Source: an uncultured bacterium (GTDB lineage Bacteria; Patescibacteriota; JACMRA01). Taken from it: a DNA stretch of 64,000 nucleotides. Numbering within the stretch: the stretch's first letter is position 1; each line of letters opens with the position of its first letter. Shown here one piece after another: positions 1 to 64,000 of this stretch. Location of the stretch: contig OY969926.1 in NCBI GenBank assembly GCA_963704645.1, positions 672,001-736,000 of the forward strand, in the 5' to 3' direction. Made by a program: the position numbers and the translations under genes. The notes beneath the pieces are model-generated. The model was not told where the DNA came from, did not search any database, and worked only from the letters and a program-made list of their open reading frames with translations.

Positions 1-482
1 TGTCTACAATACACACTAACGATGCAGCAGGAGCTATTCCTAGGCTTATGGAAATGGGTGTTAGAGGTTTCTTACTAGCCGACTCTTTAGCAATAGTTAT
101 TGGGCAACGTTTAGTTAGGCGTCTGTGTGAAAACTGCAAGCATGAACACCCATTAACCTCTGAAGAAAGAACTTTGGTTATAGACCAATTAGCCAAAATG
201 CCAGCAGGCCACCTTTCTATTCCCCTTCAAATGAAATTCTATACTTCAGATGGTTGTGTAGAATGCAACGGACTTGGCTATAAAGGTAGAATTGGTGCCT
301 ACGAAGTTATGGTAGTTGGCGAGAAACTTAGAGAGCTGCTCTCGAACCAATTTCCTTCTATTAACCAAGTTAGACAAGTTGCTGCTCAAGAAGGAATGTT
401 AACCATGATGCAAGATGGAATTTTAAAAGCCATGCAGGGCTTCACAGATTTAAAGGAATTGGTAAGAAATATTTCTAGCTAA
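1..482 (+). CDS. pilB: Type IV pilus/T2SS assembly ATPase PilB/GspE family, C-terminal part (5' end outside window)
   Basis: Frame is open from the window edge (LSTIHTNDAAGAIPRL); GQRLVRRLCxxC...GCxxCxxxGYKGRIG zinc motif; TMMQDG C-terminus. Confidence 0.9.
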   Translation, partial: STIHTNDAAGAIPRLMEMGVRGFLLADSLAIVIGQRLVRRLCENCKHEHPLTSEERTLVIDQLAKMPAGHLSIPLQMKFYTSDGCVECNGLGYKGRIGAYEVMVVGEKLRELLSNQFPSINQVRQVAAQEGMLTMMQDGILKAMQGFTDLKELVRNISS

Positions 483-538
483 CAGCTTGACAAACTTTCA
501 TTGAAAAGGCCATATTTAGTTATTATATTTATATTATT

Positions 539-1105
539 ATGGATAACTCAATAATTCTTATTTTCCTTGTGGTAATTGTTATAGTAGCAATTTACGCAGT
601 ATTGGTTTACAACAATTTAATTACTTTAAAAATTAAAGTTAAAGAAGCTTCATCAGATATTGATGTTCAATTAAAAAGAAGATACGATTTAATTCCTAAC
701 TTGGTTGAAACTGTTAAAGGTTCTAAAAACTTTGAAGCCGAGACCTTAGAAAGAGTCGTAAAGGCAAGACAACAAGCTATAGATATTTCTGGTTTAGGAA
801 AAGATAAAGTTGCCGCTGAAAATATGCTTTCTGGTGCTTTAAGGCAGTTATTTGCATTATCAGAAAGTTATCCAGATTTAAAATCTAATCAAAACTTTTT
901 AGCTTTACAAGAAGAGTTAACCAACACTGAAGACAGAATATTGGCTTCTAGAAGATTCTACAACCAAGTTGTTACAGATTACAACTCTAGCCAAGATCAA
1001 TTCCCAGCAATTTTGTTTAAGTCTATAGCCAAGGCTTCTCCAGCAGATTTCTTTGAATTGGAGAACCCTACAGAAGAAAGAAAAAATGTTGCAGTTAAAT
1101 TTTAA
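539..1105 (+). CDS. lemA: LemA family protein
   Basis: N-terminal TM helix; IDVQLKRRYDLIPNLVETVKG and ESYPDLKSNQNF motifs. Confidence 0.95.
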   Translation: MDNSIILIFLVVIVIVAIYAVLVYNNLITLKIKVKEASSDIDVQLKRRYDLIPNLVETVKGSKNFEAETLERVVKARQQAIDISGLGKDKVAAENMLSGALRQLFALSESYPDLKSNQNFLALQEELTNTEDRILASRRFYNQVVTDYNSSQDQFPAILFKSIAKASPADFFELENPTEERKNVAVKF

Positions 1106-1147
1106 TTTGCCAAAAATAAAGAAAATTATTTAAATTAGTTCATAGAT

Positions 1148-1429
1148 ATGTCGTCCACCGTTAAAACTGCTGTAAAACCAGATAAAAGCAAGATTATTCA
1201 AAAGCATCAAATTCATAAAACAGATACAAGTTCACCTGAAGTAACAATTGCTTTACTTTCTGAAGAAATTTTGAAACTTACTGATCACTTGAAAATTAAC
1301 CCAAAAGATTTTTCATCCAGAAGAGGTTTATTAAGAAAAGTTGGAAAAAGAAGAGATGTTTTGAGATACCTTTCTACTGTAAGCCAAGCTAGATATAAGA
1401 AGACTTTAGCTGTAAATAATTTAAAGTAA
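1148..1429 (+). CDS. rpsO: 30S ribosomal protein S15
   Basis: DTSSPEVTIALLS...HLK.NPKDFSSRRGLLRKVGKRR. Confidence 0.95.
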   Translation: MSSTVKTAVKPDKSKIIQKHQIHKTDTSSPEVTIALLSEEILKLTDHLKINPKDFSSRRGLLRKVGKRRDVLRYLSTVSQARYKKTLAVNNLK

Positions 1430-1451
1430 TTTAATATAGTTGTATTTTATT

Positions 1452-1475
1452 AGCTCCTAATAAGGAGCTTTTATT
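1452..1475 (+). terminator. Intrinsic terminator after rpsO
   Basis: AGCTCCT-AATA-AGGAGCT followed by a T-tract. Confidence 0.7.
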
Positions 1476-1567
1476 TTATTTAACAATTCTATAATACTAC
1501 TAACATATAATTTAGCAGCTTATATTATGTGGACAGTTACTAGCTAGCCATTAACAGTTATTTTATT

Positions 1568-1804
1568 ATGAAACAAAAAAATCAACATCTAGTAAATTTA
1601 GGTACTGCCCTAAGAGCATACAGAGAGTCGAAAAAAATTTCTCAAGAAAAACTCGCTGCCATTGTTAAATTACACCGTAATTATGTTGGTCAGTTAGAAC
1701 GTGGAGAAGTTAATATTAGTTATTTAAACATAATTAAACTTATTGAAGCCTTAGAAATTAAAGTTGAAGATTTAATTACAGAATTAAGCAAAGCCAAAAA
1801 GTAA
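1568..1804 (+). CDS. XRE/Cro-family HTH transcriptional regulator
   Basis: ISQEKLAAIVKLHRNYVGQLERGEVNIS HTH_3 signature. Confidence 0.9.
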   Translation: MKQKNQHLVNLGTALRAYRESKKISQEKLAAIVKLHRNYVGQLERGEVNISYLNIIKLIEALEIKVEDLITELSKAKK

Positions 1805-1912
1805 ATTAATAGATAGTTTACTTAATCCAGCCTATAAATACTCAAATCTAAATTCATTGTAAGTTTGTATTATTTGTTTGTCATTTTCTCGTTTCAAAGG
1901 TACAATGTTAAA

Positions 1913-2275
1913 ATGAAGATAGATACGATGCAAATTTCCACGTTTATATCAATGGTGGTTATTATAACTGCTGGAGCTATTCTGTTATCTACACAATTTG
2001 CACTTTACACTGCAGATGATTCAAAATATTTAGAAAATGCCTTAATTTCCAATAGAAGAAAGCAAGTTTTGGGTGCTTCAACAAACAATGTTGAAAATAA
2101 CCAATTAAATTCTACACTTTGTCCTGAACAAAGTCAGGTTCTGGGATATATAAATTACAGAGGTGAAAAATTAATTTTAGACAATAAAAATTTAGATCAA
2201 AAACCAACAGCTTGTTTTAAAACTGTAGAGGAAGCTAACTCTGATGGTTATTATTATGTAACGGAAAGTAAGTAG
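1913..2275 (+). CDS. Membrane-anchored hypothetical protein with small Cys-containing C-terminal domain
   Basis: N-terminal TM; CP...CFKTVEEA..DGY resembles small nuclease-associated C-terminal domains; start placed 6 nt after a TTGTCA-N17-TACAAT promoter. Confidence 0.55.
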   Translation: MKIDTMQISTFISMVVIITAGAILLSTQFALYTADDSKYLENALISNRRKQVLGASTNNVENNQLNSTLCPEQSQVLGYINYRGEKLILDNKNLDQKPTACFKTVEEANSDGYYYVTESK

Positions 2276-2485
2276 TTCATTTAAGAATATAATCTACTCG
2301 AAATAATTTAAAAAAATATTTGATATGGCCACATGTCCTGTCCTATTTTTAAAATATTGAAAATAAAGAATTAGCACTCCGAAAAAGTATTCCAATGAAA
2401 AAATCCTGTTTACCTACATTTGCCCCCCCACAGTGGCGAATTGTTATACACAATAATGTTTTCTTAATGATATTAGTATAGAAGA

Positions 2486-3456
2486 TTAAGCAGCGTCGGC
2501 TAGCCACTTTTCTATATCCATAGCTGCTTTGCATCCATCACCTGCCGCTGTTATGGCTTGTCTATATTTTGTATCTTCAATGTCTCCGGCTACAAAAATT
2601 CCCTCTACTTTAGTGCTTGTGTCGTATTTACTAGTTCTACTTTCCTGAGGTAGGTGGGTTTGATTCAACAAATAGCCTGCTTCGTTCATATCCAGTAAGC
2701 CGTTTACAAAACTAGAGTTTGGTATATGGCCAATTCCCATAAATACTCCATCTAGTTTCATTATTTTAATTTCTCCACTGGTGGTATCGGTTAATTCTAC
2801 TGAGTTAATTAAGTCATCTCCAATAAGTTTTGTTACTATTTTGTTTTCTATAAAACTAATTTTAGAATTATTTTTTGCCCTGTCTAACATTATTTTACTG
2901 GCTCTGAAGTTGGAACTTCTGTGAATTATATAAACTTTTTCAGCAAACTTAGTTAAAAAATCTGCTTCTTCCATAGCTGAATCGCCTCCACCAATTACTG
3001 CAATCACTTTGTTTTTATAAAAGAAACCGTCGCATGTTGCGCAGCTATGATAACCTTTTCCTACCCATTTCTCTTCTCCTTCCAGGCCTAAATACCTAGC
3101 TTTAGCCCCAGTTGCAATAATTACTCCGTCAAATTCTTCCATTTTACCTTCAACATTTAAGCTGAATTTGTGTTCTGCAGCTTCATTAATTTGAATTGAT
3201 GTTACTTCGGCGTAATTTACCTTGGCTCCAAACCTTTCTGCTTGTTGTTGCATATTTCCCATAAGTTCCGGCCCATAATTCCGTTTACAAAACCAGGAAA
3301 GTTTTCAATTTCAGTTGTGGTTGTTAGTTGTCCACCCGGTTGTATTCCAGCAAAAATTGTAGTGTCTAGACCACCTCTGGCTGTGTATATTGCGGCAGTT
3401 AAACCAGCAGGGCCAGATCCGATAATTGCAACTTTTGGGATTTTTGGGGAATTCAT
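2486..3456 (-). CDS. trxB: Thioredoxin reductase (single frameshift near 3270, probably a sequencing error)
   Basis: [43 protein letters not shown]. ORFs 3217..3456 and 2486..3262 join as [10 protein letters not shown] when one base is restored in ATGGGCCGGAA. Confidence 0.9.
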
Positions 3457-3637
3457 AGAATGTTTTTTAGTTCTAAAATATCCTATAATTTATTTACTAA
3501 TTAGACAAGCGGGTTAAATTTCAACAATAAAATTTGAACGTCCTAATATATTTTAGAAAAGAGAGTATTTATAAGAGATTATTTTTTTAGAAATGACAAA
3601 AAATAATAATTCACACACATTAAATTAAAAGCCAATT

Positions 3638-3985
3638 ATGACTAAAATTACTATTACCAACAATGAAAACAATCAGAAAATTGCAGAGGGTATTTTGGGG
3701 CAGAATGTGGTGAAAGTAGAAGGAAACTATTATTTTCAACCAGATTTAGTAGATTTTTCTAACACGGTTATGGAAGAAGATGCCTATTATTGCCCAATTA
3801 AGCATAGCAAATGTGACTACTATTTTTTAGTAGATTCAAAAGGTGTAAAACAAGATAGAGAAATGTGCTGGATTTACAATGAAGTTAGCAACCCACTGTT
3901 TAAAAATATTGCTGAAATGGTAGGAATGTATAGCCAAAATGTTGAAGGAAACGGTGTTTCTATTGTTGAAGAAGAAGCTGTCTAG
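3638..3985 (+). CDS. DUF427-like protein
   Basis: VEGNYYF...CPIK...CDYY...WIY pattern. Confidence 0.7.
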   Translation: MTKITITNNENNQKIAEGILGQNVVKVEGNYYFQPDLVDFSNTVMEEDAYYCPIKHSKCDYYFLVDSKGVKQDREMCWIYNEVSNPLFKNIAEMVGMYSQNVEGNGVSIVEEEAV

Positions 3986-4196
3986 GAATTTATCGAGAGA
4001 TCAAACGGCTCAAATATCGTTTGAAGTTAAAGTAATTGCTTCAGCTTTGTGAAAGTAACTACTTGAGCTAAAATATTATTAACTTGAAAGTATGGAGTAC
4101 TTTTGAGATTATTTGTTTAACCGCTTAGACACATTAGGCCGAAACTGACGCTGAACCAAGCTCAGCTCGCACCAGCAAGTGAAACAAGTTCAGGGT

Positions 4197-5276
4197 TGTA
4201 TATGTCAACTTATTCAGTGACAGAATTAAGTTTCTCATAGGGAGTAATATTACCAATACCTTGATGTCTTCTAATATGGTTGAAGTAGCAACAATATTCA
4301 AATAATTCTTCTTCTAAACTTTCTTTATCTGGGTATACTTGCTCTCTAAGTAATTCTTCCTCTAAACTTCTCCAGAATCTTTCTACTTTACCATTGGTTT
4401 GTGGCCTGTAGGCTCTAGTGTACTTATGCTTAATGTTGTATTCTAACAGTAATCTTTCAAATGGATGGTTTTGTTTGTTTTCTTCTTTTGTTTCTTTCCT
4501 TCCAAATTCGGGTCCATTGTCTGTTAATATACTTTGAAAATCTATGTTGTAACATCTATTGAATACTGCTAATAATCTTTGAGTATAAAGCATAACTGTT
4601 AGAGCTTGCAGATTAGGTATTAGTATGGTCATAACTATTCTAGTAAAGTCATCTGTTAAGCTTAGTAGAAAGTATTCATTCTTTTCACCCTCCAGTATTC
4701 CTTTAGCTAGTCTGTGGCAATCCATATGGCCTAATTCTCCTGCTTTATCTTTAATGATTCTTCTTTTGTTAGTTTGAATTACTCTTGGATCTAATCTATT
4801 CAATCCTTTCTTTAATAGTATATTGTAAATAGTCGTAGGTGAAGGAGTATATTTACCATACTTAGGTAAAAGGAAATCGTGTATCTCATATCTACCAAAT
4901 CCTTGGTTTCTAAGTTCAATAATCTTATTCTGTATGAAAGGAATACTTTTTAAACTACCAAACTTTCTCCCTCTTTTCTTTGGAATTAAACTACTATCCA
5001 TAGAAACTAATTTATACCTATTGTAATATTTGATGAAGTTTTGTCTAGTTATATTATTTGCTTTGTAGAATTCATTTACAAATACATATCTAGGATGTTT
5101 CCTTGTTTTAATTAATTCATATTCTTGAACTAATTGTTTCATATGTCTAAGGTAATTCTTGGTTAAAGTATTATCATTTAAACGCATATTATGTTAGAAT
5201 ATATGTTGTTAAAAATTTAACAGAAATAATCTAAAAGAAGATTTAAATTCTGTCACTGAAATTTATGACATATACA
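4197..5276 (-). mobile_element. IS481-family insertion sequence (1080 bp), ~31-bp imperfect terminal inverted repeats, 5-bp target duplication AGGGT
   Basis: Ends TGTATATGTCAACTTATTCAGTGACAGAATT and AATTCTGTCACTGAAATTTATGACATATACA (TGT...ACA ends); AGGGT at 4192-4196 and 5277-5281. Confidence 0.92.
4210..5187 (-). CDS. IS481-family DDE transposase
   Basis: GELGHMD...LTDNGPEF...YRPQTNGKVERFWRS rve/DDE core in a single ORF. Confidence 0.92.
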   Translation of the reverse strand: MRLNDNTLTKNYLRHMKQLVQEYELIKTRKHPRYVFVNEFYKANNITRQNFIKYYNRYKLVSMDSSLIPKKRGRKFGSLKSIPFIQNKIIELRNQGFGRYEIHDFLLPKYGKYTPSPTTIYNILLKKGLNRLDPRVIQTNKRRIIKDKAGELGHMDCHRLAKGILEGEKNEYFLLSLTDDFTRIVMTILIPNLQALTVMLYTQRLLAVFNRCYNIDFQSILTDNGPEFGRKETKEENKQNHPFERLLLEYNIKHKYTRAYRPQTNGKVERFWRSLEEELLREQVYPDKESLEEELFEYCCYFNHIRRHQGIGNITPYEKLNSVTE

Positions 5277-5411
5277 AGGGTGACAGTGTACTATAGCATC
5301 GGTAAATACTTATCTTCTATTTTAATTCCAAGATAGATTTCTTTGACAAAAGGTTGTTAAGGAAGTACTTTACAAGTAATATTAAACAAAATAATAAACA
5401 ATATATATCTT

Positions 5412-7976
5412 ATGTTTTCAGCTGTTCCTGTGCAAGTAACCACCAATTGGCAAAATCAAACTTTAACTTTAGAAACCGGTTTGCTGGCCAGACAAGCAAG
5501 CGCATCGGTTTTAGCCACAATTGGTGAAACAAGTGTACTTGCCGCAGTGGTTATAGGTAAAGAAACCAACCAAGACTGGCTACCTTTGCAGGTTATTTAT
5601 GAAGAAAGGCTTTACGCCAGCGGTAAAATTAAGGGTTCTAGATTTGTTAAAAGAGAAGGCAGACCTACAGAAAACGCTGTGTTAATTGGCAGAATGGTAG
5701 ACAGGTCGGTTCGTTCTTTGTTCAATCAAAATATTAGACAAGAAATTCAGATTGTCATTACAGTTTTAAGTTTAGATGAAATTAATTCGCCAGATACACT
5801 TGCAGTTTTAGCAGCTTCAGCAGCTTTAAGTTTATGTAATTTAGTAGATGTTGCAAATTTAGAAAACTCCGTTTTTGCTGGCCCTGTTAGTGCGGTTAGA
5901 GTAGGGATGATGCAAGCCAATGTTGGCAGTGTTTGGGTAGAAAAAGTTGCTAATTTACTTCCTTCCGCTGAAAGTTTAAACGATTTACGACCAGTTTTAA
6001 CAGAAGTGGCAAGAAATGTAGACGACAGTATTGCACAAGAAAAAGCTAGCTTGGAAGAAATTTTTAGTATGCTTGGAAGGAAAAACCCAGAATGGGCGGC
6101 CAAGTTTAGGCTAATGTACAAAACTGTAGAAAAGCTTCCAAGACAGCTTGTTTTAGAAGAAAATAATGTTCAGCCTAAAATTGTAATTAATCCAAGCGCT
6201 GCTTTAGTTAGTTTGTCAGAACTAGATTTAGTTGTATCTGGAGATGGAAAAAACATTGTTATGGTAGAAGCTGGAGCAAATATTTTAAGTGAAAATAATA
6301 TGATGCTGGCTATGGAAACAGCGGTTGAAGAATTGGCACTTTTAAATAATTTCCAAAAAGAATTTATTACTAAAGCAGGTGTTAAAACTAATAAAATTGT
6401 TGTTAGTACTTCTAACACCGAAGCTTTGAATTACTGGAGAGAAAGAAAGCAATTATTAGAGTCTGTTTTATATTCTACAACTAAAAAAGAAATTAGAACT
6501 GTTGCAGTTAAAGAGGTTGTTTTAGTAGCTAGAAGCGTTGTTGAACAACAAAAAATGTTGTTAAATGCAGAAGCTCCAGGGTTATTACCTACCTATGAAC
6601 TTCCAAAGGTTGTATCTGACTTTTGGTCAGTTTATACTGATAAGGAATGGTTTGAGTATTTCTCAATTGAAAAAGAAATTTTAGATGGTAATCAAGATTG
6701 GCTGAAAAGCTTTGAACAGGCAGTTGAGATATTAACTTGTGAAATTGTAAAAGAAGCAATTTTGAATCTAGACAAGCGTTTAGATGGTAGGGCAATAGAC
6801 GAAATTAGGCCAATTTCTTGCCAAATAGATGTGCTTCCAAGAACACATGGCTCTAGTTTGTTCCAGCGTGGAGAAACTCAAGTATTGAATATTTTAACCT
6901 TGGGTACAACTGAAGATGCACAAATTTTAGATGATATGGAAGATTTTGAAGAAACAACAAAGCGTTATATTCATCACTATAATTTTCCACCATATTCTGT
7001 TGGTGAAACTGGAAGATACAGTGGTCCTGGCAGAAGAGAAATTGGGCATGGAGCATTGGCTGAAAAGGCTTTGTTACCTGTGTTGCCAGATGAACAAGAT
7101 TTCCCTTACACATTAAGGTTGGTTAGCGAATGTTTAGGTTCTAACGGTTCAACTTCAATGGCTTCTACTTGTGCTTCCAGCTTAAGTTTATTAACAGGAG
7201 GTGTTCCAATTAAAGCATCTGTGGCTGGTATTGCTATGGGGTTGGTAATTGATCAAAATACTAAAAACTTTAAAACTCTAACAGATATTCAAGGAGCAGA
7301 AGACCATTATGGTGATATGGATTTTAAAGTAACAGGAACTAAAGACGGAATTACAGCTTTGCAGTTAGACAATAAAGTTGCAGGTTTAAACATTGAAGTT
7401 TTAAAAGAAGCTTTGGAAAAAGCTAGAATTGGCCGTATGTTTATTTTAGGCGAAATGGAGAAAGCAATTGCTTCACCTAAAAAAGAAGTTTCTAAATATG
7501 CTCCTAAAGTTTTAACAGTGCAAGTTCCAATTGAAAAGATTGGTGAAGTTATTGGTCCAAGTGGTAAAATAATTAAATCCATTATTGCTGAAACTGGAAC
7601 AACTATAGATATTGATGATAAAACAGGTTTGGTTTACATTTACGGAAAAGACATGGAAAAAGTTGCTTTAGCTGGCAAAATAATCACAGCTATAGTTAAA
7701 GACTATGTTGTAGGGAATGTTGTTAGCGGAGAAGTTTTCAGAATTGAGGCTTACGGCGCTTTTGTAAAAATTGATGGTTCAGATAGAGAAGGATTAATTC
7801 ATATTTCCCAAATTAGCAAAGAAAGAATAGGTAAGGTGCAGGACGTTTTAAAAATGGGGCAAATAGTACAGGCCAAAGTGATTGAAGTTAATGATCGTGG
7901 ACAAGTTAGCTTAAGTATGAAAGAAATGGAGCTAAGCCCTTCAAATAATGATGAGTCAATCAAAATCATTGTCTAA
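5412..7976 (+). CDS. pnp: Polyribonucleotide nucleotidyltransferase with internal insertions
   Basis: LETGLLARQA, RREIGHGALAEKAL, SNGSTSMAS, EDHYGDMDFKV; KH (IGPSGK) and S1 domains. Confidence 0.95.
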   Translation: MFSAVPVQVTTNWQNQTLTLETGLLARQASASVLATIGETSVLAAVVIGKETNQDWLPLQVIYEERLYASGKIKGSRFVKREGRPTENAVLIGRMVDRSVRSLFNQNIRQEIQIVITVLSLDEINSPDTLAVLAASAALSLCNLVDVANLENSVFAGPVSAVRVGMMQANVGSVWVEKVANLLPSAESLNDLRPVLTEVARNVDDSIAQEKASLEEIFSMLGRKNPEWAAKFRLMYKTVEKLPRQLVLEENNVQPKIVINPSAALVSLSELDLVVSGDGKNIVMVEAGANILSENNMMLAMETAVEELALLNNFQKEFITKAGVKTNKIVVSTSNTEALNYWRERKQLLESVLYSTTKKEIRTVAVKEVVLVARSVVEQQKMLLNAEAPGLLPTYELPKVVSDFWSVYTDKEWFEYFSIEKEILDGNQDWLKSFEQAVEILTCEIVKEAILNLDKRLDGRAIDEIRPISCQIDVLPRTHGSSLFQRGETQVLNILTLGTTEDAQILDDMEDFEETTKRYIHHYNFPPYSVGETGRYSGPGRREIGHGALAEKALLPVLPDEQDFPYTLRLVSECLGSNGSTSMASTCASSLSLLTGGVPIKASVAGIAMGLVIDQNTKNFKTLTDIQGAEDHYGDMDFKVTGTKDGITALQLDNKVAGLNIEVLKEALEKARIGRMFILGEMEKAIASPKKEVSKYAPKVLTVQVPIEKIGEVIGPSGKIIKSIIAETGTTIDIDDKTGLVYIYGKDMEKVALAGKIITAIVKDYVVGNVVSGEVFRIEAYGAFVKIDGSDREGLIHISQISKERIGKVQDVLKMGQIVQAKVIEVNDRGQVSLSMKEMELSPSNNDESIKIIV

Positions 7977-8005
7977 TTGACAAAACATGTTTATTGGCAA
8001 AATAA

Positions 8006-9376
8006 ATGCATATGATATCATTTCTTTATTTCTTGGCAACTTTAATAGTTATTGTTTTTGTAATAACTAGGCTTGTTTTTCCTCAGCTGGATTCATCTTT
8101 TAAAACTGAAAAAAATAGTAAGCTAGATAAAAAACCTTTTAATATTGGAGTTTTACTTTTGGGTGCAGGGCCAATCTTGGCTGGTATTGGTATGTTTGGT
8201 CTGATGATACGCTATTGGACAGATATTTCTAATGTTGGACGCTTGGGCATTGTGTTAATTTTGTTGGTTGTGTTTTTTACTTCAGGAATATACCTTAATT
8301 TTTATAAAAAGAACCTTGTAAACGAAACTCTATCTGAAGCTTTGTTAATTTTAACCAGTTTTAGTTGGGGTACTGTGGTGTTTTTATTTGCCACTGTTTT
8401 GTCTGATAATTTAGGTTATCCGGCATTGGGTTTAAGTGAAATTTTGGGTATTTGGGCTTTGGGAATAATCCCTTTGGTTTATATTACAAGAAGTATTTGG
8501 ATAATTGCCATTCAAACTTTAATACATTTATTGTGGCTTTTTACCTATCTAGGTGAAAATGTTAACGCCTCTCATTTAATAACTTTAAGTCAAAATGCAG
8601 ACACATTTTTAATTCAAAATAGATTAGTTTACTTTATATTATTGTTGGTTCAAAGCGCAATGTTTGTGTGTTTTTACAGATGGCATGAAATAGAAGATAA
8701 AACTTTAAAAAACAATAGAATTTTAAAGTATTCAACTGGAATGTTGGCTTTTCTTTCTGTCGGTGTAAGTATTTGGAGAGGGGTTGTTGAAAACTGGGCA
8801 GTTTTTTCTAACCAAGACAATGCTTGGATAATTGCAATTATAACAGCAGCTGTAACACTAATTATTTTTGGTATAGACCAAATTGGTAAACATTACCCAA
8901 CAAAATATAATTTACACTGGCTTGTTGCAATTGTGTATATAATTGCTGGAATAGTAGGTCTTTTCCCTTTTTCGCTAAGTTATTTTACAGGAATGTATTT
9001 CTTGCAAACAGCATTTTCATTATGGCTTTTAGTAGACTTTATTAGAGAAAGAAGTAAGGTCGCTGAAACTATGTTTTATGTATTCAATGCTGCTCAAATT
9101 ATTGCTTTAACAATTTCAAGAGATAATTTTAGTTTGTTCCAACTAATTGTTCTATTGGCAATTTTAATTTACGCTATGTTAATTCATCAGAACATGAAGG
9201 CTTTTGTGTACTATGTTTGGGTTTGTGTAATTTTATCTTTCCTTGTAAAAATTCTTATTTTACAATTAGACTTCTTCTGGATTTCGCTTATTATCGGGTT
9301 GTTCAGTATTGTTTTAGGCTGGTTATACACTACAGGAAAAATTAAGATTGGCTCAGGAAATACACTAAATAAATAA
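8006..9376 (+). CDS. Polytopic membrane protein (DUF2157-like)
   Basis: Many TM helices; G..L.GIG......YW pattern near the N-terminus. Confidence 0.6.
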   Translation: MHMISFLYFLATLIVIVFVITRLVFPQLDSSFKTEKNSKLDKKPFNIGVLLLGAGPILAGIGMFGLMIRYWTDISNVGRLGIVLILLVVFFTSGIYLNFYKKNLVNETLSEALLILTSFSWGTVVFLFATVLSDNLGYPALGLSEILGIWALGIIPLVYITRSIWIIAIQTLIHLLWLFTYLGENVNASHLITLSQNADTFLIQNRLVYFILLLVQSAMFVCFYRWHEIEDKTLKNNRILKYSTGMLAFLSVGVSIWRGVVENWAVFSNQDNAWIIAIITAAVTLIIFGIDQIGKHYPTKYNLHWLVAIVYIIAGIVGLFPFSLSYFTGMYFLQTAFSLWLLVDFIRERSKVAETMFYVFNAAQIIALTISRDNFSLFQLIVLLAILIYAMLIHQNMKAFVYYVWVCVILSFLVKILILQLDFFWISLIIGLFSIVLGWLYTTGKIKIGSGNTLNK

Positions 9377-9693
9377 TGTCAGTTAACCAAGTTTATTACG
9401 CTTTTGCTTTATTTGGATTTATTTTAAGTAATACACTTTTCCTAATTCTGGGCGGGGGATATGAAGGAGATAAGGGTGATAAATCGATTATTTTAGATTT
9501 ACTTGGTTTGAAAATACATTTTCACCATTGGATGTTGGGCTTCGTTCTTTTGGTTATAACTTTATTCATTGAAACTATTTTTAGTTCTGATAACAAAAAC
9601 CTATTTGTATCTTTTTTAAAAGGGACATTTTTCGGAATGATGTTCCACGGAATTGCTTTTTACACAGATTATTTCCAGATATTTAAAAAATAA
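9376..9693 (+). CDS. Small membrane protein with HFHHW motif
   Basis: Three hydrophobic segments; TAATG translational coupling to the upstream gene. Confidence 0.65.
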   Translation: MSVNQVYYAFALFGFILSNTLFLILGGGYEGDKGDKSIILDLLGLKIHFHHWMLGFVLLVITLFIETIFSSDNKNLFVSFLKGTFFGMMFHGIAFYTDYFQIFKK

Positions 9694-9781
9694 ATTTATT
9701 TTACGAACGGGATATTTTCTAAACGATAAACAAGCTGCTTCATCTTTAAAGTGCTCCTCATGTGTGGTGCAGATTGCCGTT

Positions 9782-10249
9782 TTACCTAAGACCTAACATG
9801 CACAAAATATTGTGAACAAGGTTTTTCTTGGCAGATTCCTCAGAGTAAGGTAGATAGTTAGATATTGCATCAATAAATTCTGCTACACCCGGTTGGCTTG
9901 TTTCTAAATAAAAATAATAAAATTGCTGGCTAAATTGAGTAGTTTGAATTGTAAATTCTAAGTTTTCATCTAAATCAGTTAAAGCCCAAGAAAGACAGTT
10001 GCTCCATTTTAATATCTCTTCACCAATGTGAATTCCTTCTGGTTCAATTTCAATAACCATTTTTATAGGAGGTCTTCCCAATATAATAAAGCCTGCTATT
10101 GTACTAACTAACATTGTAGATGAAACAAAAATGTCTCTGTAAAGAAGAAAAGTAAGCACTGTTATAAACGCCCCAATAGCTAGGATATAGTACAATTTAA
10201 CGCTGTGTTGCAGGTTTAGTAATTTAGATCGGGCGGAGATCTTTAACAT
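9782..10249 (-). CDS. Hypothetical membrane protein (2 TM plus soluble domain)
   Basis: ORF length, TM pattern and upstream TTGCCA promoter. Confidence 0.6.
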   Translation of the reverse strand: MLKISARSKLLNLQHSVKLYYILAIGAFITVLTFLLYRDIFVSSTMLVSTIAGFIILGRPPIKMVIEIEPEGIHIGEEILKWSNCLSWALTDLDENLEFTIQTTQFSQQFYYFYLETSQPGVAEFIDAISNYLPYSEESAKKNLVHNILCMLGLR

Positions 10250-10353
10250 AAAAATATTCTACTACTTTTAAAGTTTTTTGGCAAAGTTAGTACTCTGGGT
10301 GGTTGTTTTTGACTATGCTTATATTCTAAAGTAGAATTAGAAAAATATAAAAA

Positions 10354-11268
10354 ATGATTTCCGTTAATACTTCCTCCGGTTTAAATGTGAAGGCTCCTGC
10401 AAAGTGGGGTTCTAACCTTAGTTTAGGCTTGGAAATATGGCAAATTCTTATTGTTCTAACAATAATTTTAACCTCGGCCAGTGGTTTAATGTGGTTTACT
10501 AATTTGCAACCAGAAAACTTAAAGCAAGAGTATCTTTTAATTGATAAAACAAAAAGTGAAATATTTAATAAGGCTGAAAAAATAAAGTTTGAAATTGCTG
10601 AAGTTGTTTTTCCTGAAAGTGCCAAAGTTTCAACTAAAATTTGTTATGAAGATGTTAATACTAACAATTTTAATAGCAAGAGTTACGTAGATAAAGTTTT
10701 TGCTGATGAGCAAGATTTAAATGAAATAAATAATAATTTACTAGGGAGAATTAATATTTTATCTAATTCTGGTGTGAATGATGTTATAAAGCAAAGCTTA
10801 GATTATTCTGTTGAAAGCAAATTAAACTTACAAAATGCCGACATCTATTTTCAACAAGTGCAAAAAATTAACAAGGAAAGCATAGAATTGTGCAAATCTA
10901 CTTTAGATAAACTTCCCCAATTAGTTTCTAGCTTGGAGATGAATGCTAAAAATACTGCAGTATTGGATATCAATTCTAATTTAAACACTAGCATTTTAAA
11001 TATGTTGCAAAAATCTGATATTATTGCAGATTCTGTAGCGAAAACAGGGGATGTTAAACCAGAAGATAAAATGGCATTCTTGAAAGATTTTACTGAAGTA
11101 ATAACCAGTAAAGTTACTAAAGACAGATTGCTTGCTTCTTCCAGTAAAAAATATGAAGATTTAATATTAAAAATTGATGCTTTGGAAAAATGGCAGAAAA
11201 GCTTTTTAGTCGATAAAAACACCAATATATACAAAACAGTTTGGGTTTTAAGCAAGAATAAGATTTAA
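10354..11268 (+). CDS. Hypothetical membrane-anchored helical protein
   Basis: 304-aa ORF with one N-terminal TM. Confidence 0.6.
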   Translation: MISVNTSSGLNVKAPAKWGSNLSLGLEIWQILIVLTIILTSASGLMWFTNLQPENLKQEYLLIDKTKSEIFNKAEKIKFEIAEVVFPESAKVSTKICYEDVNTNNFNSKSYVDKVFADEQDLNEINNNLLGRINILSNSGVNDVIKQSLDYSVESKLNLQNADIYFQQVQKINKESIELCKSTLDKLPQLVSSLEMNAKNTAVLDINSNLNTSILNMLQKSDIIADSVAKTGDVKPEDKMAFLKDFTEVITSKVTKDRLLASSSKKYEDLILKIDALEKWQKSFLVDKNTNIYKTVWVLSKNKI

Positions 11269-11418
11269 GAAACTAACTCTTTAGGGAAATTATTGATTCA
11301 GCTTTAAAATTGAATAATAAAAAATTAAGGACTTGTTGTTGTAAAAATCTTCGAACCAGTTTGAATTATGAATTAAAGTTAGCTTGACCTATGGCTAGCA
11401 ATATTTCATGCTAAGACT

Positions 11419-12024
11419 ATGAATTCAGAACCTTTTAAAATAACAATTATTAGCGTTATTATAACAGTTTTTATTATTGTAATTGGCAGCATGCCCGAAG
11501 TTCAGCGTAGTATAGCTGTTTTTACAGATCAGATTAGCAGTTTAGAAGATGCTGCAGAATTGAAGCCTGTAGAAAAAAATAACAAAGTTGCTGGAGTAGA
11601 AGAAGTTAAAGTGAACAGGGTAGTTGATGGTGATACTGTTGTTTTGGAAGATGGCAGAACAATTAGACTTTTGAACGTTGACACACCTGAAACTAAAAAG
11701 CCTGGTGTTGCAGTTATGTGTTACGGCCCAGAAGCCAGTAGCTATACAACTAAAATGCTAGAAAATAGAATTATTTTAATTAAACCAGATAAGGAAGACA
11801 AAGATAGATATGGTAGATCTTTAAGATTTATATTTTTTGTTGGGGAAGATACTTCAGCTATAGCTAATAGTTTTAATGCCAAGCTAATAAAAGAAGGGTA
11901 CGCCAAAAGTTCAACTGTTAAACCCAATAATACATATCAAAATTACTTTGAAACTTTAGAAAGACAAACTAAACAGTTAAAAGTAGGTGCATGGGGTGAA
12001 TGTCCAGATCCATTTAATGTGTAG
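11419..12024 (+). CDS. Thermonuclease (SNase) family protein
   Basis: RVVDGDT, IRLLNVDTPE, DRYGRSL motifs; N-terminal TM. Confidence 0.92.
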   Translation: MNSEPFKITIISVIITVFIIVIGSMPEVQRSIAVFTDQISSLEDAAELKPVEKNNKVAGVEEVKVNRVVDGDTVVLEDGRTIRLLNVDTPETKKPGVAVMCYGPEASSYTTKMLENRIILIKPDKEDKDRYGRSLRFIFFVGEDTSAIANSFNAKLIKEGYAKSSTVKPNNTYQNYFETLERQTKQLKVGAWGECPDPFNV

Positions 12025-12246
12025 GGCATTAGTAGGATATACAGGGTAAAAATACTCAATGAGAAATTAATTGGTAGTGTTTAAGTTTACCTTAAAGAGT
12101 CTGCGATAGTATGAAAATGTTTCGTAAAAAAGCGAAAAAGATTTAAAAAATTTCTAAAATTATAATGTGACAAAACTGTTTTTGTGAATTAGACTATATA
12201 AAGTAACAAAAGTGTGTTGGGGAAATATAAAACAAAAATAAAATTT

Positions 12247-15200
12247 ATGCTTTCTTTGAATAAGAAACTACACGAAACAAAAAATAAAAATCACTGGTTT
12301 AATAATTTAAATAAATATAACAAAATATTTACCCTATTCCTTTTGAGCTTAATTATTTTATGTGGTTTAGTTTATTTTGGAATAAAATTTGAAGAATCCA
12401 GACAATTAGCTAAAGCTGAAGATATTTCAGCCACTACTCCTGTTGTAGGAAACTTTATTGGAAAATTGGTTCTTTCACCCGACAATCTAACTACTTATGT
12501 GAGTACTTCTGCTAATAGTGGGGGTGGAATTGCAAAATATGATACAACCACAAACACCTTACTAGGTTCTATATCATTTACAAACAATGGAATTCAACTA
12601 AACTCTACTGGTACAAGACTTTACACCTACAATGCCAGTGAGGTTAAAGTAATTGATACAGCTAGCTTTACGGTTATTTCTACAATTCCTGTTACAAATA
12701 ATATAATCAATGGATTTTTAAACGCTGATGGTAGTAAGTTTTATGCTGCCTCTTTCTTTTCCGGGGCTACAACTACAAACACTTTAACAGTAATTGATAC
12801 TTCTAATAATACTATTTTAACTTCTCTTGTTACGCCACAAACTGTAAAAGGTTTTTATCATCATTTTTCTTTAGATGGTAGCAAATTATATCTTTCTGAC
12901 GAATATAATGGGATAGTAATTGACACAGCTACTACCAGTTTTGAAGATTTCATTCCTATTACTAAGGATATGGTTTTATCGGAGGATGGTAAAAAAATGT
13001 ATTCTTTTGATACAGCCAATTTTGACTCAATTGGTATGAGAGTGATTGATCTGGCTACTAAAAAGCTTGATCGTGTTATTTTCATTAGTAGATTTGTAAA
13101 AGCAATTCCAAGAGATGGCAAAATTTTTGTAATTGCCGATAATGCTTTAAAAATATATGACGCTCAAACCTATAATTTGCTTTCCACTACTCAAATTATC
13201 AACAGTACATCTAGCATATGCTCATCGGGATGTGGTATTAAAATTACACCCGATGGCTCAAAGCTTTATATAACCGCTCAGGTTGGAGGTTCATTCACCT
13301 ATATTGGAAATCCAGCAAATAACAATGCAATTATTGTTCCGCCAGATAATATTTTACTTGTAATGGATTTGAACAGTTTTGAAATAAACATTAATCAAAA
13401 TTTCTCTCCATCGCCAAGAATTGAAGCTTTTTCAAATGACGGAAAAAAGGCCTATGTTAGAGATGTAGGAAGCTACAAAGTTGTGGATACTACGTTGGTA
13501 AATACTTCTGATATTTCAGGTTTTTCCTGTACTTCGCCTACAAACAACCTTGGCTCGGTAGTTACCTGTAACGTCACTAGTTCAACTCCGGTTCGTGGTT
13601 TAGTTAAATTTACGGTTGGTTTAGAAGAATGCACTGCCTATTTTGCTGCAGCTGGTGATACAACTGCCAACTGTACATATATTGCTAATAATGTTCAAAA
13701 TTCACCTATAACCATTCAGCCATCTTTTGGAACTTCTTTAAGTAGTGGAAGCTTAATTATAAATGGAGAGGCTGGCGATGTTGTAATTAGCTCAGGTAAT
13801 ATTGTTACAAATAACAATTGTGTACCAAGTGGAAATGTAAGAATTGGGGTATTTTTTGATTGTAGTTTTAGTCTTACAGGAAGTTCTTCTAACAGTTATA
13901 TTTTACCTTCACAAGGAATAAAAATTGGAGTAGGTACTGTTCCAAATATTTCTGATTTTTGTACTCTTTCTGGAAATGGAACTGCAAATGTAAAGTTGGA
14001 TTGTAAAGATATCCCAACTACATCTGGTGTAGGAGGCAACCCAGATGTACTAGCTTTTATAAACGGTTCTTCAACAGGAAGTAGTGTTGGAAGTATAAAT
14101 TTAACAGATGGGTACTTAGTTAACTCAACTTCAGATGATATAGATTCTGCTCCGGGTGATGGGTATTGTGGAAATAGTCTAGGTGAATGTACTTTAAGAG
14201 CAGCAGTTATGGAGGCCAACACTGATTACATTAAAGACAAAATAAATATTCCAGCTGGAGTTTACCAATTAACTATAGCTCCAACTGTTGGTGTAAACAA
14301 AGGCGCCATTGATGGTGATTTAGATATAACAACTGATATGGATTTTGTTGGAGCTGGAAAAGACACCACCTTTATTCAGGCTGGGTCTGATGACACAAAT
14401 GGAATAGATAGGGTTTTCCATATTTTTAATACTAACGTTGATTTTAATAATCTAACCATAAGGTATGGACGTGTAAACAATTTACCTGTGGGAACATACT
14501 ATAATGGTCAAAACAATACAACTGAACTACCACAAAATGGAGGGGGAATTTATTATCAGAAATACCTAGATTTTAATGCTCAAGCTGAAAATTCAATTGC
14601 AGTTTTAGGCTTCAATGATGATAGTAACTTACCTGTAAATGCCGATGAAAGTTTAAAATTTCCAGCAACTTTGAATTTAAACAATGTTGTGGTTTCTAAT
14701 AATTATGCTCAAAATAGTGGAGGTGGAATTTATGACTCTTCAAGAACTAGTATTTACACAAATTCAGAAATTAATAATAATTCTTCTGGTAAATATGGTG
14801 GAGGTGTAAGTAGATCAACTATAAATGATCGTGTAACTAAATTGTTAACTGAACAGGCTTTTGCATCATCTTCTGCTACTTTAAATTTTGTAAACTCAAT
14901 TGTTTCGGGCAATCAATCTGTAGATGGGGCTGGAATATATCACGACAGAGGTAACAAAGTTATTTTAGATGAAAACACTAGGTTGCTGGGCAATATTGCC
15001 AGTGGTAACGGAGGTGGAATTTTTAATACTGAGTGTAGTTTTTTTGGTGGTGTTTCAACCATAACAATTAATGGATCAACTATTAATTCGAATAGTGCAG
15101 TAAATGGAGGAGGGGTATATAATGAGTGTGGACACGTAGAAACTTTGCCAGGAAATTTAACTACTAAAAACTCTACAATTCAATATAATTCAGCTTCGGA

Positions 15201-18200
15201 AAAGGGTGCTGCTTGGTTTGGTGCAAATAGCAGTTTAAACGAGCTTACAAAATCATCTATATATGAAAACAATACTCAAAATCCTGCTTTAACATATGCT
15301 ACAGGGCAGGTAACCAGTGTAATGTGGTTTGAAGGTAGTTCAAACAATTTTATTTCTCAATCAATGTTTTTGGGGAACTGGGGTAGGTCTGTTGAGTTTA
15401 ACAATGGTGCAAGAGTAGATATCAAAGAAACTACCATAAGTAATAATAGCGGAAGAGGGGTTAGCTATACTAATGGCAGTACAACAGGTAACACGACTCT
15501 TAAAATAGTTAATTCTACAATATCTTCCAACAATTCTTCGGGTATAAGTTTTAGATCCAGCGCTATAGATTTTCAAGGTTCTCATTTAACTATCGCTAAC
15601 AACGCATTTGGATTTATTATTGATCCTGCTGCCAATGTTAGATTGGATAACACAATTATAACTGGTAGCTTTTTTGTAAACTGTGGAGACTTAACAGGCG
15701 CTCTTCTTACGAATACTGTTCCAGGTGGTAGTGGTAGAGGCAAAAACCTTTCAAATAACTCAGATTGTGATAACATTTTTGGCTTTACAGCAAACCCTGA
15801 TGTACAGACATTTCTGGGCCCTTTGCAATTTAATGGCGGTCCAACTGTAACCATTGCACTTTTAGCTGGAAGTCCTGCTATTGATGAAGGTGCAGGTAGT
15901 GCCAACTATGATGGCTATCCAGAATCGCCAAACATTGATCAACGAGGATTTACAAGACCTTCAGGCTTAAATTATGACATTGGTGCTTATGAAGAAGGTG
16001 GTGTTTTATTTATTAATCCTCAAGCCAATGATGACAATGCTTCAACAGATAGTAACACCTCAGTAAGTATAAATCTTTTAGCTAATGATGATGGAGGTAC
16101 AAATGGAATTGATACCAACTCTGTAAATATTTCTAGCTCTCCAAACAAAGGAAGTTTAAATGACTATGGAAATGGTGAATTTGAATATGTTCCAGATTCT
16201 AGTCAATTTACAAGCTCAGATACAGATACTTTTACTTATTATTTCTTAGATCAAAATGGAATACAATCTAACACTGCCACTGTTACCATTAATGTCGGAT
16301 ATATTACTGTAAATATAGCACCTGTAGCTGCACCAGATGTAACTACAACTTTACTTACTTCTTCAATTCTGATTGATGTGGCCAGTAACGATACAGATAG
16401 CGACGGCACATTAGATTTAGGTAGCGTAACTATAGTAACTTCTCCAGCTAAAGGAAGTGCAAATATTAACAGTAATCCAAGCAGTCCAGATTTTGGTAAA
16501 ATTACTTATACTCCAAATCCAGCTTTCTTCGCTAGTGCTTCTTCAGATACTTTTGAATATGTTATTTCAGATAATAATGGAAGTGTTTCCAACGTTGCTA
16601 TTGTGACAATAGATGTTACTTTACCTCCTCAGCCAATTGCCAACCCTGACAATGCCTCCACTTTAGAATCTACACCCGTTACTGTTGATGTTCTTGCTAA
16701 CGATGTTAATTCTACAAACATATGTGCTAACTCTGTATCTACTTCTGCTAATGGAACTGCTACAATACTTCCTGCCAATGGCACTACTAACTTAGTGGAT
16801 AAAATACTATTTACTCCAAATATAGGCTTCAATGGAAATGCTACTTTCACGTATACAGCATGCAGTACTGTTGTTGGAACCTCGCCTTCTTCCCCCGCAA
16901 GCGTTACCGTTGCTGTAAACGCAGTAAATCCTGTTGCGGTTAATGATACAGCAACTGCCGATCAAAACAATGCTGTCACCATTAACGTTTTAGCTAATGA
17001 CACAGACCCTTCTGGGCAAACTATTACTATTTGTTCACCCCTATCTTCACCAAGTAATGGAACAATATCTAAAACAATTATTGGTTCAGTAGAGCAAATT
17101 ATATTTACACCAACGGCTGGCTATAACGGACAGACTAGCTTTACTTACACTGCCTGTGACCCAGCTGGCAATGCAAGTAATATTGCCACTGTAACTGTGA
17201 ATGTAATACCAAATATTCTTCCTGTAGCTAATCCAGATTCTGGTTCTACCGTTTCCAGTTCACCTGTAACAATTAACCCCACTTCCAATGACACAGATTC
17301 AGATGGATTCTTAGACTTAACCTCTGTAACTATAGTAGCTAATCCGACGAAGGGAAGTGTAAGTGTAAACGCTACCACAGGAATAATTATTTATACAGCC
17401 ACAACTTCACTATTTACTAGCAATGGAACTGACAGTTTCACCTATAAAATTAAAGATGACGACAACGAATTTTCTAATGAAGCAACAATAAGCATTTCAG
17501 TGTTAGTAGACCCTACAGCCAACAACGATACAGCTTCTGGTTTAGTTTCATCGGCTTTTGTATTGGATGTTGCAGCTAATGATCAAGCTACATCAGCTCC
17601 TTTAGATCTTTCCTCAATAAATATTATTACACAGCCAACTAAAGGCACAGTAAGTGTTAACACAACAGCCAATAGTCCAGACTTTGGTAAAGTTATATAC
17701 ACTCCAACCGCTTCTGCTTATTCAGTAAGTGGCTCTGACAGTTTCTCTTATACAATTGAAGATACTGAAGGTCATGTTTCAAACCCTGCCACTGCCACTG
17801 TTAATGTTACAGTTCCACCTGCTAACCAAATACCAGTTGCTAACAATGACACAACCACAGGAGGTAAATTTTCTGTACTAACTATTGATGTTGCAGCTAA
17901 TGATACAGACAACGATGGAACCTTAGATTTAAGCAGCGTGGCAATTGTTACCCAGCCAACTAAAGGTACAGTAAGTGTTAACACAACAGCCAATAGTCCA
18001 GACTTTGGTAAAGTTATATACACTCCAACCGCTTCTTCCTATACATCAAGCAGCACTGATAGTTTCACATATAGAATTAGAGATAATGATGGAGATTTTT
18101 CAAGTCCAGCCACTGTAACTGTGAATATAATTTTGCTATTACCAACAGCAGTGAATGATACAGTAACTTTGGATATTAATACACCAACAACAGTAGATGT

Positions 18201-19173
18201 TCTAGCTAATGATATTTTAGCCACAAGTATATGTGCCAGCTCTGTTTTCAGCAGTTCCACTAATGGATCTACAGCTTTGCAAACATCCTCAGGCGGAAGT
18301 GTAGCTATTACCGCTGACAACAAAATTATCTACACTCCTGCAAATAATTTCACGGGTACAGACTCGTTTGTATACAAAGCTTGCAACAATGACGGCGAAA
18401 GCAATGTGTCTACTGTTAACTTAACTGTTAATGCTTTGCCTATTGAAGCAATAGTTCCTCCAACAGATTCAACTATTACAACAACAAATCCAACTGCTCC
18501 TGTGGTAAATCCAAGTTCTACTCCTGTTGCAGCACAAAGTGTGGAAATAACTTTGTACAAAGAAAAACAAGACGCGGACATACTGCTTAATCAGCCTCTT
18601 AAAATTCAGGCAGATATTAAAAACCCAAATAACTTTATAGTAGCAAAAATTGAAACAATAATTAATATAGACACAACTAAATTAAACTTTGTGGCCAATT
18701 CAGCCAAAGAAGGAAGTATAGTTGGTAACAAATATTTAGGTTTCTTAGAATTATACGGTGAAAGACAGGGTATATATAATTTAGCATCACTTCTGTCTAT
18801 TCCAACTAAAGCACAAGCTAGTACAACCCCAACTGTTAGTTTTGAAGTTATATCAAGTTCTCAATTAAAAGTTACAATTCTTAATGCCCAACCTAACCAA
18901 ACTTTGCCTATTGTATTTGATGTACTTCCTAAAGCCAATTTGCAAAATAGTATTCAAGCAAAGGCAGATATTATTGACCCTGTAACTAATTTATCTATTG
19001 CAACAGCTTCTTCAGCCGTTAATATTGCTCCAACTGAACCTATACTAAATGTTCTTGTAAGAACAGGAGGTCAGACAATTGTACAACTTAGTTTGGGCGT
19101 TTTGGTTGCCTTAATGGTGTTTGTGTATATGCAAACTAAGAGAGAAAAAATAAAGATAAACCTTGAAAAATAA
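12247..19173 (+). CDS. Giant surface protein/adhesin: YVTN-like beta-propeller, CSLREA-type motif, beta-helix with choice-of-anchor Q, tandem Ig-like repeats, C-terminal VRTGG-TM anchor
   Basis: SxDGxxxY/VIDT propeller repeats; CTLRAAV; LGPLQFNGGPT...SPAID...DQRG...DIGAYE; about 7 P.A.ND...VLAND...FTY repeats; LVRTGG followed by a TM and basic tail. Confidence 0.85.
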   Translation: MLSLNKKLHETKNKNHWFNNLNKYNKIFTLFLLSLIILCGLVYFGIKFEESRQLAKAEDISATTPVVGNFIGKLVLSPDNLTTYVSTSANSGGGIAKYDTTTNTLLGSISFTNNGIQLNSTGTRLYTYNASEVKVIDTASFTVISTIPVTNNIINGFLNADGSKFYAASFFSGATTTNTLTVIDTSNNTILTSLVTPQTVKGFYHHFSLDGSKLYLSDEYNGIVIDTATTSFEDFIPITKDMVLSEDGKKMYSFDTANFDSIGMRVIDLATKKLDRVIFISRFVKAIPRDGKIFVIADNALKIYDAQTYNLLSTTQIINSTSSICSSGCGIKITPDGSKLYITAQVGGSFTYIGNPANNNAIIVPPDNILLVMDLNSFEININQNFSPSPRIEAFSNDGKKAYVRDVGSYKVVDTTLVNTSDISGFSCTSPTNNLGSVVTCNVTSSTPVRGLVKFTVGLEECTAYFAAAGDTTANCTYIANNVQNSPITIQPSFGTSLSSGSLIINGEAGDVVISSGNIVTNNNCVPSGNVRIGVFFDCSFSLTGSSSNSYILPSQGIKIGVGTVPNISDFCTLSGNGTANVKLDCKDIPTTSGVGGNPDVLAFINGSSTGSSVGSINLTDGYLVNSTSDDIDSAPGDGYCGNSLGECTLRAAVMEANTDYIKDKINIPAGVYQLTIAPTVGVNKGAIDGDLDITTDMDFVGAGKDTTFIQAGSDDTNGIDRVFHIFNTNVDFNNLTIRYGRVNNLPVGTYYNGQNNTTELPQNGGGIYYQKYLDFNAQAENSIAVLGFNDDSNLPVNADESLKFPATLNLNNVVVSNNYAQNSGGGIYDSSRTSIYTNSEINNNSSGKYGGGVSRSTINDRVTKLLTEQAFASSSATLNFVNSIVSGNQSVDGAGIYHDRGNKVILDENTRLLGNIASGNGGGIFNTECSFFGGVSTITINGSTINSNSAVNGGGVYNECGHVETLPGNLTTKNSTIQYNSASEKGAAWFGANSSLNELTKSSIYENNTQNPALTYATGQVTSVMWFEGSSNNFISQSMFLGNWGRSVEFNNGARVDIKETTISNNSGRGVSYTNGSTTGNTTLKIVNSTISSNNSSGISFRSSAIDFQGSHLTIANNAFGFIIDPAANVRLDNTIITGSFFVNCGDLTGALLTNTVPGGSGRGKNLSNNSDCDNIFGFTANPDVQTFLGPLQFNGGPTVTIALLAGSPAIDEGAGSANYDGYPESPNIDQRGFTRPSGLNYDIGAYEEGGVLFINPQANDDNASTDSNTSVSINLLANDDGGTNGIDTNSVNISSSPNKGSLNDYGNGEFEYVPDSSQFTSSDTDTFTYYFLDQNGIQSNTATVTINVGYITVNIAPVAAPDVTTTLLTSSILIDVASNDTDSDGTLDLGSVTIVTSPAKGSANINSNPSSPDFGKITYTPNPAFFASASSDTFEYVISDNNGSVSNVAIVTIDVTLPPQPIANPDNASTLESTPVTVDVLANDVNSTNICANSVSTSANGTATILPANGTTNLVDKILFTPNIGFNGNATFTYTACSTVVGTSPSSPASVTVAVNAVNPVAVNDTATADQNNAVTINVLANDTDPSGQTITICSPLSSPSNGTISKTIIGSVEQIIFTPTAGYNGQTSFTYTACDPAGNASNIATVTVNVIPNILPVANPDSGSTVSSSPVTINPTSNDTDSDGFLDLTSVTIVANPTKGSVSVNATTGIIIYTATTSLFTSNGTDSFTYKIKDDDNEFSNEATISISVLVDPTANNDTASGLVSSAFVLDVAANDQATSAPLDLSSINIITQPTKGTVSVNTTANSPDFGKVIYTPTASAYSVSGSDSFSYTIEDTEGHVSNPATATVNVTVPPANQIPVANNDTTTGGKFSVLTIDVAANDTDNDGTLDLSSVAIVTQPTKGTVSVNTTANSPDFGKVIYTPTASSYTSSSTDSFTYRIRDNDGDFSSPATVTVNIILLLPTAVNDTVTLDINTPTTVDVLANDILATSICASSVFSSSTNGSTALQTSSGGSVAITADNKIIYTPANNFTGTDSFVYKACNNDGESNVSTVNLTVNALPIEAIVPPTDSTITTTNPTAPVVNPSSTPVAAQSVEITLYKEKQDADILLNQPLKIQADIKNPNNFIVAKIETIINIDTTKLNFVANSAKEGSIVGNKYLGFLELYGERQGIYNLASLLSIPTKAQASTTPTVSFEVISSSQLKVTILNAQPNQTLPIVFDVLPKANLQNSIQAKADIIDPVTNLSIATASSAVNIAPTEPILNVLVRTGGQTIVQLSLGVLVALMVFVYMQTKREKIKINLEK
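17632..18036 (+). repeat. 84-bp near-identical intragenic direct repeat (17632-17715 and 17953-18036)
   Basis: CAGCCAACTAAAGG(C/T)ACAGTAAGTGTTAAC...CCAACCGCTTCT, one mismatch, period 321 bp. Confidence 0.9.
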
Positions 19174-19357
19174 ATCTTTATAAGATGCGTTAGGCGGCTC
19201 AACTTTGGACGATGAACATGGAAATACTTTACAAGTTAAAGAATATTTGAAAATCTTAAGTATTCGGTATTTTTAATGCCAAATACAAAAATTAAATGTA
19301 AAAAGCTGAGGTAAATATAGTGTTTGCACCTATCATATTTTGGAGGTTGTGTCTATT

Positions 19358-19609
19358 ATGAGTTATCATATAGCTTGCTGCCCCGACCTAACTACACTAC
19401 ATTTAAGTGGTGTTAATAAGGAAACCATGAAGGAAATTTCAGACAGAATTCACCAAGTTATTGAAACTAAAGCAACTAATTTAGATGGTAATACTGGTGT
19501 TATTTCTTTCGATCCTATTGAAGATGATAATACCAAAGAAAAATTACGTCTTATTCTTGAGCTGGAGTTTAGAATAGGACAAACTACTTTAATTCAACAT
19601 TTCAACTAA
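19358..19609 (+). CDS. Orphan small protein
   Basis: GGAGG SD upstream of ATG 19358; hairpin/T-tract terminator at 19620-19672. Confidence 0.6.
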   Translation: MSYHIACCPDLTTLHLSGVNKETMKEISDRIHQVIETKATNLDGNTGVISFDPIEDDNTKEKLRLILELEFRIGQTTLIQHFN

Positions 19610-19697
19610 AATCCAAACCCAGCCCATTCTGTAATTATAAATATAATATAATGCAGATGGGTTGTTTTTTTACGGGAAAATTTTTAGTTTAGTAATT

Positions 19698-19722
19698 TTG
19701 ACTTTGTAAAAAAAATATGCTT
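19698..19722 (+). promoter_or_regulatory. Orphan-gene motif TTGACT-N12-TATGCTT
   Basis: Same spacing as six other copies, each upstream of an orphan gene. Confidence 0.6.
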
Positions 19723-19769
19723 GGAAATAAGAGTGTATTTAAAAACACTACAATAATAGGAGAATTTTT

Positions 19770-20081
19770 ATGCAAGATGGCTATGCATGTGTTACAGGTT
19801 GGGAATTTTTCCTCTCTGAAGAAGGCAATGAAATGAATTTTGAATGGAATCCCGATTATATAAAAAAAGAGCTACAAGTAATTTGGAACAACAAAGATCT
19901 GTATTTCAACGAGACTGTGGCTTTTGTAAAATCGTTGTCTCGCCGAGGAATTGAAAAGCTTCGTGAAAACTTTGGCGATCAATTTCCTGATTTGTTTGAG
20001 TGGATAGACTCTGTTTTCCCTCCAGATGATGAAAATATGAATGATAGAGGGCCCTATTTATTAGCAGCTGGGATTAATTAA
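19770..20081 (+). CDS. Orphan acidic protein
   Basis: AGGAG SD; terminator AAGCACTCTGGAAACGGAGGGCTTTTTT at 20121-20148. Confidence 0.65.
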   Translation: MQDGYACVTGWEFFLSEEGNEMNFEWNPDYIKKELQVIWNNKDLYFNETVAFVKSLSRRGIEKLRENFGDQFPDLFEWIDSVFPPDDENMNDRGPYLLAAGIN

Positions 20082-20198
20082 GTTTAAAAATTTAGAAAAA
20101 TTTCTTTTTAAACAAAATGTAAGCACTCTGGAAACGGAGGGCTTTTTTATTTCTGTTGTTTTAGAGTTTTAAAGAGAGCAAAGTTTGTCTCTCTAGTT

Positions 20199-20225
20199 TA
20201 GACCCTGAAACAAGTTAAGGGTGAC
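20199..20225 (+). repeat. REP-like palindrome family A copy
   Basis: TAGACCCTGAAACAAGTTAAGGGTGAC, matching copies at 36334, 44354, 49157 and the IS481 target. Confidence 0.85.
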
Positions 20226-20369
20226 TTGGTTCGAAAGTGGCCGCTAAGAGTAGACAGGAAACTTGTGATTAAGATGAGAGTAATATTGTTCGATAATATC
20301 TTTAATTATTAACCTGAGTAAATTCATTGATTGACAAAAGTTGGGTTTTTGGGGTCTTAATTATAAATT

Positions 20370-22661
20370 ATGCCGAACCAGAAATTTAGTTCCACGCAGA
20401 ATTCTAAAAGTTTTGAATTGGTAGCTCCGTATCCGCCAGCAGGTGATCAGCCTAAAGTAATTTCTGAGATGGTTGAAAGTTTAAATAAAGGCAATTTTGA
20501 ACAAACAATTTTGGGTGTAACTGGTTCTGGTAAAACCTACATGATGGCTTCAATTGTAAATGAACTGCAACGTCCAACTTTGGTTTTAGCTCATAATAAA
20601 ACTTTGGCAGCCCAGTTAGCAGAAGAATTTAAAAGGTTTTTTCCTAACAATGCTGTTCACTATTTTGTTAGTTACTACGATTACTACCAGCCAGAAAGCT
20701 ATATTCCACGTTCAGACACTTTTATTGAAAAGCAAACACAAATTAATGCAGAAATTGAACGCCTTAGAAATGCCACAACCCAGGCTTTGTTAACCAGAAG
20801 AGATGTTTTAATTGTAGCTTCAGTTAGTTGTATTTACGGTCTTGGTGACCCCGAAGATTACAGAGCTTTGAAAATTGAATTGGAAGTTGGGCAGAAATAT
20901 AAGCTAGATAAACTAACCAGAAAGTTAATAGATTTGCAGTTTATACGAACCAGTTTAGACTTACAGCGAGGTGCTTTTAGGTTGCGTGGCGACAACTTAG
21001 AAATTGCTCCTGCAGGGGAAGAATTGGGTTACAGATTTGGTTTTTATGGTGACGAACTAGAAAAAATAGAAAGCTTCGAAATAGTTAGCGGTCATACCAT
21101 TGAAGTAATAGATAATTATACAATTTTTCCAGCCAAGCAATATGTTACAACGCAGGAAAAAGTTCAGGCAGCTATTCCAAAAATAGAGCAAGATTTAATT
21201 AACCGTGTAGATTATTTTAACAGACAAGCCATGCTTTTGCCGGCGGAAAGGTTGAAACAAAGAACGCTGAACGACATAGAAATGCTTCGCACACTTGGTT
21301 TCGTTTCGGGCATTGAAAACTATTCCATATATTTTGACGGTAGGGAAGACGGCCAAGCACCAGGAACATTGCTAGATTATTTCCCCGATGATGCCATAAC
21401 TTTTATAGACGAAAGCCATATAACCTTGCCCCAAATTGCTGGTATGTATAGCGGTGATAAAAGCCGAAAAGACACCCTTGTAGAATATGGGTTCAGGCTT
21501 CCAAGCGCTTTAAACAATAGGCCACTTAGAATTAAAGAATTTTTTGAAAGACAAAGCCAAATAATTTACGTTTCAGCTACACCTTCCGCATTTGAATTTG
21601 GAGAGAAAAACAGCATTGGTAACGGCGCAGTTGGGGCTGATATTCCCAGAAAAAATGAACCTGTAATTTCTAAGGCAATAATTAGGCCTACTGGTTTAAT
21701 TGACCCGGAAATTATTTTAAAACCTGTGGCTAACCAGGTTGATGATGTTTTGGAAGAAGTTAGGCAGCGCGTATTAAAGGGGCAGCGTGTTTTAATTACA
21801 ACGTTAACTAAAAAGTTTTCAGAGGAATTGGACATATATTTCAAGCAAATTAATATAAAATCGGCTTACATCCATAGTGATGTAGAAACTTTGGATAGGC
21901 TAGATATTTTAAGCGATTTGCGTAGGGGAAGGTATGATGTGCTTATTGGAATTAACCTTTTAAGAGAAGGGCTAGATTTACCAGAGGTTTCTTTAGTAGC
22001 AATTTTTGACGCAGACAAAGAAGGTTTTTTGCGTTCTAAAACCAGTTTAATTCAAATTATTGGAAGGGCAGCTAGGCACAGTGAAGGCAAAGTTATAATG
22101 TACGCCGATTCAGTTACCAAGTCTATGAGGCTGGCTATAGACGAAACTGAGAACCGTAGGCAATTGCAAATTGAATATAATTTAAAGAACGGCATTATTC
22201 CAAAATCTACTTCCAGAGAACTAAAAACCATTTCCGATGAAGTAAAAGAAAATACCGAAAAAAATGAAAATTGGGGAAAGGCTGGTGCAAAATATTCACC
22301 AACAGGTTGGAGTGAAGTTGAAAATGATGAAAGTTTTTCTGGTAAAAGTAAGTTGCTAGCCAGCAATAAAATTAGCTTAGACGGAAATGTTTTAGAAGGT
22401 GAAATGGAAATTGAAAGTAGATTTACCAGGAAAATTAAACCGGCAAAATCTGCTTATACAGCAACTCGTCAGGCAATGTCTAACCCAAACGGTAAACAAG
22501 TCTACGATGCATTTGAACAACAAAAAGAAATTTATTTAGGCGAACTAAGAAGTTTGAAACTATCTAACAACGAGCTAAAAGAAAGACTGCAAATTGCCAT
22601 AGACGCCATGGACTTTGAAATGGCCGCCGCACTGCGTGACTTTATGCAAGGGGAAGGGTAG
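20370..22661 (+). CDS. uvrB: Excinuclease ABC subunit B
   Basis: GVTGSGKT, HNKTLAAQL, YYDYYQPE, DESH, GINLLREGLD; C-terminal UVR motif after a long linker. Confidence 0.97.
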   Translation: MPNQKFSSTQNSKSFELVAPYPPAGDQPKVISEMVESLNKGNFEQTILGVTGSGKTYMMASIVNELQRPTLVLAHNKTLAAQLAEEFKRFFPNNAVHYFVSYYDYYQPESYIPRSDTFIEKQTQINAEIERLRNATTQALLTRRDVLIVASVSCIYGLGDPEDYRALKIELEVGQKYKLDKLTRKLIDLQFIRTSLDLQRGAFRLRGDNLEIAPAGEELGYRFGFYGDELEKIESFEIVSGHTIEVIDNYTIFPAKQYVTTQEKVQAAIPKIEQDLINRVDYFNRQAMLLPAERLKQRTLNDIEMLRTLGFVSGIENYSIYFDGREDGQAPGTLLDYFPDDAITFIDESHITLPQIAGMYSGDKSRKDTLVEYGFRLPSALNNRPLRIKEFFERQSQIIYVSATPSAFEFGEKNSIGNGAVGADIPRKNEPVISKAIIRPTGLIDPEIILKPVANQVDDVLEEVRQRVLKGQRVLITTLTKKFSEELDIYFKQINIKSAYIHSDVETLDRLDILSDLRRGRYDVLIGINLLREGLDLPEVSLVAIFDADKEGFLRSKTSLIQIIGRAARHSEGKVIMYADSVTKSMRLAIDETENRRQLQIEYNLKNGIIPKSTSRELKTISDEVKENTEKNENWGKAGAKYSPTGWSEVENDESFSGKSKLLASNKISLDGNVLEGEMEIESRFTRKIKPAKSAYTATRQAMSNPNGKQVYDAFEQQKEIYLGELRSLKLSNNELKERLQIAIDAMDFEMAAALRDFMQGEG

Positions 22662-22666
22662 TGAGT

Positions 22667-22691
22667 TTGATTAGTTTGTTTTTTTGTGCTT
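22667..22691 (+). promoter_or_regulatory. Orphan-gene motif TTGATT-N12-TGTGCTT
   Basis: Motif match upstream of 22725. Confidence 0.55.
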
Positions 22692-22724
22692 AGCTCTAAA
22701 AGTAAGAATAGATAAATAGATTTT

Positions 22725-22952
22725 ATGGATGTAGTTTTCTTGGTGGTAGTACTTTTTATATCTACAATGTTTGGTGCGGCTTTATTCTACGTTTATAGTA
22801 TTCCATTGTTTTTCTCAATGTTTGGTTCTGTTTCTGAGAATCCAAAAGTATTGCTAGCTCAGGAAAATCCACGATGTTTTTGGATAGGAATTATTTTTCC
22901 GACATGCCTTATACTGTGCTGTATTTATTTTTGGATTAAAATTTTTGTTTAA
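22725..22952 (+). CDS. Orphan small 2-TM membrane protein
   Basis: Two hydrophobic helices; upstream motif; hairpin at 22977-23004. Confidence 0.5.
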   Translation: MDVVFLVVVLFISTMFGAALFYVYSIPLFFSMFGSVSENPKVLLAQENPRCFWIGIIFPTCLILCCIYFWIKIFV

Positions 22953-23006
22953 TTTATAAAATTTTTATATTCAAATTTAGGCTTCTGTGTTTTTCAGAGG
23001 TCTAAT

Positions 23007-23549
23007 TTATTCGGAAATAAACCGTAGAACTTCCTCAATTCTTTCATCGTGATGTAAACTTTTTATGGTTAATAGTTTATCTTTTGGAACAAACTGTTCA
23101 ATGTTTTTTCTGGCTAATTCGTCAAACTTTTCTCTTGTGTCTAAGTTGGCTCTTAATACTTCATGTGTTCCTTCAAACATAATTGGGAAATAAACAAAAT
23201 GGGTGTATTGTTTTGTACGTTCTGCTACTAAATTGGTGTATAAATCTAAATCTGCACCAGACATATTGCTGCTAAGCTGGGCGTAACATAAATAATCTAT
23301 AACTGAACGGTCCGTTATAAAACCATTGGTTTCATTAAAATTTTCTAACTCAACCTGTTTATTTAAAGCGTATTTCTGAAAAGTACCACGAACATCGGCG
23401 GGTAGTTTTTCAAACTCTGCAATACCAAATTCCTGCCATATATTCCTCATAGTATTGGTCATAAAATGCAAATTAAGTTGTTCAAACAAAGCTTTTCCTA
23501 AGGTAGTTTTTCCTGTAGAATGAGCTCCACAAAGTGCTATTTTGTTCAT
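23007..23549 (-). CDS. P-loop kinase-like ATPase (AAA_28/NadR-type)
   Basis: IALCGAHSTGKTT; FITDRSVID. Confidence 0.8.
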   Translation of the reverse strand: MNKIALCGAHSTGKTTLGKALFEQLNLHFMTNTMRNIWQEFGIAEFEKLPADVRGTFQKYALNKQVELENFNETNGFITDRSVIDYLCYAQLSSNMSGADLDLYTNLVAERTKQYTHFVYFPIMFEGTHEVLRANLDTREKFDELARKNIEQFVPKDKLLTIKSLHHDERIEEVLRFISE

Positions 23550-23609
23550 AATAAAATGGAAGGTGGATGTTTAGGTTTTGGTTGTCAACTACATATAAAA
23601 GTAAAGTTT

Positions 23610-23924
23610 TTAGCTACTTTTTTTATAAACTTTCTTACTGCCCGAGTGAGTCCCAGCCTCTAGCAATACAATTATTAATTGTTGATTCTTGTGGTACAGC
23701 CAAATCACTCTAATATCACCAGTTATCCAGCTGCTCCAAACATCTTCATTGTTTATAGTGTCAACTTTATGAGATTTGAGAGAATTGTGCTGAGGGTTAT
23801 CTGCTAATAGTTTTAGAGACTTACTAAACTTTTTTGCTATAAGTGTATTTTTCTTGATTAACTTTCTATAGTCATCCAAAAACTCTGGAGTAAATTCTAA
23901 GTCATATTTTTCTTTGTCTAACAT
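23610..23924 (-). CDS. RelE/YafQ-family mRNA interferase toxin
   Basis: LEFTPEFLDDY...P.H.SLKSH...WITGDIRVIW...AGTH. Confidence 0.8.
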   Translation of the reverse strand: MLDKEKYDLEFTPEFLDDYRKLIKKNTLIAKKFSKSLKLLADNPQHNSLKSHKVDTINNEDVWSSWITGDIRVIWLYHKNQQLIIVLLEAGTHSGSKKVYKKSS

Positions 23925-23981
23925 ATAAATTCAATATTATCATTATTCAATTCTACCCATCGCCAAAAGTAGTCTTAAAAA

Positions 23982-24266
23982 CTAGGCTAGGCCCTTTAAA
24001 AAGTTTTCAATATCAGAATTTTTAACAGTTGTAGTTTTACCATTTTTGTAGCTTTCGTAAGCTTCCATCAATTTTGATTTAGTATCAAAACTTAATTTTA
24101 AAGCTGGATTATTGTCTTTCATTTGAGTTTTAATTAACCAGGTCTTTTCGGCTAAAATTGCTCTAATTATTTCAGTTTTATCTAAGCCTTTGTACAAGGT
24201 ATTTTGTAAAATTTCGAACATTTCAGCAGTGTTTTCGTTTTCTTTAAGGCGAATAATTGTGGACAT
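23982..24266 (-). CDS. Putative cognate antitoxin
   Basis: Small ORF immediately upstream of the toxin; C-terminal EAYESYKNGK...IENFLKGL typical of antitoxins. Confidence 0.6.
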   Translation of the reverse strand: MSTIIRLKENENTAEMFEILQNTLYKGLDKTEIIRAILAEKTWLIKTQMKDNNPALKLSFDTKSKLMEAYESYKNGKTTTVKNSDIENFLKGLA

Positions 24267-24514
24267 ATAGGTATAATAAAGTACTACTATAAGACTACTT
24301 TGTGCTTCATATATTGTCAAACATTTAAGGAGTTTCAAGTTTTTTAATAATCGCTGTCATTAATTATCCAATCTTGATTAATTATTTCAGACGAAAAACA
24401 ATTAGTAACCTTATTATACTTTGAGCCGTTAAGGTAAAATATAAATTTACTTATTTTAGTTTAATGCTATAAAGTAAATTATAAATATTATTATTTTAGA
24501 CTGGTGCTATGGAT

Positions 24515-25249
24515 TTACCCCTCCAAAACCCCAAGTGCAAATCGTTTTTGTAGATTCTGTGAGTTTAACTTCATAGACTTTAAAACTAATTGTATTTTGC
24601 TGGCTACGTTTTTAGAAGGTTGTTGTTTGTAAAAAGCTTCCAAATTTTGTAGTACTTGCCATAAGAAAAACTGAACTTCTTCTCGGTTTTTGTCTGTTTT
24701 TATTAAACTGGTTAAATCTGTGCTTTTTCCGCTTAAAAAGTTCTTGGTAAATTGTCCTACGTCTGGGTATTTTTCTTTGTATTTATCTATCAAATCTGTA
24801 TCTAAAAACTTCATGCAAGTTTCTACGTTTAGGTTAAATATTTGGCATCTAGATTTAATAGTTGGAAGAATACTAAAAACGTCGTGGCTGAATAAAATTG
24901 GGTGCAAATTAGGTGGAGTTTCCTCAATAAATTTTAACAAACCTTCTTGTGCTGGTAGGGAAATGTCTGATAAACTTCCTAAAAATAGAAGGGTTGGTTT
25001 ATTGTAATGCTTATAAAGTTCGGCCAGTTCTTCTTTAAAATCTTCTTTGGCTGTCCATTTAGGTAAAATTACTTGGCCAGAGTTTAAATATTCATCCCAT
25101 GTTTTGTTTGTTAACTCATTTGCAGACAAATTTTTCAAAATAAAAGGCTTATTTTCTTCGTATTGTTTTAAAATTTCGTAAGAAAGAACGGGTATTAACT
25201 TGTTTAAATTTAGTTGAATATGTGTAAGAAAAATTTTACTTTGAGACAT
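24515..25249 (-). CDS. holB: Degenerate DNA polymerase III delta' subunit
   Basis: AQEGLLKFIEETP...ILPTIKSRC clamp-loader motif; no Walker A or zinc cluster seen. Confidence 0.65.
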   Translation of the reverse strand: MSQSKIFLTHIQLNLNKLIPVLSYEILKQYEENKPFILKNLSANELTNKTWDEYLNSGQVILPKWTAKEDFKEELAELYKHYNKPTLLFLGSLSDISLPAQEGLLKFIEETPPNLHPILFSHDVFSILPTIKSRCQIFNLNVETCMKFLDTDLIDKYKEKYPDVGQFTKNFLSGKSTDLTSLIKTDKNREEVQFFLWQVLQNLEAFYKQQPSKNVASKIQLVLKSMKLNSQNLQKRFALGVLEG

Positions 25250-25345
25250 GTACTTGTTCAGGCTAGATTAATTTAAGCATGAAAGCTAGAAAATATCTTG
25301 GCAAGAGGTTGACAAAGATGCCGAATAAATTAAAAAATTAGTTGT

Positions 25346-25431
25346 GCCGTTGTGGTGGAATGGTAGACACGGGAGACTTAAAATCTCCTATCCGTAAGGG
25401 TGTGAGGGTTCGAGTCCCTCCGTCGGCACCA
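25346..25431 (+). tRNA. tRNA-Leu(TAA)
   Basis: TGGTAGACAC D-loop, GGAGA-CTTAAAA-TCTCC anticodon arm, long variable arm, GTTCGAGTC, encoded CCA. Confidence 0.95.
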
Positions 25432-25703
25432 TTTAAATATTTTCCCCGTAAGGGGTATTTTTTATTGGGGGATAATTGCGTAAAATAAACTTCATCTATT
25501 TTGAACAATAAAAATTATATTGCAAATTGGCATACAACCCCTTTTAAATTATTATTTGGCTCCTAGTCGTTTGCTTGAAGCAGGCTGATTTCTCTTAAAA
25601 ATCTTTGTCAATCCTACACTTTTATAAACTTTAAAAAATACTTTGCAACTTAAAATTCAACAAATCATTTGTTTTATTTAGTTAAAAAATGCACATTTTA
25701 ATG

Positions 25704-25728
25704 TTGACCAAACAAGTTTTGTGTGCGT
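25704..25728 (+). promoter_or_regulatory. Orphan-gene motif TTGACC-N12-TGTGCGT
   Basis: Motif match upstream of 25769. Confidence 0.55.
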
Positions 25729-25768
25729 TTATATGATAGTCAAACTAAAATTTACTAAGAGTAAAATA

Positions 25769-26197
25769 ATGGCAATCCAAGATCGTATTTGTTTCTCAGA
25801 TATTCAAGACAAAGCAGTTGAGGTTGAAATAGACATTACAAATCAACAGGTTATTTCTAATAACGAAGACCTGCGCTCTGTATCCATTAACCGTGAAAAA
25901 AAGACTATAATGCTTGAAGTAAATGACGGATACCCAAGAGGGAAGAACTGGGCAGAATGGCTAGCAAAACATGGAGAAGCTTCTTTAATACAAAGTAGCG
26001 ACACTTGGGAATTCAGTCTAAATAATGACGTTAACATTGCAACCAACCAACACCATCTGATTTTCTGGACAATAAGCTTTGGGAATCAACTTCGAGTTGA
26101 TCAAAATGTTGTAGTCGTTGGAAGACTAACAATGAACAGTGGTGACTTTGAGGAGGTTAGTTTTAATGCTAAAGTTCTGACTATTAATTTAATATAG
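25769..26197 (+). CDS. Orphan protein
   Basis: Open ORF; terminator ACCCTC-TATTGTTG-GAGGGT at 26215-26234. Confidence 0.6.
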   Translation: MAIQDRICFSDIQDKAVEVEIDITNQQVISNNEDLRSVSINREKKTIMLEVNDGYPRGKNWAEWLAKHGEASLIQSSDTWEFSLNNDVNIATNQHHLIFWTISFGNQLRVDQNVVVVGRLTMNSGDFEEVSFNAKVLTINLI

Positions 26198-26306
26198 ATT
26201 TATTGGTTTTTTTACCCTCTATTGTTGGAGGGTGAATTTATTTGCAAAAAAGTGCAGCTATAACAAATACTTGACAAGATAACTATTATCTTTCTAAGAG
26301 TTAGTT

Positions 26307-26765
26307 GTGCTAGAAAAAGATGTATCAAAATTTTCAAAAGCTGTTTTTTCACAAGAATCAGCCGAGTCTTTGTTGCACAAATTAGTTTATTTAATGGGTC
26401 AATCGGCTAACAAAAAGTTAATAGAAACTTTTAACTTAAATTTTACCCAATTCAGAATATTAATGCAGCTTAATTACGATCCAAATTCTAATCAGAAAAA
26501 CTTGGCTTTGTGTGTAGGAATGACTGAAGGTGGTTTAAGTAAAGCAATATTAGATTTAGAAGAAAAAGGAGTTATAATTTCTACTATTAACCGAAAAAAT
26601 AGAAGAGAAAGACATTTAAATTTAACCGAAACAGGAAAAGTTTTATTTGCAGAAGTAGCTGCCGAGTTAAGCCAAATGTCGCAAGAGCTATTTTCAGCTT
26701 TAAGCCCAGATGAAGTAACTAATTTCACAACAAACTTACAAAAATTGATACAGCAATTCAACTAA
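26307..26765 (+). CDS. MarR-family transcriptional regulator
   Basis: QKNLA...SKAILDLEEKGVI...NRRERHLNLTETG. Confidence 0.9.
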   Translation: MLEKDVSKFSKAVFSQESAESLLHKLVYLMGQSANKKLIETFNLNFTQFRILMQLNYDPNSNQKNLALCVGMTEGGLSKAILDLEEKGVIISTINRKNRRERHLNLTETGKVLFAEVAAELSQMSQELFSALSPDEVTNFTTNLQKLIQQFN

Positions 26766-26773
26766 TCAACACT

Positions 26774-29700
26774 ATGTCATCTCACAAAAAAGAAGTACAT
26801 TCTCAAAACAATACTCAAACCGAGTTAAAGAATACTTCGCAAGCCACAATTCAAAATACTTCTAACCCTGAATTGGGTCGAAAAGATTTTAACTACTATA
26901 TTGCCAAATTCTTTTTGAATAATAATAGGCTAACAATTTTAACTCTTTTTCTTTTAATAACTGTAGGAATTGGTAGTTTGCTTTTGCTTAAAACTACAGG
27001 TTTCCCTAATCCTGAAATTAAAATTGCCATTGTAAATACAATATACCCAGGAGCCAGTTCCGAGACAATTGTTAAAGATGTAACTCAACCTTTGGAAGCT
27101 GCAATTAAAGATGTAAGTGGAGTTGTTAGATATTCGTCTAATTCGTCTAATTCAGTATCTACAATTTCAGTATCTATAGATCAAAAGGCAGACAGTTCAA
27201 GCGTTAAAAATCAAATTGAATCGGCTGTAAAATCGGTAAAATTACCAGAAAACGCTGAAACTCCAATTTTAATTTCCCCAGATATTGGCGGTCCAGATTA
27301 TATTTTTTCAGTGGCTGGAGACGACAAAGCCAAAATGTATAATGTTTTTGAAAGTTTGAAACAAGAAATTACAGCTTTGCCAGAAACCGCTGAAGTAGAA
27401 GCTGCAGTTAATTTAGAAAAGAAAATTGTTGTAAGTTTAGACCAGCAAAAGTTAACAGCTGCTGGAATTCAAGCCTCCGATATTCAACAAAAACTAAGAA
27501 CTTTGGGTGAAAGTTTACCTGTAATTTCTGGAGTAGATTTAAACTCTCAAAGCACTTCAATTTCTACTTCTATTAAAGGTCAGGACTTGGAAACAATTCA
27601 AAATATACAGTTTACACCGTCACCTTCAGCGCTTCAGTTTGCAGCTCAGGCTGGAATTACAGTTACTTCAGTTTCGCTTAAAGATATTAGTACAATTGAA
27701 ACAAAATACGAGTTCGCAAATAAAAATGAAACAGTTTACGCCTTTAATTATGAAGGCAAAAGTACGGTTAAACCTGCCATAATTTTCACAGTAAAATCTA
27801 CTAAAGATATTGATCAGGCCAAATACAGTAACGCATTAGAGGAAATTATTAAGAAGAAAAGCGATATTGTTTTTGCCAAATCAGATGATGTTTCTAGTAA
27901 ATACGATGCTAATAAAGTATTAGTAGTAGAAAATTTGTCTATTAGTGAAGACAATAAAGAACAGGTTGACGAAGTAATAGGTGGTTTAATTGGAGGGCCT
28001 TTAAAAGTTGATGGATTTGCTGCAAATTTGGGTTGGCTTTTAGGCGGTATTCAGTTGGTTATGTTGGTAATGATTGCGTTCGTTTCTTGGAGGGCGGCAC
28101 TTATTGCAGGTATTTCCATTCCTCTAAGTTTAGCCTTTTCAACAATATATTTGTACTTAATTGGTGAAAATTTAAATACTTTAGTTTTGTTCTCTTTGGT
28201 TTTGGTTATTGGTTTAGTAGTTGACCCTGCTTTAGTTATGATGGAAGCTATTCAAAGAAAAATTGACGGAGGTTTAGTAGGCAAAGAAGCAGTTTTGGAA
28301 GCTGTTCGAGATGTAGGTCCAGGTGTGTTCATGGCTTGCTTAACTAACATTATTGTATTCGTACCTTTTGGGGTTATGTCTGGAATTTTAGGAGCAATTT
28401 TTGCTTATATTCCGCTAACAATTATACCAGCAACAATTGGTTCTTATGTTGTTCCTTTAATATTCCTAGCTTGGATGGGAGGTTTAATTTTAAAGCCTGC
28501 CAAAAATTCTAAGGGTAGCGAAGAAGAAAACCTTTGGCCAATAGCCCGCTGGTTGGAGCGTGTAAACTATAGAATTTTAACAGGTTCTAGGTGGGTTAGA
28601 CTAATTATTATTGTAGCTGGATTAATTGTGCCAATTCTGGTTTCTTATGCTTTAGTTTCAAGTGAACAAATTAAAGTGGTTCAATTTGCTAGTAACGATA
28701 ATGGTGAACAATTACAGGTTTCTGGAGTGTTCTTACCATCTTCAACAGTTGAAGAAAGATCTAAAATTACAGCTGAAATATTAAAAATTGCTACAGAAAA
28801 CCAAGACGTTATAGATTCTGCTCCTTTTGGAAATGGGTTTAGCTATATTTTAAATTTAAAATCAGTTAGCCAAAGAAGCCAAAAAGCCTCGGAGATAGCT
28901 GCTAATATTGATCAAAAATTCAAGGAAAAAATTGGAAATAAAATGTTTGATTTAAGAACTGGTGTAATTCAAAATGGACCTGCTGGTGCTGGTTATCAAG
29001 TGTCTGTAGCGGTTAAAACTGAAGACTTGGATAAGCTAAAAGTGTCCTCAGCGGAAGTAGCTAGAGTTATAAATTTGGTTTGTAAAAAGTCTGATAATTC
29101 TATAACCATTGAAGAAAACTGTAGTGATGGAAGCAGAATAATTACTAAAATTGATGACGGATATACTAACAAAAATAACCGTGTAATTGATATTGTTTTA
29201 AACCAAAAAGCATTGTCAGACAATCAGCTAATTATACCAAATGCTCCAGCTACTTTGTTTGTTAATTCTGCTGTGAAAAGTCAGTTCCAAATTGGAGATG
29301 GCAAAGAAGTTACTAAAATTAAAGTTGATGGAAAAGACTTGGGTGTTTATTTAGACAAAATTCAAGCCGACCCTGTTAGTGTTGAAAAATTGCAGGAAAT
29401 CAATGTAACTGGTTTAACTGGAAAAACTAATAAATTATCTGATATTGCTACTATCCAAGAAAGCTTCCCTAAAACTTCCATTGCTAGATCTAGAGGCCAA
29501 ACTTTAAACATTGTTCAAGCCAGACTGAACACAGAAAATGCTGAAAATCAAGCCGTTGCTGCTAGAATTGTAACTTCAGTAAAAGAATACTTTAGCAAAG
29601 ATAATTTTGCCGAAACCACCAAACTAGGACTTGAAGAAAATTCAATCTCAGAATTTAGTGATGGAAGTACTGCCGAATTTGCTAAGTCATTCCAAGAATT

Positions 29701-30301
29701 GTTAATTGCTTTAGTATTAGCTATTTTCATTAGCTACTTGGTACTAGCTTTGTTCTTCAATTCGCTATCACAACCATTAGCTATTATCTATACAATTCCA
29801 TTAACTTTGTTAGGTGTATTTCCTGCTTTGGCTTATTTTGGCGGAGGACAAATTGGCTTCTTAGAAATTATTGGTATTATTATTCTTGTTGGAATTGTAG
29901 AAAATGTTGCTATATTCTTAATTGACGCAGCTAATCAAAAAATTAACGAAGAAGGTCTTGATGAAAAAACTGCCATTGCTTTTGCTTCAGGTTTAAGGTT
30001 CAGGCCAGTTATTTTAACTAAGTTAACTGCACTTGCTTCACTTGCTCCGCTAGCTGTATTTTCAGTTTTCTACCGTTCAATTGCTGTTACAATTATATTC
30101 GGAATTATAGCCTCAGGTTTTATATCTTTGGTAACAACTCCAATTTTGTATATTTTCTGCAGATGGATGAGTAGACAGTTCGCGCAAGCTGCATGGTACA
30201 ACAAAATATTATTCTTAACTGTGGTTCTTGCTCCAATTTACTTAATTGTATGGGGAATTAAAGACAAACCAAGTAAGAAGGTGGAAGTTGTGAAAGCTTA
30301 A
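26774..30301 (+). CDS. RND (AcrB/AcrD/AcrF-family) transporter
   Basis: YPGASSETIVKDVTQPLE, GLVVDPALV, RFRPVILT; 12-TM architecture with two large extracytoplasmic loops. Confidence 0.9.
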   Translation: MSSHKKEVHSQNNTQTELKNTSQATIQNTSNPELGRKDFNYYIAKFFLNNNRLTILTLFLLITVGIGSLLLLKTTGFPNPEIKIAIVNTIYPGASSETIVKDVTQPLEAAIKDVSGVVRYSSNSSNSVSTISVSIDQKADSSSVKNQIESAVKSVKLPENAETPILISPDIGGPDYIFSVAGDDKAKMYNVFESLKQEITALPETAEVEAAVNLEKKIVVSLDQQKLTAAGIQASDIQQKLRTLGESLPVISGVDLNSQSTSISTSIKGQDLETIQNIQFTPSPSALQFAAQAGITVTSVSLKDISTIETKYEFANKNETVYAFNYEGKSTVKPAIIFTVKSTKDIDQAKYSNALEEIIKKKSDIVFAKSDDVSSKYDANKVLVVENLSISEDNKEQVDEVIGGLIGGPLKVDGFAANLGWLLGGIQLVMLVMIAFVSWRAALIAGISIPLSLAFSTIYLYLIGENLNTLVLFSLVLVIGLVVDPALVMMEAIQRKIDGGLVGKEAVLEAVRDVGPGVFMACLTNIIVFVPFGVMSGILGAIFAYIPLTIIPATIGSYVVPLIFLAWMGGLILKPAKNSKGSEEENLWPIARWLERVNYRILTGSRWVRLIIIVAGLIVPILVSYALVSSEQIKVVQFASNDNGEQLQVSGVFLPSSTVEERSKITAEILKIATENQDVIDSAPFGNGFSYILNLKSVSQRSQKASEIAANIDQKFKEKIGNKMFDLRTGVIQNGPAGAGYQVSVAVKTEDLDKLKVSSAEVARVINLVCKKSDNSITIEENCSDGSRIITKIDDGYTNKNNRVIDIVLNQKALSDNQLIIPNAPATLFVNSAVKSQFQIGDGKEVTKIKVDGKDLGVYLDKIQADPVSVEKLQEINVTGLTGKTNKLSDIATIQESFPKTSIARSRGQTLNIVQARLNTENAENQAVAARIVTSVKEYFSKDNFAETTKLGLEENSISEFSDGSTAEFAKSFQELLIALVLAIFISYLVLALFFNSLSQPLAIIYTIPLTLLGVFPALAYFGGGQIGFLEIIGIIILVGIVENVAIFLIDAANQKINEEGLDEKTAIAFASGLRFRPVILTKLTALASLAPLAVFSVFYRSIAVTIIFGIIASGFISLVTTPILYIFCRWMSRQFAQAAWYNKILFLTVVLAPIYLIVWGIKDKPSKKVEVVKA

Positions 30302-30327
30302 ATCTCGATAACTAAAATTGTGCTATT

Positions 30328-30357
30328 GTAGGGGGCGATGTTTATCATCGCCTTTTT
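30328..30357 (+). repeat. GTAG-type REP-like hairpin doubling as terminator
   Basis: GTAG-GG-GGCGATG-TTTAT-CATCGCC-TTTTT. Confidence 0.55.
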
Positions 30358-30438
30358 GGTTTTACTTAAATCTAAAACCCCGAACGGGCAAGAACGGGGT
30401 TAAAGTAAGAATACCTTATGAAGGTAGGTGATATTATT

Positions 30439-30987
30439 CTACAATGTAACTAAATTATTTGGGTCGGTAGAGTCTAGAATGTCTTCGGCCATGTCAGTGT
30501 CATCTTCAACGGCTAACATGACACCACCAGATTGAACAGTAGATTGAATTCTATCTGCCTCTGCGGCGTCCATCCCAGCTTTAGTTAAACCTGAAGCTAG
30601 TCCTGCTACTCCGGCAGCAGTTCCTCCAATTGCAGCTCCAGCAACTGTATTGGCAGCCAAGCTGCTAAAGCCTAAAGCTGCAGCCAAAGGCCCGGTAATT
30701 AGAAGGGCTCCGAAGCCAGGAATTGTTAAAGCTGCAACACCTGTTAAAAGCCCTATAATGCCGCCTAAACTAGCTCCGCTTAAGATTCCGCCTGTGGTTC
30801 CGGCTACTGTATCACCAATTGGATTATTATGATGATCACCAACATTCATTCCTTCTGTATGCATTTTTTTAGATGTTTCCTCAAGTGCAGCTACACTGAT
30901 ATGATCTCTAGAGACCCCTGCTTCAGTCAATTTGTGCAAAGCTTCATTTGCAGATTGAAAGTTGTCGTAAGTGGCGATGATTGTCAT
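30439..30987 (-). CDS. General stress protein (YflT-like) with glycine zipper
   Basis: ATYD...A.EAL..L..AG.....ISV; IPGFGALLITGPLAAAL. Confidence 0.85.
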   Translation of the reverse strand: MTIIATYDNFQSANEALHKLTEAGVSRDHISVAALEETSKKMHTEGMNVGDHHNNPIGDTVAGTTGGILSGASLGGIIGLLTGVAALTIPGFGALLITGPLAAALGFSSLAANTVAGAAIGGTAAGVAGLASGLTKAGMDAAEADRIQSTVQSGGVMLAVEDDTDMAEDILDSTDPNNLVTL

Positions 30988-31312
30988 ATGAAGAATAGTT
31001 AACTTTTATAAAAAATGCTTGAGAATTGAAAATTACCCAGAGCAGTGTTTTTCTAGCTATATACTTTTTCGGGAATTGTCAAGTAGTTAAACGTCTACAA
31101 ATACCTTTTTTTATGCCTCTAATTGGCTGCCTCATGGTTTATTATAGGTTTATCTTGGCTGTTAATTTTAATCAACAACTTTTAAATTTCTTACTATTAG
31201 TTTGCAAATTGAGATCATAAATTTACTGTTTATGCCCGTAAAAATTAAAGTCACAAACAAAAATCCCCAGTGTATTTCTGGGGAAATTCTTATGGCAAAA
31301 TTAAACTCATTT

Positions 31313-33022
31313 CTATTTAAATGTACTCTGTGAAATTATTTGATCTATTTCAGAAAGATAGTTTTTATTATTAGTTTCAATTGTAGTTGCAAACTCAACC
31401 ACCTTTGCATTTTTGTATGGTTCCAGACCATCATTAGTTTTGAAAGATTTAAATTGTGGGTAATTGTTTGCGTCTATGTTTGATTCCATCAAAAAGCAAT
31501 CGCTACTTTGATTTCTAGGAGAGTAGCTAACTGAGTCTCTGTAATTGTACCTTACTATATTTTCGTTTATATTCGTTTGATTATCTGATGCGGTGCATGC
31601 CGTACTGCCATCTCCTAAAATGCCCAATTTGATAAAAACTGTGGTTTCGCCTTTACTTAAGGTAATAGTTCTTTTTAATAATCCCTCTATATAAATTTCA
31701 CTTGTACTAGTCTCAAATTTCCAATCTTCTGGATAAACTAGTTTAAAATCTGGGAAGTATTGATTGGTGTAAGTTTTTGTTGAAGTATTGTTTCCCTTAA
31801 AGGACTCCAATTTAATAGGGCTTTCTGTTAAAGTTATCCCAACGTAACTAATAATGTATGATTTGTTTTCGGTGCTGAAGTAATATGCAGTAACACCTCC
31901 CTCAGCTAAAGGCACTAATACTTTAACTTGATTTTTCACTTGATTACATAAAAATTCCGACAAGCCTATTTCTTTGCAGATAGTATCTTTAGATATATTT
32001 TCTTTTGAAATAGGGCCTAAGTTTTCATCATCTTCAAAATATTTAGTGTTTTCTACTGGAGCTGAACTTCTTTTTACAGTTTTATTAAATTCATCAAAAG
32101 TTATAGCTTTGGCGGTACAATCAATTTGCACAGCAAAGCCAGGTCCGAAAGGTGCAGTTTTATATCTTAAAAATAAACTAGGCTGTTTCTCATAAGTATA
32201 GCCCTCAGTAGATTTGCCACCATAAAGTATGTTTTTCTTTACTTTGCTCTGCAAATCACAACTATCTATAAGAATAACATCATTTTCCCCATCCGCAACA
32301 AGAGGTTTAATCTCATTTTTAACTTCAACGCTAACCTGCTCAATTTTCTTAACAGAAACAAACTCGTAGTCTACCTTCTTACTGCCAGATTCACCTAATA
32401 GCTTTACTTCTTGAGGCCTGTAAACCGATTCTCCAGTAATTTTAAATTGAAGTTTAAATTCTTCACCTTTTCCGCCTACAAGACTGATAGCCTTAAATAC
32501 TTCATCACTTTCAGCAACATTTTTTAATAGGTATATTTTTTTGTCATATCCTTCAAAGAAGAAGCTGTACTTACCTCCATCAACAATGACGAAACCATCA
32601 AATCTATAAATATCTAAACCTGTAGACTCCTCTTTTTTAACCTCTTCGCCAACAACCTCTTCCAAAGGTACAGCCGAATTTATTTTGGTTTCTGGTTTTT
32701 TAGTAAGCCCAATAACATTAGAAGGTTTATATTCTTCTGGAGCAAATAACTGAGCAGCAGCTACAGAAACTGTACTTAGTGCTAGCAACATAATTAAAGT
32801 TGCTGTTATCGAATGTTTGGTAATTGTATTTACAAAGTTTTTGTAAGATTCTTGAAAGGACATAATTGGGTTATTTTGGTAACTGGGTAGGAGTTTTAGG
32901 TAGTTTTTAAATTCTAGTAGTTGCGAATTTTTGGAGTTTGAATAAAAAGTATCTTCTTTGAACCAACTGTTTAGGTTTTCTTCCTGCTCAAATGGGTTTT
33001 GAATATTTAATGTATTTGCCAT
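31313..33022 (-). CDS. Putative anti-sigma/sensor membrane protein with extracellular domains
   Basis: Directly downstream of the ECF sigma; short cytoplasmic N-terminus, one TM, C-terminal PsbP-like TYTN...FKLVYPEDW motif. Confidence 0.55.
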   Translation of the reverse strand: MANTLNIQNPFEQEENLNSWFKEDTFYSNSKNSQLLEFKNYLKLLPSYQNNPIMSFQESYKNFVNTITKHSITATLIMLLALSTVSVAAAQLFAPEEYKPSNVIGLTKKPETKINSAVPLEEVVGEEVKKEESTGLDIYRFDGFVIVDGGKYSFFFEGYDKKIYLLKNVAESDEVFKAISLVGGKGEEFKLQFKITGESVYRPQEVKLLGESGSKKVDYEFVSVKKIEQVSVEVKNEIKPLVADGENDVILIDSCDLQSKVKKNILYGGKSTEGYTYEKQPSLFLRYKTAPFGPGFAVQIDCTAKAITFDEFNKTVKRSSAPVENTKYFEDDENLGPISKENISKDTICKEIGLSEFLCNQVKNQVKVLVPLAEGGVTAYYFSTENKSYIISYVGITLTESPIKLESFKGNNTSTKTYTNQYFPDFKLVYPEDWKFETSTSEIYIEGLLKRTITLSKGETTVFIKLGILGDGSTACTASDNQTNINENIVRYNYRDSVSYSPRNQSSDCFLMESNIDANNYPQFKSFKTNDGLEPYKNAKVVEFATTIETNNKNYLSEIDQIISQSTFK

Positions 33023-33033
33023 ATTTATATTAT

Positions 33034-33555
33034 TTAACTTTGCCATACAGCTTTGCATTTATCTTTTAGTTTAGTTACAGATCTGCTTAATCTTTTTCTA
33101 ACATTTTCCGCTGTTAAACTAAGTATCTGGGCTACTTCAGGTGATTTTCTATCTTCAACTAAACTTAAATTAACAATATTGAAATCTACTCCGTTAAGGT
33201 TCTGCTTAATACAGTGAAGTAAGTTTTCAATTCTATGATTATAGTAAGAAGATTTTTCTAGTTCGGCTTTTTCATCTACTAGTTCAAAGTTATCATCCAA
33301 GCCTACAGTAATAATTTGTTTAGTTTTATTGTTAATAAATGCTACCAGTTGGTTATGGGCTATTTTCCATAAATAAGCGTTTTTGTTTAAAATTCTTACA
33401 CTTTTTTCTTCGTCTAAAATAATTTCTAAAAATTGAAATAAAACCAAACTGGTTAAATCTTCAACATCTAATCTGTTATCTATTCGGCGAAAGAAATAGC
33501 CGTAAACTTTTGGGTAGTAAAATTCCCATTCTGAGTTAATATTTGTATAAGACAT
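33034..33555 (-). CDS. ECF RNA polymerase sigma factor
   Basis: Region 2 (YGYFFRR...DVEDLTS...AYLWKIAHN) and region 4 (EVAQILSLTAENVRKRLSRS). Confidence 0.9.
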   Translation of the reverse strand: MSYTNINSEWEFYYPKVYGYFFRRIDNRLDVEDLTSLVLFQFLEIILDEEKSVRILNKNAYLWKIAHNQLVAFINNKTKQIITVGLDDNFELVDEKAELEKSSYYNHRIENLLHCIKQNLNGVDFNIVNLSLVEDRKSPEVAQILSLTAENVRKRLSRSVTKLKDKCKAVWQS

Positions 33556-33783
33556 GAAAAACTTGCAAGTGTTCAATTAAGTAGTGTGTAAAAATTTCCA
33601 AACTGTGACAAAATTGTAACGTCTAAATATTTTTAAGTATTCTACTTGGTTATTTAGGTTTGAGCAATTTGTAGGCTTCTCCCAATAGTATTTTCAAGTA
33701 AAAGTTATAATTTTATTAGGAAAAATTTGGCTTACCCTTATTGATTTATTCTCAGAAAACAATATTATATTCAGAGAGATGCT

Positions 33784-33808
33784 TTGACTTTTAAAGAGTT
33801 TTATGCTT
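33784..33808 (+). promoter_or_regulatory. Orphan-gene motif TTGACT-N12-TATGCTT
   Basis: Motif match upstream of 33884. Confidence 0.6.
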
Positions 33809-33883
33809 ATTTAAGGGGTAAGGTTATATTTTAAACATTTATAACTTTACGCACATTGATTAATTAATTCAAGAGAAATAACA

Positions 33884-34294
33884 ATGAAAAATTTAGGAAT
33901 TGCGGCTTCTTTACCCCTTCTATTATTTTTTTCAATCGGTACTATTCCATCTGTCTCAGCACAGCAGGGTGTTACAAGTTTTAGTGCAACTCAGTTTACA
34001 CCAAGTGAACTTGGTAATCGACAGTTTAGTGGAGAGGTAACTAATACTGGTTTAGTTAGACAGGTAGTAGTTAAGCCGCTCTACCAAAATGGTGTACTTC
34101 GTGGAGTGGAAGCAAGGCTAAATGGTGCGGTTTTCCAAAGTGGAGTATCAACCTTTAGCGGAAGTGCAAATTTTCCTAACTCGACTTTTACAGGCTCAAC
34201 TTCAGTGCCACAGGGCAATCAGTTCAGTGTTACAGGCGACCCTAATATGGGGCTAATTCTAAGGAGTTTTCCTGGAGTCGGTGGATTAGAGTAA
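33884..34294 (+). CDS. Orphan secreted protein
   Basis: Signal peptide ending VSA-Q; terminator at 34303-34349. Confidence 0.65.
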   Translation: MKNLGIAASLPLLLFFSIGTIPSVSAQQGVTSFSATQFTPSELGNRQFSGEVTNTGLVRQVVVKPLYQNGVLRGVEARLNGAVFQSGVSTFSGSANFPNSTFTGSTSVPQGNQFSVTGDPNMGLILRSFPGVGGLE

Positions 34295-34436
34295 AACTCA
34301 AAGCAACTTGTACTAACTTTATTTCTTAAGTTAGCGAGTTGTTTTTTTTATTGTGGTAATTCTTGCTAGTGTACTAGTTTAATTTGTTCAATAAACTATA
34401 GACAATTTATAGCTTTAGTGTAATATATTATTTACT

Positions 34437-35297
34437 ATGGCCACCACCACTTTTACCCCTTCAGCTAGTAGTTTTTTTAAAGCTGTTTTTCGTAATGTTA
34501 CAGCTGTTGTAATTGTTATTTTAAGTATTATAATTTTACTAGATTCTGTAAGGGTTAATTCTCCAACTCAGGTCTCTGTTGTTACTACTCTTGGTAATAT
34601 AACTGGAGTTCAAAAATCTGGTTTGTACCTTAAATTCCCTATTATTTCAAGAACAGTAGGTTACGACACAACTGTGCAATCTATAGAATGTATTGATGCT
34701 GTGGGTAAAAATAATTGTACAACTTTGGATGGTGGAACAAAAGATTTGCAGTCAGTTAGAGTTGCAGTCCAAGTAAGTTATAGAATTGATGAAACTAAAA
34801 TTGAAGAATTGTATAAATTGGTTCAAGACCAAAGTACCTTTGACAATGTAATTGTTCCTGCTACAGTTCAAGAAGCTTTAAAAGTTTCTGCAGCAAAGTA
34901 CACTGGGGAAGAGTTGGTAACTAAGCGTCAATTAGTTAAGCAAGATATTGAAACAGAATTACAAACAAGATTAAATCAATTCTACTTAAAAGTTGTAGCT
35001 GTAAATATTGTTAACTTCGAATTTAGCCAATCTTTTCAAGATGAAATAGACAAAAAAGTTGCCACTCAACAACAGGTTCTACAAAAAACAGAAGAGCTAA
35101 AAAGAGTTGAAGCTGAGGCTAAAATTAAAATTACAACAGCCACCGCTGATGCTGAAGCAACAAGAATTCAAGGTTCAGCTTTGAAAGAAAATCCACAAAT
35201 TTTAGAGTTGGAAAAAATTAAAAAGTGGGATGGAAAACTACCTTCTGTAGTTAGCAGTTCTGATCCAATAATTTCCTTACCTGCCCAAAATAAGTAA
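34437..35297 (+). CDS. SPFH/prohibitin (band 7) family protein
   Basis: TKDLQ.V, AKYTGEELVTKR, IKKWDGKLP. Confidence 0.92.
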   Translation: MATTTFTPSASSFFKAVFRNVTAVVIVILSIIILLDSVRVNSPTQVSVVTTLGNITGVQKSGLYLKFPIISRTVGYDTTVQSIECIDAVGKNNCTTLDGGTKDLQSVRVAVQVSYRIDETKIEELYKLVQDQSTFDNVIVPATVQEALKVSAAKYTGEELVTKRQLVKQDIETELQTRLNQFYLKVVAVNIVNFEFSQSFQDEIDKKVATQQQVLQKTEELKRVEAEAKIKITTATADAEATRIQGSALKENPQILELEKIKKWDGKLPSVVSSSDPIISLPAQNK

Positions 35298-35305
35298 AAT
35301 AAACT

Positions 35306-36091
35306 ATGGTTGGGTTTTATGATAGCGGAGTAGGCGGGCTTACTATTTTGCAGGAAGTTTTAAAGCTACAGCCTAGCTTTTCTTATATTTATTTAGCTGA
35401 TACAAAAGCTTTGCCATTGGGAGATAAAACTGTAGAGTTTATAAGAAATCGCGTTAAAGAAGCTTGTATAAAATTGTTTAATTCAGGTTGTGATGTTGTA
35501 GTTTTAGCTTGTAATACAGCGAGTGTTACATCAATTAGATATATTCAACAGGTTTGGTTAAAAGAAAATTATCCTAATAAGCAGGTTTTAAGTATAACTA
35601 CGCCGTTGTTAGAATTAGTACAGGAAGAGTTATATTTACTGCAAAATAAGCCAGGTTTGTTACTGTCTACACTGGCCACTCATAATAGTGGTTTCTATCA
35701 GTACGAACTAATTAAAAAAGGTTTTGTAAATTGTCTGTCAGTTCCACTTTCTGGTCTGGCCGATGCTATTGAAAAAAGTAACGCTTTAAATGTAAAAAAT
35801 ATAGTCAGTAGCAAAACTATTAATTCAAATGTTAATGCAGAAACTATAGAATATGTTGTTTTGGCTTGTACGCATTACAAATGGGCAATAGAAGAAATTC
35901 AAAATATTTTCTCAAATGCTAAAATTGTAGAGCCAAGTGTAATTACTGCTGTAAAATTGCTAGATTATTTAAACAGACATCCAGAATATACTCTAAGTGA
36001 TTCTAAATCATCTAAGTTTATTATAACAGGAGAAGAGGGAAATTTTAAAAAGTTTTTAAACGAGCTTCAATTAAGCAGTGTTTGTCCGTAA
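35306..36091 (+). CDS. murI: Glutamate racemase
   Basis: DSGVGGLT, LACNTAS, LACTHY. Confidence 0.95.
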   Translation: MVGFYDSGVGGLTILQEVLKLQPSFSYIYLADTKALPLGDKTVEFIRNRVKEACIKLFNSGCDVVVLACNTASVTSIRYIQQVWLKENYPNKQVLSITTPLLELVQEELYLLQNKPGLLLSTLATHNSGFYQYELIKKGFVNCLSVPLSGLADAIEKSNALNVKNIVSSKTINSNVNAETIEYVVLACTHYKWAIEEIQNIFSNAKIVEPSVITAVKLLDYLNRHPEYTLSDSKSSKFIITGEEGNFKKFLNELQLSSVCP

Positions 36092-36167
36092 AATATTTTA
36101 ATGAGTCGAACCCAATAAATGCCATATTATAGGGTTTAATTAGCTAATTTAGCATGTAAATATACCT

Positions 36168-36243
36168 TGGTGCATCTGGAGAGATTCGAACTCCCGGTCC
36201 TTTGTTCCGAAGACAAATGCTTTATCCACTAAGCTACAGATGC
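36168..36243 (-). tRNA. tRNA-Arg(TCG)
   Basis: Reverse complement GCATCTGTAGCTTAGTGGATAAAGCA-TTTGT-CTTCGGA-ACAAA...GTTCGAATC...CACCA. Confidence 0.95.
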
Positions 36244-36333
36244 CTGCAATTTAATTCAGGTTTGTGCTTATTTTATTGTCAAAGTGGCAACTTTTGTGCC
36301 ATCAAATCAGGAGTAAGTATATTGTAACACTAA

Positions 36334-36363
36334 ACTGTCACCCTGAACTTGTTTCAGGGTCTA
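36334..36363 (-). repeat. REP-like palindrome family A copy
   Basis: ACTGTCACCCTGAACTTGTTTCAGGGTCTA. Confidence 0.9.
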
Positions 36364-36533
36364 TGCGGATGAATACAATAGAACAAAAAGTTTTTTTCAT
36401 TTTTGTGTGGGTGTGTCGAAGAGGGATAATCACGAAATCATAGTTATACAAACAGTGGGCCAAATCCAAGCTTGCATCTACAAACAAAATTCCAGAATTG
36501 TAAGTTGGATTGGTTTTATGATAAACTTGCCAT

Positions 36534-36938
36534 CTAAATGGAGGTTTGAAGCAAAATTATGAAATATGGGTAAAATTGCAAACTTAAAATTAGTAAACAA
36601 TAAAAAGCAGATATTAAAATTAAATTTCTAGTCCATCTGTATTTAGACGAAATAAAGAAATTTATACAATAAAATATAAAGAAACCTATTCCAGTTATTA
36701 ATAATATTGTGGGGTAAGGCAAAGCCGTTTCCAATCTATTAGCTAAAATTGGATCTTGATTAATATATTTAGGATTACTTAAAAACCAAATACAAAGTAT
36801 AGAAAGAGTTGCAAACCATCCCCAAACTAATATCCAAGGAGTTAGTAAAAAACCTATACCAAAGCGTTTTAAACTAGCTTGATTTAAGTTTTGCTTCCAG
36901 TAAGTTTGAACAGACTTAAGATATTGATTTTCGTCCAT
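36534..36938 (-). CDS. Hypothetical membrane protein
   Basis: Three TM segments; directly downstream of clpP. Confidence 0.6.
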   Translation of the reverse strand: MDENQYLKSVQTYWKQNLNQASLKRFGIGFLLTPWILVWGWFATLSILCIWFLSNPKYINQDPILANRLETALPYPTILLITGIGFFIFYCINFFISSKYRWTRNLILISAFYCLLILSLQFYPYFIILLQTSI

Positions 36939-36950
36939 GATGATTCTAAT

Positions 36951-37589
36951 CTAAGCTTTTTCAGTTCCAATAATTTTATCTACAATACCGTATTCCACAG
37001 CTTCTTTTGCGTCCATATAATAATCTCTGTCCATATCTTTTTCTAGCTTTTCTACAGTTTGACCAGTTTTTTCTGCCATAAATTTATGGCCTAAATCCTT
37101 AGTTTTTAATATATTTTTTGCTCTAATTGAAATATCGCTGGCCTGTCCTTCAGCACCTCCAAGTGGTTGGTGAATCATAACTTCTGCATGAGGTAAAATT
37201 AATCTTTTTCCTTTGGCTCCGTTGGCTAAAATCAAACTACCTGCCGAAGCTGCCATTCCAATACAAATTGTAGAAACGTCTGGTTTAATTAAATTCATTG
37301 TATCAATAATTGACCACATTGAAGTTACGCTTCCACCAGGGGTATTAATGTACATTGTAATGTCTTTAGTTGAATCTTCGCTTTGTAAATAAAGTAACTG
37401 TGCAACCACAATACTCGCCATTGCGTAATCAATTGGTTCTGTTACCATGATAATTCTTTCGTCTAACAATCTGGAAAACAAATCCATACTTCTTTCTCCA
37501 TCTGTGCTTCTTTTAATTACCATCGGCACTAAAGAGCTGGTGATATTGTTTTTAGAAATAGATGATATTTCTAGGTTATTAATGTTCAT
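36951..37589 (-). CDS. clpP: ATP-dependent Clp protease proteolytic subunit
   Basis: [28 protein letters not shown]. Confidence 0.97.
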
Positions 37590-37719
37590 AATAAGTGTTA
37601 ATTAATTTAATTTAAATTTATTTTTTAAGGTTTTTATAACCCATTAAAACCAACCTAAAAGCCATACTTTATTTTGTCAAGCACTTGACAAGGTTGCCAA
37701 CTTGGCCAATAAATAAGGT

Positions 37720-38223
37720 GTGAAAAATATTGTAATTTACCCAAATCCAATACTAGATAAAAAAGCTGAAAAAGTTACTTTTCCCTTAAATGAAGAGACA
37801 AAACAAGACATAAAAGATATGTGGGAAGTTGTAAAAGCAGATGGTGTAGGGTTGGCAGCGCCACAAATTGGAGTGTCAAAACAAATTTGTATTATCCATC
37901 TTTCCGAAGTTGAAAAAGGTAAAAATGCTCAGGACATTTTGTTAATTAATCCAAAAATTGTTTTTTTCAGTCAGTTAGAAGCCTTAATGATTGAAGGTTG
38001 CCTAAGTTTTCCAGAACAATTTTACGAAATATGGCGACCTGCCAATGTGCACGTAGAATATTATAACGAATTAGGCCAAAAAAAGTTGTTAAAAGCCAAA
38101 GATCTAATTTCAAGGGTGGCTCAACATGAAGTTGACCATCTACAAGGCAATTTGTTTATTCACAAAGGAGGTAGAAAAGTAGAAGAAAGTGAATTTACAG
38201 ATGACACAGTTATTGCCGAATAA
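37720..38223 (+). CDS. def: Peptide deformylase
   Basis: GVGLAAPQIG, EGCLS, QHEVDHL. Confidence 0.97.
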   Translation: MKNIVIYPNPILDKKAEKVTFPLNEETKQDIKDMWEVVKADGVGLAAPQIGVSKQICIIHLSEVEKGKNAQDILLINPKIVFFSQLEALMIEGCLSFPEQFYEIWRPANVHVEYYNELGQKKLLKAKDLISRVAQHEVDHLQGNLFIHKGGRKVEESEFTDDTVIAE

Positions 38224-38250
38224 GACCTCCATATTTCAACATTATTCCAA

Positions 38251-39054
38251 ATGCCCAGAAAAAGTATTTCCGATCCAGAAACAAATTTAACTACCAGACA
38301 AAAAAACTTGTTGTTTGCAGTTATAAAAGAATATTGCGATAATAACGAAAGTATTGGCTCTAAGGAATTGAAAGAAAAATATGGGTTTAATTTTTCTTCA
38401 GCCACAATTAGAAACGAATTAGTAGAACTGCGTGATCTTGGCTACTTGTTTCAACCTTATACTAATTCAAGCAGTAAGCCAACCGAAAAAGCTTTTAAAC
38501 TGTTTGTAGGTCAGCTAATTTTGGGTCTGCAAGTAACATCAAGGCAACAAAAAGAGTTACAAATTCAGCTTCATGAAATGGAGAAAAAAGAAGCTAAACT
38601 TAGTAAAGAAATTTCCAGGCTGTTAGCTGTAACAACTGGTGGAGTTGGTTTTGTGGTTAATAAAGATGCAGAAAATATTACTGGCATTGGCAATTTATTA
38701 AATGCTTCAAGTGAAGGTAAGGTTTCAGAAATTTTAAACTTTTTAGACAACCTAGATAATTACAAAGGTTTTTTGTTGGAAGGTGGTGCAAGTTCTGGTC
38801 AGGAAAACCAAACAGCTAATATTAAAACTGTCTTTGGTGGCGAGAACCCAATTTTGCCTTTGGGTAAAGGTTACGCTATGGTGGCCACAGAAGTTTATAT
38901 GGAAGACGGCCAAAAATCTGTAGTAGGTTTGGTAACACCAGTGCATTTCTTAGCTAAGGAAAAAAACCTAGAACTTTTGAATGCTCTTAATAAAATGTTA
39001 GGCAAGCCGGAATCAAAACTAGATAATGGTTCTAGATCTATTGGAAAGAGATAA
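38251..39054 (+). CDS. hrcA: Heat-inducible transcription repressor (shortened)
   Basis: RQ..LL..VIKEY...IGSKEL...SSATIRNEL..L...GYL.QPYT. Confidence 0.85.
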   Translation: MPRKSISDPETNLTTRQKNLLFAVIKEYCDNNESIGSKELKEKYGFNFSSATIRNELVELRDLGYLFQPYTNSSSKPTEKAFKLFVGQLILGLQVTSRQQKELQIQLHEMEKKEAKLSKEISRLLAVTTGGVGFVVNKDAENITGIGNLLNASSEGKVSEILNFLDNLDNYKGFLLEGGASSGQENQTANIKTVFGGENPILPLGKGYAMVATEVYMEDGQKSVVGLVTPVHFLAKEKNLELLNALNKMLGKPESKLDNGSRSIGKR

Positions 39055-39079
39055 ATGTAAATTAAATAAGAACAATTAA

Positions 39080-39559
39080 ATGACTATAGTACTTTGGAAT
39101 ATTCGCTCAGCTTGGAATGTTGGCTCTATTATACGAAGTTGCGACGCTGTTGGTGCAGATTTAATTTTGGTTGGATATACTCCTAGACCAGAAGGTTTAA
39201 CCTTAAAAGCCGTGGTTAAAACTGCAATTGGAGCTGAAAAAAATGTTAAGTGGCAAGCCTTCGAACATTACCAAGAAGTTTTACAAGCACTACCAAGCCA
39301 TCAACATTGGGGAATTGAAATTAACGAAAAAAGCCAAGACATTTTAGATTTTTTAGAAAACCCATCTAACAAAGCTAGCTGGAATAATACTTGCTTATGG
39401 TTTGGTAACGAAATTAGCGGGTTAACAGAAGAAGTAGGGCAACATTTACACGGACAACTACACTTACCAATGTTCGGCAAAAAAGAGAGCTTAAATGTGG
39501 CTAATACAGTTACTTCTACAGCTTACTTGTGGATGTGGGGGAGTAGAGGGGAGAAATAG
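39080..39559 (+). CDS. SpoU/TrmH-family RNA methyltransferase
   Basis: NIRSAWNVGSIIRS, FGNEISGL, LPMFGKKESLNVA. Confidence 0.92.
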   Translation: MTIVLWNIRSAWNVGSIIRSCDAVGADLILVGYTPRPEGLTLKAVVKTAIGAEKNVKWQAFEHYQEVLQALPSHQHWGIEINEKSQDILDFLENPSNKASWNNTCLWFGNEISGLTEEVGQHLHGQLHLPMFGKKESLNVANTVTSTAYLWMWGSRGEK

Positions 39560-39607
39560 GCTATATATCCAAATCGAAATAATCTTAGAATTGATTGTTA
39601 CTGAAAA

Positions 39608-40375
39608 CTAAATTGATTTACGTCTGTTAATTTCAGCGACAGAGTTTTGTATACTGAGAATGTGATTTTGATTGTATAAATCTCCCAAAACTACTTCTAA
39701 TATTTTATATATATTTAAAACCTGTTCTCTTGATATTTTGGTATCCCTATGACTTCCACTATTTCCAGCCCATTTTATAGCTTCTAGTTTTTCTCCTGTT
39801 TTAACGTCTAGTTGTTTATACCTCATAATTAAACTGTGTAGGGCTTCTCTGTCATTTGTTTTCTCTATACCTATCTCAAATAAAATTTCTTCAACTAAAA
39901 CTCTTAGCTTATTAACACAAGATTGTTTGTCTACCCAGAATAAACTATATGATTCTTCTAGAACATTCATTATACTTTTGGGTGTACTATCTGGAGTATA
40001 AATGATTGATGGTGGCCTTGAGAAGTATTTAATTAAATAAAATGTTTCGTATACCCACTTCTCCTCCAACTCCTCAAAACTATATTTATCAACAACATTC
40101 TCAAAATACCCCATAACAATTGTTGAACCTGATACAATGATTTCTTCATTGCATTTTGGATTAGTACATCTAATTTTTACCGAAAAGTATCCAGTTAAAC
40201 TTTCAGGCTCTCCAACTTCTTCGTATATTGCCTGACTTTCTTTTGTGTTAAAATGTTCAATTTCACTCGATTTTGTCATTATGCATTTTCTGCAATACGG
40301 ACATGTGAAATTTTCTATATCTGTTTCTGAAAGGGTTTCATTCTTAAACAAATTTAAATTATATGGTAGGTGCAT
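39608..40375 (-). CDS. DUF4145 (HEPN-like) domain protein with N-terminal Cys motifs
   Basis: CPYC and CTNPKC; LRVLVEE...WAGNSGSH HEPN-like motif. Confidence 0.75.
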   Translation of the reverse strand: MHLPYNLNLFKNETLSETDIENFTCPYCRKCIMTKSSEIEHFNTKESQAIYEEVGEPESLTGYFSVKIRCTNPKCNEEIIVSGSTIVMGYFENVVDKYSFEELEEKWVYETFYLIKYFSRPPSIIYTPDSTPKSIMNVLEESYSLFWVDKQSCVNKLRVLVEEILFEIGIEKTNDREALHSLIMRYKQLDVKTGEKLEAIKWAGNSGSHRDTKISREQVLNIYKILEVVLGDLYNQNHILSIQNSVAEINRRKSI

Positions 40376-40420
40376 ATTTTTAATAATATTCTGATATTCT
40401 ATTTAGTAAAATATAAAAAA

Positions 40421-40442
40421 GAGGGGTTGCCCCCTCCGCTAC
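40421..40442 (-). terminator. secY terminator formed by a GTAG-type hairpin
   Basis: Reverse complement GTAGCG-GAGGGG-GCAA-CCCCTC-TTTTTT. Confidence 0.65.
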
Positions 40443-40455
40443 TCAATTTTGAATC

Positions 40456-42153
40456 CTAGTATTTAGTAAATCTTTCGTAATCTATACTTGTTGCTTGGGC
40501 TTCAATTTGTTTCAAAGTTTCAATTGTTACTGAAACTAAAATTAACAAAGTTGTTCCTCCTACAATTCCGCTTAAAGTTCCATCGCCAAAGTTAATGTTT
40601 TGGGTGAACAGAATAGGTACAACCGCAATTAAAGCTAAGAATAAACTACCAGCTACGTTAATTCTGTTAGAAACGTAATCTAAATAGTCCTTGGTTTCTT
40701 GCCCTGGTTTGTAACCTGGAATATAAGCACCACTTTTTTGTAAGTTTTCAGATACATCCTCAGTTTTAAATGCAACTGTAGAAGTGAAGAAGTAAGTGAA
40801 GAATATTACAAGTAAGAAGTAGAAGAAAGTGTAAGCTAAAATACCGTTTGATCTAACTGTGTATTCAGGTAGGAAACCTAAGTTAGTGCTTGGTAATTCA
40901 AAACTAATAGGGGTTCCTTCAAAGAAAGAGTTTTTAATCTGGCTTTGGGTAGTTATTGTAAAACCAAATAATTCTTGTCCTGTTGTTGGATCGTAATTTT
41001 TAGCTGTATTAATTGCATCGGTATTCTTACTAAAGTACATGCCTAAATAGTTTCTTTCTGGTAAGCCTGATGGTCTAATTGCATCTTGCTTGTTTTGAGT
41101 AGAAAGGTAGCTTTCAACTTGACTTGCACCGGTGGCGATGCTTCCTACATTGGCTGTAGTAAAGAACCTGGAAATTATTGAAGGAAATACTATAAATGCT
41201 ACTGCAAAAATAATTGGAACTACACCAGCAATATTTACCTTAATTGGTAAGTCAGCAGTTACTTTGCCCAAAGTTCTTGAGTTACCTTCGCTGTGACCTC
41301 TTCTAGAGTAAATTACAACTAATTTTCTTACCGCATCATTTACGAATACAACAAGAAGCAAGGTTGTTGTGAATAGTACAAGCACTTCTAAAAACCCTCT
41401 TGCAGGAGCCCAAGTTGGGTTTCCCCACAAAAAGGCTTGCCAAACTTCCCAGTTGGTTGCTTTAGAGAAGTTGAACTTTTCAAATAATAACTGAAAATTA
41501 GGTTGAATAGTTGCCCAGTATTTACTTAATTGGTCTGGCAAACGCACTACTATTCCTGAAAGAATTAATAGTGAAATACCATTTCCCATTTTGTATTCTG
41601 TAATAATTTCTCCAATCCACATCATAATAACGCTTCCTGCTGTCATTGATAATATAACTAAAGCCCAATATCCAAAAGATGCTAAAGTAATGTCTGGCTG
41701 CTTTAGAACATCTGGTAAGTTAATAGATTGACCAGTAGAGCTGCTACCAGAGGCTAGGAACTGTAAAATTGCCCAACTTTGGAAAGCTGCAAGTGGAATG
41801 GTTAGCCAACGTGTCCAGCGGTTAATTTTTTGCTTACCTTGTTCGCCTTCTTCCTTTTGAATTTCGTTAATTTTAGGAACAATTACACCCAAAAGTTGCA
41901 TTACAATACTAGCTGTAATGTAAGGACCTACACCTAACATTACAAAAGATAATCTTCCGTAAGATCCTCCAGATATTGTATTTAGTAAACCAAATACTGC
42001 ATCTGAATCAATGATATTGGCTATTTCTTGAATTCCTAAAATTGGAATTGGGATGTGGGCAAGTAGTCTTGCACCAATTAATAAAAGAATAATCTTAATT
42101 AATTTGGTTCTTAGTTCTGCATCGGTGAAAACCAATAGTAGTCGTCTAAACAT
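40456..42153 (-). CDS. secY: Preprotein translocase SecY with enlarged extracytoplasmic loops
   Basis: LGVGPYITASIVMQLL, GNGISLLI, LPIKVNIAGVVPIIFA, GAYIPGYKPG, GGTTLLILVSV. Confidence 0.95.
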   Translation of the reverse strand: MFRRLLLVFTDAELRTKLIKIILLLIGARLLAHIPIPILGIQEIANIIDSDAVFGLLNTISGGSYGRLSFVMLGVGPYITASIVMQLLGVIVPKINEIQKEEGEQGKQKINRWTRWLTIPLAAFQSWAILQFLASGSSSTGQSINLPDVLKQPDITLASFGYWALVILSMTAGSVIMMWIGEIITEYKMGNGISLLILSGIVVRLPDQLSKYWATIQPNFQLLFEKFNFSKATNWEVWQAFLWGNPTWAPARGFLEVLVLFTTTLLLVVFVNDAVRKLVVIYSRRGHSEGNSRTLGKVTADLPIKVNIAGVVPIIFAVAFIVFPSIISRFFTTANVGSIATGASQVESYLSTQNKQDAIRPSGLPERNYLGMYFSKNTDAINTAKNYDPTTGQELFGFTITTQSQIKNSFFEGTPISFELPSTNLGFLPEYTVRSNGILAYTFFYFLLVIFFTYFFTSTVAFKTEDVSENLQKSGAYIPGYKPGQETKDYLDYVSNRINVAGSLFLALIAVVPILFTQNINFGDGTLSGIVGGTTLLILVSVTIETLKQIEAQATSIDYERFTKY

Positions 42154-42611
42154 ATATATTTATTAAAGCCGAAGTGGCGATTAAATTAAGGTAAATGCTA
42201 GCTTTTAATTTCGTCAAGCAAATTTGTAATGTGCATATATTATTATTTGTGTTATCTAGTCTAGATTAACTTTATTAATACAACAAAATATACCTAATAA
42301 ATAGGCTAGTTATTTTTTGATTGAATATAAATAGTGTAACAAAACTTAGTATATTTGTATTAATTATCTTATATATTGACTTTTTATTATAAAATTTTTA
42401 TGTTTTTAAATTGTTTGAATTATAAAATATCTTTATTTTCAATGAAAATTTGCAGCTTTAAAAAACCTTGTTTAAGGTATTAAGTACAAATGTCTTGACA
42501 AAAACATAATTCATTTGTATACGAAGCCTAATTTAATTAAACCTACAAACTAGTTTAGCATTTTATACTAAATAAAGTAGGAGGTTTTAGTTAAAGAATT
42601 TATTATCTATT

Positions 42612-42734
42612 ATGTTAGCTTTTTTCCCACGTTACGCCAGTTTTGAAATTGGTTCACAAAGCATCGGCTTATTAGCTGGTTCTATAATTGTTCTTGCTGG
42701 AATCTACACATTCCGCAAAGTAACAGTTAAGTAA
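42612..42734 (+). CDS. Putative 40-aa single-TM small protein (not in the ORF track)
   Basis: MLAFFPRYASFEIGSQSIGLLAGSIIVLAGIYTFRKVTVK*; upstream TTGACA-N17-TATACG; downstream terminator AATCGCC-TTCG-GGCGATT. Confidence 0.6.
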   Translation: MLAFFPRYASFEIGSQSIGLLAGSIIVLAGIYTFRKVTVK

Positions 42735-43251
42735 TTACATTAACTTTCCAAGTTATTCAATCGCCTTCGGGCGATTTGTTTTTCGGCTTTAAAATAATTT
42801 TCAATTTATCATGCTTATGTCAATAGTTTAAGTTACTTTAAAAAAAGAGGCGCACAGCCAGAAAGTGTTTAGTCATTATCTCAAATGCAAACAAGCACAT
42901 TGTAGAATATTGAAATTAGGTTGTTGTAGAGTCATCTTTCAGTTGATGGAATAACTTAATTAAACTTATTAAAATGTACTACGACCAGCTACAGGTTAAT
43001 ATTAAAGATTTTTCAGAATTATTTTTATATAAGAAATTTATCCACTAACTGTGGTTACTTGTAGTTCAAGGATTTATTTTGCTGTTCTTGGCTGGTTTTC
43101 AATAAAATGTTGATGTATACAACATAATATCCTCCAAGAATTACAACTAAACCAATTACTACTAAAATAAAATTAATTACGTCCTGCTTCCTCATAAAAA
43201 ATGGTTAGATTTGCCTTCTTAAGTTAATTATTATACTCTTCAAATACACAT

Positions 43252-43845
43252 ATGTCAAAAAATGCTAAATATTTAATATTAGATACAGAAGCCACTGGAT
43301 TACACCCGCATTTAAGTTGCTTGCTTGAAGTAGGAATAATTATTACAGACCAAGAATTAAACATTTTAGATAAAAAAGTTTGGGAGATTCAGCCTGAAGA
43401 AAACGCTTTTATAGACCCAGAAGCTATGAAAGTTAATAATATAGATTTAAATAAAAGGCCAGATGCAATTTCGCAATTAGTTTTTTGCCAAGAATTCTAT
43501 ACGTTTTTAAATAAATATTTTATTGAACCGCCAATTGTAGTAGCTCAATTTTACCCTTTTGATTACGCTTATTTAGATACAACTTTTGTAAAAAATTCTT
43601 TCGGTTCAAGGTTAGCACGTGAAATGTTGGGGAATAATTTTATTGATACAAAGGCTTTGGCGTATTATTTCAACTTAAAAGCTGAACGGGCTGGTACAGA
43701 GCCACCATTTCCTATAACTTCACTTTCTAAAGATGGTGGTTTAGCTGATAAATTAGGCATTTCTAGGCTTAAAGCCCATACAGCTTTAGGAGATTGTGAG
43801 GCAACTTTGGAGGTTTTAAAAGCCTACTTAAAAGGCAATATTTAG
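43252..43845 (+). CDS. DEDDh 3'-5' exonuclease
   Basis: LDTEATGL, FDY, IDT, AHTALGD. Confidence 0.9.
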   Translation: MSKNAKYLILDTEATGLHPHLSCLLEVGIIITDQELNILDKKVWEIQPEENAFIDPEAMKVNNIDLNKRPDAISQLVFCQEFYTFLNKYFIEPPIVVAQFYPFDYAYLDTTFVKNSFGSRLAREMLGNNFIDTKALAYYFNLKAERAGTEPPFPITSLSKDGGLADKLGISRLKAHTALGDCEATLEVLKAYLKGNI

Positions 43846-43915
43846 CATACTTGCTTGACAAAAAGCTAACTTCCTTTTAGCTTCGGCCTAATTACTTAGA
43901 AAGGGGGTGATATGA

Positions 43916-44221
43916 ATGGCTAAAAGTACAACTCAAAAAATGAACCGCACAGAATTGGTAGATTCCATCTCCATGAATCTTGGCGTTTCCAAAGCTCAAG
44001 GTGAAAAATTCTTGAACACTTTTGTTAGCGTGGTTACTGACTCTTTGGCTAAAGGAATTGAAGTTAACATTACTGGCTTCGGCGTTTTCCGTAAGGTCAC
44101 CCGCAGTCCTAGAAAAGGTGTTAACCCTAAAACTAGAGAACCAATGCAAATTGCTGCTTCCACTAGTGTAGCTTACAAAGTAGGTAAAACCTTAAAAGAA
44201 GCTGTTAAATCAGGAAAGTAG
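43916..44221 (+). CDS. hup: DNA-binding protein HU
   Basis: MNRTELV, ITGFGVF, RKGVNPKT, KVGKTLKEAV; terminator CCACCC-TTCG-GGGTGG downstream. Confidence 0.95.
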   Translation: MAKSTTQKMNRTELVDSISMNLGVSKAQGEKFLNTFVSVVTDSLAKGIEVNITGFGVFRKVTRSPRKGVNPKTREPMQIAASTSVAYKVGKTLKEAVKSGK

Positions 44222-44353
44222 TTTTTTATAAACTCACACTTTGATAACTAGGCCACCCTTCGGGGTGGTTTGGTATTGGGCGAAATTAAGAGATGGTAAT
44301 CAATTATACTGTGGAGTTTCAATTCCCAGTCCGTTATAGATCAATTGGGAGTA

Positions 44354-44383
44354 ACTGTCACCCTGAACTTGTTTCAGGGTCTA
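44354..44383 (-). repeat. REP-like palindrome family A copy
   Basis: ACTGTCACCCTGAACTTGTTTCAGGGTCTA, identical to 36334-36363. Confidence 0.9.
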
Positions 44384-44512
44384 AGTGGGGCAATACTCAA
44401 AAACTTTTTATAAATTGCTCAAAAAGAGGCTATCTTTGTGCAATACAAAAGATATAGCAATTCGAAAGGTGGTCTTTTTTCTGAATGAAATATGAAAGAT
44501 GCTGTGAATTTA

Positions 44513-45649
44513 TTATTTTTGAATACTCTTTTTAAACAATTCATCATATTTCCCAGCCATACTTTCCAGCTGAAAATTATTTAAAACAGTTTTCCTAATT
44601 TCTTGTTTAACTCCAGAACTTTGCCAGTAATCAATATTTTTTATAAATTCCTGAATTTGTTTTAGCAAAGATTGAACATCGTCTAAAATATGAACAAGTT
44701 TTTTCTCTAGAATGTTTTCTTGTAAACTTTTTAATTCTAAAAACACGTCTAAATTGGAACACAAAACCGGCACTCCGCGTTCCCAGCTTTCGGCTACAAC
44801 TAAACCGAAACTTTCACGTCTGCTTGGAAAAACAAACAAATCTAAGTTGTTGTAAAAATTAAGGGTGGGGGAAACGAAGCCTTCCCACAAAATGTTAGTA
44901 TTTGAGTTGAACTGTAAATCTCTCTCCAAAGCCTTCAAGCTCTCTAAATACTCTCCTTCACCCGCCAAATGCACAATTAGTTTTTTGTTCACCTCCAATT
45001 TACTTAAAGCTTTTAGTAAAACGTCTGCACCTTTTTCTTCGTGCATTCTTCCTAAAAACCCAATGTGAATTTCCTCTCGGTTACTCCAATTCGCAATATC
45101 AAGATTAGAAACAGGAATTCCGTGATGAATTACACTGCTGTTTTTAGCTATTTCTCCATCTTTACTCCATTCGGCTTTTTGGGCTTCAGACATAAAAACC
45201 ACAGGATATTTCTTCCACATCCATTTTAAAATTGGCAGAAGTGGGCTTTTTTGAATAGATTTTGGAAAACGGTTGTTCTGAATAATAAAAACCATGGGTT
45301 TATTCCACAAAATTCTTACGAAAGGAAGAACGAAAAATAATTCTGTGAATGATGTTGGGGAAACAATAATGTCAGCCTCTTTAAACTCGTTTCTAAACTT
45401 AAAAACATGTAGTAGCCCTAAAATAAAGCTAAAAGGGCTTAGAAGTAGGTTTTTTACTGTTACAGGTTCGAATCCAGCTGAAGCTAGGGTGGCTTTCATT
45501 CCTAATTTTTCAAAAACTTTGTACAAAGCCAAACTTCCACCTAAAAAACTATGTTCATGCTGCGGAAGGTTGGTAACCAAATTTTCAATAAATTTTTCTC
45601 CACCTCCGTAATTGCTTTTTAAAGGGGAAGAAACGTACAGGATGTTCAT
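44513..45649 (-). CDS. Glycosyltransferase family 4
   Basis: GGGEK, GFLGRMHEEKG, PSRRESFGLVVAE. Confidence 0.92.
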   Translation of the reverse strand: MNILYVSSPLKSNYGGGEKFIENLVTNLPQHEHSFLGGSLALYKVFEKLGMKATLASAGFEPVTVKNLLLSPFSFILGLLHVFKFRNEFKEADIIVSPTSFTELFFVLPFVRILWNKPMVFIIQNNRFPKSIQKSPLLPILKWMWKKYPVVFMSEAQKAEWSKDGEIAKNSSVIHHGIPVSNLDIANWSNREEIHIGFLGRMHEEKGADVLLKALSKLEVNKKLIVHLAGEGEYLESLKALERDLQFNSNTNILWEGFVSPTLNFYNNLDLFVFPSRRESFGLVVAESWERGVPVLCSNLDVFLELKSLQENILEKKLVHILDDVQSLLKQIQEFIKNIDYWQSSGVKQEIRKTVLNNFQLESMAGKYDELFKKSIQK

Positions 45650-45773
45650 GGTTTAAGACTTTGAATATTTGGATTTTTAGTAAAGGGTGATTTGATTCTG
45701 GTATTCCAATAAATTTGGGCATGAAATAAAGCTGGGGTTTCCAGCTTGGTATATTTGAATTAGATAATAGTAT

Positions 45774-46112
45774 TTACACTACAAAACCATTAACCTCGGA
45801 GGTAGAGAGAATACAATCTCTAAAATCAGTTTCAGAAGTATAATCATTTGATAGAGTTCCAACAACTACACGAACCGCCTGGCCTTTTTTAGGCTTGTCA
45901 AAAGTAAGGTCTACCGCAAAAAAATAGACATTGCCATCTATTTGTTCTGGCTCGGCGAGATAATATCTTTCAAGCCAGACTCCTGCTCCATCAGGCTTAG
46001 AATCAAGATCAATTTCAAGTGTTGTTTCTTTTGTGACAGATGCTATCAGATTATTTGATCGAAATGAAATGGGCTGAGCTGAAACATTTATTGTTAAAAT
46101 ATTTCCGGGCAT
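45774..46112 (-). CDS. Orphan protein
   Basis: GGAG 12 nt upstream of ATG 46112; terminator AAGCTGG-AAACC-CCAGCTT at 45728-45748. Confidence 0.55.
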   Translation of the reverse strand: MPGNILTINVSAQPISFRSNNLIASVTKETTLEIDLDSKPDGAGVWLERYYLAEPEQIDGNVYFFAVDLTFDKPKKGQAVRVVVGTLSNDYTSETDFRDCILSTSEVNGFVV

Positions 46113-46162
46113 TTTTTTGTAATTCTCCAAATAAATTTGTTTGCTTTTATACATTTCTTTTA

Positions 46163-46187
46163 AAGCACAATAATAATTTAATTGCAA
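46163..46187 (-). promoter_or_regulatory. Orphan-gene motif TTGCAA-N12-TGTGCTT
   Basis: Motif match on the minus strand. Confidence 0.6.
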
Positions 46188-46216
46188 GATTTTATGCTTT
46201 TGTGGATTCCAATGTT

Positions 46217-46294
46217 GGCTCGTAAACTGCGCCGCTACTGGAACGGTGAGCGTTCCCCTACGTGTGGTGATGGCGCCGCGGTCGCCGCCGCTAC
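46217..46294 (-). repeat. Cluster of three tandem GTAG-type REP-like hairpins
   Basis: Reverse complements GTAGCGGCGGCGACCGCGGCGCC, GTAGGGGAACGCTCACCGTTCC and GTAGCGGCGCAGTTTACGAGCC; GC-rich island in AT-rich DNA. Confidence 0.65.
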
Positions 46295-46389
46295 GATTTT
46301 ATGTAAAAATTCTTTGTGAGGGTTGTTTTATTTAGAGGTTTGTGAATTTGTTTGACACGGCATGTTTAGCATGTTAACCTTTAACAATT

Positions 46390-48021
46390 ATGGTATTTTG
46401 GCGCAGATTTGAGAAAAACAAAATTGAAAGATCTATTCATGGTGAAAAATTTGATAAATACATGTATGTTATTAATAACACGGCAGTTCTAAAACTGATT
46501 TATGGAATTGGTATAATTACTTGGCTAATTGCGTTGTATGGCCATATTTTATTCTTGAATTTGAACATACTTTATCGGTTCATTTTTGGTCCTTTTATTT
46601 TTATTTTAAGCTGTTATTATCTAATAATATATTCAATAAACTTTTTTTATAAAACCCCAGACTTAAATTATCATAAAAAACTGGTTAATTTTTTTACTTC
46701 AAACAAATCTAATGCTCCAAGTGTTGATATATTTTTACCAGTTTGCGGCGAAAGCATGCAAATTATTAATAGAACTTGGCTTAGCGTAAGTAATATTAAT
46801 TATCCAAATTACCAGGTTTATGTGCTTGATGATAAGGGGGGGAATAGAGCTGGAGAACTTAGCTAAAGAATATGGTTTTAAATATTTATCCAGACCGAAT
46901 AAAGGGGAGATGAAAAAAGCAGGAAATTTGAAATATGGATTTGAAAGAAGTGAAGGGGAGTACATTGTGGTTTTTGACGCCGATTTTGCTCCGTTGCAGA
47001 ATTTTTAAATGAAACAGTTCCGTACATGACATTGGATAAAAATATTGGTATTTTGCAAACTCCGCAGTATTTTGAAATTCACAAAAACTTGCATAAAAAA
47101 AGTTGGTTGGAATATGGTGCAGCGGCTACTCAGGAAGATTTTTATAGAATTATTCAAGTGGCTAGAAATTCATTTGGGGCGGCAATTTGTGTAGGAACTA
47201 ACGCAGTTTATAGACGATCCAGTTTAGATAAATTTGGGGGTACCTATCAAATTGAACATTCAGAAGACGTGTGGACGGGAGTAATGATGCTGCAAAATAA
47301 ATTTAAGATAAAGTATATTCCATATATTCTTGCCCAAGGTTATTGCCCAGATGATTTTGTATCATTCTTCAAGCAACAATACAGATGGTGTAAAGGAAGT
47401 ATGAGCTTACTGTTTAGTACAACTTTTTGGAAACTTAAAATACCTTTTCAAACTAGACTTTCATACATTTCAGGTTTTCTTTATTATATTCATGCTGCTT
47501 TTCCTTCATTCTTATCAATAATTGGTTTTGTAGCCTTAGCATTTCATTTTGATAATATAACTATACTTTACTCTCTTCCCTTTCTTCCCTTTTTAATTTT
47601 TTCTTTATTTGTTCTCCCACTAATTAGATTGCATAAAACTAAAATTGGAATTTATGTAGCAAGCTTTGCCGCTCTTAGTGCCTATACACTTGCTTTATTC
47701 CACACTATTTTTAAAATTAATATGTCGTGGCAGCCCACAGGGCAAAGAAACCAGAGTAATTATTGGTTCAATTTTGTATATGTATTTAATGCAATTTTTA
47801 TTGGATCTTATTTATTTGCCATTGGTATATTTTTCGCTCAAGGTAAGATTGTTTTAAGTGATTATAAGTATTATGGAATATTAATTTGGATGGTGTATAA
47901 CATTATAATATTTAATTTGTATCTATTCGTAGCAGGGAAAGATGCCTATCTAAAAAATATTAAGATTGAATTGCCAGTGAGTATTTCCAAAGTGACAACT
48001 TCATTTCGGCAGCTGTTTTAG
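46390..48021 (+). CDS. Cellulose-synthase-like processive GT2 glycosyltransferase, two homopolymer frameshifts
   Basis: VDIFLP, VLDD, KAGNL, FDADF, QTPQ, SED and QQYRW motifs spread over three ORFs; indels at G7 (46836-46842) and T5 (47002-47006). Confidence 0.85.
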
Positions 48022-48278
48022 GCGTGGTGTTTAGTTGTTTGAGAGTGTAGATAGGGCGGGGTTTGTCGTGTTGCCTGTGGCGACGCAACATTGCTGCTGC
48101 GAATTTCCTTGAAAACAAAAAAACTCCCTGAAATGGGGTTAATTTTATTGATGGTGTTTGTTCCTTTCGGGTTTGGCTGATGCAAAAAACTTTGTATCTG
48201 AAAAAAAGATGTGATGGAGAATAGAATTAAATAATTTACCCAACAAAAAAGCTGTTTTCCCAGCTGATAATTAAAGTT

Positions 48279-48785
48279 CTACACATACTGAGCGGTAGAA
48301 AAGGAACCATGAGTGATTCCAATTATTTTTGGATTACAACTACCATTAAGATGATAACACTTCCTTTTAATATTGTAACGAAAACGTTTCCACTTCCGGC
48401 TATATTTGTAGAAAAGGATATGACAATTTTTAGGTGTAAAACACGTTCCCCACAAAGCAACAATTGTTGCAGTAACGGAAAACTGGTGCGAATACACTGG
48501 CCAACCATCATCGTGGGTCGGGTGTCCGAACAAAGCCCGTACAGAGCCTCCAATAGTTGGATTAGAAGCCAATTCTAAAGGTAGACTAATTCCAAAAAGC
48601 GAAAAATCAAACAAACTTGACGAACTGCAATCAAATCTAATGACCTTACTATTTTTTAAATAAAAACTAGGATCTCCATCGCCGTAATAAGGTGCATTAT
48701 TAATGTTCAGATCGATCAATAGAATTTGATTAGGGTGAATTGTACCATTAATGTCTGGTGCTTCAACTAAAATTGCTGCATACAT
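48279..48785 (-). CDS. Orphan protein in tRNA-linked islet
   Basis: GAGGG SD; terminator CAGCTGGGAAAACAGCTTTTTT at 48243-48266. Confidence 0.55.
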   Translation of the reverse strand: MYAAILVEAPDINGTIHPNQILLIDLNINNAPYYGDGDPSFYLKNSKVIRFDCSSSSLFDFSLFGISLPLELASNPTIGGSVRALFGHPTHDDGWPVYSHQFSVTATIVALWGTCFTPKNCHILFYKYSRKWKRFRYNIKRKCYHLNGSCNPKIIGITHGSFSTAQYV

Positions 48786-48840
48786 GGGTTTTCCCTCAGT
48801 TTTTATAAATTCAATAAGTAGCTTTTAAGCTCTTTAATAT

Positions 48841-48865
48841 AAGCACAGAAATATACTTTATGCAA
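48841..48865 (-). promoter_or_regulatory. Orphan-gene motif TTGCAT-N12-TGTGCTT
   Basis: Motif match on the minus strand. Confidence 0.6.
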
Positions 48866-48966
48866 GAGTTAGTTGTATTTTTCAAACCACAAATGGTGAT
48901 ACACGCTAGTCGCTACAAATTCCCTCCAAGAAACAAAAAAACTCCCTGAAATGGGGTTAATTTTAT

Positions 48967-49043
48967 TGGTGGTCTCGGCGCGACTTGAACGCACAACCTT
49001 TTCCTTAGGACGGAACTGCTCTATCCAATTGAGCTACGAAACC
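48967..49043 (-). tRNA. tRNA-Arg(CCT)
   Basis: Reverse complement GGTTTCGTAGCTCAATTGGATAGAGCA-GTTCC-GTCCTAA-GGAAA...GTTCAAGTC...GAGACCACCA. Confidence 0.93.
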
Positions 49044-49156
49044 ATAATTTAAGCAAGATAATAAATTTTGAAACGGTCAAATTAGCTGTGTCTTTCTTGC
49101 CTGAACATATTAGAAAATACACCTATATCTTTATATTTTTGTGAATGTACTTAACT

Positions 49157-49185
49157 TAGACCCTGAAACAAGTTCTGGGTGCAGT
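49157..49185 (+). repeat. REP-like palindrome family A copy (degenerate)
   Basis: TAGACCCTGAAACAAGTTCTGGGTGCAGT. Confidence 0.8.
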
Positions 49186-49265
49186 ACTTGGAATGCGCCT
49201 GCTTTGAATTTAGCTTGAAATTTAAAACATTTGACTGAATATAAATCTTAATTATAGCTATATGT

Positions 49266-50495
49266 ATGAACTATCCAGCAGATAAAATAAGAAACATTGC
49301 TATTATTGCACACGTTGACCATGGTAAAACTACTTTAATGGACGGTCTTATTCGTCAGACACTTGAAATTAGAAATGTAGAAAGCCTTGGAGATTTAATT
49401 ATGGATTCCATGGATCAGGAGCACGAACGTGGAATTACAATTAAAGCTAAAAACGCTAGTATTTATTATAAAGAATACAAATTAAACATTGTAGATACCC
49501 CTGGTCACGCCGATTTTGGTGGAGAAGTAGAAAGAGGACTTAGAATGGTAGACGGTGTTGTTTTGCTTGTAGATGCACAAGAAGGTCCAATGCCTCAAAC
49601 TAAGTTTGTACTTAAAAAAGCTATTCACCTTGGTTTAAAAGTTGTAGTAATTGTAAACAAAGTAGACAAGCCTGCAGCTGATCCTAAAAAAGCTTTGTCT
49701 AAAGTTGAAGATTTGTTCCTAGATTTGGGTGCCTCTGACGAACAAATGAATTTTCCAATTGTTTATGCTAGCGGTGTACAAGGTAAAGCTGGTAAATCTC
49801 CAGATAAATTAGAAGATAACCTATTTGGTTTATTAGATGTAATAATTGATAATGTCCCAGCTCCAACAGTGGCTCATCAAGATGTAACCGACGTTAATCC
49901 ACTTCAAATTATGGCTTTGGCTTTAAGCTATGATAACTTTAAGGGTAAAATTGCTGCTGGTAAAATTCTTTCTGGTAAAATTACTAAGAACATGCCAATT
50001 TCAGTTATTAAAGAAGATAGTACTGTAAAAGGAAGAGTTACAAGTCTACTTGTTTTTGATGGACTTAATATTAAAGAAATTGAAGAGGCTTCAGCTGGTG
50101 AAATTGTTATGGTTGCAGGTGTTGATACAATTCAAATTGGTGATACAATTACAACTGCAGAATTCAACCAGGCTCTTCCAAGAATTAAAGTTGACGAACC
50201 TACAATTAGAATGACTTTTGGCGTAAATACTTCACCTTTTGCTGGAAAAGAAGGAAAACTTGGAACTTCCAGACAAATTAGAGAAAGACTTTACAAAGAG
50301 TTAGAAACTAACGTAGCTTTACGTGTTTCCGACCATCCAGAATCTGCAGACAAATTTGTAGTTTCCGGTAGGGGTGAGCTTCATCTTGCTGTTTTAATTG
50401 AAACCATGAGAAGGGAAGGTTTTGAACTTGAAGTTTCCCGTCCTGAAGTTATTATGAAAACTAAGGAAGAGGTAGAAGCTATGGAAGCAGCGTAG
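49266..50495 (+). CDS. typA: TypA/BipA GTPase, N-terminal half (G domain, domains II and III)
   Basis: RNIAIIAHVDHGKTT, DTPGHADFGGEVER, NKVD, GRGELHLAVLIETMRREG; ends VSRPEVIMKTKEEVEAMEAA*. Confidence 0.95.
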   Translation: MNYPADKIRNIAIIAHVDHGKTTLMDGLIRQTLEIRNVESLGDLIMDSMDQEHERGITIKAKNASIYYKEYKLNIVDTPGHADFGGEVERGLRMVDGVVLLVDAQEGPMPQTKFVLKKAIHLGLKVVVIVNKVDKPAADPKKALSKVEDLFLDLGASDEQMNFPIVYASGVQGKAGKSPDKLEDNLFGLLDVIIDNVPAPTVAHQDVTDVNPLQIMALALSYDNFKGKIAAGKILSGKITKNMPISVIKEDSTVKGRVTSLLVFDGLNIKEIEEASAGEIVMVAGVDTIQIGDTITTAEFNQALPRIKVDEPTIRMTFGVNTSPFAGKEGKLGTSRQIRERLYKELETNVALRVSDHPESADKFVVSGRGELHLAVLIETMRREGFELEVSRPEVIMKTKEEVEAMEAA

Positions 50496-50511
50496 AAAAA
50501 CTTCATGTAAA

Positions 50512-50535
50512 AAGAAAAGCCCCAGAAATGGGGTT
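50512..50535 (-). terminator. Terminator between typA-N and the convergent orphan gene
   Basis: Reverse complement AACCCCA-TTTC-TGGGGCTTTTCTTTT; similar to the tRNA-Arg terminator. Confidence 0.7.
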
Positions 50536-50543
50536 ATATTTAA

Positions 50544-51038
50544 TTAAAATAATGGTGAAAAATCTAAAGATTCTTGTTGATAGCAATATACCTTATTCGG
50601 TAATTTGTGAAAATCAATGGTAGGGTCTTCGCCAACTAGTCTTATATCTGGGACAAAGATAATAGTTTTTTCCAGCTCAATTAATACTCCGTACCTTGTA
50701 ATGAAACTGCTCTCCGACTCAGCTGTTTGGGGAGCTTTTAATAATGTAGAGCTCCAAGCAACAACTGTTTTATCTTTACTATTGTGTGTGGCAAAAAAGT
50801 CTATATATTTTACATTTCCAATTTTTGCCAATCCCATGATTGCATTGTATTCTGGGTGAATAGAATTTCTATGGTGTCTAATGATATTCATTATACTTAA
50901 AATTCTATCTTGAGCGAATACAAGCATGTGGTAATCTTTTGATAAAACAATATCCTTACTTGCTGCGCTATTTATATATATAAGATCTAGCTGTCCATCT
51001 GTTAACTCACTTTGCCAATCTATTTTAATGTGGCTCAT
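50544..51038 (-). CDS. Orphan protein inserted between the two typA halves
   Basis: 164-aa open ORF with GGAG SD, own terminator and TTGCCA promoter. Confidence 0.65.
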   Translation of the reverse strand: MSHIKIDWQSELTDGQLDLIYINSAASKDIVLSKDYHMLVFAQDRILSIMNIIRHHRNSIHPEYNAIMGLAKIGNVKYIDFFATHNSKDKTVVAWSSTLLKAPQTAESESSFITRYGVLIELEKTIIFVPDIRLVGEDPTIDFHKLPNKVYCYQQESLDFSPLF

Positions 51039-51076
51039 TGATTTCTCCAAATGATAATCAAATTTGTTCGAATAAT

Positions 51077-51100
51077 GGAGATGGCAAGCATCTCCGCTAC
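51077..51100 (-). repeat. GTAG-type REP-like hairpin
   Basis: Reverse complement GTAGC-GGAGATG-CTTGC-CATCTCC. Confidence 0.6.
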
Positions 51101-51178
51101 ACTAGAATAATTGTAAATTTTTAGTAGTTTTGGCAAATATTTGACTTGAAATGAAAAAATTGAGTTGATTTATTTAAT

Positions 51179-51814
51179 ATGAGTCAGATGTATGAACCTT
51201 TTGAATTAGTAGAAATAGACGTACCTTTAGATTACCAAGGCGTTGTTCTACAAGAGCTTGGCAAACGAAGTGCCGAGATTTTACAAATTAACCCAAACGA
51301 GTCTGGAACCGAAATTCATTTTGAGGCTAAAATGGCCACACGTGCTTTAATTGGTTTAAAAAGTTATCTTTTAACTTCCACTAAAGGAACCGTAGTTATT
51401 AACTCTGTATTCGATGAATATAAGCCAACAATTCAATTAACCGTAACAAAAGATCACGGTAGCTTAATTTCTATGGAAAGCGGCACTACAATGGCTTATT
51501 CCTTAAATAATGCCCAAGAACGTGGAACATTGTTCATAGGCGCCGCTGTAGACGTTTACGCAGGTATGGTTATTGGCGAAACTTCTAAAAATGAAGATTT
51601 GGAATTGAACCCAACTAAAGGTAAGCAGTTAAGCAACGTTCGTTCTAAAAGTAGTGATGACGCTTTAACCTTAACTCCACCAAGAGAAATGGGTCTTGAA
51701 AATGCTTTAGAATATATTGGAGACGACGAACTTGTAGAGGTAACTCCAATCAATATTCGTATTAGAAAAAAGTATTTAGATCCTAACGACAGAAAGAGGA
51801 ACAAAGCTAGGTAG
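51179..51814 (+). CDS. typA: TypA/BipA GTPase, C-terminal half (domain V and CTD)
   Basis: EPFELVEIDVP, RALIG, QERGTLFI, YAGMVIGE, KQLSNVR, DELVEVTP..IRIRK. Confidence 0.95.
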   Translation: MSQMYEPFELVEIDVPLDYQGVVLQELGKRSAEILQINPNESGTEIHFEAKMATRALIGLKSYLLTSTKGTVVINSVFDEYKPTIQLTVTKDHGSLISMESGTTMAYSLNNAQERGTLFIGAAVDVYAGMVIGETSKNEDLELNPTKGKQLSNVRSKSSDDALTLTPPREMGLENALEYIGDDELVEVTPINIRIRKKYLDPNDRKRNKAR

Positions 51815-51871
51815 TAAGACTTAATTTAGTATAGCATTGGCGACCATTTTGGTCGTTTTTTTTATTCCAGA

Positions 51872-53869
51872 TTAATAACATCTATACTCCATTAACACAA
51901 TTTTGGTTGGTAAAGAATATTGGTTTTGGTCTGCAGTCCTTTGAAAGAATAGAAGTTGGAAAGTGTGAAGTTTTTTACTGTCTGGAATTGGATTAAATAA
52001 ATTGCTTAACTGATTGCTGTTTGGTTCAGCTAACTGTGAATTTCCTGTAAAAATATTGCTTAAATTGTTTACATTTCCATCATTCCATCTTCTGCATAAA
52101 TATCCACCAAAATTCTCTCTTGCTTTTTCGTTTGAAGGAATAGAATCTGTTAAATACTTTCTCCAGCCCTGTGAATTCATATCGGAAGGAAGCTGTCTTA
52201 CTTGTTCTTCGAAATTAAAATTTGAACCGTTGGTCTTATTTATATCTCTTAATTCAGACTGATACAAATATGGAGCATTAAAATTTTTGTTAAAGACATC
52301 AACTTTTGTTCCGTCTGCTAGCTTTCCAGGAATTACATACCACCCAGAGACTTTAAGTGGTGAAGGGGAAAACATATCCCAACGCTGATTCAAACCTAAA
52401 GTCCAGCCAACTTGGTTCAAAGGCTCTGCAATTTTGTATTCTTTAAAACTTTCACCTACATTCCAAAATAAAATATAAATCAGAAAAAAAGCCGCTAAAC
52501 CTTGCGTAATATACTCTGGAAAATTTAAATTAAACTTCTTATTTGGTTTTAGGGTTTTAATTTCATCTTTAGAAACACATTCATCATCCTTAACATTTAA
52601 TCTAGGGTTAATTGAATCAATGAAATTAGAAATCTTATGTCTGTTTTTAGCAATTATTTCGTACAATTTGTTTCCTAATTTGTATAAAAACCCTTGTTTA
52701 AATACCGGAACTAGCCAGCTAAATAGTGGCCAGCTTTTCCCAACTCTTAGAATAGCATCAAATTTATAGAAACGTTCACCGGTGTTATCTTCTACAATAA
52801 AAGAATCGTATTTCAACATTGCTTCTAAAGTGTCTTTCTTGCTTTGGCCAGAAATTATTACCAAACTGTTTTGTAAGGCACAGGCTGCTGTAGTACAAAA
52901 ACTACATTCTTGATCGTAATAAAATGTTAACTTTTCAGTTGGTTTCATTTTATTAGCTAGCCAATCCCAGAATTTTGAAGGCGTGAAAAGTAAAAAGGAA
53001 ACAACAAAAATATAAGGGAATAAAAATATCTGTAGCCCAAGACCGAAACTAACTAGCATCAAAATAATAATTGGTAAAATAACATTTCTAATTGCTTCAT
53101 TTTTGAAAGGGAAGAAAAGAAGTATTGGCGCAGAAAATTCTATCCAATAAAGCAGTGCCGTAGATAATTTAAGTAGTTCTGGGAAGTTTAATAACCACCT
53201 TCCGAAATCTGTACTTAAATAATTTACTTTCATGGCTATTGCTGAAGCTGTAAAATTAGGCCAAAGCCACTCATTACCAGTTTTTAAAATTGCCGCAAAT
53301 AACAATGTTAATGCTACTTGAACCAGAATTGCTAGGCTGGCAATATTAGATACATAATTTATTTTTTCATCTGAATTTTCTTCTAAAACATCCATTTTTT
53401 TGTTTTTGAATAGTGAATCTAAACTCCAAACTTGCCCTAAATTGAGGAACAAACTCCAAAACATAACTATATGAAATAAGTTGTCTCCGCCTTGCAAAAC
53501 TAGCTCATTTCTATTGTGCAAAGATAATAGTAAAACCCAAGAAATAAAAGTAAATAGTCTGGTCCTGTAACCTAGAACTAGAAACAAGGCGCTTACCAAA
53601 CTAATTAAAAATAACAAAGAAACAAACCAGAATTGACCATTAATATTGTACAACGAAAACCTATTTACATCGGAAAAATATTGCAGCAATGCAAATCTAG
53701 ATAAAATACCTTGATCTGTATAAAAGGCTATTAAATCTGGAATTCTTGAAATTAAATCTATTATAATTAACAACCCAATTCCAATTCTAAAAATGGCCAA
53801 TGATCTATAATCAATTTTGCTGATGTTGGTAAATATTCCCTGAATTCCATTATAAAACCTGCTTAACAT
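51872..53869 (-). CDS. HTTM-domain membrane protein fused to a DCC/DUF393 thiol-disulfide domain
   Basis: DYRSLAIFRIG, LGYRTR, SLHNRN..VLQGGD; YYDQECSFC; QRWDMFSP. Confidence 0.85.
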   Translation of the reverse strand: MLSRFYNGIQGIFTNISKIDYRSLAIFRIGIGLLIIIDLISRIPDLIAFYTDQGILSRFALLQYFSDVNRFSLYNINGQFWFVSLLFLISLVSALFLVLGYRTRLFTFISWVLLLSLHNRNELVLQGGDNLFHIVMFWSLFLNLGQVWSLDSLFKNKKMDVLEENSDEKINYVSNIASLAILVQVALTLLFAAILKTGNEWLWPNFTASAIAMKVNYLSTDFGRWLLNFPELLKLSTALLYWIEFSAPILLFFPFKNEAIRNVILPIIILMLVSFGLGLQIFLFPYIFVVSFLLFTPSKFWDWLANKMKPTEKLTFYYDQECSFCTTAACALQNSLVIISGQSKKDTLEAMLKYDSFIVEDNTGERFYKFDAILRVGKSWPLFSWLVPVFKQGFLYKLGNKLYEIIAKNRHKISNFIDSINPRLNVKDDECVSKDEIKTLKPNKKFNLNFPEYITQGLAAFFLIYILFWNVGESFKEYKIAEPLNQVGWTLGLNQRWDMFSPSPLKVSGWYVIPGKLADGTKVDVFNKNFNAPYLYQSELRDINKTNGSNFNFEEQVRQLPSDMNSQGWRKYLTDSIPSNEKARENFGGYLCRRWNDGNVNNLSNIFTGNSQLAEPNSNQLSNLFNPIPDSKKLHTFQLLFFQRTADQNQYSLPTKIVLMEYRCY

Positions 53870-53916
53870 ACTTTCTTTTTGTTTATTTTTTGCTGCACTT
53901 TTTAATTATTTCTTTT

Positions 53917-53941
53917 TGGTGGTCTCGGTGCGAATTGAACG
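53917..53941 (-). repeat. tRNA-Arg(CCT) 3'-end fragment (att-like)
   Basis: TGGTGGTCTCGGTGCGAATTGAACG versus TGGTGGTCTCGGCGCGACTTGAACG at 48967 (23/25 identical). Confidence 0.8.
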
Positions 53942-54191
53942 AGCTTCTTTTAGCCATTATACAGTACATTTCTAAGATGGTAAATAGAATAATTGATATA
54001 TTCTTTAGGTTACTATGTTTTCAAGAGTATATTTGGATGAGTTTATCATTGAAACCTTTAATACATCATTCTATTCATTTTTTTTATAAACTATTATCAG
54101 ATAAATGTCGTAAATGAACTATCGCATCTGTTGTTTTTAAATGCTAGTTTATGTTTGACAACATATTGCCCTGTATCCACCATTTAACATT

Positions 54192-55130
54192 ATGGATGCT
54201 TTATCAGCTAAACAAGTTGTAAAAAAATACGATAACGGTGTGCAGGCCTTAAAAGGGGTGGACTTAATAATTCCAGAGGGCTCGTTTTATGCATTATTGG
54301 GTGCAAATGGGGCAGGGAAGACTACTTTAATAAGTATTGCTTCTTCTCTACAACGTAAAACTAGCGGTGAAATTAGCATATTTGGAAACAATTTAGATAC
54401 CAATCCTAACAAAGCTAAACAATTTATTGGTTTAGTTCCTCAAGAATTTAATTTCAGTATTTTTGAAAAAGTAATAGATATTGTTGTTTGGCAAGCCGGA
54501 TATTTTGGAATTGAAAGAAAAGAAGCCTTAAAAAGAGCCGAAGAGGTTTTAACCCATCTAGAACTTTGGGATAAAAGAGAAGAATATTCTAGAAACTTGT
54601 CTGGGGGAATGAAGAGACGTTTACTAATTGCCCGGGCGTTAATGCACAAACCAAAACTTCTATTTTTAGACGAACCAACTGTGGGAGTAGATGTTCAGCT
54701 TAGAATTGGAATGTGGAATTATTTACGAAAACTTAACCAAGAAGAGGGTGTTTCTATTTTACTAACAACTCACTATCTAGAAGAAGTAGAGCAAATGTGT
54801 CAGCGTGCAGCAATTATAAAACAAGGCGAAATTATTCTTAACGATTCCGTTTCCAATTTATTAAAAACCTTAGACTCAGAAATTTATACAGTAGAACTGC
54901 AAGACGTAAACCAGAAAATAGATTTTAAAGATTTCAAAGTGCAGAATAATTCAACTGAAGTAGCTAGTTCTGTTTCAATGGCTAATCAAAATAATTTTGA
55001 AATTGTAATAGATAAAACTCATAACTTAAATCAGTTAATGCATTTATTTGATAGTCAAAACATTAAAATTGCTGGCATAAGACCAAAAGGTAACCGTTTG
55101 GAGGAATTATTTTTAAGCGTAACCAAATAA
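54192..55130 (+). CDS. ABC-2 transporter ATP-binding protein (YadG-like)
   Basis: GANGAGKTT, LVPQEFNF, LSGGMKRR, LDEPT. Confidence 0.92.
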   Translation: MDALSAKQVVKKYDNGVQALKGVDLIIPEGSFYALLGANGAGKTTLISIASSLQRKTSGEISIFGNNLDTNPNKAKQFIGLVPQEFNFSIFEKVIDIVVWQAGYFGIERKEALKRAEEVLTHLELWDKREEYSRNLSGGMKRRLLIARALMHKPKLLFLDEPTVGVDVQLRIGMWNYLRKLNQEEGVSILLTTHYLEEVEQMCQRAAIIKQGEIILNDSVSNLLKTLDSEIYTVELQDVNQKIDFKDFKVQNNSTEVASSVSMANQNNFEIVIDKTHNLNQLMHLFDSQNIKIAGIRPKGNRLEELFLSVTK

Positions 55131-55145
55131 ACATTATACAAATTT

Positions 55146-55952
55146 ATGTCCGATAATTCAAATTCATCTTCTAGTATTAGCAAACCATCAATTTCTTGGG
55201 TGGCCTTCACCACAATTGTAAGAAAGGAAGTTGTGCGTTTTATGCGTATTTGGGGGCAAACAATTTTACCACCAGCAATTACTCAAAGTTTATATTTCTT
55301 AATTTTTGGAACAATTATTGGCTCTCAAATTAGTGCAATTAATGGCCTTTCCTATATGCAATTTGTGGTTCCAGGTATTATTATGATGTCTATTATTACC
55401 AATAGTTATGCAAATGTTTTAAGTTCGTTTTTCGGTGCTAAATTACAAAAATATGTTGAAGAAGTTTTGGTTTCGCCAACTCCTAATTGGGTTGTTATGT
55501 CTGGATATGTAGGCGGGGGAGTTTTACGTGGAATGTTGGTTGGCTTGGTTGTGTTTATTGTTTCATTCTTTTTCACTTTACCAAAGGTTGAAAACCCAGC
55601 TTTAGTAATATTTTTTAGTTTACTTACAGCTATAGTTTTTTCTTTAGCCGGTTTTATGAACGCTATTTTTGCCCAAAAGTTTGATGATCTTTCTATTATT
55701 CCAACTTTTATTTTAACACCATTAACTTATTTAGGAGGAGTATTTTATTCTATAAAAAGCCTTCCAAGCTTCTGGAGCGATGTAGCCAAGTTTAACCCAA
55801 TTGTTTACATGGTAGATGGTTTTAGAGCAGGTTTTTACGGAACCTCAGATTTCCAAATTTGGTACAGTGCCACACTTTTAATTATAGTAGCTGCAGTTCT
55901 ATCCTTCGCTAACTTATATTTAATGAGGAAAGGAATTGGAGTTAAGAATTAG
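55146..55952 (+). CDS. ABC-2 transporter permease (YadH-like)
   Basis: KEVVRFMRIWGQTILPP, PLTYLGGVFYS, NPIVYMVDGFR. Confidence 0.92.
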   Translation: MSDNSNSSSSISKPSISWVAFTTIVRKEVVRFMRIWGQTILPPAITQSLYFLIFGTIIGSQISAINGLSYMQFVVPGIIMMSIITNSYANVLSSFFGAKLQKYVEEVLVSPTPNWVVMSGYVGGGVLRGMLVGLVVFIVSFFFTLPKVENPALVIFFSLLTAIVFSLAGFMNAIFAQKFDDLSIIPTFILTPLTYLGGVFYSIKSLPSFWSDVAKFNPIVYMVDGFRAGFYGTSDFQIWYSATLLIIVAAVLSFANLYLMRKGIGVKN

Positions 55953-56008
55953 TCAAGAGTAGATTTGAACTAGCATTTTGATCTTACAGTAAACCAATTA
56001 AAATATAC

Positions 56009-56033
56009 TTGCAAAACTTAAATTTTTATGCTT
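56009..56033 (+). promoter_or_regulatory. Orphan-gene motif TTGCAA-N12-TATGCTT
   Basis: Motif match upstream of 56072. Confidence 0.6.
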
Positions 56034-56071
56034 ATATAAAAAAGGAAATTTTATTTTTTTGTGAGGTTACT

Positions 56072-56506
56072 GTGGCTAAGACTAAAACTAGATTGAGTTT
56101 TTCTGATTTACTAGTTGGTGAAGATTGCTCTATTACTGTTAAAGAAACAGAAAATAAAGTAAAAAGCACAACAATTGATGTTGTCGCCAAGGTTTTAAAT
56201 TGCGATTATTGGGATTTACGGCTTTGGGAAGAATTTTTAGATCATCAGGTAGCAGAAAATGGAATTATTTCCCATCCAGTTACTCTTGAAAAATATTATG
56301 TTAGTGGTGTTTATCTTGTTGGAATTATTCCATGCAAATACAACTTGCTAACTGAGTTGCGAAACAGCGAGATTTCTTTTCCAGACAAAGAATTTAAGGT
56401 AGAAGTTGGATTCCAGCTCTTCCTTAATACCAAGAAGCTAGAGCTAATGGAACAACGCTTCCAAATTGCTAATAAAGTTTTAGAAGCAGAAGAAGATTTC
56501 TATTAA
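56072..56506 (+). CDS. Orphan protein
   Basis: GAGG SD with GTG start; hairpin CCCTCGG-CTGA-CCGAGGG at 56515-56532 shared with convergent rpsL. Confidence 0.6.
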   Translation: MAKTKTRLSFSDLLVGEDCSITVKETENKVKSTTIDVVAKVLNCDYWDLRLWEEFLDHQVAENGIISHPVTLEKYYVSGVYLVGIIPCKYNLLTELRNSEISFPDKEFKVEVGFQLFLNTKKLELMEQRFQIANKVLEAEEDFY

Positions 56507-56562
56507 AAACAAACCCCTCGGCTGACCGAGGGAAATTTCTTTGTGAAATTAGTTTTGTTAAA

Positions 56563-56979
56563 CTATTTGGATTTTGGTTTTTTAGCACCGTATTTACTTC
56601 TACTACCCATTCTTTTCTGAACTCCTGCAGTGTCTAACTTACCACGTACAATATGATATCGTACACCAGGTAAATCTTTTACTCTACCACCTCTAATTAA
56701 AACAACGCTGTGTTCTTGTAAGTTGTGGCCAATACCAGGAATATAGGCAATTACTTCCATTTTATTAGAAAGCTTAACTTTAGCTACTTTTCTAACAGCA
56801 GAGTTAGGTTTCTTAGGTGTAGTTGTGTAAACTTTAGTACAAACTCCTCTTTTGAAAGGTGAGTTATTGTTTACAACAGACTTAGTGTTATTGTTCCAAG
56901 AAATACCCATTGCTGGAGACTTAGTTTTGGTAGTGGTTTTAAGTCTAGGTTTTCTAATTAATTGATTAATTGTAGGCAT
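56563..56979 (-). CDS. rpsL: 30S ribosomal protein S12
   Basis: [31 protein letters not shown]. Confidence 0.98.
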
Positions 56980-57001
56980 ATGAAATGTGTTTATTTTTAA
57001 T

Positions 57002-57454
57002 TTAGATTACTTCAATCATTTGTGCACCATTTGTAAAGTTATGATTAGCCTTAAAAATGTGAACTCTGTTGTTCATTCTAAGGTCTTGGTGTCTGTTTTT
57101 TGGTAACATTCCTTTAATAGCTTTGTACAAAGGTACGGTTGAATCTTTAGCCATTTGTTCTGGGAAAGATGTAATTTTTAAACTACCAATTCTGCCAGAG
57201 TGTCTGAAATAATTTTTCTTTATGGCTTTTTGACCGGTTAGAACAATTTTATCTGCATTTATTATAACTAGTATTCCACCCATGTCAACATCAGAGGCGT
57301 AGCTGGCTAAGTTTTTACCAGTTAATAAGTTAGCAGCCTTAGAAGCTAATCTTCCTAGGGGTTGTTTAGAGGCGTCTAAAATATACCAAGATCTTTGTAA
57401 TCCAGTTTTAGTTGGTCTTGTAGTTTTGGTTTTATTCATTAAAGCAATGGACAT
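57002..57454 (-). CDS. rplM: 50S ribosomal protein L13
   Basis: WYILDA...LGRLAS...[12 protein letters not shown]. Confidence 0.95.
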
Positions 57455-57465
57455 ATAATTATAGT

Positions 57466-57831
57466 TTATTGGTTATCAGATACAATTTGTACAACACTTT
57501 GATCTAATGTGTGGAAGTTATCTGCAAGGTGAAATTGTCTTGTATATCCAGAATTTCTTGTTTGTAATTTAGGAATTACATCTTCTAACATTTTTCTACT
57601 TACAGCTTCGGAAAAGTATTGACGTAGGTATTTGAAAGCTAGTTCTTTATTTTCTCCTGCTTTTTTACAGTTGGTTACTAATCTATCAAATTTTGGTCTG
57701 AACCATTTGGCTCTGGTTGTAAAAGTTATAATTTGACCGCTTTGAATTAATCCAGATGAAAGATCTGTCCAAAGTCTTTTTCTTTCTTCAGTTGTTCTTT
57801 TAAATTTCTTGGTTGTTTTAAGATGGCGCAT
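57466..57831 (-). CDS. rplQ: 50S ribosomal protein L17 (divergent)
   Basis: MRH...; I.T..TRAK..RP..DRLVT; RNSGYTR. Confidence 0.85.
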   Translation of the reverse strand: MRHLKTTKKFKRTTEERKRLWTDLSSGLIQSGQIITFTTRAKWFRPKFDRLVTNCKKAGENKELAFKYLRQYFSEAVSRKMLEDVIPKLQTRNSGYTRQFHLADNFHTLDQSVVQIVSDNQ

Positions 57832-57857
57832 AGAATTTCTATAAAATTTTCTTTATA

Positions 57858-58319
57858 CTATTTAGTTTCACTAGTTTCAGCTTTTTTAACAGTTGTAGCC
57901 TTTTTAACTACAGCTTTCTTTTCAACTTTAACTGCTTTTTCTTTTACTTCTGCTGGTTTAACTGTTTTTGTAGCTTTTTTTTCTGGCTTTGTTTCTTCTA
58001 TATTAACTTCTTCTTTTACAGCCTTTTTGACTGGCTTAACAATTCCACCTTCAACTTGTAATTCAGTTAAATAACTCCTATGACCATACTGTCTATGATA
58101 GTTAGATTTAGATTTGAATTTAACAACTCTAATTTTTTCACCTTTTAAGTGTCTTAATACTGTGGCTTTTACAGCTTTTAAGCCTGCGTTTTCGCCATAA
58201 GCATGAATTAAATTTAACTCTACTGTAGAAGATAATTCTGCTTCTAATCTATCTACTAAAAATTTTTGACCTAATTCTAAAACATATTGCTTAGATCCTG
58301 ATTGTACAACTAGTGACAT
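57858..58319 (-). CDS. rplU: 50S ribosomal protein L21 with Lys/Ala-rich tail
   Basis: VVQSGSKQY, KGEKIRVVKFKSKSNYHRQYGHR. Confidence 0.93.
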   Translation of the reverse strand: MSLVVQSGSKQYVLELGQKFLVDRLEAELSSTVELNLIHAYGENAGLKAVKATVLRHLKGEKIRVVKFKSKSNYHRQYGHRSYLTELQVEGGIVKPVKKAVKEEVNIEETKPEKKATKTVKPAEVKEKAVKVEKKAVVKKATTVKKAETSETK

Positions 58320-58332
58320 ATATATAATTTGA

Positions 58333-58800
58333 TTAACTTATTTCTAATATTTTTACTTTATAAGTTTGTTTATTCTGATTAAAAGATATTTCTTGATTAA
58401 CGCTTTTACCAATAATGGCTTGTGCTAAAGGTGATTCATTGCTAATTTTATCGTCCAAAGCATCTGCTTCAGAAGAACCTACAATGTGTAAATTAAAATT
58501 TCTGTTAGTATCTAAGAAAGTAATTTTAACCTTACTCCCAATTCTTACAGTTGTACTTGAAGCTAAACTTTTTTCTTCAATTATTATGTAGTTAGCAAGA
58601 ACTTCTTCAATTTCATTTTTTCTTCCCATTAATTTATCATGCTCTTCTTTTGCTGAATCCAAAGAGGCATTTTCTGAAAGGTCACCCTCTGCAATAGCTT
58701 TATTTACTGCATCTAAAATTTGTGGGATCTTAGTTTCATTAAGAGTTAGTAGCTCTTTTTCTAGATCTTTTAATCCTTTTTTACTTAAGTAGTTAGACAT
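58333..58800 (-). CDS. greA: Transcription elongation factor GreA
   Basis: GDLSENA, IVGSSEAD, ISNESPLAQAIIG. Confidence 0.95.
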   Translation of the reverse strand: MSNYLSKKGLKDLEKELLTLNETKIPQILDAVNKAIAEGDLSENASLDSAKEEHDKLMGRKNEIEEVLANYIIIEEKSLASSTTVRIGSKVKITFLDTNRNFNLHIVGSSEADALDDKISNESPLAQAIIGKSVNQEISFNQNKQTYKVKILEIS

Positions 58801-58870
58801 CCGCTCTGTTTATCAAAGAAAATGTACAGTGTCTTGTCAAGATAAAACAGATGTGGTAGTATGATAGAGC

Positions 58871-59938
58871 ATGACTAAAATTATTACAACACTAGGTCCT
58901 TCAAGTCAGACCGTAGATATACTAGATTATTTCGCAAAGCATTCAGTAAGTATTGCTAGACTTAACTTTTCACATAATGTAGCTAGCTGGCATATAGAAA
59001 TTGGAAAAATGGCTAGGGAAGCAGGGATGGAGCTTTTAGTAGACTTAGCTGGACCAAAAGTTTTGGTAGGAGACTTGGAAAGTCCTGTTGAACTTCAAAC
59101 TGGAAGTAGAGTTATTATTTACGAAGAAAAGCTAGAGAAAAACACCCAGTTTTGGTACAAACAAGAAGGCGCTGCTTTAACTACATTGCCTTGCATGTTT
59201 AGCATTCAAAAGTTTGTAGATCCAGAAAAAACTGTTCTTATTGATGATGGAAAAATTAAGCTGAAAGTAGACAAAATATATGAAGATCACATTGTATGCG
59301 ACGTTGAATTCGGAGGGTTTGTGAAAAACCACAAAGGTATTAACTTGCCAAGTAGTCACGTAGCTATTCCTTTCTTGGTTGATAGAGATATTCAGCTTTT
59401 AACAGAAGTACTGCCTGTTTTACAGCCTGAATACGTTGCTCCAAGTTTTGTTCAAAATGCAAGTCAGTTAGAAGAATTAAATAGTTTTATTAAACAGGTT
59501 TTAGATAAAGCTGGTGTGACAAATTATTTCCCTAAAATTTGTACTAAATTAGAAATGGCTAGTGCTGTGCATACCGATATGTTGTCTACAATAATTGATA
59601 TGTCAGACATGTTAATGATTGCCAGAGGAGATTTAGCATTAGAAGCTGAGCCTATTAACTTGGCAGTTCCATTTTACCAGGAAAAAATTAAACAAGTTTG
59701 CAGAAAAGCTGGTAAACCATTTATTGTGGCTACTCAAATTTTAGAAAGCATGATGAGCAACCCAGTTCCTACCAGGGCTGAAATAAGCGATTTATACAGG
59801 GCTGTAGTTATTGATGAAGCAGATTATGTAATGCTTTCAGGTGAAAGTGCTGCAGGCCAATTCCCAGTACAGTGTGTTAATTTAATGCATCAAATGATTA
59901 CTGAATCAGACGATGTTGCCAAGAAAATTTTGGAATAG
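58871..59938 (+). CDS. pyk: Pyruvate kinase lacking the C-terminal regulatory domain
   Basis: TKIITTLGP, RLNFSH, DLAGPK, IARGDL, ATQILESM, PTRAEISD, MLSGESA; 355 aa. Confidence 0.92.
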   Translation: MTKIITTLGPSSQTVDILDYFAKHSVSIARLNFSHNVASWHIEIGKMAREAGMELLVDLAGPKVLVGDLESPVELQTGSRVIIYEEKLEKNTQFWYKQEGAALTTLPCMFSIQKFVDPEKTVLIDDGKIKLKVDKIYEDHIVCDVEFGGFVKNHKGINLPSSHVAIPFLVDRDIQLLTEVLPVLQPEYVAPSFVQNASQLEELNSFIKQVLDKAGVTNYFPKICTKLEMASAVHTDMLSTIIDMSDMLMIARGDLALEAEPINLAVPFYQEKIKQVCRKAGKPFIVATQILESMMSNPVPTRAEISDLYRAVVIDEADYVMLSGESAAGQFPVQCVNLMHQMITESDDVAKKILE

Positions 59939-60076
59939 TATTTTTGGAATAGTAAGTTTGATTTTAATAAGCATAAACTAAAGTACTAGTTTTAGGTTTA
60001 AGTATATTTTATTTGCTCCTTGTTTCTTAATATCATAAACTGAAATATCAATTACAAATATTCATTACAATTACAT

Positions 60077-60796
60077 ATGCCTAAATTACAGTTAAAATTA
60101 GTAGACAGACAGTTGGTAGGTGATCAAGTTTACTTAATAATTTTTCATACTCAGCAGTCTTTCGCATACAAACCAGGTCAGTTTCTTAGCTTTAAAATAG
60201 CTGAAGGTGTAGTTCGTTCTTACTCTATACTAGAGCTATCAAAACAATCATCCTTCTTTAATTCTAGTAATATTTCTTCTCATTCAGATTCTAGTTTTAT
60301 AAGCTTTATTATTAATACTAAACAGTCTGGGCTTGGCTCTAGTTTTATGGAACAGTCTGCAATTGGTACTGAAATTGAAGCAATAGGTCCTGCTGGTAGA
60401 TTTAGTATGCAAGACACGCCTTTAAATAAGGTTTTTGTTTGTACGGGAACAGGTCTAGCCCCTTTCGTGCCTATGATTAAGGTCTTGCTTTCAAATAAAG
60501 TTCCTTGTAAAATTGATTTGTATTTTGGAGCAAAAACCTCTAAAGATAAGTTTATTGACCGCTTTTTTTCACAGGAAGAACTTTCTAAAATTAGTGTTTA
60601 TACAAGTCTAAGTGCCGAAGAGCCTGGTATTGGAGAGTACAAAGGTTTTGTAAACGATGCTATTTCGTCCAATATTGAAGAATTTAAAACTCAAGAATTT
60701 TATTTATGTGGAAACCCACTCATGGTTGAATCGGTTAGAAATATGTTGGAAGAGAGAGGTGCTGATAAAATTTATTTAGAAAAATACAGCTTATAG
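60077..60796 (+). CDS. FAD/NAD(P)-dependent oxidoreductase (FNR family)
   Basis: PGQF, RSYS, GTGLAPF, YLCGNPLMV. Confidence 0.9.
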   Translation: MPKLQLKLVDRQLVGDQVYLIIFHTQQSFAYKPGQFLSFKIAEGVVRSYSILELSKQSSFFNSSNISSHSDSSFISFIINTKQSGLGSSFMEQSAIGTEIEAIGPAGRFSMQDTPLNKVFVCTGTGLAPFVPMIKVLLSNKVPCKIDLYFGAKTSKDKFIDRFFSQEELSKISVYTSLSAEEPGIGEYKGFVNDAISSNIEEFKTQEFYLCGNPLMVESVRNMLEERGADKIYLEKYSL

Positions 60797-60833
60797 TAAA
60801 AAGCTAGATAATAAATTACAAATCTGTTGTACT

Positions 60834-61496
60834 TTATCCAACATCAATACTACTTACATCGCGTAACCTAATAGATTCCAAAGTGTCTGGATTGTAGGAG
60901 TTGTATATTAAAGCAATCAGTTGTTCTGTGCTTAAAATATCAACTTTCAAGTCAAGGCCTGCGAAAGATCCTGCAACTTTATCTACTCTAGACATCAGTA
61001 ACTTTCGGTTTCTAATAAAGTCTTCTTGTTTTTGTTTAATAATTCTTGTTGGGTTTAAGGCTCTGAAAAATCTTCCAAACAAACCGTCCTTCAAACTAAC
61101 AGGTTCGTAACCAACAATTACATAAAAATCTTTGTTCATAATGTTAATTGTAGACAACATTTCTTTAATGTATTCAATGTATTCCTGCATTTTTGCACGA
61201 AGTAAATCATTGGTTTGAGTATCTTCTAATTGCTTTAATTTCTCTATATAAGGGTTTAAATCAAGTTTTCTACTTTGAACTAAAATTTGTATTGGAAATT
61301 CTAAAGAGTTTAATACACCTTGGAAAGTGCCAATAATCATATCTTTTTCTTCTGAACTTTTTAAAGCAAAGTTGGCTGAAGATACCGCTAAAACAGCTCT
61401 CATCTGACCTTCTCTTAAAAGTATAGTTGCGTCTCTAATTTCGCTTACTTCCACAAAACCTAAGGTTGAACTTTTGGTAGTTTGATTATTTGCCAT
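60834..61496 (-). CDS. TraC-like/T4SS-associated protein
   Basis: RAVLAVSSANFALKS.EE...LNSLEFPIQILVQSR.LD; family common in CPR genomes. Confidence 0.75.
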   Translation of the reverse strand: MANNQTTKSSTLGFVEVSEIRDATILLREGQMRAVLAVSSANFALKSSEEKDMIIGTFQGVLNSLEFPIQILVQSRKLDLNPYIEKLKQLEDTQTNDLLRAKMQEYIEYIKEMLSTINIMNKDFYVIVGYEPVSLKDGLFGRFFRALNPTRIIKQKQEDFIRNRKLLMSRVDKVAGSFAGLDLKVDILSTEQLIALIYNSYNPDTLESIRLRDVSSIDVG

Positions 61497-61589
61497 TCAC
61501 TATTATTTTAATAGTCAAAACAGTTTTTGACAAGCATATTTTTGTAAACTACACTGTGGTAGTATAATTACTTTGTAAATTATTTCTGT

Positions 61590-62741
61590 ATGCCTAACGA
61601 AGATTTAAATTCAACTCCAACAAACCAAACTCCAACACCTCCAGTAGACTATAATTCTGCTTATTACGATCCTAACAACAACACTATGCCGCAACAGCAG
61701 GTAGGTAGTTATGTAGATCAAGGTGTTCCAATGCCTCCCGCAGATGCAGGTTTTTATAATTCCGCTTCTCCAGCTTCGCCTTATGCAGATTACACTCAGC
61801 AACCTGCTTATCAAGACCCAGCCGCTTCAACCGTTTACGGAGATTATACACAAAGTAATAATTTAGAAACTGAAGCTCCTGTCTTCGAAGAAAAGAAGAG
61901 TGGAAATAAACTTGTTGTGTACGGAGCAGTTGGATTACTAGTAGTATTGGTTATAGCGGCAGGTGTTTTATTATGGTTAAACTTTGGTGGTCAAACAACC
62001 CCAACAGATACAGCTAATACTCCTCCGGCTTCAAGCAACAATTCTAATACTAACAATAGTACTAACACGCCTGCAACTACACCTAGTAATAATTCCAATT
62101 CTACAACCAGTACAACTCTAACAGGAGGTGCTAATACACCAGCCACTAAATCTAGAGTTTTTAACGAAACTAAGGCTCCAAAAACTTGGCTGAAGCAAAA
62201 ATTTACTACAGCTGTTGTAGATACTGATGGTAACTGTATTGTAACTAACATCTGTGGCGATTCTACAGATCCAGACAGTGACGGATTAACCAACATAGAA
62301 GAATATAACTTCCAAACTGATCCACAAAATGGTGACACTGATAACGATGGAATCTCTGATGGGGACGAAACTTATGTATATTATTCAGATCCAGTTAAAG
62401 ATGATTCAGACACCGATACTTATAAAGATGGTGCAGAATTAGCTAATTGCTATGATCCAATTTTAAATGAAACTGGAAAAATTGGTAGTGCAAAATTAAC
62501 CGATATTGCTACTCAGATTGGGTTACGTCCATTGCATGAAAAAACCAAGGCAACTTTAACTACTGCAGGTGCTACAGCAGTAGATCTTTCCAGTAAAGGT
62601 GTTTCTTCTGTAAAATGTGCCGCAGCTGCTTCCACTGCTTCTACAACACCAGCCACAACGTCATCAACTTCAGGTACAACTCCTACTTCACCTGCAACTA
62701 CTACTTCCCCAACAAGCACAAATCAAGCAGTTCAAAACTAA
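61590..62741 (+). CDS. Single-TM surface protein with DxDxDG calcium-binding repeats and Thr/Ser/Pro-rich linkers
   Basis: DPDSDGLTNIEEY..TDP...DTDNDGISDGDE. Confidence 0.8.
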   Translation: MPNEDLNSTPTNQTPTPPVDYNSAYYDPNNNTMPQQQVGSYVDQGVPMPPADAGFYNSASPASPYADYTQQPAYQDPAASTVYGDYTQSNNLETEAPVFEEKKSGNKLVVYGAVGLLVVLVIAAGVLLWLNFGGQTTPTDTANTPPASSNNSNTNNSTNTPATTPSNNSNSTTSTTLTGGANTPATKSRVFNETKAPKTWLKQKFTTAVVDTDGNCIVTNICGDSTDPDSDGLTNIEEYNFQTDPQNGDTDNDGISDGDETYVYYSDPVKDDSDTDTYKDGAELANCYDPILNETGKIGSAKLTDIATQIGLRPLHEKTKATLTTAGATAVDLSSKGVSSVKCAAAASTASTTPATTSSTSGTTPTSPATTTSPTSTNQAVQN

Positions 62742-62779
62742 CATTTGACCTAAGTAGGCATATAATTTTGGTTAAAAGT

Positions 62780-63373
62780 GTGATTATAATTTATGGCCTT
62801 GGTAATGTGGGTGAACAATATGCTTTAAATAAGCACAATATTGGATGGATAGTACTAGATAAAATAGCTAATAAATTGGGTTTAAGTTGGCAAAAAGTTT
62901 CTGGCGGATTTTATTTCAAAATTAGTAACAATATTATTTGCTTTAAGTCTGACGGATTTATGAATAATTCTGGTGAAAGACTAAGTAAGTTTATTTCCTA
63001 CCAGAAGATTAATACTTCAAATATTCAAATTATTGTTGTTCAAGACGATAGCGACCAAATTGTTGGCTGCGCTAAGTTATTATTAGCAGGGGGAAGTGCA
63101 GGACATAAAGGAATTGCTGATATATATAAATATTCCTTAAGCCTGAAAATTGATACAAGCTCTATTTGGAGGCTTAAAATTGGTATTAGGCCAGAAGGAA
63201 ATAGATTAAAAAGTGAAACCTTTGTACTTACAAATGTATCTGAAGAAGAAAAAAATATTGCAACTTCAATTTCTAATTTAATAGTTTTAGATTTGCAAAA
63301 AAATAATTTGTCTAACCTTATTAATTTACAGCAAATAATTAATTCTGAATATGTACTTAGACAAGCTAAATAA
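62780..63373 (+). CDS. pth: Peptidyl-tRNA hydrolase
   Basis: IYGLGN, HNIG, FMNNSG, GSAGHKG, RLKIGI; GTG start. Confidence 0.9.
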   Translation: MIIIYGLGNVGEQYALNKHNIGWIVLDKIANKLGLSWQKVSGGFYFKISNNIICFKSDGFMNNSGERLSKFISYQKINTSNIQIIVVQDDSDQIVGCAKLLLAGGSAGHKGIADIYKYSLSLKIDTSSIWRLKIGIRPEGNRLKSETFVLTNVSEEEKNIATSISNLIVLDLQKNNLSNLINLQQIINSEYVLRQAK

Positions 63374-64000
63374 AATAATACAGGAGGGTAAAAAAATAGC
63401 AGTAATAGGTCTTGGAAAAGAAAATCAGCAGTTTTTAAGTTGGCTAACGCAGGTTGTGAATTTTCCTGCTGAAAACATTATTCTTGCAGATAAATCTGAA
63501 AATTTAAATTTAGAGGAAGACTTAACCTCCGTTTTGGCAAAATCAGAGAAATTATTGGGCAGTAACTATTTAGATTGTTTACAAAATGAAGACTTGGAAT
63601 GGGTTTTTAAAGCCCCTGGCATTCATAGTTTAAAACCAGAGTTCTTGGCTTTTCGGCAAAAAAAAGGTAATTGGACAGTAACTTCTAGTTTAATTTTCTT
63701 CATAGAAAAATTTGGTCCAAACATAATTGGGGTAACTGGCACCAAGGGTAAAAGTACAACTTCAAGCTTAATTTTACACATATTAAACGGTTTGGGCTCG
63801 TTTAAAGCTGATTACTGTGGAAATACAACTGGTATTTCGCCGTATTCTTTTTGGAAAGAGTTAAATTTTGAATGTCCCGTAAATAATTTTTGGGTAATTG
63901 AACTGTCTTCTTTTCAGTTGCAAGATATTGGTTTGGCAGAACTTTCCCCATCTAGATCGGTAATTACCAATTACTATATAGATCATCTAGATCAGCATAG
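63351..64000 (+). CDS. murD: UDP-N-acetylmuramoyl-L-alanine--D-glutamate ligase (partial, runs off window)
   Basis: KIAVIGLGKE, KAPGI, IGVTGTKGKSTT, ELSSFQL, DHLDQH. Confidence 0.9.
   Translation, partial: MYLDKLNKIIQEGKKIAVIGLGKENQQFLSWLTQVVNFPAENIILADKSENLNLEEDLTSVLAKSEKLLGSNYLDCLQNEDLEWVFKAPGIHSLKPEFLAFRQKKGNWTVTSSLIFFIEKFGPNIIGVTGTKGKSTTSSLILHILNGLGSFKADYCGNTTGISPYSFWKELNFECPVNNFWVIELSSFQLQDIGLAELSPSRSVITNYYIDHLDQH

Follow-up and report, generated by a model that had tools for sequence, protein, structure and literature searches.

Translational GTPases of the EF-G family are textbook single-chain machines whose domains shift against each other on the ribosome. Protein genes that have been split are a feature of Nanoarchaeum equitans, where fissions that do not involve inteins have left dispersed halves. 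In the literature, we found no report of natural fission of EF-G-family ribosomal GTPases and none of a split TypA or LepA, supplementary per-genome gene tables aside; neither is mentioned in the portions of PMC12641178 and PMC4342817 available to us, and the preprint 10.64898/2026.05.13.725050 speaks of a "bipartition" rather than of BipA. TypA/BipA of E. coli (PDB 4ZCI, 5A9V, 8EWH; TIGR01394) shares its five domains and their order with the pair of genes analyzed here, and is matched by the product of the first gene at E 4e-120 and by that of the second at about 2e-45. A further point of reference is provided by the "fractured genes", in which, in the accessible sections of PMC2677866, the two halves of a host gene, with split inteins at the break, flank a free-standing homing endonuclease gene.

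Two genes that together encode TypA

The locus lies in a 64,000-nt window, the whole stretch of DNA that was analyzed, and comprises two forward-strand genes identified with TIGR01394 and Pfam, an N-half at 49266-50495 (409 aa) and a C-half at 51179-51814 (211 aa). The earlier note had described these ORFs from the DNA letters, and the coordinates, lengths and termini are exactly as it gave them: the N-half ends in VSRPEVIMKTKEEVEAMEAA immediately before its stop, with a tail of 7-12 residues past the TypA homology that closes with KTKEEVEAMEAA, and the C-half starts with MSQMYEPFELVEIDVP, placing the head MSQMY ahead of EPFE. The two cannot be read as a single polypeptide, being separated by a TAG stop (50493-50495), a 683-bp spacer (50496-51178) and a fresh ATG at 51179.

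Positions 1-390 of NCBIfam TIGR01394 align with residues 8-402 of the N-half (E 9.3e-167) and positions 391-594 with residues 3-207 of the C-half (E 2.5e-71), so that the two matches are exactly complementary and no stretch of the profile is missing or repeated, as had been claimed on inspection. Taken singly, both halves score below the model's cut-off of 757.3 bits (555.8 and 240.7 bits, summing to 796.5). Pfam detects GTP_EFTU, GTP_EFTU_D2 and EFG_III in the N-half and EFG_C and BipA_C (the latter at E 1.2e-45) in the C-half, and the TypA/BipA domain order is complete only when both ORFs are read together. The GTPase motifs AHVDHGKT (H16-T23), DTPGH (D77-H81) and NKVD (N131-D134) are intact, with G1, G3 and G4 invariant in a 15-row alignment of the class. 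With the domain limits of E. coli BipA taken from the available part of PMC4543647, the cut is placed between domain III and domain V plus the C-terminal domain (CTD), and therefore the N-half consists of the G domain and domains II and III. The suggestion that a GTPase module had been set apart from a ribosome-binding module thus has to be amended, given that it is the C-terminal superdomain itself that is cut, with domain III on one side and V+CTD on the other.

The genome (G000) is a single, closed-looking contig of 1,272,640 bp, and an intact typA elsewhere in it, the case that would have overturned the initial interpretation, was not found: besides the two halves, the matches are EF-G, EF-Tu, IF-2 and the LepA pieces. 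One public DNA run contains the locus, as five short contig pieces of which none crosses the junction, and no public RNA run containing it was listed. That the split is an artefact of assembly or sequencing is nonetheless barely credible, because the contig is single and closed-looking, the 683-bp spacer carries a gene of its own, and the same cut recurs in genomes that were assembled independently, as well as in about 25 clusters of metagenomic proteins. We consider it likely that typA in this genome represents a fixed, selected gene fission that yields two polypeptides, G+II+III (409 aa) and V+CTD (211 aa). The original proposal, in which the organism retains TypA in the form of two polypeptides expressed separately, is supported by the lack of an intact copy, the recurrence of the cut, the dN/dS values, the conserved upstream blocks and the predicted complex, all described below.

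Recurrence of the cut and selection on the pieces

We surveyed 27 species genomes of one Patescibacteria class and found typA split in 11 and encoded in a single frame in 14, with two genes located at contig ends and undecidable (G003, G006). The III|V linker alone is cut in four genomes (G000, G001, G002, G019), the G|II linker alone in one (G014), and both linkers, yielding three pieces, in six (G012, G016, G022, G023, G024, G041). Every expected piece is present in 8 of the 11 split genomes; the exceptions, G016, G022 and G041, each lack one piece and have a completeness of 64-78%. All pieces are complete ORFs, each with its own start and stop. The halves are adjacent in our genome and in its sister species (G001), and 6.3 kb apart with seven ORFs between them in G019; in G002, G012, G023 and G024, pieces lie on separate contigs. 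The III|V cut recurs in other genera with different spacers or with unlinked pieces, as the search for a conserved split in related genomes was meant to reveal, and the typA split is not an accident of one locus. Neighbors of typA are barely conserved in the class, even around intact genes, so that synteny cannot show whether the split arose in place.

The cut ends themselves are recognizable across species. The N-side tails of split forms follow the pattern KT.EE(V/L)E.., and the C pieces begin MS...[LMQP][YF]EP, a start seen in about 25 stand-alone clusters in a set of 5.8 billion proteins; an aromatic residue before EP occurs in just 8 of 120 full-length relatives. Single-chain TypA proteins with linkers of 15-23 residues occur as well, those with a 23-residue III-V linker being present in the class; long-linker forms are also carried by metagenomic contigs, and may either precede the cuts or be re-fusions.

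Substitution patterns indicate that both halves are under strong purifying selection. Between our genome and its sister species, the dN/dS values sought for each half were 0.080 for the N-half and 0.020 for the C-half, ratios that are approximate because dS is high (0.9 and 2.6). Thirteen other comparisons of pieces between split species gave dN/dS of 0.04-0.16 in the nine with finite dS, the remaining four being dS-saturated. Relative to RpoB+LepA, TypA divergence was 0.85-0.91 in two-piece species versus 0.72-0.98 in species with an intact gene, and slightly higher, 0.89-1.01, in three-piece species. With their own starts and stops, conservation across species and purifying selection, the typA pieces show the features by which gene fission is recognized.

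These observations bear on the possibility of pseudogene decay, in which the halves of a disrupted typA have fallen out of use. In the partial accounts consulted, model bacteria can dispense with BipA under standard growth, so that some loss of function could be tolerable, and 25 of 151 genomes in a sample of the phylum lack a TypA match at E<=1e-60, both of which would be compatible with decay. We regard decay as quite improbable, given dN/dS of 0.02-0.08, a normal evolutionary rate, frames that are intact in 11 species, invariant GTPase motifs and conserved upstream blocks.

A model of the two halves in complex, which had been proposed as a check, passed our mark: the N-half and C-half gave an ipSAE of 0.70 (0.70-0.71 in three runs), compared with 0.01 for the best control, with at least 93% of contacts agreeing between runs and a partner pLDDT of at least 82. 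Of 80 solved complexes, 58 pass this mark, as do 2 of 110 mismatched pairs, counts that hold roughly, since we used our own alignments. In the predicted interface, residues 310-403 of the N-half meet residues 2-7, 53-84 and 173-200 of the C-half. As the solved single-chain BipA structures 4ZCI, 5A9V and 8EWH exist, the score may reflect memory of them; it is best taken to suggest that a BipA-like interface has been retained, rather than as evidence of binding.

It is also conceivable that both halves have been kept but no longer form one factor, for example, with V+CTD acting alone on the ribosome and G+II+III serving as a separate GTPase. Such subfunctionalization would agree with the unlinked pieces of several genomes, which give no sign of co-transcription. 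We find it unlikely, however, because all pieces are co-retained in eight of the 11 split genomes and the three misses fall in the incomplete assemblies noted above, neither half shows accelerated evolution, and the interface residues remain BipA-like in a complex that is predicted with confidence.

The spacer and its elements

The earlier note had placed a terminator, a 164-aa orphan gene led by a Shine-Dalgarno sequence and a GTAG-REP hairpin in a spacer of about 680 bp, and all three were located. A terminator-like hairpin that matches the consensus lies at 50518-50535, between the convergent N-half and orphan ORF, and is scored on both strands; another was found by terminator scan past the C-half, on the forward strand (51839-51857). 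The orphan ORF occupies 50544-51050 on the reverse strand, encoding 168 aa from a TTG at 51050 or 164 aa from an ATG at 51038, with GGAG located 7 nt 5' of the latter. The REP-like element spans exactly 51077-51100 on the reverse strand and consists of GTAG followed by the hairpin GGAGATG..CATCTCC; such a GTAG-plus-hairpin arrangement is repeated around the genome, as in REP elements, with 46 scan hits, some loci being counted twice, most of which share the stem GG(G/C)GAT/GGAGATG. The element is absent from the aligned spacer of the sister species.

The orphan ORF belongs to no family in Pfam, NCBIfam or PHROG, matches itself alone in a search of 5.8 billion proteins, and was found with a protein query in 1 of 26 genomes of the family. 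Its similarity to an opposite-strand ORF in the sister species' spacer is limited to 24% identity (pairwise E 1e-7), its AlphaFold model has a pLDDT of 35.5, and its best atlas feature score (0.84) is below the usable level, with a weak hint of Imm50 at rank 9. On these comparisons, the gene is genus-restricted and fast-evolving. It is also absent from the other split-typA lineages. The notion that an orphan cassette had split typA does not hold, and the orphan is instead a passenger; together with the REP hairpin, it would be a later arrival in the spacer.

Each half is preceded by a block of near-identity between our genome and its sister species. The block 5' of the N-half (49228-49265, forward strand) includes TTGACT at 49231-49236; about 50 nt before the ATG are near-identical, and sequence further 5' is not alignable. 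That 5' of the C-half (51126-51178, forward strand) includes TTGACT at 51141-51146, with about 45 nt near-identical despite a diverged spacer and synonymous sites near saturation. Both blocks are probably promoters or leaders. A promoter motif shared by the halves was considered and rejected: ATTTGACTNGAA occurs once in the window, and the N-half carries ATTTGACTGAA, with one base fewer, so that no motif common to both halves is shown. The C-half does have an ATG of its own (51179) and the promoter-like TTGACT attributed to it, but sigma-70-like matches in the region are not in excess (12 versus 11.5 expected from shuffles), and the stretch ahead of the C-half shows neither a clear -10 box nor a Shine-Dalgarno sequence.

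With an ORF between its two halves, typA is arranged much like the fractured genes with a free-standing endonuclease gene, as depicted in the accessible part of PMC2677866, which invites the explanation that the halves are rejoined by a split intein, a group I or II intron or trans-splicing. We consider rejoining highly improbable. Just 7-12 residues before the cut and 2-5 after it fall outside the TypA homology, so there is no room for intein fragments; no Hint/intein family is detected, and the orphan matches no endonuclease family in Pfam, NCBIfam or PHROG. Neither the window nor the spacer matches an intron model: in the window, Rfam at gathering thresholds finds two tRNAs only, and a permissive scan of RNA families over 50300-51350 returned three chance-level hits (E >=0.17). 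In relatives, moreover, the pieces are on other contigs or strands. The initial impression that intein and intron signatures are lacking is thus borne out.

Proposed assembly of translational GTPases and comparison with known systems

Under the fission model, both halves would be separately initiated and probably also separately transcribed, as independent units that, in related genera, would have drifted kilobases apart or to other contigs. The halves would then physically associate into a BipA-like ribosome-binding GTPase with activity on the ribosome. Because the III|V cut is in a linker within the compact C-terminal superdomain, a large interface is left to hold the pieces together.

The typA split would be one instance of a lineage-wide habit, in which LepA exists in two or three pieces and, in some genera, TypA in three. 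Every one of the 27 class genomes has lepA cut at G|II, and in four of them (G007, G021, G010, G012) a further cut at III|V gives three pieces; a split EF-G was never observed. At the G|II cut of TypA and the III|V cut of LepA, the pieces carry tails and heads of 20-70 residues, which may form docking helices. The fixation of the lepA split and its uniform M(L)(K/Q)ALIFDS start suggest a single ancient event. For typA, RpoB+LepA markers reject the grouping of all III|V-split species in one clade (AU p 7.4e-5) and the TypA gene tree without junction columns rejects it marginally (p 0.043), for a group that was defined by the trait and not prior to seeing the trees, and on a backbone with weak support. 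G004 was omitted from the species tree because just 92 of its columns were filled. Separately, our genome also has alaS in at least three dispersed pieces.

The cuts in TypA and LepA are always at the G|II linker, the III|V linker or both, that is, inside the two compact superdomains and not at the hinge between them. There is about an even chance, in our estimate, that this class runs its accessory EF-G-family ribosomal GTPases, LepA in all 27 species and TypA in 11, as non-covalent multi-subunit factors, with cuts that recur at the same two linkers and a III|V cut of TypA that was repeated or transferred; as part of the same joint reading, the III|V cut may be tied to a linker-expansion intermediate and to new anchor residues where the pieces end. 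If so, translational GTPases could be put together, either on the ribosome or away from it, out of modules that are made separately, and the lineage would represent a natural experiment in the evolution of modular translational GTPases, showing which covalent links can be done without (those at G|II and III|V and, apparently, not the inter-superdomain hinge). Biochemists and cryo-EM groups would also gain ready-made split TypA and LepA. With two paralogues cut alike and long-linker single-chain forms at hand, the route to gene fission would become directly testable. Surveys of bipA and lepA presence that use full-length models will undercount both in Patescibacteria.

Compared with E. coli BipA, the split pair differs in consisting of two terminated genes, in the cut at III|V, and in the extra residues at both cut ends. 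A parallel to this kind of division is Nanoarchaeum equitans, with which the lineage shares conserved multi-domain informational proteins cut at domain boundaries, halves that can be unlinked and a very small genome; unlike in N. equitans, the host is a Patescibacteria bacterium, EF-G-family GTPases are among the proteins affected, and two paralogues are cut at matching linkers. As in the fractured genes, so far as these are described in the accessible sections of PMC2677866, the halves of a host gene are on one strand with a small unrelated ORF between them, whereas the locus lacks intein fragments, an endonuclease family and the Cys/Ser/Thr-led extein junction context, and the ORF in the typA spacer is on the opposite strand and genus-specific. 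Within the class itself, the EF-G-family paralogue LepA/EF4 is likewise divided, with a cut at the homologous G|II linker and a second one at III|V in the four genomes, but its fission is fixed in 27 of 27 class genomes, compared with the patchy fission of typA.

The two-gene typA locus and its spacer

Two forward-strand ORFs in the window divide TypA between them: the N-half (49266-50495, 409 aa), with the G domain and domains II and III, matches the TypA equivalog model TIGR01394 over positions 1-390 (E 9.3e-167), and the C-half (51179-51814, 211 aa), with domain V and the CTD, matches positions 391-594 (E 2.5e-71). Neither reaches the family cut-off alone; together they cover the model fully, with nothing missing and nothing duplicated, as the earlier note had read from the sequence. 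By domain content and motifs, with G1, G3 and G4 invariant in the class alignment, the two ORFs are jointly TypA/BipA. A search for an intact copy elsewhere, which that note had named as part of a refuting outcome, found no second TypA in the single 1,272,640-bp contig of the window's own genome (G000).

Substitution rates for each half, another proposed check, were obtained against the sister species of the same genus (G001): dN was 0.073, dS 0.92 and dN/dS 0.080 for the N-half, and 0.052, 2.6 and 0.020, respectively, for the C-half, ratios that are approximate because dS is high. Other pairs of split species gave 0.04-0.16 in nine piece comparisons with finite dS, and dS was saturated in four. 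Judged by these ratios, each half evolves under purifying selection. The ratio of TypA divergence to that of RpoB+LepA was 0.85-0.91 in two-piece species, within the intact-TypA range (0.72-0.98), and slightly higher in three-piece species (0.89-1.01), a comparison that is descriptive only, the relatives not being independent. Roughly 45-50 nt immediately 5' of each half are near-identical between G000 and G001, while the remaining spacer and upstream region have diverged, a pattern that points to a selected regulatory element ahead of each half. No -10 box or Shine-Dalgarno sequence could be defined in these conserved blocks, and promoter-like matches at the typA region are no commoner than in shuffles.

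Within the 683-bp spacer lie a terminator-like hairpin (50518-50535, scored on both strands), an opposite-strand orphan ORF of 164-168 aa preceded by GGAG, and a REP-like GTAG-plus-hairpin element (51077-51100, minus strand). The orphan is single-copy in its genome, was found by protein query in 1/26 family genomes, its own, and matches only itself in a collection of 5.8 billion proteins. The G001 spacer carries a 124-aa opposite-strand ORF 24% identical to it over 99 residues (pairwise E 1e-7); given this resemblance and its restricted occurrence, the orphan is probably a fast-evolving gene of the window's genus. The GTAG-hairpin family (GGAGATG/GGCGATG) is spread around the G000 genome, with 46 scan hits representing the spacer copy and about 35 other loci; the spacer copy is missing from the aligned G001 spacer. 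The idea that the orphan cassette had split typA did not survive this comparison, since the protein query found the orphan in its own genome only and other split-typA lineages have different spacers; the cassette is a passenger at the split.

Distribution and history of the typA split

The class set comprises 27 species genomes, identical for order and class and, minus one genome, for the family. Full-length single-frame typA is present in 14 of them and split typA in 11, with differing spacers, so the conserved split in relatives that the earlier note had suggested looking for does exist. In the remaining two (G003, G006) typA matches stop at contig ends, and these were counted neither as intact nor as split. 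The G006 match (G006:C12:399-1145, positions 347-594) contains two in-frame TGA codons and stops near a contig end; errors in sequencing, gene decay or unusual recoding could account for it.

Four genomes (G000, G001, G002, G019) are cut only at the linker joining domain III to domain V, and G014 solely at that between the G domain and domain II (G-II). Three pieces, with both linkers cut, occur in G012, G023 and G024, and two of three pieces are visible in G016, G022 and G041, whose genomes are 64-78% complete. Every piece is an entire ORF that has a start and a stop of its own. The pieces are adjacent in the window's genus only: in G019 a distance of 6.3 kb and seven ORFs separate them, and in G002, G012, G023 and G024 they lie on different contigs. 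At the G-II ends, three-piece TypA carries 20-70 extra residues (three-piece or G-II-cut loci L038-L047, L035-L037 and L033-L034, from G016, G022, G023, G024, G012 and G014), exemplified by tails of the form ..AEFAPE.IE.. and heads of the form MTD..KK.LQNLGIY..., which could be docking peptides.

Among 143 sampled genomes of the phylum's other classes, there was no complementary TypA piece pair at E<=1e-60, and four single partial matches were seen (G103, G154, G098, G132). The protein collection yielded about 25 stand-alone C-half clusters of 208-242 aa, starting MS...[LMQP][YF]EP and each sharing 60% identity or more with the C-half of the window; weaker matches are ordinary contig-end fragments. 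The typA split is real, shared and old. Separately, TypA fragments of ~295 aa from other lineages start M(T/I)FGVNTSPF, at the start of domain III (P0019, P0030, P0037, P0047, P0052, P0059; one on a 23.8-kb contig), and may represent a II-III cut or gene calling from an internal Met.

In a species tree built from RpoB+LepA for 26 genomes (G004 was dropped for too little data), species with the III-V cut fall in at least four places beside species with intact TypA, for example G012, which groups with G010/G007/G021 at 97/98 support, and G002/G019, which group with G011 at 92/93. Constraining the split species to one clade cost 97.9 log-likelihood units (AU p 7.4e-5); in the TypA gene tree computed without junction columns, one clade was rejected only marginally (p 0.043). 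The cut may have arisen more than once, by parallel fissions whose ends converged, or may have spread by transfer of split alleles between lineages; a single origin followed by many re-fusions seems the least probable. The usual III-V linker has 9 residues (72/96 full-length matches with a recognisable linker), and within the class there are single-chain TypA proteins with linkers of 23 (P0145/P0146, P0132) or 15 residues (P0153). These long linkers start FKTK.E.E.. and finish ..[VL]F ahead of EPFE, resembling the split-form tail and head laid end to end; such proteins could either represent a stage before fission, with the linker already expanded, or come from split genes that have fused again.

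Split LepA and other genes

LepA (EF4) is also divided in G000, by genes ~215 kb apart: a G-domain gene (G000:C1:1158074-1158712, minus strand; L050 2084-2725; 214 aa, LepA model positions 1-184) and a gene running from domain II to the CTD (G000:C1:942254-943471, plus strand; L049 1758-2975; 406 aa, positions 190-594). Single-frame lepA occurs in 0/27 class genomes, the matches breaking throughout at positions 184-190, the G-II boundary. Because the C-side pieces uniformly start M(L)(K/Q)ALIFDS, this split is as expected of one old event. A supported clade (G007, G021, G010, G012) has a second LepA cut near positions 376-392, again between III and V, where the new ends carry 25-45 extra residues. 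In G010 the order is permuted, since one contig carries, on a single strand, the third piece (378-593) upstream of the second (187-385) (L147, G010:C15:100-2500). Nearly all of the 143 genomes sampled from other classes have LepA as one frame. In two genomes from other families of the phylum, LepA pieces from position ~190 in 406-434-aa frames (G145:C11:13646-14857, G075:C18:9822-11030) may be independent G-II fissions.

EF-G is one frame in 23/27 class genomes, without a match in 2 and truncated by contig ends in 2 (G041, G010); no EF-G split was demonstrated among the 27. The G010 fragments, G010:C7:1-1479 (positions 197-689) and G010:C21:2-634 (1-199), are contig-end-truncated exactly at the G-II boundary and may reflect either a break in the assembly or the splitting of a third paralogue. 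In G000, RpoB, SecA, IF-2 and LeuRS are intact, and PolA consists of separate 5'-nuclease and polymerase genes, an arrangement common in bacteria. AlaRS matches form at least three dispersed pieces (G000:C1:1109308-1110186, 545110-545568 and 542441-542884; model positions 2-245, 237-372 and 552-694).

Position of the cut, predicted assembly and known systems

E. coli BipA comprises domains I (1-202), II (203-302), III (303-385), V (386-482) and CTD (483-607), forming two superdomains, I+II and III+V+CTD, the latter a stable, crystallisable unit in isolation (PMC4543647; fragment entries 4ZCK, 3E3X). When aligned with PDB 4ZCI and 5A9V, the TypA cut of the window falls in the III-V linker, hence within the C-terminal superdomain and not at the hinge that separates the two superdomains. 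Split-form N-side ends carry a derived acidic KT.EE(V/L)E tail, and C-side starts a derived hydrophobic residue and an aromatic residue immediately before EP, where only 8/120 full-length relatives have an aromatic; these residues possibly act as anchors.

Complex prediction of the two halves gave an ipSAE of 0.70 (0.70-0.71 in three runs sharing at least 93% of contacts, partner pLDDT at least 82), with the best control at 0.01. In calibration the ipSAE mark was reached by 58/80 solved complexes and 2/110 mismatched pairs, counts that hold only roughly here, where class alignments of our own were used for both chains. The predicted interface sets domain III, together with the beginning of the tail (N-half residues 310-403 in all), against three parts of the C-half. 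Because single-chain BipA structures are solved, this structural check, also proposed earlier, shows in the model a retained BipA-like interface and does not amount to binding of the chains. The contact area would take over the role of the covalent III-V link, which fits a cut inside a compact superdomain and the stable E. coli fragment. From sequence and model we infer that the halves are expressed, associate and are active, in support of the earlier note's central proposal that TypA is kept as a two-subunit factor.

A full-text literature search, covering main texts, found no report of split TypA or LepA, and the split typA gains in meaning from the class-wide pattern of split TypA and LepA. 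The locus is unlike the split-intein 'fractured gene' (PMC2677866), an identity we reject because the cut ends are too short for intein fragments and no endonuclease is present. The absence of an intein noted at the outset accordingly stands. Nanoarchaeum equitans has split genes without inteins, and the typA arrangement would work in the same way.
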